Below, piece by piece: positions 1 through 32,000 of a DNA stretch of 32,000 bases. Every line of letters starts with the position of its first letter. Position 1 is the stretch's first letter. The translations under genes were made by a program, and so were the position numbers. The notes beneath the pieces are model-generated. The model had not been told where the DNA came from. It did not search any database and saw only the letters and a program-made list of their open reading frames with translations. Source of the DNA: Patescibacteria group bacterium (lineage in GTDB: Bacteria > Patescibacteriota > Patescibacteriia > UBA2591 > UBA6264); assembly GCA_028713575.1 (NCBI GenBank), contig JAQTOB010000002.1, positions 60,001 through 92,000 of the forward strand. Direction: 5' to 3'.

Positions 1-1
1 T

Positions 2-583
2 TTTTTACACTTGATTCCTGAAGCCCTGGAAAGAGAAGGTTCTGAAAATGTCTTTTTTTGGCTTTTAATCGGATTTTTAATTTTCTTTTTAATGGAACAA
101 TTTTTGCATTGGCATCATTGCCACCGAGTTCCTTCTGAACATAAAAAGCCGGTAACTTATTTAATTCTTATTTCTGACGGCATTCATAATTTTATTGACG
201 GCATGATTATTGCCGGCTCTTTTTTAATTAATGTAAAGATGGGGATTATTACTTGGTTGATTTGCTTAGGTCATGAAATTCCCCAGGAAATAGGGGAATT
301 TGGTATTTTACTCCATGGCGGATGGAAAAAATATAAAGCCCTGTTATTCAATTTTGTTTCCGCCTTAATGATTATTCCCGGCGGGCTTTTCGTTTATTTT
401 ATTTCTCAAGAAATCAATACGACTTTCTTGCTTTCTTTCGCTGCTGGCAATTTTATTTACATTGCAGCTTCTGATTTAATCCCAGAAATAAAAACAGGAG
501 AAAATTTAAAAAAAAGTTTAAAACACTTTTTCTTTTTCATCCTTGGTATTTTATTTATTTTTTTAATTGGCATGATTGAATAG
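2..583 (+). CDS. ZIP family metal (zinc/iron) transporter, C-terminal part; 5' end runs off the window
   Basis: Frame is open from base 2 with no upstream stop in the window. Multi-TM protein with HNFIDGMIIAGSF and GHEIPQEIGEFGILLHGG motifs typical of ZupT/GufA-type ZIP permeases. Confidence 0.8.
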   Translation, partial: FLHLIPEALEREGSENVFFWLLIGFLIFFLMEQFLHWHHCHRVPSEHKKPVTYLILISDGIHNFIDGMIIAGSFLINVKMGIITWLICLGHEIPQEIGEFGILLHGGWKKYKALLFNFVSALMIIPGGLFVYFISQEINTTFLLSFAAGNFIYIAASDLIPEIKTGENLKKSLKHFFFFILGILFIFLIGMIE

Positions 584-611
584 AGGCCAATTTTCCTTTA
601 TTAAAAGTTAT

Positions 612-632
612 TTAATTAATAATAATTTAATA
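612..632 (+). repeat. copy 1 of a 21-nt leader block (TTAATTAATAATAATTTAATA) ending 2 nt before an ATG
   Basis: Identical to 19761-19781, with the same 2-nt offset to the start codon. Confidence 0.8.
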
Positions 633-634
633 TT

Positions 635-1477
635 ATGAATAATGAATTTGAAAACAAAATTTTTGAAGACTTAACCCAAGAACAAATGTTTTCTAAAGCG
701 AAAAAAGTTATTCAAAGAGAAGAAATAAAACCCCGTGATTTTAAGGACCTTTATGGCGAAGATAATGTACAAATTGACGAACAATACGTGGAAAGAATGG
801 AAAGAATATTTAAACAAGAAGAAAAACCGGAACAAAAAAAAATAAATCAGTTGGCGACTATTTTTGAAGCAGTTATTTACGAACATGGTGAATTAAGCGA
901 TTGGTTCGGACCAGACGCTTATATGATTAAATCTTCCCGTTATGATGACATAAAAAACGGCGTAGACAGTGTAATAGAGTTTAGAGAAGATGAGCGCGCA
1001 GCCTCCCATTTGGCTTTGGCCGTTGATGTCACTTTTAGTTCGGATACACAAAATAAATTTAAAAGAATAAAAAAAGAAATTGATAACGGCCAATTGGCTA
1101 AAGTTAAATATTTTTGCTCAGAACATTTGAGTATTAGAGGAGAGTTAAGCCATTTGCCTCGTGTAATAATCGGCGCCGGGGCTAAAACCGTCAATGAATT
1201 AGGAGAATTGTGGATAGAAGAAAAAAACAAAAAATTAGGCAATCATCATATTCAATTTCAGATTTTAGAAGAGATATTAATGCAAATGAAAGCTTTTGCC
1301 AAATATGCCAAAACAAAGAAACAAAACGAAATCGCGGATACTTATGAAAAAACAGCTAAAATGATTGAAAAGATATATCAAAATAAAAAAGAGAATTTAA
1401 AAGACGATGGAGAAAGGGATGAGATTTTTTATCATCTTAAGGATTTGGTAAATTTCTTTGACCTTTTTTCTGATTAA
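635..1477 (+). CDS. hypothetical cytoplasmic protein (280 aa), first gene of the ECF sigma operon
   Basis: Long ORF with ATG start and no TM segments. Only 3 nt separate its stop from the sigma factor ATG. No family recognised by eye. Confidence 0.6.
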   Translation: MNNEFENKIFEDLTQEQMFSKAKKVIQREEIKPRDFKDLYGEDNVQIDEQYVERMERIFKQEEKPEQKKINQLATIFEAVIYEHGELSDWFGPDAYMIKSSRYDDIKNGVDSVIEFREDERAASHLALAVDVTFSSDTQNKFKRIKKEIDNGQLAKVKYFCSEHLSIRGELSHLPRVIIGAGAKTVNELGELWIEEKNKKLGNHHIQFQILEEILMQMKAFAKYAKTKKQNEIADTYEKTAKMIEKIYQNKKENLKDDGERDEIFYHLKDLVNFFDLFSD

Positions 1478-1480
1478 TAT

Positions 1481-2068
1481 ATGGATTTTTCCGACCAGCA
1501 ATTAATAGTTGATTATCTAAAGGGTGATGAAGAATCTTTTAAGATTTTGATTAAACGATATCTTAAACCGATTTATAATTTTGTTTATCAATACGTTAAT
1601 GACCCACAGGAAGCGCAAGACATTACTCAGGAAGTGTTTGTCAGGGTCTGGCGTTATTTGAAAAAATTTAATCAAAAAAAAAATTTTAAAACCTGGCTTT
1701 TTCAAATTGCTAAAAATGTTTCTATAGATTTTTATCGAAAGGCTCGCTTTCATGGAGGAGAAAGAAAAAATATTTCCTTTAGTGATTTTGAAAACGAAAA
1801 AGGGGAAAATATTTTAACAGAAACCATTCCTGACCCCGGACCTTTGCCCGATGAAATTTTAGAAAGAAGCGATATAGGTCAGCAACTGGCGAAAGCGACA
1901 AAAAAACTGTCGTTAAATTATAAAAACGTCATTTGTCTTTATTATTATCATCATTTTACTTTTCAAGAAATTGCCGAAATTTTATCTGCGCCGTTGAATA
2001 CAGTGAAGAGCCAGCATCGCCGAGCCCTATCCATCCTCAAAAAGATTTTAGAAAAAGATTTTAATTAA
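1481..2068 (+). CDS. RNA polymerase sigma-70 family, ECF-type sigma factor
   Basis: Region 2 motifs (QEAQDITQEVFVRVW, FKTWLFQIAKNVSIDFYRK) and a region 4 HTH (FTFQEIAEILSAPLNTVKSQHRRAL). Size of 195 aa fits ECF sigma factors. Confidence 0.9.
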   Translation: MDFSDQQLIVDYLKGDEESFKILIKRYLKPIYNFVYQYVNDPQEAQDITQEVFVRVWRYLKKFNQKKNFKTWLFQIAKNVSIDFYRKARFHGGERKNISFSDFENEKGENILTETIPDPGPLPDEILERSDIGQQLAKATKKLSLNYKNVICLYYYHHFTFQEIAEILSAPLNTVKSQHRRALSILKKILEKDFN

Positions 2069-2144
2069 TGTTATATTATTTAAAAAGGATGCACCAAAAT
2101 GCTTCTTTTTATCGTATAAATAATAAGAGATAATTTTAAAATTT

Positions 2145-2579
2145 ATGTTAAATAATTACGAAAAATTATTTGGTCATTTAAACTCTCAAGAGCCTCCGGT
2201 TAACATTTTTGACCGGATTATTTTGTTGATTCAACAAGAAAAAGAAAGAAAGCGCACGAAAAAGATATTATTTATTTTTTCAATTCTTTTCGTAATTTCT
2301 TTAATCATTACTCCTTTATCATTCAATATCTTCATTAATCAGATTAAGGATTCGGGAATTACATATTTTTTTTCCACTGCCTTTAACGACTTGGATGTCT
2401 TTATTGCTTTGTGGCAAGATTTTTCTTTAGCCATTTTAGAATCCCTGCCACTGATGGGTTTGTTGACTTTTGTTTTTAGCTTGGCCGTTTTTCTTTTTAC
2501 CTTTAGGTTATTTTTCCGCAGAAAAAAACTTTTAATTGATTATTTATTTTCTCATCAACATTTACATAACATTATTTAA
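2145..2579 (+). CDS. putative anti-sigma factor / membrane protein (144 aa)
   Basis: Lies immediately downstream of the ECF sigma gene. Short cytoplasmic N-terminus followed by TM helices. The functional call rests on position only. Confidence 0.35.
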   Translation: MLNNYEKLFGHLNSQEPPVNIFDRIILLIQQEKERKRTKKILFIFSILFVISLIITPLSFNIFINQIKDSGITYFFSTAFNDLDVFIALWQDFSLAILESLPLMGLLTFVFSLAVFLFTFRLFFRRKKLLIDYLFSHQHLHNII

Positions 2580-2598
2580 TTAAATTAACAACAATAAT

Positions 2599-3135
2599 AT
2601 GAACGAAGAAAAACAAAATGAAGAAAAACAAAATGAAAAAAAGGGAAACGACATTTTTAAATGGATAATTGTTGGTCTAGTTGTTTTTCTGGCGATAATT
2701 ATGATTTTTGTCCTCGGGATGTTTGTCGGCGCCAACAGAGCAAAATTTTCCTATAAATGGGCGGAAAATTATCATAAAAATTTTAGTGGACCGCGACAAG
2801 GATTTTTTAATGATTGGCGTCGTCCTCCTATTTTTCCCGATAATTTTATAGAAGGTCACGGTATTTTCGGTGAAATTATCAAGATTAACGACAATGGCTT
2901 TGTTATTAAGGACCGAGGTGACATTGAAAAGGTGGTTTTAACTGACGAGAAGACAATTATTAAAGACAAGATGAAAAATGTAGGAAAGGACGAATTAAAA
3001 GTGGGTGTCAGGGCGGTCGTCATTGGTTCCCCGGATGAACAAGGACAGATTCAAGCAAAATTAATCCGGGTTTTTAATGAGGAAATGACGGAAAAAATGT
3101 CCCGAAAACAGTTTTCTTTGTTTAAACAAGAATAA
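2599..3135 (+). CDS. N-terminally membrane-anchored protein with a beta-rich extracytoplasmic domain (DUF5666-like by recollection)
   Basis: Single TM (IIVGLVVFLAIIMIFVLGMFVG). C-terminal pattern GEIIKINDNGFVIKD...VGVRAVVIGSPDEQGQIQAKLIRVF. In-frame 15-nt tandem duplication at the N-terminus (EEKQN x2). Confidence 0.55.
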   Translation: MNEEKQNEEKQNEKKGNDIFKWIIVGLVVFLAIIMIFVLGMFVGANRAKFSYKWAENYHKNFSGPRQGFFNDWRRPPIFPDNFIEGHGIFGEIIKINDNGFVIKDRGDIEKVVLTDEKTIIKDKMKNVGKDELKVGVRAVVIGSPDEQGQIQAKLIRVFNEEMTEKMSRKQFSLFKQE

Positions 3136-3152
3136 TTTTGGTTATAAAAATT

Positions 3153-5105
3153 ATGATTAAAAAAATATTAAAGGCGATATTTAAACATAAATTTATCACC
3201 CTAATAATTTTTTTTCTTATCGTTGGTGGAATTTATGTTTATTATAAAAAAAACGCCAAAAAAGAAACGGCTTTACAATATACTATTTCTTCAATAAAAA
3301 AAGGTTCTTTGATTATTTCCGTTTCTGGCAGTGGCCAGGTTTCCGCTTCTAATCAGGTAGAAATAAAACCAAGGGTTTCCGGAGATTTGGTTAGTTTAAG
3401 GGTGGAAAATGGGCAAGAAGTCAAAGCCGGCGAATTATTAATGCAAATAGATACGACCAGCGCTCAAAAAGAGGTAAGGGACGCGGAAACCGACCTGGAA
3501 ACCGCCAAACTTGACCTGGAAGAATTGCTAAAACCGACCGATGAATATACTTTAATGCAGGCGGAAAATTCCTTGATTGACGCGAAAGACAGTTTGACAA
3601 AATTAAAATTCACCCAACAAGCGGAATATGACGACCTTTTAAACACTATAAAGAAAGCTGAGGACGATCTGGAAAAAAGCTACGAAGATGCCTTTAATTC
3701 CATCGCCAACACCTTTCTTGATTTGCCGACCATCATTACCGGAGTGAGAGATATTTTATACAGTGAAGAAATAGTTGACGCCGAAACATATTTATCCCAA
3801 ACCTGGAACAAAGCGGCCTTATTGAATTCTATGGATACTCGGGATTATGATAAATATCAAAAAATGGAAGACTTTATTGAACCGGCGGAAACGGCCTATG
3901 CTTCTGCCAGAGAAAAATACGACGAAAATTTTGAAAATTATAAAAACACCAGTCGTTATTCAGAGAAGGAGGACATAGAAAATTTGTTAATAGAAATTAT
4001 TAACACTGTTAAATTAATTTCAGAAACAATAAAAAGAGAAGCCAATATGTTGGATTATTGGGTTGATTATCGCTCACAAAAAAATTTAAAGATTTATAGC
4101 ATAGTGAGTGATTATCAATCTGATTTAAATTCTTATACTTCAAAAACGAATAGCCATTTATCAGGCCTTTTGTCTAATCAAAGAAGTATTGAAGATTGCA
4201 AAAAAACTAAGAGCGAAGCAGAAAGAGATTTGCTGGAAATGGAGCAAAATAATCCCTTAAATTTGGCAGCAACGGAAAGAAACGTTAAAGAAAAGGAAGA
4301 AGCTCTGTCCAAGTTAAAAGAAGAACCTGATGAACTTGAGGTGAGGGCAAAGAAAATCACCATTCAGCAAAAAGAAGATTTATTAGCCGATGCCCGGGAA
4401 TCTCTATTTAATCATTACATTCGCGCTCCTTTTGACGGCATAGTGACAGATATAAATGTAAAAAGAGGGGAATCGGTTTCTTCTTCCACAGCTCTTTTTA
4501 CTTTGATTACCAAGGAAAAATTGGCGGAAATTACCCTTAATGAAATTGATATTGCCAAAGTGATGGTTGGTCAGCCGGCAACGATTGTTCTTGACGCTTT
4601 GGATGATTTGGCGGTAGCGGGAATTGTGGCGGAAATTGACACCATTGGAACAATTTCTTCAGGGGTTGTCACTTATGATGTTAGAATTTCTCTTGATTCA
4701 CAAGACGAGAGAATTAAGCCGGGAATGAGCCTTTCTGCAGAAATCATTACTACGCAGAAAGATGATGTATTATTGGTATTGAGTTCGGCAATAAAGCAGG
4801 GAAGAGACGGGTTGTATGTTCAGACAGTTGAATTAATTTCTGATAAATTAGTTTCTAATAAACCGGAAAATAGAAGTATAATTTTAAATGCTGATTTAAT
4901 CCAAAATTTATCAAATCAGCCAGTTCAAATTGGCTTAAGCAATGATACAATGACGGAAATTTTAGATGGACTTGAAGAAAATGATAATGTAATAATTCAA
5001 ACTATTTCGTCATCTAATGCCAGTAATAATAATCAAATGCGAACCGGAACAGGAATTATGATTCCAGGCATGACTGGCGGCCAAATGAGACAATTTACTC
5101 GTTAA
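3153..5105 (+). CDS. efflux transporter periplasmic adaptor (HlyD/MacA/YknX family) with a greatly extended alpha-helical region
   Basis: N-terminal TM anchor. Lipoyl/barrel-sandwich motifs (VSGSGQVSASNQVEIKPRVSGDLVSLRVENGQEVKAGELLMQID ... IRAPFDGIVTDINVKRGESV) and beta-barrel/MP domains. ATG at 3153 is preferred over the TTG at 3138 given in the ORF track. Confidence 0.85.
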   Translation: MIKKILKAIFKHKFITLIIFFLIVGGIYVYYKKNAKKETALQYTISSIKKGSLIISVSGSGQVSASNQVEIKPRVSGDLVSLRVENGQEVKAGELLMQIDTTSAQKEVRDAETDLETAKLDLEELLKPTDEYTLMQAENSLIDAKDSLTKLKFTQQAEYDDLLNTIKKAEDDLEKSYEDAFNSIANTFLDLPTIITGVRDILYSEEIVDAETYLSQTWNKAALLNSMDTRDYDKYQKMEDFIEPAETAYASAREKYDENFENYKNTSRYSEKEDIENLLIEIINTVKLISETIKREANMLDYWVDYRSQKNLKIYSIVSDYQSDLNSYTSKTNSHLSGLLSNQRSIEDCKKTKSEAERDLLEMEQNNPLNLAATERNVKEKEEALSKLKEEPDELEVRAKKITIQQKEDLLADARESLFNHYIRAPFDGIVTDINVKRGESVSSSTALFTLITKEKLAEITLNEIDIAKVMVGQPATIVLDALDDLAVAGIVAEIDTIGTISSGVVTYDVRISLDSQDERIKPGMSLSAEIITTQKDDVLLVLSSAIKQGRDGLYVQTVELISDKLVSNKPENRSIILNADLIQNLSNQPVQIGLSNDTMTEILDGLEENDNVIIQTISSSNASNNNQMRTGTGIMIPGMTGGQMRQFTR

Positions 5106-5109
5106 AATA

Positions 5110-5814
5110 ATGATTGAACTTTTAAATATCACCAAGATATACAAAACCGTTTCCGTGGAAACAAAAGCGCTTAAAAACGTTTCTTTTAACGTTAAAGACG
5201 GGGAGTTTATCGCCATTATGGGGCCGTCAGGTTCCGGCAAATCAACTTTAATGCATATTTTAGGATGTTTGGATGTGCCGACTAGCGGGAAATATCTTTT
5301 AGATGGTCGCGATGTTTCTCAACTTTTTGATGATGAATTAGCAGAGGTTAGAAAAAATAAAATCGGTTTTGTTTTTCAATCTTTTAATCTTTTGCCGCGG
5401 GCAACAGTAATTCGCAATGTGGTTTTACCCCTTGTTTACTCAAATGTTCCTAAAATAGAAAGAGAAAAAAGGGCCAAAGAAGCGTTATTTAATGCCGGGC
5501 TCGAAGAATCCCATTTTAATCATCTCTCTAATCAGCTTTCCGGCGGGCAAATGCAAAGAGTAGCAATCGCGCGCGCTTTAGTTAACAATCCCTTTTTGAT
5601 TTTAGCCGACGAACCGACTGGAAACCTTGATAGTAAAACCGGAGAAATTGTTTTGGAAGCTTTTCAAAAACTTAATTTTAAGCAAAAACGCACGGTTATT
5701 ATTATCACCCACGAGTTTTATGTGGCAGAACATGCCAGGAGAATTATTCATATTCGTGATGGTTCAATCATTAAGGATGAAATCAATCATCATCAGAGAA
5801 TTATAAAATTGTAA
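5110..5814 (+). CDS. ABC transporter ATP-binding protein, MacB/LolD/YknY type
   Basis: Walker [10 protein letters not shown], signature [15 protein letters not shown], Walker [12 protein letters not shown]. Confidence 0.95.
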
Positions 5815-5816
5815 TT

Positions 5817-7040
5817 ATGAAGTTATCAGATTTATTAAGAGAAACCTATTCCGCCATCTCAATGAATAAGGTAAGGTCTGGACTTACTATTTTAGGTATT
5901 GTTATCGGCATTGGTTCAGTCGTGGCGATGATTTCCATTGGTCAAGGAGCACAAGGCGAAATTGAGGCCAATATTGAAAGTATTGGGTCAAATTTGATAA
6001 TGATTATGCCGGGAATGCAGGCCGGAGTGGGGACCCAGGTCCGTTCCGGTTGGGGCGCGGCGCAAACATTAACCCAGGAAGACGCGGAAGCGATTTTAGA
6101 AAATATTTCCTTAGTGGCGGCAGTATCTCCGGAAATTTCAAAAAGATACCAAGTAACGGCCAAGGGAACCAACACTAACACCTCGGTTATTGGCGTAACA
6201 TCTTCTTATCCGGCAGTGAAAAACAGGGAGTTAGAGATTGGTTCGTTTATTTCCGACCAGCAACTTAAAAATCTTTCAAAAGTTGCGGTGTTGGGACCGA
6301 CCACTCGCGATGATTTATTTGGTGAAGGAGTATATCCCTTGGGCCAAAAAATCAGAATAAACAAGGTGGATTTTATTGTTATTGGGGTGGTTAAGTCAAA
6401 AGGCGGCACCGGTTTCGGCAGTCAAGATGACATGATTTTTATTCCTCTTTCTACTGCCCAAAGATTTCTTTCCGGAGACAAATATGTGACGACCATTAAT
6501 GCTCAAATAAAAGATCAGAATTTAATGACTTTGGCCCAACAGCAAATTACCTTTCTTTTATTGGAACGCCATAATATTTTTGACCCGCAAATGGCTGATT
6601 TCAGTATTTTAAATCAATCGGATATTGTGGAAGCCGCTTCTTCAGTGACCAATACTTTTACCATTCTTTTAGCCGCTATCGCCGGCATTTCTTTAATTGT
6701 TGGCGGTATCGGCATTATGAATATGATGCTAACCACTGTAACGGAAAGAACCAGAGAAATAGGATTACGAAAATCCGTAGGCGCAAAAAATAAGGATATT
6801 AGCTCTCAATTTTTGACCGAAGCCATTATTCTTACTTTTATTGGCGGAGTTATTGGTGTTATTCTTGGTTGGCTTATTTCTTTTGTTATGACAAAATTTT
6901 TTGATATTACCACTGTTATTTCTGTTTTTTCAATTCTTTTGGCCTTCAGCGTTTCCGCTGCCATTGGTATAATTTTTGGTTATTATCCCGCGCATCGCGC
7001 CTCTTTACTTAATCCTATTGAAGCTTTAAGATACGAATAA
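5817..7040 (+). CDS. ABC transporter permease, MacB/FtsX family (MacB periplasmic core domain plus FtsX 4-TM domain)
   Basis: N-terminal TM, large extracytoplasmic domain, C-terminal FtsX-like region (TERTREIGLRKSVGA...YYPAHRASLLNPIEALRYE). Start is 2 nt after the ATPase stop. Confidence 0.95.
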   Translation: MKLSDLLRETYSAISMNKVRSGLTILGIVIGIGSVVAMISIGQGAQGEIEANIESIGSNLIMIMPGMQAGVGTQVRSGWGAAQTLTQEDAEAILENISLVAAVSPEISKRYQVTAKGTNTNTSVIGVTSSYPAVKNRELEIGSFISDQQLKNLSKVAVLGPTTRDDLFGEGVYPLGQKIRINKVDFIVIGVVKSKGGTGFGSQDDMIFIPLSTAQRFLSGDKYVTTINAQIKDQNLMTLAQQQITFLLLERHNIFDPQMADFSILNQSDIVEAASSVTNTFTILLAAIAGISLIVGGIGIMNMMLTTVTERTREIGLRKSVGAKNKDISSQFLTEAIILTFIGGVIGVILGWLISFVMTKFFDITTVISVFSILLAFSVSAAIGIIFGYYPAHRASLLNPIEALRYE

Positions 7041-7067
7041 ATTTATTTTAAATCAAAACCTTAATGC

Positions 7068-7091
7068 CCGGTTAACATTAACCGGACTTTT
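7068..7091 (+). terminator. putative intrinsic terminator after the efflux operon
   Basis: CCGGTTAA / TTAACCGG inverted repeat (7068-7075 / 7078-7085) followed by a T-run (ACTTTTG). Confidence 0.5.
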
Positions 7092-7148
7092 GCTTATTAA
7101 CAAAATAATAAAAATATAGTATTATTAAAATAGGTAAAAAAAATAATT

Positions 7149-7556
7149 ATGACAAGACAACATCAAATTTATAAGTGCGAAATTTGCGGAAACATTGTAG
7201 AAGTACTGCACAGTGGCGCCGGACAATTAGTCTGTTGCGGTCAAGCCATGAAATTAATTGAAGAAAAAGACAAGGATGAAGGAAAAGAAAAGCATTTGCC
7301 AGTTATGGAAATATTGCCGGCCGACGATTGCAAAGTAAGCGATGGAGTTAAAATTAAAATTGGAGAAATTCCTCATCCCATGGAAGAAAATCATCATATT
7401 GAATGGGTGGAAATAAAAACAAATGATAATAAAACGGGTAAAAAATTTTTAAATCCCGGAGATGTTCCGGAAATAAATTTTCATACCCGGGCAAAAATTC
7501 TAGAAATAAGAGTTTATTGCAATATCCATGGACTTTGGAAATTATTGATTGCATAA
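7149..7556 (+). CDS. dfx: desulfoferrodoxin (2Fe superoxide reductase)
   Basis: N-terminal desulforedoxin motif YKCEICGNIVEV...LVCCGQAMKL. SOR centre residues KHLPV, HPMEENHHIEW, CNIHGLW. Near-collinear with Desulfovibrio Dfx as recalled. Confidence 0.92.
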   Translation: MTRQHQIYKCEICGNIVEVLHSGAGQLVCCGQAMKLIEEKDKDEGKEKHLPVMEILPADDCKVSDGVKIKIGEIPHPMEENHHIEWVEIKTNDNKTGKKFLNPGDVPEINFHTRAKILEIRVYCNIHGLWKLLIA

Positions 7557-7559
7557 AAA

Positions 7560-8057
7560 ATGTTTGAACAATTTATTTCGCAATTTTTTTTAATTAAAAT
7601 CGGCGCGATTCAGGCGTATTTACTTTGGTTTTTATTAGGGTCTTTCACAGTTGCCACTCTTTCTGATTTGAAACACATGTCTGCACAGCGAGAATTTTTA
7701 GAGATTTGGGTTTTGTTCATTGTCGCCATGTTGGCCACAGATTTTTATTATCAGGTTTATTTAACTGATAATTTAATTTATCTTTTGATAAAATGGGGCT
7801 TGATAATTATTTTTTTGCCTGTTTATTTTCATTATATCCGTCATGTCGCCTGGGGAGATGTTTTTGCTAAAATGTCAGCTTGTTCTCTGCTTTCTCCTCT
7901 TTTAATTATAATTTTTATTGTTTTAATCAGAATAATAGATTTTATTACCCGGCCTCTTTGGAAAAAACGGGGAAACAACAGATTTTATCCTTTTATGCCG
8001 GTTATATTTTTTACCACTTTAATTCTCATTATTGCTTCTATTTTTATTTTTAATTAA
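7560..8057 (+). CDS. polytopic membrane protein, possibly a divergent A24-family (prepilin/preflagellin-type) aspartic peptidase
   Basis: 165 aa with about 5 TM helices. Two Asp-containing motifs at the expected positions: ATLSDLKHMSAQREFLEIW (compare archaeal FlaK ...QDFRSREIEDYIW) and AWGDVFAKM (compare GxGDxK). Both are divergent. Confidence 0.35.
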   Translation: MFEQFISQFFLIKIGAIQAYLLWFLLGSFTVATLSDLKHMSAQREFLEIWVLFIVAMLATDFYYQVYLTDNLIYLLIKWGLIIIFLPVYFHYIRHVAWGDVFAKMSACSLLSPLLIIIFIVLIRIIDFITRPLWKKRGNNRFYPFMPVIFFTTLILIIASIFIFN

Positions 8058-8146
8058 TTTGAAGCGTAATTTATATAAAAAATAAAAAATATTTGTATTA
8101 ATTCTTTGAGACAAAATAAATAATAAACTAAAAACTATTTTTAATT

Positions 8147-8395
8147 ATGTTTAAAGAGAATTTCTCAAATCGCGAGTTAGACAATCAAATTGACCCTGAA
8201 AAAAAAGAAGGGTTATTTGATTCTTTTCTTCAAAAACCGCCTCAAGAACAAATAAAAATTTTAGATGATGGCTTAGAAGAAATAAAAAGAATTCATGAAT
8301 TAGAAAAAAGAGGGTTATTAGTTGAGAAAAAAAGACCAAAAGTTATTGAAAAATCACCGCTAAAAAGATTCTATCATAAAATCATTAAAAAATAA
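8147..8395 (+). CDS. hypothetical small charged protein (82 aa)
   Basis: ORF with ATG start, abutting ychF (3-nt gap). No recognisable motif. Confidence 0.45.
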   Translation: MFKENFSNRELDNQIDPEKKEGLFDSFLQKPPQEQIKILDDGLEEIKRIHELEKRGLLVEKKRPKVIEKSPLKRFYHKIIKK

Positions 8396-8398
8396 TTT

Positions 8399-9466
8399 AT
8401 GTCTTTATCTATCGGCATTGTCGGTTTGCCTAATGTCGGCAAATCCACTTTGTTTCAGACCATTACTAAAAAACAAGTTGATGTTGCCAATTATCCCTTT
8501 TGCACTATTGACCCTAATATTGGCGTGGTGACAGTACCGGACAAAAGAGTTGACCAATTAGTAGAACTTGAAAAATCAGCCAAAAAAATTTATACCACTA
8601 TTGAATTTGTTGATATTGCTGGTTTAATTAAGGGGGCGAGTCAAGGAGAAGGACTGGGCAATCAATTTTTGGCCAACATCCGTGAAACTGACGCCTTGGT
8701 TTATGTTTTGCGTTTTTTTAATAACGAAAATATCGTCAACACACAAAAAGAAATAAATCCATTAAAAGAAAAAGAAATCTTAGATTTAGAACTTATTCTG
8801 AAAGACTTGGAAACCATTAACAAAAGATGGGAAAAATTAAAGAAAGAGGCGAGGTCCGGTGACAAAAAGATTGTTAAAGAATTAGAAATTATTACTAAAG
8901 CGAAAAAAATTTTAGAACAAGAAAAAACTTTATTTAGCCAGGTTTGGGAAAACGAAGAAATAAATTTTTTAAAGACCTGCCAGTTTTTAACTTTTAAACC
9001 TTGTCTTTATTTATTGAACGGAGAAGAAAAAGGGGGAAATGATAATTTTATCCAAGAATTTAAAAAAAATAATTGGCCATTTTTAATCATTGATATTTTA
9101 TCCGAATTGGAAGCCATAGATTTTTCTTTAGAAGAAAGAGAATCTTTTGGTTTATCTAGGGATTCGGAATTAGACATTTTAATAAAAAAAACTTATCAAA
9201 TGCTTGATTTAATAACTTTTTTTACTACTGGCGCGGACGAAACCCGGGCTTGGACCTTGAAAAAAGGGGGAAAAGCGCCACAAGCCGGCGGAGTTATTCA
9301 TACTGATTTTGAAAATTATTTTATTAAAGCCGAGGTTATTAATTGGCAAACATTAATCAACGCCGGTGGTTTTAGTCAGGCTAAAATTAAGGGATTATTA
9401 AGAACCGAAGGAAAAGAATATGTAGTTCAAGATGGCGATGTAATTGAAATAAAATCAAACGTTTAA
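8399..9466 (+). CDS. ychF: ribosome-binding / redox-regulated ATPase YchF
   Basis: G1 motif GIVGLPNVGKSTLF, DIAGLIKGAS, and a C-terminal TGS-like region (AWTLKKGGKAPQAGGVIHTDFENYFIKAEV...EGKEYVVQDGDVIE). Confidence 0.93.
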   Translation: MSLSIGIVGLPNVGKSTLFQTITKKQVDVANYPFCTIDPNIGVVTVPDKRVDQLVELEKSAKKIYTTIEFVDIAGLIKGASQGEGLGNQFLANIRETDALVYVLRFFNNENIVNTQKEINPLKEKEILDLELILKDLETINKRWEKLKKEARSGDKKIVKELEIITKAKKILEQEKTLFSQVWENEEINFLKTCQFLTFKPCLYLLNGEEKGGNDNFIQEFKKNNWPFLIIDILSELEAIDFSLEERESFGLSRDSELDILIKKTYQMLDLITFFTTGADETRAWTLKKGGKAPQAGGVIHTDFENYFIKAEVINWQTLINAGGFSQAKIKGLLRTEGKEYVVQDGDVIEIKSNV

Positions 9467-9526
9467 AAAATTTATTTTATTATTACGAAAAAAACGAAAA
9501 AAATTATTATTATTTGCCTCATTGTT

Positions 9527-10372
9527 TTGACCTTATTGTTTCTTTTTGTTTTTTTAAGAAGCAATGAAGATGCTTGGATTTGCGAAAATGGAATTTGGGT
9601 TAAACACGGCAATCCTTCAGTCAAAAAACCAAATAAGCCATGCGGTGTCATTGAGGAAAAAATAAAAATTGAGCAACCCCAAATAAATGAAATTATTGCC
9701 AGTCCTTTGGAAATAAAGGGAAAAGCTAGAGGATTTTGGTTTTTTGAGGCCTCTTTTCCCATTGAACTAAGGGATGAGAACAAAAATCTAATCGCGCAAA
9801 GTTTAGGAGAGGCTCAGACCGATTGGATGACTGATAATTTTGTTCCTTTTGAATCAACAATGGAATTTTCCGTGCCAGAAACAGAAAAAGGCGTTTTAAT
9901 TTTTAAAAAAGACAATCCTTCAGGTTTACTTGAAAACGATGAACAATTAGAAATTCCCGTGATTTTTAGCAAACCAATAACAGAAATGATAAAAATAAAA
10001 GTATATTTTAATAACAGCAATCTTGACCCAGAAATATCTTGTAATAGGGTTTTCCCCACGGAAAGAGAAGTGGTCAAAACATCAACCTTGGCCAGAGCGA
10101 CTCTAAATGAATTATTAAAGGGCGTTTCCGAAGAAGAAAAAATTCAAGGGTTTTTTACCAGCATCAACTCAGATGTGATAATTCAAAAATTGACTATTGA
10201 AGACGGCGTGGCTAAAGTAGATTTTAATGAACAAATGGAATATCAAGTGGGCGGTTCATGCCGGGTTTCAGCCATTCGGGCGCAAATTACCGAGACCTTA
10301 AAACAATTTCCCAGCGTTAAAGAAGTGATTATTTCCGTAAATGGCCGAATTGAAGATATTTTGCAGCCCTAA
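9527..10372 (+). CDS. secreted/anchored protein with a Gmad2 Ig-like domain and a GerMN domain; true start probably upstream (see findings)
   Basis: ASPLEIKGKARGFWFFEASFPIELRDENKNLIAQS matches the Gmad2 pattern. The C-terminal half (ATLNELLKG...GFFTSI...VKVDFN...QITETLKQFPSVKEVIISVNG) matches GerMN. The frame is open back to 9467 and encodes a KKTKK plus hydrophobic signal anchor. Confidence 0.7.
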   Translation: MTLLFLFVFLRSNEDAWICENGIWVKHGNPSVKKPNKPCGVIEEKIKIEQPQINEIIASPLEIKGKARGFWFFEASFPIELRDENKNLIAQSLGEAQTDWMTDNFVPFESTMEFSVPETEKGVLIFKKDNPSGLLENDEQLEIPVIFSKPITEMIKIKVYFNNSNLDPEISCNRVFPTEREVVKTSTLARATLNELLKGVSEEEKIQGFFTSINSDVIIQKLTIEDGVAKVDFNEQMEYQVGGSCRVSAIRAQITETLKQFPSVKEVIISVNGRIEDILQP

Positions 10373-10411
10373 AATTCTGAATTTGATAAAATAATATGAT
10401 ATTTTTTTATT

Positions 10412-11638
10412 ATGACCGCATTAAACAACAGCCCATTGGCCGATCGGATAAGACCCCTGTCTTTTAATGATTTTTTGGGCCAAGAAGAAATTATCGGACC
10501 AAAAACTCTTTTAAGAAGAGCGATTGAAATTGACCAATTGCCGTCTATGATTTTTTGGGGACCGCCGGGTAGCGGTAAAACTACTCTGGCTTTTATTATT
10601 GCTCAACAAACTAAGTCTGATTTTCATCAATTAAGCGCGGTTAACACCGGCTTAAAACAATTAAGAGAAATTATTAAAACAGCGGAAAATAATAAAAAGA
10701 ACGACAAAAAAACAATTCTTTTTATTGATGAAATTCATCGTTGGAATAAGGCGCAACAAGACGCGCTTTTGCCTTACGTAGAAAAAGGAGTGATTATTTT
10801 AATCGGCGCGACCACGGAAAATCCAAGTTTTGAAATAATCGGCGCTCTTTTATCTCGTTGCCGAGTTTTTGTTTTAAAACAATTAAACCAGGAACAGTTG
10901 GTTAAGATTATAAAATCGGCATTAAAAGATAAAAAAAAAGGATTAGGGATGTTTAAAATAAAAATGGACGAAAAAACAATAAATCTTTTGTCCCAAATGA
11001 GCAATGGCGACGCGCGGACCGCTTTGAATGTTTTAGAATATGCGGTTTTTTCTCAAAATACTTTAGAAAAAAAGATAATTGAAATTAATTTGGAAACAAT
11101 TAAACAAGCTTTTCAAAAATCATATCTTTTTTATGACAAAAACGGAGAAGAACATTATAATATCATTTCCGCTTTACATAAATCAATGAGGGGGTCGGAT
11201 GCCAACGCCAGTCTTTATTGGCTGGCGCGAATGATTGAAGCCGGCGAGGACCCTTTATATATCGCCCGACGTTTAATTCGTTTTGCTTCAGAAGACATTG
11301 GGCTATCTAATTCCAAGGCCCTGGAGCAGGCTGTAGCCGCTTATCAGGCCTGTCATTTTATCGGCCTGCCAGAATGTAATATAATTTTGGCCCAGACCGT
11401 GGTTTATATGGCTAAGTGTAAAAAATCAAATGATTTATATGTTGCTTACGAAAAGGCGGCAAATGACGTAAAAACTTACGGCAATTTGCCCGTGCCCTTG
11501 CATATCCGCAACGCCCCGACAAAATTAATGAAAAAATTAGGTTATGGTAAGGGGTATAAATACAGTCCGGATTATGATTATGAAGAAAAACAAGAATATC
11601 TGCCGGATAAATTAAAAAACAGAAAATATTTAAAATGA
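10412..11638 (+). CDS. rarA: replication-associated recombination protein A (AAA+ ATPase)
   Basis: LADRIRP...FLGQEEIIG, Walker A WGPPGSGKTTLA, Walker B ILFIDEIHRWNKAQQD, and a C-terminal MgsA domain (HYNIISALHKSMRGSDANASLYWLARMIEAGEDPLYIARRLIRFASEDIG). Confidence 0.95.
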   Translation: MTALNNSPLADRIRPLSFNDFLGQEEIIGPKTLLRRAIEIDQLPSMIFWGPPGSGKTTLAFIIAQQTKSDFHQLSAVNTGLKQLREIIKTAENNKKNDKKTILFIDEIHRWNKAQQDALLPYVEKGVIILIGATTENPSFEIIGALLSRCRVFVLKQLNQEQLVKIIKSALKDKKKGLGMFKIKMDEKTINLLSQMSNGDARTALNVLEYAVFSQNTLEKKIIEINLETIKQAFQKSYLFYDKNGEEHYNIISALHKSMRGSDANASLYWLARMIEAGEDPLYIARRLIRFASEDIGLSNSKALEQAVAAYQACHFIGLPECNIILAQTVVYMAKCKKSNDLYVAYEKAANDVKTYGNLPVPLHIRNAPTKLMKKLGYGKGYKYSPDYDYEEKQEYLPDKLKNRKYLK

Positions 11639-12345
11639 TATTACCAGAATCAATTAAATTAAAAAAAGAATTGAAAAGAGTGGCTAATCCAAAGCGGGCA
11701 AAAACATCCCAACGATTTTTTAAAACAGGGAGAGGAGAGTATGGAGAAGGGGATGTATTTCTGGGAATCAATACTCCTCAACAAAGGAAAATAGCCGCGA
11801 AATATAATAATCTTAGTTTAACAGAAATAAAAAAACTTTTAAAAGAAAAAATTCATGAATGCCGTTTTATCGCTTTAGTCATTTTGATTAAAAAATATCA
11901 AAAGGTTGAACAAAAAGAAAAAAAACAAATTTTTGAATTTTATTTAAATAATTCTAAAAAAATAAATAATTGGGACTTAGTTGATATTTCTGCGCCAAAA
12001 ATTATCGGCGATTATCTTTTAGATAAAAAAAACAAAAAAATTCTTTATCAGTTAGCCAAATCAAATAATCTTTGGCAAAAAAGAATCGCTATTTTGGCCA
12101 CATTTTCTTTTATTAAAAATAATGAATTTGAACATACTTTTAAAATCAGTAAACTTTTATTTAATGACCAACATGATTTAATTCATAAAGCAATTGGTTG
12201 GATGTTAAGAGAAGTGGGGAATAAAAATCAAAAACAAGAAGAATTATTTTTAAAAAAATATTCAAAACAAATGCCGCGAACGGCCTTGCGATACGCAATT
12301 GAAAAATTTGACGAAAAAAAAAGAAAAGAATATTTAGAACCGTAA
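11635..12345 (+). CDS. DNA alkylation repair protein (AlkC/AlkD-like HEAT-repeat family)
   Basis: N-terminus LKKELKRVANPKRAKTSQRFFKTGRGEYGEGDVFLGINTPQQRKIA and WMLREVGNK are typical of the family. Start overlaps the rarA stop (ATGA). Confidence 0.85.
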   Translation: MILPESIKLKKELKRVANPKRAKTSQRFFKTGRGEYGEGDVFLGINTPQQRKIAAKYNNLSLTEIKKLLKEKIHECRFIALVILIKKYQKVEQKEKKQIFEFYLNNSKKINNWDLVDISAPKIIGDYLLDKKNKKILYQLAKSNNLWQKRIAILATFSFIKNNEFEHTFKISKLLFNDQHDLIHKAIGWMLREVGNKNQKQEELFLKKYSKQMPRTALRYAIEKFDEKKRKEYLEP

Positions 12346-12407
12346 TCTTTAATCTTTGAAAAATTGTATTCTTAGATTTTTTATTTTGACTTTTTTATAA
12401 ATTTTAC

Positions 12408-12436
12408 TTGCATAAAAATTATTTATGCAGTATAAT
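12408..12436 (+). promoter_or_regulatory. near-consensus sigma-70 promoter
   Basis: TTGCAT (12408-12413), 17-nt spacer, TATAAT (12431-12436). Located 25 nt upstream of the sORF ATG. Confidence 0.6.
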
Positions 12437-12461
12437 ATCAATGATTATATAAATAAAAATT

Positions 12462-12566
12462 ATGAATAGAAAAAAATCCAGAAAAATCGCTAAAATTTTA
12501 AAACAAAGAGGCGTCAAAAAGCTGTCCAAGGCGCAAAAAACAAAACTTAAAAATCAATTTAAATAA
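12462..12566 (+). CDS. unannotated 34-aa highly basic small protein (MNRKKSRKIAKILKQRGVKKLSKAQKTKLKNQFK)
   Basis: ATG to TAA ORF below the ORF-track size cutoff, placed directly behind a near-consensus promoter in an otherwise empty 255-nt gap. Confidence 0.4.
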   Translation: MNRKKSRKIAKILKQRGVKKLSKAQKTKLKNQFK

Positions 12567-12600
12567 AGTCGTATTAATTAATATACATTATTTAAAGTTT

Positions 12601-12834
12601 ATGAAAAAAATCAGAATTTTCGGCTTAGTTTTAATTCTTGGTTTAATTTTGGTTTTAAACGCCGCCTGCGTTCAAAAATCAGAGACAGAAGTAAATCAAG
12701 AAGAATTAATGCCCGAAGGCGAATCAATGGAAACTGAATATGAATTAATGCCCGAAGGCGAATCAATGGAAACTGAATCTTTGACAGAACCTTCAATGGA
12801 AATGAACTTAGAATCAGAAGAAGTTTCCGAATAA
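12601..12834 (+). CDS. small secreted (possibly lipo-) protein, acidic and Met/Glu-rich with a tandem repeat
   Basis: Signal peptide MKKIRIFGLVLILGLILVLNAAC, then an acidic mature part with the motif ELMPEGESMETE appearing twice as the conserved 12-aa core of a 13-aa tandem repeat. Confidence 0.6.
   Translation: MKKIRIFGLVLILGLILVLNAACVQKSETEVNQEELMPEGESMETEYELMPEGESMETESLTEPSMEMNLESEEVSE
12703..12778 (+). repeat. in-frame 39-nt tandem duplication (two 37-nt identical cores)
   Basis: gaattaatgcccgaaggcgaatcaatggaaactgaat occurs at 12703-12739 and again at 12742-12778. Confidence 0.9.
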
Positions 12835-12852
12835 TTCATATCCTTATTATTC

Positions 12853-12892
12853 AAAATAATCCCATTAGAATTTTTTTAATGGGATTATTTTT
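12853..12892 (+). terminator. intrinsic terminator
   Basis: Perfect 14-bp stem AAAATAATCCCATT / AATGGGATTATTTT (12853-12866 / 12878-12891) with an 11-nt loop. The T-run is embedded in and follows the 3' arm. Confidence 0.6.
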
Positions 12893-12925
12893 AAAATAAA
12901 TCATCTTTTATTTTAATTGTTTTTA

Positions 12926-12934
12926 TGATATAAT
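12926..12934 (+). promoter_or_regulatory. extended -10 promoter element (TGaTATAAT) 7 nt upstream of the kinase ATG
   Basis: TG at 12926-12927 and TATAAT at 12929-12934. ATG at 12942. No Shine-Dalgarno at a usable distance. Confidence 0.45.
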
Positions 12935-12941
12935 AAAGGAC

Positions 12942-15278
12942 ATGAAAAAAATAAGAATTAATTTAACGACTAAATTTATTATTCTATTTTTAACCGTTTC
13001 TTTGGCTCCTTTATTGATTGCCATTTATGTTAGTTATGACAGTTCAAGAAAGGTTTTGGAAGAAAAAACCGCTTATTATTTTTACGGGATTATTGATAAC
13101 AAAATAAATCAAATAGAATCATATTTTTTAAATCGAAAAAATGAAATTGCCAATCTGATTAAAATTCCGACTATTATTGAAGCAGTAGAAAAATTTAATG
13201 AAGTTAAAAAAAAGAACGGAATAAATTCTTCAGCTTATAAAAAAATTGACGACGAAATAAGACCGATTTTAACCTATTTTAAAGAATCATTAGATTACCA
13301 TGACTTGATATTAATCTCAATTGACGGGCAATTACTTTTTTCAATTGAACAACAAATAAATGACCTTTTTTTAAAAAACGAAGAATTAAAAATTCTTTTT
13401 AATAAATCAAAGGCATTGCTGACAACAGAAATGTCTTCTTTTAAATATGACGAAACAAAGCAAAAACTTTATGCTTTTATTATTACGCCAATAATTCAGG
13501 AAAGCAATTTAATCGGTTTTGGAATTTTTAAAATAGATCATGAGGGCATTTATAATATTATTCAGGATTATGCCGGCTTGGGTATCAGTGGCGAAATAAT
13601 CTTAGCCTTTAATCATAATAATAATGCTGTTTTTATCGCCCCTTTAAGACAAGAGCCTGGAGCTCCTTTTACAAAACAAATTGCTTTTAATTCTGATAAG
13701 CAAATTGACATTCAAAAGGCCTTGCAGGGATTGAGGGGCTGGGATATTACCGTTGATTATAAATCAGAAAAAACTTTAGCCGCTTGGAGCTATTTACCGG
13801 CTTTTCATTGGGGAATGACCGCAAAAATGGATTTATCGGAAATTTTAGAAATGGCAGAAGATTTAAAAAATAGACTTTTAATCATTGCTTTAATTCTTTT
13901 AATAATGACAATTTTGATTACAATTTTAATGGTTTTTTCCGTTTCCAAGCCAATTAAAAAACTTACTTCTGTCGTTGCAGATATTTCTCAGGGAAATTTA
14001 TCGGCTCGCGTTTTTATAAATTCCAATGATGAAATTGAAGATTTAGCCGTATCATTTAACCAAATGACTGATAATTTATTAAAAACGCAAAATGATTTAA
14101 AAAATAAAAGCAATCAATTAACCATTAATTTAAAAAATTTAAACGAGGAAAAAGAAAAAGTTGTTCAAGCAAAAGAAAAATTAGACACCATTCTTTACGG
14201 CATTGGTGAAGGGGTGTTTGTTCTTAATAAAGAAAAAAAAATAAACATTTTTAATCGCGAAGCGCAAAATATTTCTGGTTTTACGTCTGAAAAAATAACC
14301 GGAAGAAAATATAATCAATATTTAAAATTTGTAATTGAAGATAAAAATAAAAATGTTATTGATAGTGATTTTATTCAAAAAATTTTAAATCCTGAGAAAA
14401 TCATAAATTTTCCAAATGGATCTTTTCTAATCAACAAAAACGGCAAAAAAATACCAATTCAGGGAAGCATTGCTCCGCTTAAAAATAACTTCAATGAATT
14501 AATCGCTTATGTAATTGTTTTTCGGGATATAACCAAAGAAAAAGAAATAGACCAGGCAAAAACAGAATTTGTTTCTTTAGCTTCTCATCAATTAAGAACG
14601 CCCTTGTCTGCCATTAATTGGTATTCGGAAATGCTTTTAGACGAAGAGATAGGAAAAATAAATGAAAATCAAAAAAAATATTTAAAATCTCTTTCTGAAG
14701 CGAGTAAACGTATGGTGGAATTGGTTAATTCTTTATTAAATGTTTCCCGTATTGAGTTAGGAACCTTTGTTATTAATCCAGAACCGACTAATTTTTTAGA
14801 AATTGCCGACAGTGTCATTAAAGAGCAAGGTCAGCAAATTAAAGAGAAAAAATTAAGACTTGAAAAAAAATATGATTTAAATTTGCCAATTGTCAACGCA
14901 GACCCAAAGCTTTTAAGAATGATTTTTCAGAATTTAATTTCCAATTCCGTCAAATATACGCCGGAAGGAGGAAATATTGACATTATTGTTAAAAAACAAG
15001 AGAAAAATATTTTGATTAATGTTATTGATTCGGGATATGGAATCCCCAAAAACCAACAAGGGAAAATTTTTACTAAATTATTTCGCGCGGATAATGTTTT
15101 AGAAAAAGATACCGATGGCAATGGTCTCGGCTTGTATATTGCCAAATCCGTGACAGAACAATCGGGTGGAAGGATTTGGTTTGAATCAGAAGAAAATAAA
15201 GGCACATCCTTTTTTGTCACCATTCCTTTTGAGGGTATGCGGAAAAAGAGAGGTAATAAAATTTTAATTAATAATTAA
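12942..15278 (+). CDS. sensor histidine kinase (TM, Cache-like extracytoplasmic domain, TM, HAMP, coiled coil, PAS, HisKA, HATPase_c)
   Basis: Two TM helices flank a domain of about 290 aa. HAMP (PIKKLTSVVADISQGNLSARV...DEIEDLAVSFNQM), PAS (LDTILYGIGEGVFVLNKEKKINIFNREAQNISGF), H-box FVSLASHQLRTPLSAI, N/G boxes (NLISNSVKYTPEGG, DSGYGI, GNGLGLYIAK). Confidence 0.93.
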   Translation: MKKIRINLTTKFIILFLTVSLAPLLIAIYVSYDSSRKVLEEKTAYYFYGIIDNKINQIESYFLNRKNEIANLIKIPTIIEAVEKFNEVKKKNGINSSAYKKIDDEIRPILTYFKESLDYHDLILISIDGQLLFSIEQQINDLFLKNEELKILFNKSKALLTTEMSSFKYDETKQKLYAFIITPIIQESNLIGFGIFKIDHEGIYNIIQDYAGLGISGEIILAFNHNNNAVFIAPLRQEPGAPFTKQIAFNSDKQIDIQKALQGLRGWDITVDYKSEKTLAAWSYLPAFHWGMTAKMDLSEILEMAEDLKNRLLIIALILLIMTILITILMVFSVSKPIKKLTSVVADISQGNLSARVFINSNDEIEDLAVSFNQMTDNLLKTQNDLKNKSNQLTINLKNLNEEKEKVVQAKEKLDTILYGIGEGVFVLNKEKKINIFNREAQNISGFTSEKITGRKYNQYLKFVIEDKNKNVIDSDFIQKILNPEKIINFPNGSFLINKNGKKIPIQGSIAPLKNNFNELIAYVIVFRDITKEKEIDQAKTEFVSLASHQLRTPLSAINWYSEMLLDEEIGKINENQKKYLKSLSEASKRMVELVNSLLNVSRIELGTFVINPEPTNFLEIADSVIKEQGQQIKEKKLRLEKKYDLNLPIVNADPKLLRMIFQNLISNSVKYTPEGGNIDIIVKKQEKNILINVIDSGYGIPKNQQGKIFTKLFRADNVLEKDTDGNGLGLYIAKSVTEQSGGRIWFESEENKGTSFFVTIPFEGMRKKRGNKILINN

Positions 15279-15289
15279 AATATATTCGT

Positions 15290-15676
15290 ATGACTACCTT
15301 AGCAAGAAAAAAAATTCTTATTGTAGAGGATGAAATTTCCTTGCGTCAGGCTTTATTTGATAAATTTACAAGGGAAAATTTTCAGGCCTTAGAGGCAAAA
15401 AACGGAGAAGAAGGATTAGAGGTCGCCCTTAAAGAACGTCCGGATATAATCCTTTTAGACATTATAATGCCCAAGGTTGACGGTTTAACCATGCTAAAAA
15501 GTTTACGCCGAGATGAATGGGGAAAAGATGTTCCAGTCATTATTTTGACTAATCTTAATGATGCAGAAAATGTTTTCCACGCCGTAGAAAATAATGTTTA
15601 TGATTTTTTAGTAAAAAGCGATTGGCGATTAAATGAATTGGTGGAACGAGTTAAAAATAAATTGCAGATTTCTTAA
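15290..15676 (+). CDS. single-domain (CheY-like) response regulator, receiver only
   Basis: KILIVEDE, phospho-acceptor context DIILLDIIMPKVDG, VIILTNL, FLVKS. 128 aa with no output domain. Confidence 0.92.
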   Translation: MTTLARKKILIVEDEISLRQALFDKFTRENFQALEAKNGEEGLEVALKERPDIILLDIIMPKVDGLTMLKSLRRDEWGKDVPVIILTNLNDAENVFHAVENNVYDFLVKSDWRLNELVERVKNKLQIS

Positions 15677-15695
15677 ACAATTTTTATTTTTAAAT

Positions 15696-17195
15696 ATGAA
15701 ATTGAAATCAGTCCTTGGTTTAAATATTTCTGACCAAAAAATAGAAATTTTATCCTTGTCTTCTTGGTCAAAAATTAAAAATTTTGGCGAAATTATTTTA
15801 GAACAGGATATTGTCAAGGGTGGCTTTATTTTAAATAAAGAAAAATTAATCAAAAAACTTGAAGAGCTTATTAGTAAAACGAAAATTGAATCAAAGCAAG
15901 CAATCGTCTCCTTGCCGGATTCAAAAATTTTCGTTCATGTTTTTCAAGTGGAAAAAAATTTAAAAGGAAAAAAATTAAGAGAAAAAATTATTACTGAAGC
16001 AACAAAAATATTTTCTTTAAAACCAGAAAATGTTTATTGGAGTTATCAAATAACTTCTATTGATTCAAAAATGAAAGAAGTTCTTTACACAGCGGTTTTT
16101 AAAAATATAATTGATGATTATTTAGAAGTTTTATCAGAAATAAAACTTAAGCCCGTTGTTTTTGAACCGGAATCATTGGCCTTGGGCAGAATTTTGTTAG
16201 AAGATTCACAAAACGCTGTCATTATTAATTTAACGGAAAGAACAACAAATATCAGTATTTTTTATCAACAAAAATTAAAACGGTCCTTAACTAAATTAAC
16301 AGGTGAAAATAATTTTATCCAAGATATCAGCGATGAATTAAAAATATCTTCTTCTGAAGCGAAAGACCTTGAAAAAATTGGCTGGAAAGAAAAACAAATA
16401 GCAGTTATTTTAGAAAAAGGATTAGAGGAATTAATTAGAGAAATAAAAAATATTTTAGATTATAATTTTGATTTAATTGAGGAAATAATTTTAACCGGCC
16501 GTTTTTCTTCAATTTTTGGCCTTGATTCTTATTTATCGTCTGTTTTTAAAAAAAATGTTGTTTTTAAAAATTCAATAAATAAAAAATTGAAATTGGAAAA
16601 TGATTCTTCTTATCATGTTGTTATTGGTCTGGCTACAAGGGGTTTAAATAAAAAAACAAACAAAGAAATAAATTTACTGCCTGATAAAATTAAAATAAAA
16701 AATTTGATTAATAAACCAAAAAGAAACAAAATTCAAGTTCTAAGATATGCTTTTCTTTTTTTGTTTTTAATTTTTGGCGCCGGTCTGATTATAAATTATG
16801 TCATTTCTCTAAAACAAACACCAAAAAACACAGAAAAAATTATCCCCTTAGAAAAACAATTGACTTTAAATGAAGCCGAGACAGAAAAAGAAATTGCCGG
16901 AGAAACAGAAGAAATTGCCGGAGAAACAGAAGAAATAAAAGAACCAAAAGAAAATGAAATCAAGAAAGAAAAAATAGATGAGACAGACGAACCGATTATT
17001 TCTCAAATATCAGTTAAAGAAGACGTTGATGTTTTAAACGTTAGAAGCGGACCGGGGACAAATTATGCCATTGTAACAAAAATTCACGCCGAAGAAATTT
17101 ATTCACTTTTAGAAGAAAACGAAAATTGGTGTAAAATAAAAATAAATGACCAAGCGGAAGGGTGGGTTTTCGCTGATTATATTATTAAAAAATAA
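15696..17195 (+). CDS. type IV pilus assembly PilM-like actin-fold protein fused to a PilN-type N-terminus/TM and a C-terminal bacterial SH3 domain
   Basis: PilM-like blocks (VLGLNISDQKIEILSL, VVFEPESLALGRILL, VIINLTERTTNISIF, HVVIGLATRGL). INLLP motif at 16668-16682 followed by TM VLRYAFLFLFLIFGAGLIINYVI. SH3b pattern VLNVRSGPGTNYAIVTKI...NWCKIKINDQAEGWVFADYI. ATG at 15696 is preferred over the upstream extension in the ORF track. Confidence 0.75.
   Translation: MKLKSVLGLNISDQKIEILSLSSWSKIKNFGEIILEQDIVKGGFILNKEKLIKKLEELISKTKIESKQAIVSLPDSKIFVHVFQVEKNLKGKKLREKIITEATKIFSLKPENVYWSYQITSIDSKMKEVLYTAVFKNIIDDYLEVLSEIKLKPVVFEPESLALGRILLEDSQNAVIINLTERTTNISIFYQQKLKRSLTKLTGENNFIQDISDELKISSSEAKDLEKIGWKEKQIAVILEKGLEELIREIKNILDYNFDLIEEIILTGRFSSIFGLDSYLSSVFKKNVVFKNSINKKLKLENDSSYHVVIGLATRGLNKKTNKEINLLPDKIKIKNLINKPKRNKIQVLRYAFLFLFLIFGAGLIINYVISLKQTPKNTEKIIPLEKQLTLNEAETEKEIAGETEEIAGETEEIKEPKENEIKKEKIDETDEPIISQISVKEDVDVLNVRSGPGTNYAIVTKIHAEEIYSLLEENENWCKIKINDQAEGWVFADYIIKK
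16890..16936 (+). repeat. in-frame 21-nt tandem repeat (about 2.2 copies; EIAGETE x2)
   Basis: gaaattgccggagaaacagaa occurs at 16890-16910 and 16911-16931, with a partial third copy. Confidence 0.9.
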
Positions 17196-17199
17196 ATAT

Positions 17200-17652
17200 A
17201 TGAAATTAAAATCATTTACTTTTATTCAAGTTTTAATCGGCTTGGGGATAGTTGCCATTTTTGCCGCCATTATCATAGTGATTATCAGTCCGGCTCAACA
17301 ATTTTCCCGCATCAGAGATTCTCAACGCTGGAGCGATATTAATCTTATTTTAAACGCCATTAATCAGCGAATTGTTGACAATAAAGGAAGCTTTAATGAA
17401 GGGGGAGTCTGTGACTCTTTGCCGACTATAGAAAAATTAATTACCAGCATTGATAATGAAAATAATATTGACCTCTGTGCTTGCTTAGTGCCCGACTATT
17501 TATCCCTTATGCCATACGATCCATTAATAAATGACGGTTATACGGATTGCCATAATTATAACAGCGGTTATACGATTTTTAAAAATGAAATTGGTAAGAT
17601 TACGATTGCGTCTCCTAGTGCGGAATTGAATATCATTAGTATTACGCGTTAA
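17200..17652 (+). CDS. type IV pilin / pseudopilin-like protein with a non-canonical prepilin signal
   Basis: MKLKS-FTFIQVLIGLGIVAIFAAIIIVII followed by AQQFSRIRDSQRWSDINLILNAINQ, which matches the pilin N-terminal helix pattern (ARDxxRxxDL..I..A). Cys-rich C-terminal globular part. ATG at 17200, 4 nt after the PilM-like stop. Confidence 0.65.
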   Translation: MKLKSFTFIQVLIGLGIVAIFAAIIIVIISPAQQFSRIRDSQRWSDINLILNAINQRIVDNKGSFNEGGVCDSLPTIEKLITSIDNENNIDLCACLVPDYLSLMPYDPLINDGYTDCHNYNSGYTIFKNEIGKITIASPSAELNIISITR

Positions 17653-17670
17653 AAAAGTTATTATTTTATC

Positions 17671-18306
17671 ATGAATATTAAGCCGGGAATTTTCGCCTTT
17701 TATAAGCCCAAAAAAATTTCTTCTTTTAAATTTTTGGAAAAAATAAAAAAAAATTCCAGTATTAAAAAAATTGGACATGCCGGCACTTTAGATCCTTTAG
17801 CTTGCGGTGTTTTAGTGGTTGGTTTGGGTGGAGAAAATTGTAAAAAATTGAATGAAATAGTTAAAAAAGAAAAAGAATATATTGCAATTATAAAATTGGG
17901 AATGAACAGCGTTACAGATGACGAAGAAGGAGAAAAAACAAAAATTTCGCTAAGCCAAAAGCCCGATTTGGAAAAAATTAAAAATACTTTAAACAAATTT
18001 AAAGGAGAAATAAAGCAAAAACCTCCTATTTTTAGCGCCATTAAAATCAAGGGTTTACCTGCTTATAAATTGGCACGACAAGGAAAAAAAGTTAAAATAA
18101 GGGCCAGAACAGTTGAATTAAAAGATTTTAAAATCTTAAAATATCATTGGCCCTATTTAAAAATAAAAATTATTACTGGTTCCGGATTTTATGTCCGTTC
18201 TTTGGCAAAAGATTTGGGCAGAAAATTAAAAACGGGCGCTTATTTAAAAGACTTAGAGAGAATTAGGGTAGGGGATTTTTCAAAAAATAAATGCTTGAAG
18301 ATATAA
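17671..18306 (+). CDS. truB: tRNA pseudouridine(55) synthase TruB (short form, no PUA domain)
   Basis: Catalytic motif GHAGTLDPLACGVLVVGLG, then PPIFSAIKIKGLPAYKLARQG and GFYVRSLAKDLG. Confidence 0.9.
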   Translation: MNIKPGIFAFYKPKKISSFKFLEKIKKNSSIKKIGHAGTLDPLACGVLVVGLGGENCKKLNEIVKKEKEYIAIIKLGMNSVTDDEEGEKTKISLSQKPDLEKIKNTLNKFKGEIKQKPPIFSAIKIKGLPAYKLARQGKKVKIRARTVELKDFKILKYHWPYLKIKIITGSGFYVRSLAKDLGRKLKTGAYLKDLERIRVGDFSKNKCLKI

Positions 18307-18474
18307 CGCTTTCAATCATTATTCCTCTCCATAATGAAGGAAGGTTATAAAAGCAAAGCAAAAATTAATAAAAACTTTTCAAAAATTGATATTTTAGGTA
18401 CAATATCTTCATATAAACTAAACAATAAAATAGTAAAATCAGTTAATCGCTGTTTTTATTTTAACCATTGAGAC

Positions 18475-19719
18475 ATGTTTTCTAAAGGAAAAAAAGAAAT
18501 TAAAATCAGAAAGATTCTATCTCTTCTTATTATTTCATTAATTATTATTTTTGTCCCCGTTCTAATCAGTGGTTTATATAATAAAAAAGAGGCGAATGTT
18601 AACGAAATCTCGTTGATAAAGGAAGATTTTTTTTCTTATCATCTTAATGAACATATTATTAATTCCGGAGAGGTTTTTGTTAAATTAAACACGGCCTTAA
18701 ATTTAAATAGTCAACAATTGCAAGAATTATTAGAAATTTCAAAAAATGTTTATAATCTGTCGCAAATCAAGGTCGGCAACGGCATTAAGGCGTTTTTTGA
18801 CCCCAATAATAATGAATTTCAAAAACTGGAATATGAAATTGATAAAGATAATATTTTAGTGATTGAAAAACAAGAAAACGGCCAATTAAAAGCTGAAAAA
18901 AGAACAATTGAATATGAAGTTAAGTTGGATAAAATAGACGGCAAAGTAGAAAACAGTCTTTATCAAGCTGGCCAAAAAGCGGGATTAAAAGATAAAACCA
19001 TTATGGAGATGGCCGATATTTTCGCCTGGGACATTGATTTTGGCATAGAAGTGAGAGAAGGTGATGAATTTGAAGTTTTATATGAAAAAAAGTTTTTTGA
19101 CGGAAAAGAGGTTTATGTGGGCAAAATTTTAATGGCTAAATATAAAAATAATAACAAGGATTATTGGGCCATTTATTACAAGGATGCGGAAAACAGAGAA
19201 GATTATTATGATTTAGAGGGCAATTGTTTAAGAAAACAATTTTTAAGGGCGCCGGTTAATTATAAATACATCAGTTCTGGTTACAGTTTAAGCCGTTTTC
19301 ACCCGGTTTGGGGCGTTTACACCACTCATCAGGCAATTGATTATGCCGCGCCTTGTGGCACGCCAGTATCCGCCTCCGGGGCAGGAACAGTTATTTTTGT
19401 GGGATGGAAAAACAATGTCTATGGACGAACAATTGAAATTCGTCATAACGGCGTTTATACCACTCGTTATGCTCATCTTTCCGGTTATGCCAAGGGAATC
19501 AAATATGGGACAAAAGTGGTTCAAGGACAAATTATTGGTTTTGTCGGCACTTCAGGAACTTCTACGGGCTGCCATTTAGATTACGCCATGAAAAAATACA
19601 ACAGTTTTGTCAACCCATTAACGCAAAATTTTGAACGCTCCGAACCTATTAAGGAAATCCATAGAGAAAATTTTAATATTTATAAAGAGGCCTTATTAAG
19701 ATTATTTAATTCCGGATAA
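18475..19719 (+). CDS. M23 family peptidoglycan metallopeptidase, membrane-anchored, with an HxD variant of the HxH motif
   Basis: N-terminal TM. HQAIDYAAPCGTPVSASGAGTVIFVGW (HxxxD), YAHLSGYA, GQIIGFVGTSGTSTGCHLDYAM...VNP. Confidence 0.88.
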   Translation: MFSKGKKEIKIRKILSLLIISLIIIFVPVLISGLYNKKEANVNEISLIKEDFFSYHLNEHIINSGEVFVKLNTALNLNSQQLQELLEISKNVYNLSQIKVGNGIKAFFDPNNNEFQKLEYEIDKDNILVIEKQENGQLKAEKRTIEYEVKLDKIDGKVENSLYQAGQKAGLKDKTIMEMADIFAWDIDFGIEVREGDEFEVLYEKKFFDGKEVYVGKILMAKYKNNNKDYWAIYYKDAENREDYYDLEGNCLRKQFLRAPVNYKYISSGYSLSRFHPVWGVYTTHQAIDYAAPCGTPVSASGAGTVIFVGWKNNVYGRTIEIRHNGVYTTRYAHLSGYAKGIKYGTKVVQGQIIGFVGTSGTSTGCHLDYAMKKYNSFVNPLTQNFERSEPIKEIHRENFNIYKEALLRLFNSG

Positions 19720-19725
19720 AAACTA

Positions 19726-19753
19726 TTGCTAAATAAAAAAATAAATGTATAAT
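19726..19753 (+). promoter_or_regulatory. sigma-70-type promoter
   Basis: TTGCTA (19726-19731), 16-nt spacer, TATAAT (19748-19753). Located 30 nt upstream of the zinc-ribbon sORF. Confidence 0.55.
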
Positions 19754-19760
19754 AATATTA

Positions 19761-19781
19761 TTAATTAATAATAATTTAATA
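19761..19781 (+). repeat. copy 2 of the 21-nt leader block (TTAATTAATAATAATTTAATA) ending 2 nt before an ATG
   Basis: Identical to 612-632. Begins about 7 nt after the TATAAT at 19748-19753, so it is predicted to be the 5' end of the mRNA. Confidence 0.8.
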
Positions 19782-19783
19782 CT

Positions 19784-19939
19784 ATGGAAGCTTATTGTGT
19801 TAAATGTAAAGCCAAAAGGGAAATGAAAGACGCCAAAGAAGTCTCAATGAAAGGGAAGGGCGATGTTAAACGCAGAGCCATGACTGGCACTTGTCCCGTG
19901 TGCGGAACAAAAATGTTCCGAATTTTAGGCAAAGCCTAA
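19784..19939 (+). CDS. unannotated 51-aa zinc-ribbon protein (DUF5679-like): MEAYCVKCKAKREMKDAKEVSMKGKGDVKRRAMTGTCPVCGTKMFRILGKA
   Basis: ATG to TAA ORF below the ORF-track cutoff. Two CxxC pairs (CVKC, CPVC). Has its own promoter and a downstream hairpin. Confidence 0.7.
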   Translation: MEAYCVKCKAKREMKDAKEVSMKGKGDVKRRAMTGTCPVCGTKMFRILGKA

Positions 19940-19947
19940 ACTAATTA

Positions 19948-19971
19948 AACGATTTTTATCGTTATTTTTTT
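19948..19971 (+). terminator. weak candidate intrinsic terminator
   Basis: AACGAT / ATCGTT 6-bp stem (19948-19953 / 19958-19963) with a TTTT loop, followed by ATTTTTTT. Confidence 0.3.
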
Positions 19972-20009
19972 ATTACTTTTTAATTAAAAGGTAATGTTTT
20001 TGTTGTTTT

Positions 20010-21011
20010 ATGATTATTGGTAATCAATGGCCTAAAAAAAGCGTTGGTCGAAAAATGATTTTTAAAGTACCCATAATTAGGTCCGGGCAAACATTAGAAC
20101 AAGCCCGAGACATTCTTTTTTCCCAAAAAGATATAGAAACCATAAATTATTTTTATGTCGTTGATGAAGAAAAAAAATTATTGGGAATTTTTTCTATTAA
20201 AGAAATTTATCATTTGCCAAAAGAAACAAAAGTTGAAAAAATAATGGAAAAGGCGGTAATAAAAATCAATCCGGAAACAGATCAAGAACAAGCCGCTTAT
20301 TTAGCCATAAAAAATAATATTAAATCAGTACCCATTATTGATAAAAACAACGTTCTTTTGGGTATTTTGCCCAGTGATCAAATACTTAAAATTATTTATA
20401 AAGAAACACAAAAAGACATTTTGCAATTAGGAGGAATTTCTCGCGCAGAAATTAATTTAGAAGAAGATTTTTCATTATCAAAAATATCTTTTTTAAAATC
20501 AGTTTTAAAATCATTTACACATCGTATTCCCTGGCTTTTGCTTGGATTAATTGGCGGATTATTAATCGCTAAAATCATCGGATTCTTCACAACTTCATTA
20601 GAAAAGAATATTCTTTTAGCCGCTTTTATTCCATTAATTGTTTATATCAGCGGAGCGGCGGGCACACAAATACAAACTTTAATTATCAGGGAATTGGCTT
20701 TATCGCCAAAATTATTATTTAAAAAATATTTTTTAAAACAATTAGTAACAACAGTTTTAGTCGCCATAGTGTGCGGATTTTTGCTTTCCCTGATCACTTT
20801 TGTGATATATCAAAAAATTTCTTTAGGAATTATTTTGGGAATTTCAATATTTTTTGCCATTTCTTCCGCTATTTTTAGCGGTCTAATTATTCCTTACATA
20901 TTTAATAAAATAAAAATTGACCCGGCCATTGCCAGCGGACCCTTAGGAACAATAATTCAAGATACCTTAAGCGTGGTTATTTATTTCAGTGTGGCCAATT
21001 TTTTATTGTAA
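20010..21011 (+). CDS. mgtE: magnesium transporter MgtE (CBS pair plus 5-TM domain; lacks the usual N-terminal domain)
   Basis: CBS-type repeats ([19 protein letters not shown]; [21 protein letters not shown]). TM-domain motifs [51 protein letters not shown]. Confidence 0.88.
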
Positions 21012-21016
21012 ATAAT

Positions 21017-22075
21017 ATGAAAAAGAAAACCATTGGCGTTCTTTTTGGCGGTCGTTCATTTGAACATGAAGTTTCTTTAGTTTCAGCTCGCTCAGTGATT
21101 AGGGCTTTGGATAAAAACAAATATAAGATTGTTTTAATCGGCGTTGATAAAAAGGGCCACTGGTTAAAAGGACAAATGGCAAAAAAATTGTTAAAAGGAG
21201 AAGCAACAAATAAGGGAGAATTTGTTCCCGGTTTTCTTTCTTCAATTGATATTTTTTTTCCTGTATTACACGGACCGTTCGGCGAAGATGGTTCAATTCA
21301 GGGTTTTTTAGAGACCATAAACAAGCCCTATGTCGGCGCCGGCATTCTTGGTTCTGCTCTGGGGATTGATAAAATCATGCAAAAAATTATTTGGCAAAAA
21401 TATAAATTGCCAATTGTTGATTTTATTTGGTTTTTTAAAAACGAGTGGCAAAAAAATCAAATATTATTAATTAAAAAAATCAAAGAAAAAATAAAATTTC
21501 CCTGTTTTGTTAAGCCGGCAAATGCCGGTTCAAGCGTGGGAATTTCCAAAGCGCATAATCAAAAAAATTTGATTAAAGCAATAAATTTAGCCGGCAAATA
21601 TGACCAAAAAATTTTAATTGAAAAAGCAGTGAAAAAAGTAAGGGAAATTGAAATAAGTATTTTAGGCAATGAATTTCCAATCGCTTCTTGCCCCGGAGAA
21701 ATAATTCCCAGTAATGAATTTTACGATTATGAAGCAAAATATATTAACGGAAAATCAAAAATCATTATTCCGGCTAAAATAAACAAAGAAATAAAAGAAA
21801 AAATAAAAAAAATAGCGATTTTAGCTTATAAAACAATTGATTGTCGGGGCTTGGGACGCGTAGATTTTCTTTTAGATAAAAAAAGAATTTATTTGAATGA
21901 AATTAATACTATCCCGGGATTTACCTCCATTAGCATGTATCCTAAATTATGGAACGTTTCCGGACTGTCTTATTCAAGTCTTTTAGATAAATTAATTGAT
22001 TTGGGATTTAAATATTTTAAAGAAAAACAAAAGATTTATTATTCTTATCAACCTAAACATCAATGGCATGTCTGA
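21017..22075 (+). CDS. ddl: D-alanine--D-alanine ligase
   Basis: [44 protein letters not shown]-grasp [24 protein letters not shown]...[22 protein letters not shown]. Confidence 0.95.
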
Positions 22076-22985
22076 CAAATACAGAAAAACCTTTAATCAT
22101 CATTCTTCTCATTTCCATAAAAAAAATGAGGGGAGATTAAGACAATCAAGACAATATATTTTAAAGAAAAAAAAATCAAAGATTAAATTTTTTCTTTTGG
22201 CTTTTTTGATAACTTTATTTTTTTTATCAATTGTTTATTTCTTTTTTCTTTCCAAATTTTTTAGAATTAAAAATATTGAAATCAATAGAACAGAAGATAA
22301 TCATTTAATTTCCAACGAAGAAATAAAGCAAATTGTTTGTTCTATTGCTTTAATTGCCGAAACATCTTCTGAAGATAGGGGATTCTTAAAATTTCAAGAT
22401 AATATTTTTCTTTTTAAAAAGAAATTTTTGGAAGAAATGTTAGAAAGAGATTCAAGAATTAAAAGTTTTGTTATAAAAAAAGACTTAAAAAATACTTTAT
22501 TAATTGAGATTGCGGAAGCAAGGCCAATCGCTTTATTAATCAGTTCTATTAATAATAAAAAATACTATTTAAATCCAGAGGGTAAAATAATTTATGTTAA
22601 TTCTTCTGATTTTACGACGCCAGAAGAACAAAATTTACCAATTTTTTATGACCAAACAGACATTAATTATGACGAAAAAGACATTAATGCAGATAATCAA
22701 GAATATATAGGGCTTTTTAGGGCTATTTTGGGCCTTATAGGCGGTTTAAGCGAGCAAAATGGCATTATGACCAAAACAGTTAAAATCTTGGAAAAAACAG
22801 GCATTTTTGAGGTAGAAATAACCACTAATGAAGAATGGAGGATTCTAATAAACTCTGAAGTTGATTTTGACAGACAAAAGGAAAGCTTAAGCCTTATTCT
22901 TCAAAATGAAATAAATGATCGTTATAATTTAGAACAAATTGATTTAAGATTTGATGAGAATATTTTTTATACATTAAAAAAATAA
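22068..22985 (+). CDS. ftsQ: cell division protein FtsQ/DivIB-like (TM plus POTRA)
   Basis: Basic N-terminus, TM (FFLLAFLITLFFLSIVYFFFL), then a POTRA-like FRIKNIEINRTEDNHLISNEEIKQIV. Classic ddl-ftsQ synteny. The ATG at 22068 overlaps the ddl end by 8 nt. The longer ORF-track extension (21996) lies inside ddl. Confidence 0.7.
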   Translation: MSDKYRKTFNHHSSHFHKKNEGRLRQSRQYILKKKKSKIKFFLLAFLITLFFLSIVYFFFLSKFFRIKNIEINRTEDNHLISNEEIKQIVCSIALIAETSSEDRGFLKFQDNIFLFKKKFLEEMLERDSRIKSFVIKKDLKNTLLIEIAEARPIALLISSINNKKYYLNPEGKIIYVNSSDFTTPEEQNLPIFYDQTDINYDEKDINADNQEYIGLFRAILGLIGGLSEQNGIMTKTVKILEKTGIFEVEITTNEEWRILINSEVDFDRQKESLSLILQNEINDRYNLEQIDLRFDENIFYTLKK

Positions 22986-23006
22986 TATAATCAAATAATA
23001 ATATAG

Positions 23007-23029
23007 AAAAAGGGTTTATGGCCCTTTTT
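23007..23029. terminator. bidirectional intrinsic terminator between convergent operons
   Basis: AAAAAGGG (23007-23014) / CCCTTTTT (23022-23029) with a 7-nt loop. A-run and T-run flanks allow function on both strands. Confidence 0.6.
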
Positions 23030-23111
23030 CTTGTTTATATAAATATGTGGCGTAAAAGGGATATTGTGCGAACCATAATAAGCTTTATTTCCCCTTGGGC
23101 GGCCCTTAATA

Positions 23112-23357
23112 TTAAGGATTGACAATGTCTTGAAAACGCATATCTTCTGTCTTTTCTTTACTCATTTTTTGAATATCTTCTATAAAAAATCCTTGATTTT
23201 GCTTTTGTGATATCTCTGACCAAACATCCAAATATTGTTTTATAAATACAACAGCTACGGCAAAAAAAATCAACAAAAATATGATTAAGGAAAAAAAGGA
23301 AACCGTTGGATTAATTTCTTTTTGCCACCATTTTTTATCCTTAATTTCCATAATCAA
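23112..23357 (-). CDS. hypothetical single-TM membrane protein (81 aa)
   Basis: ORF with one clear TM (VSFFSLIIFLLIFFAVAVVFI). Last gene of the minus-strand operon. Confidence 0.5.
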   Translation of the reverse strand: MIMEIKDKKWWQKEINPTVSFFSLIIFLLIFFAVAVVFIKQYLDVWSEISQKQNQGFFIEDIQKMSKEKTEDMRFQDIVNP

Positions 23358-23374
23358 TTAATAATTAATCAATT

Positions 23375-23668
23375 TTATTTATTGCCATGATTATTTTCTT
23401 CTTTTTGCGGCAAGGGAGGGACGGCAAAAGTACCCGCTAAAATAAAAATTAAACCAAAAACAATCATTCCTCCGGATATGTATAACTCTTTAATGATTAA
23501 GGCATGAGGGGAAAGAATAAATTCCTCTGGCGCTTCCTGTGGAATAGTAAAATAATTATAAAGACTGATCGCAAGAATGGTAATGCCGACAATCGTTAAT
23601 AAGGCCCCCAGCCAAGTTAATTGACTCTTTACTCCTCCTTCTTTTAAATAAATTTTAAATGATTTCAT
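23375..23668 (-). CDS. hypothetical two-TM membrane protein (97 aa)
   Basis: Two hydrophobic helices (LTWLGALLTIVGITILAISL; GGMIVFGLIFILAGTFAV). Confidence 0.5.
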   Translation of the reverse strand: MKSFKIYLKEGGVKSQLTWLGALLTIVGITILAISLYNYFTIPQEAPEEFILSPHALIIKELYISGGMIVFGLIFILAGTFAVPPLPQKEENNHGNK

Positions 23669-23726
23669 TTTATTTTATTTTAAAGCTATTAATTAAGTAT
23701 TTAAATTATAATGGAATATATTTAAA

Positions 23727-24947
23727 TTACAAGAGATGGTCCTCCGGATTAACGGGCAGGCCGTTTAATCTTATTTCAAAATGCAAATGAGGACCAGTAG
23801 AAAAACTTCCCGCCCCTGGTGTTCCCGGTAATCCTCCGCTCAAAGCAATTACCGTTCCTCGTTTGACATACTCTCCTTCCTGCACTAATATTTTGCTTAC
23901 GTGGCCATAAAGACTGGAAAAAGAATCATTATGAATAATCATAATATAACTGTAGCCCAAACCGCCGTGTTTTGCCCTGGCTACATAACCAGAAGCCGCC
24001 GCTCTTATTGATGTCCCCTGTTTTGCTCTCAAATCAAGGCCTGAATGTTCGCCAATCCAATTTTTATAAGGATAATCAGGGTCATGAAAACGACAAGTAA
24101 TACCTTCTGTCGGCACGGGCCAAGAAAAAACAATTGTCCCCTCTTTTTCTAAAAACTCGGCCTTTTTTTCTTTTTCTTCGGCAATTTTTTCCCTTACTTC
24201 TTTTTCTAAAAAATTAATTTCGTTTTCTATTTGTTTTTGTTCAGTAATTGTTTCAGCTAAAAGACTTTGGAATTTCCACTCCACTCCCCTGGTTTCGTCC
24301 AGGATTGTTTCTTTGGTTTGTTTATTTGCCAATAATTTACTTTTTTCATTGTTAAGTTGCGATTTTAAATCAACCAATGTTTGGAGCTGGACCCTTAAGT
24401 CTTTTTCCTGAATTTCTAATCCTTCTTTAATTAATTCTATTCTTTTTAAAGATTGGGCCAATTCTCCCTGTAAAGTGGATAAATAACGAACATGATTAAA
24501 AACTTCAGAAAGAGAATTTTTAAGAAAAATCATTTCTAATAAATTCTTTTGATCGTATTGGTTGATTGCTTTTAATAATCCTTTTATATCGTCTTTTAAT
24601 ATTTTTTCTTCTTGTTTTTTTTCTAAAATTTTAAATTGGATTTTTTTAACAGAAAGATTAGCAGAAGAAATCTCCATTTCTTTTTCTTGTATTTCTATTT
24701 CTCTTTTCACCATTTGATCAGTTAAAATAGAAATTTGATTTTTTAAATTAACGGCTTCATTTCTTTTAATTTCTATTTTTTCTTGATATATTTTTTTTTG
24801 TGTTTCTAAATCATTAATAATTTTTTGTTGTTCTTCTATTTTTTTTTGAATATCTTCTATTTCTTGAGAATAATCATCAGCCAAAACAAAAACAGGCTGA
24901 AAAAATAAAAATAAAGTAAAGAAAAAAAATAATAATGATTTTTTCAT
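23727..24947 (-). CDS. M23 family peptidase with a long N-terminal coiled coil (EnvC-like architecture, catalytic residues intact)
   Basis: Signal peptide, about 250 aa of heptad-rich sequence, then GEHSGLDLRAKQGTSIRAAASGYV (HxxxD), LYGHVS, GPHLHFEIRLNGLPVNP (HxH). Confidence 0.9.
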   Translation of the reverse strand: MKKSLLFFFFTLFLFFQPVFVLADDYSQEIEDIQKKIEEQQKIINDLETQKKIYQEKIEIKRNEAVNLKNQISILTDQMVKREIEIQEKEMEISSANLSVKKIQFKILEKKQEEKILKDDIKGLLKAINQYDQKNLLEMIFLKNSLSEVFNHVRYLSTLQGELAQSLKRIELIKEGLEIQEKDLRVQLQTLVDLKSQLNNEKSKLLANKQTKETILDETRGVEWKFQSLLAETITEQKQIENEINFLEKEVREKIAEEKEKKAEFLEKEGTIVFSWPVPTEGITCRFHDPDYPYKNWIGEHSGLDLRAKQGTSIRAAASGYVARAKHGGLGYSYIMIIHNDSFSSLYGHVSKILVQEGEYVKRGTVIALSGGLPGTPGAGSFSTGPHLHFEIRLNGLPVNPEDHLL

Positions 24948-26383
24948 TGCCTTGCCCTTTTTATCTTATTAATCGCCAAATCAATTCTTTTTAGAGTTTT
25001 TTCTTGGCCCATAATTTCCGCCATAGCTTCCGGAGGAGGTGAAGATTTTTGCCCGCTTAAACAAACCCGTAAAGGCCAAAATATTTCACCGGTTCCTTTT
25101 TCTTTGGCTAAAATATTTAATTTTTTAAGAATGATTTTCGCCTTAAATTGAAAACAGGGAATTTTTTTTAAAAGAAATTTAATTTTTATTAAATTATCTT
25201 CCGTTTCTTTTGAACTTGTTTTTCCCCAAAATAAAAGACCAGGCTCATACTCCAAATCATCAAGAAAGAAAAAATTCGCTAAATCCCCTATTTGATTAAG
25301 TCTTTTCAGTCTTTCCTGTTCCAAAAAAATAATCTTTTTTATTTTTTTACGATTAATCGGAAAACCAAGTTGATTTAAATAAGGAATACATAATTTAACT
25401 AATTTATTAATCGGCATTTGTCTAAGATAATAACCATTCAGCCAATCTAATTTTTCCCGATTAAAAATAGCGCCTGATTTTTGAATTTTTTCCAAGGAAA
25501 ACTCTTTAATTAATTGCTTTAAATTAAAAATTTCTTGATTATTCCCGGGATTCCAGCCCAAAAGAGCTAAGAAATTGATTAAAGTTTTAGATAAATATCC
25601 TTGGGCTAAATAATCTTCTGCCGCCACATCGCCCTGGCGTTTTGATAATTTTGAGTGGTCAGGGTTGAGTAATAATGGTAAATGAGCAAATTCAGGAATA
25701 GACCAATTAAAAGCTCGATAAATCAGAATGTGTTTGGGTGTAGAGGACAACCATTCTTCCCCTCTAATCACATGAGTAATTCCCATAAAATGGTCGTCAA
25801 CAACATTGGCTAAATGATAAGTCGGCCAGCCGTCTGATTTTAATAAAATTTGGTCATCAATATTCTTTAAATCAAATTCTACATCATTTCGGATTAAATC
25901 TCTAAATTTAATACTCCCTTGGTTTGGCACTTTTAACCTTATCACATAGGGTTGCCCTGAGCGAAGTCGAAGAGATATTTCTTCTTCATTCAAATTTCGA
26001 CATCTGCGGTCATATCGCGGAGCTAATTTATCGGCAATTTGTTTTTGTTTCATTTTTTCTAAAATATCAGGTGAACAAAAACAATAATAAGCGTGGCCAT
26101 CGTCAACCAATTTTTGCGCCAGGCCTTGATAATTACCCATTTTTTGCGATTGAATAAAAGGACCCTTATCCCATGGTAAACCGATTTTCTTTAAGGTTTC
26201 AATCAGGCTTTCCGTAGCGCCTTCAACATAGCGTTGGCGATCCGTATCTTCAATTCTTAAAATAATTTCTCCTTTATTTTTTTTAGCAAAAAGCCAATTG
26301 TATAAATAAGTGCGCAAACCGCCGATATGCAAATAGCCGGTCGGGCTGGGGGCAAATCTTACTTTAATTTTATTCTTTTTCAT
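24944..26383 (-). CDS. gltX: glutamate--tRNA ligase
   Basis: RFAPSPTGYLHIGGLRT (HIGH motif), RIEDTD, KLSKR (KMSKS-type motif). 479 aa. Its stop overlaps the next ATG by 4 nt. Confidence 0.95.
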   Translation of the reverse strand: MKKNKIKVRFAPSPTGYLHIGGLRTYLYNWLFAKKNKGEIILRIEDTDRQRYVEGATESLIETLKKIGLPWDKGPFIQSQKMGNYQGLAQKLVDDGHAYYCFCSPDILEKMKQKQIADKLAPRYDRRCRNLNEEEISLRLRSGQPYVIRLKVPNQGSIKFRDLIRNDVEFDLKNIDDQILLKSDGWPTYHLANVVDDHFMGITHVIRGEEWLSSTPKHILIYRAFNWSIPEFAHLPLLLNPDHSKLSKRQGDVAAEDYLAQGYLSKTLINFLALLGWNPGNNQEIFNLKQLIKEFSLEKIQKSGAIFNREKLDWLNGYYLRQMPINKLVKLCIPYLNQLGFPINRKKIKKIIFLEQERLKRLNQIGDLANFFFLDDLEYEPGLLFWGKTSSKETEDNLIKIKFLLKKIPCFQFKAKIILKKLNILAKEKGTGEIFWPLRVCLSGQKSSPPPEAMAEIMGQEKTLKRIDLAINKIKRARQ

Positions 26384-26399
26384 ATTTTAACATTATTTT

Positions 26400-27254
26400 T
26401 TATTTTGTGCTTTCAATTGTTTGCCAAATTTTTTCAAATTTTTCTTTTTTAATTTTTATCCGCCAAAATATTCTTAACCAAAGATAAAGGCGAAGAAAAT
26501 AAAGTAAAAGAAGTTGGAAATACTCTCTAAACGTTTGAGGATAGGTAAAAAATAATTTGAATCCGAAAAAAATTTCTTGGAAAATATTTCTTTCTTTTTG
26601 ACTTTGTTTTTGCACATAACCGCCAGTGGAACGAGTTTTTTGCCTTAACCAGTCCTGAAGATTATCTGGATATTTCACGTAAACTTCGGCCGTCGGTGCA
26701 TAATTAACTTGATAACCCTTTTTTCTAATTATTTGAGTAATGATTCCATCTTCAGCTAAAACATTTTTCGGTATTTTTCCAATAACATTGCGAATGGCGT
26801 ATAAATAACCGGAACAAGGAAATAAGCCGCCTTTTAGTCGCCACTGATGCGCGGCTTGGGTCAAAAAATGAGACCAAAACCCGAATAAAGTATTTCGTGA
26901 ATTTATGCTAATCGGCCGTCCGCTTACTGCTCCTATTTTATCATTTTTAAAAGATTTTAACAAATCATTTAAAACATTTTCTTTGATTAAAACATCGCCA
27001 TCGGTTAAAATTAAAATTTCTCCTTTTGCCTTTTCAAATCCTAAATTAAGAGCCGAAGGCTTTCCTTTTCCTTTGTCTTTTAAATATTTAATTTGCGGAT
27101 ATTGAAAAAAATTTTTAACAATTTTTTTAGTTCCTTTATCCGGTCCAATTACTAAAATCTCATATTCTTCTTTTAAGTTTTGATTTAAAACCGAATAAAT
27201 TGCCCGAGACAATGTTTTCTCTTCTTGATAAGTGGTAATAATAATAGAAATCAT
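26400..27254 (-). CDS. family 2 glycosyltransferase
   Basis: ISIIITTYQEEKTLSRAIYSVLNQ, ILVIGPD, ILILTDGDVLI (DxD-type) and GAVSGRP are typical of the GT2 fold. C-terminal hydrophobic tail. Confidence 0.85.
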   Translation of the reverse strand: MISIIITTYQEEKTLSRAIYSVLNQNLKEEYEILVIGPDKGTKKIVKNFFQYPQIKYLKDKGKGKPSALNLGFEKAKGEILILTDGDVLIKENVLNDLLKSFKNDKIGAVSGRPISINSRNTLFGFWSHFLTQAAHQWRLKGGLFPCSGYLYAIRNVIGKIPKNVLAEDGIITQIIRKKGYQVNYAPTAEVYVKYPDNLQDWLRQKTRSTGGYVQKQSQKERNIFQEIFFGFKLFFTYPQTFREYFQLLLLYFLRLYLWLRIFWRIKIKKEKFEKIWQTIESTK

Positions 27255-27265
27255 AATTTATCTGT

Positions 27266-27817
27266 TTAAATCCTAAATTCTAAAACTGGAAATTTTTTAA
27301 TAATCGTATAAATCGGACCGCTTATTTTTAGTTCGCTTTTCATTAAATCAATTGAGGTAATAAAAAATTCTTTTTCTTCTATTTTTTGATTTAAAAAAGA
27401 ATCAGATATGCTAATAGATGTTTTTGCCCGACCGAACGTTAAATGCATTTGCCAGGGTCTTTGGTCTATTTTAAGTCCGATTTTTTTTAATTCTTGACCA
27501 ATGTTTTTTTGCAAATCAAATATTTTATGTTCCTCAACTTCTCGGCACTTAAAAAACAATATCCGCGAGAAATGCCCAATTTGCCCGATTTTTAACCTAA
27601 TTTTGTCCGAAATAACCATTTTTCTTAAAATATCTTTGACTTTTTCTATTTCCCTGTTCTCCAATTCGCCCAAAAAATGCAAAGTTAGATGAAGATTTTC
27701 TTTTTTTACCCATTTTATCCCAATTTTTATTTCCTTTTTAATTTCTTTTATTCTTTTTTCTAAAATCTCTTTTACTTCCATGGGCAAATTAACAGCAATA
27801 AAACTTCGTATTTTCAT
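27266..27817 (-). CDS. thpR: RNA 2',3'-cyclic phosphodiesterase (2H phosphoesterase, ThpR/LigT family)
   Basis: Two HxT/S motifs (HLTLHFLG and HLTFGR) at the expected spacing. N-terminal RSFIAV. 183 aa. Confidence 0.88.
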   Translation of the reverse strand: MKIRSFIAVNLPMEVKEILEKRIKEIKKEIKIGIKWVKKENLHLTLHFLGELENREIEKVKDILRKMVISDKIRLKIGQIGHFSRILFFKCREVEEHKIFDLQKNIGQELKKIGLKIDQRPWQMHLTFGRAKTSISISDSFLNQKIEEKEFFITSIDLMKSELKISGPIYTIIKKFPVLEFRI

Positions 27818-27823
27818 AAAATT

Positions 27824-27832
27824 ATTATAACA
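27824..27832 (-). promoter_or_regulatory. extended -10 element (TGtTATAAT) 6 nt upstream of the thpR ATG
   Basis: Minus strand reads TGTTATAAT-AATTTT-ATG. It sits between the upstream RNA terminator and thpR. Confidence 0.4.
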
Positions 27833-27846
27833 TTTTCTAAAATTAA

Positions 27847-27877
27847 AAGTAGTCTGAGATTAAACTCTAGACTACTT
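27847..27877 (-). terminator. intrinsic terminator of the tRNA-like RNA gene (hairpin usable on both strands)
   Basis: AAGTAGTCT-GAG / CTC-(T)-AGACTACTT gives 12 bp with one bulge and a 6-nt loop. Followed on the minus strand by UUAAUUUU. Confidence 0.6.
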
Positions 27878-27884
27878 AATTTTG

Positions 27885-28077
27885 AGGCCCTGGCTGGACT
27901 TTCACCAGCGACCCTCCTTTTTTCAACAAAACAACAATTAAGATATAGTTCCAAGATTTTGAAAAAAAATCCTAATCGTTTTGGTATCATATTACAAGGC
28001 GCTCTTAATTAGCCGGCTCCTTTTTCCGAACAACTAAGTTGGGAAAAGGCACAAAAACGAACTAAGCTATCAGGGCC
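27885..28077 (-). ncRNA. tRNA-like structured RNA: acceptor stem, T-arm, Gly(CCC)-type anticodon loop, and a 119-nt internal hairpin insertion; class unresolved
   Basis: GGCCCUG (28077-28071) pairs with CAGGGCC (27892-27886). T-arm GCUGG-UGAAAGU-CCAGC (27909-27893) abuts it directly and is preceded by GGGUC. 5' AUAGCUUAGUUCG is D-arm-like. CCUU-UUCCCAA (28049-28039) has its AAGG partner at 27919-27916. A terminator follows. See finding. Confidence 0.55.
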
Positions 28078-28143
28078 ATTTGTTTATAATTTTTTCTTTT
28101 TTTATGTTTTTGAAGAACAAATATATTTTAAATTTTTCTTCAT

Positions 28144-28172
28144 TTGTCAAGTTCTCTTTTTTTGTGTAAAAT
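28144..28172 (+). promoter_or_regulatory. candidate promoter of amrS; the -35 region is shared back-to-back with a minus-strand TTGACA
   Basis: TTGTCA (28144-28149), 17-nt spacer, TAAAAT (28167-28172), then 7 nt to the ATG at 28180. The minus strand reads TTGACA at 28150-28145, facing the tRNA-like RNA. Confidence 0.45.
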
Positions 28173-28179
28173 ATGAAAT

Positions 28180-29181
28180 ATGAAAGAGGCGTTACTTTAT
28201 AAAAAACTGAATAACAATGATGTCAAATGCCTTGTTTGTCATCATCAATGTCTGATTTCTCAGGGACAAAGAGGATTATGCGGAGTCAGGGAAAATCAAG
28301 GGGGCAAGTTATACAGTTTAGTTTATAATAAAATTATTGCTTTTCACCTTGACCCGATTGAAAAAAAACCGCTTTTCCATTTTTTACCTAACACTTATTC
28401 TTTATCTGTTGCCACTATGGGTTGTAATTTTTTTTGCCTTCATTGCCAAAATTATGATATTTCTCAAGGACTAAGAAAAAACAAAAAAATTATGGGTGAA
28501 AAAATAAGCCCGAAAAAAACCGTAAGTTTGGCTCTACAATACAAAGTTCCCAGTATTTCCTATACTTATACTGAACCGACGATTTTTCTTGAATACGCCT
28601 TAGAAACAATGAAACTGGCAAAAAAACAAGGGCTAAAAAACGTCTGGGTCAGCAACGGTTATTTTTCATCTCAAACCTTAAAACTTATCACCCCTTATCT
28701 TGACGCCATTAACATTGACCTAAAATTTTTTGATTCTAATTTTTATCAAAAAATCTGCGGAGGCAAACTAAAACCCATTTTAAATAATTTAAAATTATTG
28801 AAAAAATCAAAAATTTGGCTGGAAATAACCACTTTGTTGATTCCCGGATATACCGACAAAAACAAACAATTGGAAGAAATCGCTCTGTTTATAAAAAAAG
28901 AATTAGGAGAAGATGTCCCTTGGCATATTTCCGCTTTTTATCCTGTTTATAAAATGAATAATATATCCCCTACTCCTTTGAGGTTGATTGAAAAGGCCGT
29001 GGACATTGGGCAAAAAACCGGATTAAAATATGTTTACGCCGGCAATTTGAACATTAATGAAGATACTTTTTGTCCTCAATGTCAAAAAAAAGTGATTGAA
29101 CGAAAAAATTATAACATAAAAATTCATCTTAAAAACGATTTTTGCTCTCAATGTGGAAATAAAATTCCCGGCATATTTTAA
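28180..29181 (+). CDS. amrS: AmmeMemoRadiSam system radical SAM enzyme (PflA-like activase fold)
   Basis: N-terminal Cys cluster VKCLVCHHQCLISQGQRGLCGVREN, radical SAM CNFFCLHCQNYDIS (CxxxCxxC), and a C-terminal CPQC...CSQC ribbon. Overall pattern matches the AmrS family. Confidence 0.85.
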   Translation: MKEALLYKKLNNNDVKCLVCHHQCLISQGQRGLCGVRENQGGKLYSLVYNKIIAFHLDPIEKKPLFHFLPNTYSLSVATMGCNFFCLHCQNYDISQGLRKNKKIMGEKISPKKTVSLALQYKVPSISYTYTEPTIFLEYALETMKLAKKQGLKNVWVSNGYFSSQTLKLITPYLDAINIDLKFFDSNFYQKICGGKLKPILNNLKLLKKSKIWLEITTLLIPGYTDKNKQLEEIALFIKKELGEDVPWHISAFYPVYKMNNISPTPLRLIEKAVDIGQKTGLKYVYAGNLNINEDTFCPQCQKKVIERKNYNIKIHLKNDFCSQCGNKIPGIF

Positions 29182-29201
29182 AATTAATTCTTCTAAAAGA
29201 A

Positions 29202-29230
29202 TTGACGATTAAATGTTTTTTTTATATAAT
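29202..29230 (+). promoter_or_regulatory. strong sigma-70-type promoter for clpB
   Basis: TTGACG (29202-29207), 17-nt spacer, TATAAT (29225-29230). Leaves a leader of about 85 nt. Confidence 0.6.
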
Positions 29231-29248
29231 ATAGTAGATAAATCCCAT

Positions 29249-29274
29249 AAAAATCTTTGTGTTAAAAGATTTTT
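29249..29274 (+). promoter_or_regulatory. perfect 10-bp inverted repeat in the clpB leader (candidate operator or RNA hairpin)
   Basis: AAAAATCTTT (29249-29258), N6, AAAGATTTTT (29265-29274). Confidence 0.35.
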
Positions 29275-29319
29275 AATCGGAATATCAAAAAATCAATTTA
29301 TCATATTTTTTATAACAAA

Positions 29320-31929
29320 ATGAATAATTTTACCCTTAAGGCCCAAGAGGCCTTGCAAAATGCCCATAATTTGGCGATGGAGAACGACCAACAACAAGTT
29401 GATGTTTCTCATTTGCTTTTAGCCTTAGTTGAACAAGAGGAAGGCGTTGTTTTGTCTTTATTTAAAAAATTAGAAATTAACATTGAACAATTTAAAGGAA
29501 AATTGATTAAAATAATTCAATCTTTACCCCAAATCAAAAATCTTTCACCGGGCGCGTTGGCAGAAGTCTATATCACTCCCCTATTACAAAAAACAATTTT
29601 ACAAGCCACTAAAGAGGCGGTTCGTTTAAAGGACGAATATGTAAGTACAGAACATTTGCTTTTATCCTTATTAATTATTCCTTCAAATATAAAAAATCTT
29701 TTAAAGGAATTTGGCTTGGATTATGAAAAAATTTTAAAAGTTTTGGCAGAAATAAGGGGTAATGAAAGAATAACAGAAAGAGAACCGGAAGATAAATACC
29801 AAGTTTTAGAAAAATATACCATTAATCTGACCAAAATGGCTCGTCAGGAAAAACTTGATCCAATTATCGGACGGGAAGAAGAAATTAGAAGGATTATTCA
29901 GGTCCTTTGTCGCCGAACCAAAAATAATCCTGTTTTAATCGGCGAAGCCGGAGTGGGGAAAACCGCTATTGTTGAAGGATTAGCTCAAAGAATCGTTGAC
30001 GAAGATGTTCCTGAATCGTTAAAGGCAAAGGAATTGATTTCTCTTGATTTGGGAAGTTTAATTGCCGGCACAAAATTCAGAGGAGAATTTGAGAATCGCT
30101 TGAAAGCGGTTTTAAAAGAAATAAAAAGGTCTGGTAATTATATACTTTTTATTGATGAATTGCACACTTTAGTCGGCGCAGGTAGCGCTGAAGGGTCAAT
30201 TGACGCTTCAAATATGCTAAAACCGGCTTTAGCGCGAGGAGAATTACACTGCATTGGCGCCACCACTTTAAAAGAATATCAAAAATACGTAGAAAAAGAC
30301 GCGGCCTTGGAGCGCCGTTTTCAACCGGTCTATGTAACAGAGCCGTCGGTAAAAGATACAATTGCCATTCTTCGTGGCATCAAAGAAAAATATGAAGTCC
30401 ATCATGGCATTAGAATCACAGACGAAGCCTTAATTGCCGCGGCCAATCTTTCAAAAAGATACATTACTGATCGTTTTTTGCCGGATAAAGCGGTTGACTT
30501 AATGGATGAAGCCGCTTCGGCTTTACGGATGGAAATTGAAAGCCAACCGGAAGAATTAGATAAAATGAAAAGAAAAATGAAAAAATTAGAAATAGAAGTT
30601 ACGGTTTTTAAAAAAGAAAAAAATGAAAAACAATTACAAAAATATAAAAAAGAAATGGCTGATTTAAAAGAAAAAATTCAGGATTTTACTTTGCGCTGGA
30701 AAACGGAAAAAGATATTATTGCGGAAATCCATAAATTAAAAGGTGAAATTGATAGATTCAAACAAGAAGCAGAAATTGCCGAGAGGGAGGCTAATTTGCA
30801 GAAAGTGGCAGAAATCAAACATGGACAAATCCCGGAATGGGAAAGAAAAATTGCCCTTAATCAAAAAAAATTGGCCAAAATTCAAAAAGATTACCGCATT
30901 TTAAGAGAAGAAATTGGAGCAGAAGAGATTGCTCGCGTCGTTTCTCTTTGGACCGGTATTCCTACTATGAAAATGCTGGAAGAAGAAAGTAAAAAATTAG
31001 TTAGGATGGAACAGGAAATACATCAAAGACTAATTAATCAAGAAAAAGCCGTACAGGCCGTAGCCAATGCCATTCGGCGTTCACGTGCTGGTATTGCTGA
31101 AGAAAATCGACCCATTGGCTCATTTATTTTTCTCGGCCCCAGCGGGGTAGGAAAAACAGAATTGGCAAAATCCTTAGCAGAATTTCTTTTTAATGCAGAA
31201 TCCTCTTTGGTGCAATTAGACATGTCGGAATACATGGAAAAACATACAGTTTCAAAAATGATTGGCTCACCGCCGGGTTATGTGGGATACGAAGAAGGCG
31301 GTCAATTAACGGAAATTATCAGGCGTCGGCCATACAGCGTGATTCTTTTTGATGAAATTGAAAAATCTCATCCAGAGGTTTTTAACATTCTTTTACAAAT
31401 TTTAGATAACGGACGATTAACCGACGCAAAGGGCCGAATCGTTAATTTTAAAAATACGGTAATCATTATGACCTCAAATCTCGGCAGCGATCTGATGAAG
31501 GATCATGCGCAAAAAGCAAGTTTTGGTTTTATTTCAGCTGAAGAAAAAAATGGGGCGCAAGAAATTATTGAAGAAAAAATTCATCAAGTTTTAAAGGAAA
31601 CTTTTAAACCAGAATTTCTAAATCGTATTGATGAAATTATAATTTTTAAGCCCTTAAATAAAAATGATATTAAACAAATTATTGAACTTCAATTAAAAAA
31701 AATTTTTGAAAGGTTAAAAGAAAAAAAAATAAATTTAAAAGTTAGTGAAAGAGTTAAAAATTTTATTGCGGAAATCGGTTTTGACCCTCTCTACGGCGCT
31801 CGACCGCTAAAGAGAGTTATTCAGCAACATATTCTTAATCCCTTATCTTTAAAAATCGTCAGCGGGGAAATAAAGTCATCTAAAACATTTAGGGTGGAAA
31901 TAAAAAATAAAAAAATTATTATTATTTAA
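29320..31929 (+). CDS. clpB: ATP-dependent chaperone ClpB
   Basis: Clp N-domain repeats, NBD1 GEAGVGKTA / ILFIDELH, long M-domain coiled coil, NBD2 GPSGVGKTE / [13 protein letters not shown]. 869 aa. Confidence 0.96.
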
Positions 31930-31930
31930 C

Positions 31931-32000
31931 ATGAATCCCGTTCTTTTCAAATCTCAAAATATTTCTAAAAAACAAATTTCTTTCAGTTGTTCCAAATTTA
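31931..32000 (+). CDS. start of an unidentified ORF running off the window (MNPVLFKSQNISKKQISFSCSKF...)
   Basis: ATG 1 nt after the clpB stop, open to the window end. Too short to classify. Confidence 0.25.
   Translation, partial: MNPVLFKSQNISKKQISFSCSKF

Follow-up and report, generated by a model that had tools for sequence, protein, structure and literature searches.

The window analysed here is a 32,000-nt stretch of DNA from a Patescibacteria group bacterium. Within it, a 362-nt gap separates thpR/ligT, which encodes a 2H phosphoesterase (27266-27817, minus strand; Pfam LigT_PEase, E = 9.5e-18), from a radical-SAM gene, amrS (28180-29181). We found that this gap encodes a structured minus-strand RNA, as an earlier note on this DNA had proposed. 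The RNA is tRNA-shaped and 193 nt long (27885-28077, minus strand), running from G1 to a discriminator-like U. Its minimum free energy (MFE) is -59.3 kcal/mol (z = -3.5; equalled by 0 of 200 shuffles), and it scores 147 bits with a covariance model of the family, R1. We treat thpR as its neighbour, without implying that the gene belongs to the same element. Homologues of the RNA occur in two other Patescibacteria lineages (L001 and L003) and in one strain variant (L067). All coordinates below refer to the minus strand.

The RNA comes last in a short predicted transcription unit, which starts from a conserved TTGACA/TAAAAT promoter and closes with a dedicated intrinsic terminator. The -35 hexamer TTGACA (28145-28150), which the earlier note had picked out and which we read at the same place, is assigned to the RNA; a cTTGACAaat box is also found 5' of a small-ORF cassette in L003 and L007 and 5' of the RNA in L067. 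Sequence comparison places the -10 hexamer TAAAAT at 28125-28130. The spacer between the hexamers is 14 nt in the window versus 16 nt in L067, L003, and L007; being short, it kept the promoter off the list of our promoter scan. It may also weaken expression in the window. The leader that would follow (28078-28118) ends in about 20 nt (GAAAAAAUUAUAAACAAAU) that are homologous, in alignment A1, to the 3' end and stop codon of ORF2. This 100-aa ORF precedes the RNA in L001 and L003 and is absent from the window; the unit in relatives holds two small ORFs, both of which have been lost from the window genome.

Downstream of the RNA, the terminator (27839-27877) comprises the 12-bp hairpin at 27877-27847 that had been described before, followed by UUAAUUUU, a U/A tract. 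Two of its pairs have changed in a compensatory manner among homologues, and a matching terminator lies 3' of ORF1 in L007, a locus that lacks the RNA. It escaped a simple terminator scan, owing to fewer than three G-C pairs or an interrupted T-run. thpR has a promoter of its own, an extended -10 element TGtTATAAT (27824-27832) that ends 6 nt before the ATG (27817), which implies a leaderless thpR mRNA. The sequence TGTTATAAT (or GTTATAAT) is conserved 5' of thpR in L001, L003, and L007, and also in the RNA-less loci L005, L008, L009, and L137.

Architecture and conservation of the RNA

Modelling of the fold shows a four-way junction in cloverleaf layout. The acceptor-like stem P1 has seven pairs, between GGCCCUG (28071-28077) and CAGGGCC (27886-27892), and is followed by a single U at 27885; CCA is not encoded. 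Both the stem and the single U had been recognised earlier, and both stand: P1 is 100% paired in four sequences, with one compensatory pair (C-G to U-A) and one change from U-A to U-G. An invariant AUA (28068-28070) lies just 5' of P2, a D-stem-like helix in which GCUU (28064-28067) pairs with GAGC (28001-28004). The D stem had been thought almost absent, but P2 (GCUU/RAGC) is 100% paired across the homologues, shows a U-G to U-A change in L003, and belongs to the unconstrained MFE fold of L003. In the window MFE fold, CUUAGUU/AAUUAAG pairing competes with this stem, and the cloverleaf lies 2 kcal/mol above the MFE. An invariant G resembling G26 follows P2 (28000), and AGCGCC is invariant.

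The D-stem is conserved and the D-loop is replaced by H1, a hairpin of about 59 nt (55-60 nt; 28005-28063) with local CCUUUU/AAAAGG, CC/GG, and AAC/GUU pairing. The position of H1 is conserved, as is a GG on its 3' side (28014-28013), which is invariant; its sequence and shape differ among the window, L001, and L003. The UUCCCAA that had been taken for an anticodon loop (28045-28039) sits at the unconserved tip of H1, where L001 has CCCUUAACUAAC and L003 is unrelated. The CCUU at 28049-28046, which was supposed to pair over a long range with AAGG, is part of a CCUUUU (28049-28044) that pairs locally with AAAAGG (28024-28019), and the earlier fold, at -51.8 kcal/mol, is 7.5 kcal/mol worse than the MFE. 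We discounted a UCCCAAC heptamer common to the H1 tip in the window and the H2 loop in L003, since for sequences of these lengths we estimate about one chance match.

The anticodon-arm position is occupied by H2 (27916-27999), which is closed by CCUU (27999-27996) and AAGG (27919-27916) and contains a 12-bp inner helix (27980-27969 with 27944-27933). H2 varies from 18 to about 84 nt among homologues, and its loop is not conserved: the arm is CCAUCUU-UAUCAAG-AAGAAGG in L001 (a 7-bp stem) and CCUU-AUGUCCCAAC-AAGG in L003 (4 bp and a 10-nt loop). About 70 nt of its interior (within roughly 27920-27995) are exclusive to the window and L067, and alignments A1 and A2 have a 63-column gap there in L001 and L003. 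Internal duplication (AUAGCUUAGUUCGUUUUUGU versus AUAUCUUAAUUGUUGUUUUGU) was rejected as the origin of the expansion, with 299 of 2000 shuffles scoring as well. A 58-aa ORF (27814-27990) was also set aside; it begins within the window-specific expansion, and neither L001 nor L003 has it.

Between H2 and the T-like arm lies a variable-loop-like AGGGUC (27910-27915) with an invariant terminal UC. The T-arm-like hairpin P4, GCUGG-UGAAAGU-CCAGC (5 bp, 7-nt loop; 27893-27909), abuts the 3' strand of P1 just as had been claimed, and two of its pairs are compensated among three lineages. Together, the 7-bp acceptor-like stem and the abutting 5-bp arm have the 12-bp minihelix geometry of tRNA. Conserved counterparts exist for the tRNA core positions U8, A14, G15, G26, C48, U54, and A58, and we take AUAGCUUAG...AGAGCGCC...AGGUC-GCYRG to fit the tRNA consensus for the D-arm, position 26, and the variable loop, on a reading of the sequence. 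The lack of a UUCRA consensus in the T-loop was borne out: the U55/C56 signature is replaced by an invariant UGAAAGU that retains only the equivalents of U54 and A58. With U55/C56 missing from the T-loop and G18/G19 pushed out of place by H1, this RNA may not form a tRNA-like elbow, the feature that RNase P and other enzymes use. A mini-ORF of 9-19 codons (GUG AAA GUC ...) behind an SD-like AAGGAGG in the T arm was dismissed; its substitutions among homologues are all non-synonymous, and each belongs to the compensatory changes in the stems, which places selection on pairing and not on coding.

Is the fold maintained by selection? Folds outdo their shuffles in three lineages (z = -3.5, -3.0, and -2.6). 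Across the 32 modelled pairs, 99.2% of pair cells are paired, and pairing collapses to 28-59% in controls with slid alignments. Five pairs have changed on both sides, a number reached by 0 of 500 shuffles; three of these lie in the RNA proper and two in the terminator, and the covariation rests on few events because only three independent lineages are known. No disruptive substitution is found in the 16 core pairs, and P1, J1/2, P2, and P4 are nearly invariant or compensated. ORF1 and ORF2, which flank the RNA, share just 45% identity between the L001 genome and L003, and neighbouring proteins are 45-64% identical, yet junction and loop nucleotides are invariant. Retention of the RNA beside small ORFs that have diverged this far indicates that it is under selection. 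On this comparative evidence, the RNA is real, conserved, and tRNA-like, with swollen arms and without a conserved anticodon.

Distribution and database searches

The covariance model R1 gives scores of 147 bits for the window, 149 for L001, 114 for L003, and 147 for L067, with homologues of 126-130 nt in L001 and L003. The RNA is found in 3 of 11 related amrS|thpR loci. It adjoins thpR in all three lineages that carry it. In L001 and L003, it starts 9-10 nt past the ORF2 stop codon and shares its promoter and terminator with that operon. L005 retains an ORF2-like gene and L007 retains ORF1, each with a plain terminator and without the RNA, so these ORFs do not need it. The cargo of the amrS|thpR gap differs by relative and may be small ORFs, a KH protein, a two-component system, NERD and Z1 genes, or nothing. 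No integrase and no direct repeat of the 3' half of the RNA were seen among the loci examined. ORF2 has no relatives besides itself in a set of 5.8 billion proteins, and neither ORF1 nor ORF2 matched a Pfam or PHROG family. The RNA is dispensable, as eight of the 11 related loci do without it.

Collection-wide scans for homologues used exact patterns. In genomes, the pattern CTGATAGCTTAG...TAA...AGCGCC returned the L001 contig only, plus 10 chance matches. In metagenomes, the T-arm pattern matched the family only in L003/L004 contigs and L067, the remaining matches being mostly group-II-intron-like repeats and coding sequence. Viral scans returned one phage pseudo-tRNA (L010), which R1 matches over its full length (E = 0.003), and otherwise chance matches in coding sequence. 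The P4 hairpin module recurs in a phage pseudo-tRNA and in group-II-intron-like repeats, and it also recurs in the twister-sister consensus.

Rfam offers no known family that explains the helices. The whole window gave no match at gathering thresholds, and the region and its L001 and L003 homologues gave only noise at E <= 10, with no tRNA or tmRNA; on the plus strand there is a weak match to HPnc0260, an RNA antisense to a tRNA 3' end. ARAGORN at default called no genes in the window and none in the native window, L001, or L003 RNAs, and the native sequences were likewise uncalled at default in its tRNA, tmRNA, intron, and mitochondrial modes. Its low-threshold intron mode was inconsistent: it read the window as Ser(tga) interrupted by a 116-nt intron and L001 as Leu(taa) interrupted by one of 38 nt, and it called nothing in L003. 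Removal of 28038-27920 from the window sequence led ARAGORN to call tRNA-Gly(CCC) at default, so the pattern recognition behind the earlier reading was internally sound, even though the native sequences go uncalled.

These results led us to reject several identities. A decoding tRNA is contradicted by the UGAAAGU T-loop, the lack of a conserved anticodon stem and 7-nt loop, and the lack of any ARAGORN or Rfam tRNA call. A tmRNA, raised previously as a minimal tmRNA-like molecule, is contradicted by empty ARAGORN -m and Rfam searches, by a C-G pair at 3-70 in place of G3-U70, and by homologues of 126-130 nt that leave no room for a tag.

Nature of the RNA and rival explanations

Of the options listed in the earlier note, the evidence supports a new tRNA-mimic ncRNA, and we consider it reasonably probable that the RNA is a lineage-restricted, tRNA-derived mimic that does not decode. 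Descent from a tRNA is supported by the full-length R1 match to the phage pseudo-tRNA, by the weak HPnc0260 match, by the ARAGORN call on the edited window sequence, and by the consensus-like D-arm, position 26, and variable loop. The acceptor/T minihelix and the junction are the selected parts, and the RNA is therefore most likely recognised by tRNA-handling enzymes; tRNA-processing enzymes probably handle it. We propose that RNase P would cut at G1, freeing the RNA from its leader or from an mRNA, and that a 3' endonuclease, and perhaps also the CCA-adding enzyme, would act past U73. The product would be a stable RNA of about 190 nt (about 130 nt in relatives) that could act as a tRNA decoy or scaffold, or simply as a processing or stability element for the upstream transcript. 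This scheme would involve no functional tie to ThpR, and the RNA is probably not a ThpR partner.

We give only a very small chance to a bolder proposal, that Patescibacteria use the RNA as a tRNA-like adaptor of a new, non-decoding class. RNase P cleavage and CCA addition would mature such an adaptor, which would then be charged or end-modified. It would be a dedicated substrate or decoy, either for an enzyme of RNA ends, such as the neighbouring ThpR, or for a tRNA-dependent one, such as a transferase, and its expandable D- and anticodon-arm hairpins would offer protein-docking platforms.

The earlier note had favoured a tRNA-Gly(CCC) whose anticodon arm is split by a 119-nt insertion or intron, with cleavage and healing coupled to the adjacent ThpR/LigT 2',3'-cyclic phosphodiesterase. 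The ARAGORN call on the deleted sequence, the glycine-like G1-C72 and U73, and the juxtaposition of thpR and the RNA in every carrying lineage all speak for it. Glycine identity holds only in part: of the bacterial set, only G1-C72 and U73 are present, with G-C at 2-71 and C-G at 3-70 where C-G and G-C would be expected. The 'inserted' segments are common to homologues, L001 and L003 being collinear with the window over most of the stretch; the window-specific ~70 nt sit inside H2, with no anticodon loop in any homologue; UUCCCAA is unconserved; and the long-range fold carries the energy penalty noted above. A U-to-G change at 27925 breaks the proposed CAAC/GUUG helix in L067, and Rfam finds no group I intron (Intron_gpI). 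As to a module of substrate and enzyme, eight of the 11 related thpR loci lack the RNA, and between the two genes stand a terminator and a conserved promoter that belongs to thpR, which leaves that module unsupported. The comparative data largely refute the insertion model, and we regard it as scarcely credible. Equally hard to credit is another class of structured RNA, either a four-way-junction self-cleaving ribozyme such as twister-sister or a thpR riboswitch. A four-way junction with invariant junction nucleotides and weak Rfam matches of the T-like hairpin (twister-sister, E = 0.9-5.7; hairpin ribozymes, E = 2-5) would fit a ribozyme, but these matches span just a 19-nt hairpin and fall far under gathering scores. 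A riboswitch or attenuator was rejected since thpR has its own promoter, situated past a terminator that L007, a locus lacking the RNA, carries as well; this leaves no expression platform.

A functionless relic, either a decaying tRNA pseudogene or what remains of an att site for integration beside a slot with variable cargo, would account for the differing amrS|thpR cargo and the patchy distribution of the RNA, and variable genomic islands are often bordered by tRNA or pseudo-tRNA genes (PMC3399842). The decay that the earlier note had entertained is difficult to reconcile with the compensated pairs of P1 and P4 in lineages where flanking ORFs have only 45% identity, with intact core pairs and invariant nucleotides beside diverged proteins, and with the lack of an integrase or repeat among the loci examined; we see only a slim chance of it. 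A purely cis-acting 3'-UTR element is unlikely, though it deserves more weight than a relic. Here the fold would serve only the small-ORF mRNA, by marking it for RNase P processing or by stabilising its 3' end as a cap, like mascRNA at the MALAT1 3' end, and the window copy would be a leftover after ORF deletion. The position of the RNA just past ORF2 in L001 and L003 with shared promoter and terminator, the ~20 nt of ORF2 that persist in the window, and the shortened promoter spacer there all agree with this idea. Against it, the window lineage has lost both ORFs while keeping every conserved RNA position and an enlarged, well-paired H2, and L005 and L007 keep their ORFs with plain terminators.

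Patescibacteria (CPR) have tiny genomes, and we know of almost no ncRNAs described in them beyond the housekeeping set. A tRNA-derived RNA under selection in this group is therefore a concrete candidate regulator or decoy. The element is rare, being present in three lineages and dispensable in close relatives. The main value of our analysis lies in a corrected annotation, in which the locus is neither an intron-bearing tRNA-Gly nor evidence of an RNA-repair module.

Relation to known tRNA-like RNAs

As a non-decoding mimic, the RNA can be placed among tRNA-like and pseudo-tRNA ncRNAs: it has a selected, tRNA-derived core fold without decoding, which defines a functional class and not a homology family. 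In YrlA, the 5' and 3' ends form a Ro60-binding stem that replaces the anticodon stem, and the T-loop is canonical. In the present RNA, the ends pair as the acceptor stem instead, and the T-loop departs from the canonical one. There is also no Rfam match to a Y RNA, and no TROVE/Ro60 domain in 29 of the 33 window ORFs of at least 100 aa, the other four being nested opposite-strand ORFs (100-119 aa) left out of the scan; we therefore rejected a Y RNA identity. The two kinds of RNA are alike in being ncRNAs of 100-200 nt with acceptor-, T-, and D-like elements round a junction, and YrlA-type Y RNAs lie near RNA-repair genes in some bacteria (bioRxiv 10.1101/312249). Similarly, mascRNA and menRNA fold like tRNAs at the 3' ends of longer transcripts, in their case lncRNAs, without a functional anticodon arm, and RNase P and RNase Z read them as processing signals (PMC8457004). 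They are eukaryotic, about 60 nt long, and have a canonical T-loop; their processing has been demonstrated experimentally (PMC8457004), whereas for the present RNA it is inferred.

The tRNAOther of Bacillus cereus is also a tRNA-derived gene that has no role in translation and borders a variable region, and it is thought to work via tRNA-like recognition and not decoding, as we propose here (PMC3399842). The resemblance is one of kind: tRNAOther has the usual cloverleaf size and an anticodon loop (PMC3399842), whereas the present RNA has a ~55-nt D-loop hairpin, an anticodon-arm equivalent of variable length, and a UGAAAGU T-loop. With a canonical tRNA-Gly(CCC), the RNA shares a 7-bp acceptor (G1-C72, then U73), a T arm in which 5 bp close a 7-nt loop, a GCUU/GAGC D-stem followed by G26, and an AGGUC-like variable loop. 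It differs in having no conserved anticodon loop, UGAAAGU in place of UUCRANY, a hairpin insertion in the D-loop, one extra nucleotide past the acceptor stem, and 2-71 and 3-70 pairs that depart from bacterial glycine identity. Decoding has been lost while the acceptor/T minihelix and the junction have been kept, and the tRNA scaffold evidently tolerates big hairpin expansions in the D-loop and the anticodon arm alike.

Fold and conservation of the RNA

The 362-nt gap (27818-28179) between thpR (27266-27817, minus strand; LigT_PEase) and a divergent radical-SAM gene (amrS, 28180-29181; its relatives are named AmmeMemoRadiSam enzymes) encodes a structured RNA on the minus strand. The minimum free energy (MFE) of the 206-nt stretch is -59.3 kcal/mol (z = -3.5), a value that none of 200 dinucleotide shuffles reached. 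The earlier note was right to place a structured RNA here, although it misread the anatomy. Its landmarks lie exactly where it put them, all on the minus strand: the 7-bp acceptor-like stem P1 (GGCCCUG 28077-28071 with CAGGGCC 27892-27886), the hairpin P4 (GCUGG-UGAAAGU-CCAGC, 27909-27893) abutting the 3' strand of P1, the U that follows that strand (27885), a 12-bp terminator hairpin with a U/A tract (27877-27839), and a TTGACA box (28150-28145).

We compared thpR or amrS loci of Patescibacteria (CPR) relatives with the window. The RNA is present in L001 (genome GCA_964485025.1; ThpR 64% identical to the window protein), in L003/L004 (ThpR 53% identical) and in a near-identical strain variant, L067, which a pattern scan of metagenomes turned up. 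Eight related loci (L005, L007, L008, L009, L135, L136, L137 and L171) lack it, as judged by eye and by a covariance model of the RNA family. Conserved-block scans (one genome collection, one metagenome, three viral) gave no further members. Either the family is rare, or it evolves fast outside its core. On present sequences, the RNA appears confined to three lineages and dispensable in close relatives.

Starting at the 5' end, the alignment of the window with the RNAs of L001 (130 nt) and L003 (126 nt) continues across what had been called an anticodon arm and most of a supposed 119-nt insertion (28038-27920). This collinearity argues against the insertion; the lengths differ greatly only by a block of ~63-70 nt, which lies in another arm, H2 (alignments A1 and A2). 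The conserved architecture is a predicted four-way junction. An invariant AUA (J1/2) lies between P1 and P2, a conserved D-like stem (GCUU 28067-28064 with GAGC 28004-28001, minus strand) where the D stem had been thought almost absent. P2 carries H1, a 55-60-nt hairpin of variable sequence; the UUCCCAA once read as an anticodon loop is the tip of this hairpin in the window and is not conserved. An invariant G at the G26 position stands between P2 and H2, the arm at the anticodon position, which is CCAUCUU-UAUCAAG-AAGAAGG in L001, CCUU-AUGUCCCAAC-AAGG in L003 and an irregular ~84-nt hairpin in the window. A variable-loop-like segment of 6-8 nt ends in an invariant UC, and P4 has the family consensus GCYRG-UGAAAGU-CYRGC. 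This cloverleaf is the unconstrained MFE structure in L003; in the window it lies 2 kcal/mol above the MFE, which uses an overlapping CUUAGUU/AAUUAAG pairing. The long-range fold first proposed lies 7.5 kcal/mol above the MFE, and the window's CCUUUU (28049-28044) pairs locally with AAAAGG (28024-28019) instead.

Covariation, which the earlier note had proposed as a check, is seen in a few pairs. We scored 32 pairs in four sequences, drawn from the stems P1, P2 and P4, the base of H2 and the terminator hairpin; 99.2% of cells hold standard pairs. Both partners have changed in five of the 32 pairs, two each in P4 and the terminator and one in P1. None of 500 shuffles matched these values, and sliding the partners by 1-3 columns lowered pairing to 28-59%. 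The L001 genome and L003 share only 45% identity in the small ORFs beside the RNA, and ThpR is as divergent as described, yet P1, the junction, P2 and P4 are near-invariant; this near-invariance is therefore due to selection on the RNA rather than to recent transfer. A 58-codon ORF (27814-27990, minus strand) begins in the window-specific H2 expansion, passes the T arm and the terminator, and reaches into the start of thpR. Neither L001 nor L003 has it, and it is probably spurious.

Relation to tRNA

The ends of the RNA clearly derive from a tRNA. The tRNA plan is matched by the 5' AUAGCUUAG..., the ...AGAGCGCC... block and an AGGUC-like segment, which leads into a 5-bp stem (7-nt loop) contiguous with the 7-bp stem. 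On reading the sequences, U8, A14, G15, G26, C48, U54 and A58 have conserved counterparts. Moreover, the family covariance model matches a phage pseudo-tRNA on the viral contig L010 over its full length (E ~0.003).

However, the decoding features are lost. None of the homologues carries a 7-nt anticodon loop on the proper arm. The T-loop, correctly described before as off consensus, is an invariant UGAAAGU without U55 and C56, and H1 occupies the G18/G19 position. The suggestion of glycine identity holds for G1-C72 and U73, and the rest of the bacterial set is missing. ARAGORN called no tRNA or tmRNA over the whole window, and Rfam gave no match there at gathering thresholds and, over the region of the RNA, only noise at E <= 10. 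The noise includes one weak plus-strand match; the matched RNA is antisense to the 3' end of a tRNA, and the match arises because the minus-strand 3' part looks tRNA-like. The native family sequences likewise gave no ARAGORN call and no match to the Rfam tRNA or tmRNA models. Together, these departures argue that the RNA is a non-decoding tRNA mimic, an option the earlier note had listed, rather than a tRNA (with or without an intron) or a tmRNA. Deleting the 119 nt in silico does make ARAGORN call a tRNA-Gly(CCC); we rejected this candidate, as it rests on a non-conserved loop and a deletion without homologue support. The window also encodes TruB, the tRNA pseudouridine-55 synthase (17671-18306, plus strand); at the nucleotide that TruB would modify, the RNA carries G instead of U.

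The RNA resembles tRNAOther of B. cereus, a non-decoding pseudo-tRNA flanking a variable island, in lacking decoding and in its position at the edge of such an island (PMC3399842). It is also like mascRNA, a tRNA-like processing element (PMC8457004), and more loosely like the tRNA-like domain of YrlA Y RNAs (10.1101/312249). It belongs to none of the three by sequence or Rfam model, and none is described as combining a hairpin in the D-loop with an anticodon-arm equivalent of variable length and an invariant UGAAAGU T-loop.

A variable slot beside thpR

The gap between the divergent amrS and thpR is a variable cargo slot in related Patescibacteria (window 27818-28179; L003 2119-3000; L005 1-3000; L007 462-883; L135 645-830; L136 992-1147; L137 1468-2000; L171 107-3000). 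It holds two small ORFs and the RNA in L003 and the L001 genome, ORF1 only in L007, two ORF2-like paralogues beside NERD and Z1 proteins in L005, a KH-domain protein in L137, a histidine kinase and response regulator (a two-component system) in L171, and just a promoter and terminator in L135 and L136. The small proteins form two families of ~84 and ~100 aa (L003 2217-2477 and 2498-2800; L167 128-382; L005 2148-2462 and 2585-2887; L007 552-800). They matched no Pfam or PHROG family, and a search of 5.8 billion proteins with L003 ORF2 returned only itself. The L005 copies contain CxxC...CxxC motifs.

In L003 and the L001 genome, the counterpart of the window's TTGACA/TAAAAT promoter is predicted to drive both ORFs (84-86 aa and 100 aa), then the RNA, which starts 9-10 nt past the ORF stop codon, then the terminator. 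The terminator also occurs in L007, which has ORF1 but not the RNA. The window lacks both ORFs; ~20 nt of the ORF2 3' end remain just before G1. Its TTGACA box and TAAAAT -10 element are conserved with L003, L007 and L067, with a spacer of 14 nt versus 16 nt in those loci. Aligning window 28125-28150 with L067 1048-1075 places a 2-nt deletion in this spacer, which may weaken transcription of the RNA in the window strain.

Downstream, thpR has its own extended -10 box (TGtTATAAT, 27832-27824, minus strand), 6 nt from box end to ATG and kept in loci with and without the RNA. thpR appears to be leaderless. No Shine-Dalgarno sequence was seen at thpR (window 27817-27832, minus strand; L001 381-400; L003 2985-3003).

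Possible roles and a recurrent hairpin

Why would such an RNA be maintained? It has a conserved tRNA-shaped fold and its own promoter and terminator, is structurally unusual, and yet is limited to three lineages. We favor, with some reserve, the view that the RNA is functional: a non-decoding mimic that derives from a tRNA and is handled by tRNA enzymes. A 12-bp acceptor/T minihelix and the junction are determinants for RNase P, 3' tRNA nucleases and the CCA-adding enzyme. Since these are the selected parts, the RNA is probably excised, tRNA-like, from a leader or mRNA; it might then either persist, as a scaffold or a decoy for some tRNA-binding factor, or serve just to process or stabilize the upstream transcript.

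A purely cis-acting variant, in which the RNA would be only a processing or stability element of the upstream transcript, is a less probable alternative; the RNA closely follows the small ORFs in two lineages, and the window has lost them. That it is a non-functional relic is unlikely: it is dispensable in close relatives, but its pairing points to selection. We give very little credence to another RNA class, and equally little to an intron-bearing tRNA-Gly(CCC) coupled to ThpR. The RNA does lie beside thpR, but in only 3 of 11 related loci; its absence from the other eight, together with the conserved -10 box of thpR, argues that the two genes are neighbours through synteny inherited within a narrow clade rather than through functional coupling.

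The T-like hairpin is a recurrent module. It resembles a conserved twister-sister hairpin, and its sequence GCCGGUGAAAGUCCGGC was found in dozens of metagenomic group-II-intron-like repeats. As a search pattern, the hairpin TCGCCGGTGAAAGTCCGGCC matched ~50 high-GC metagenome contigs (L022-L134; for example L045 1560-1680, L096 10280-10400, L026 and L034), often at contig ends. They form three repeat families: ...GCCGTGGATAC..GGAAC-hairpin-CCGGGAGCGGGCAGCGCGCCCGGGTAGC..., ...CCCATAATGCCGTTGGAC-hairpin-GTGGGAATTGAC... and ...TATACGGTTGCTTGTC-hairpin.... The hairpin also has a weak Rfam match to group-II-D1D4-4, which suggests that the repeats may be group II intron 5' regions. The pseudo-tRNA of L010, a high-GC contig, is uncalled (8951-9031; UAGCUCAGCC...AGAGCG, loop CUGUAUA) and lies just upstream of an ARAGORN-called 85-nt tRNA-Thr. 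Its acceptor stem is only ~4 bp, its T arm is GCCGG-UGAAAGU-CCGGC, and 25 nt of it match the variable loop and T arm of the L001 RNA exactly.
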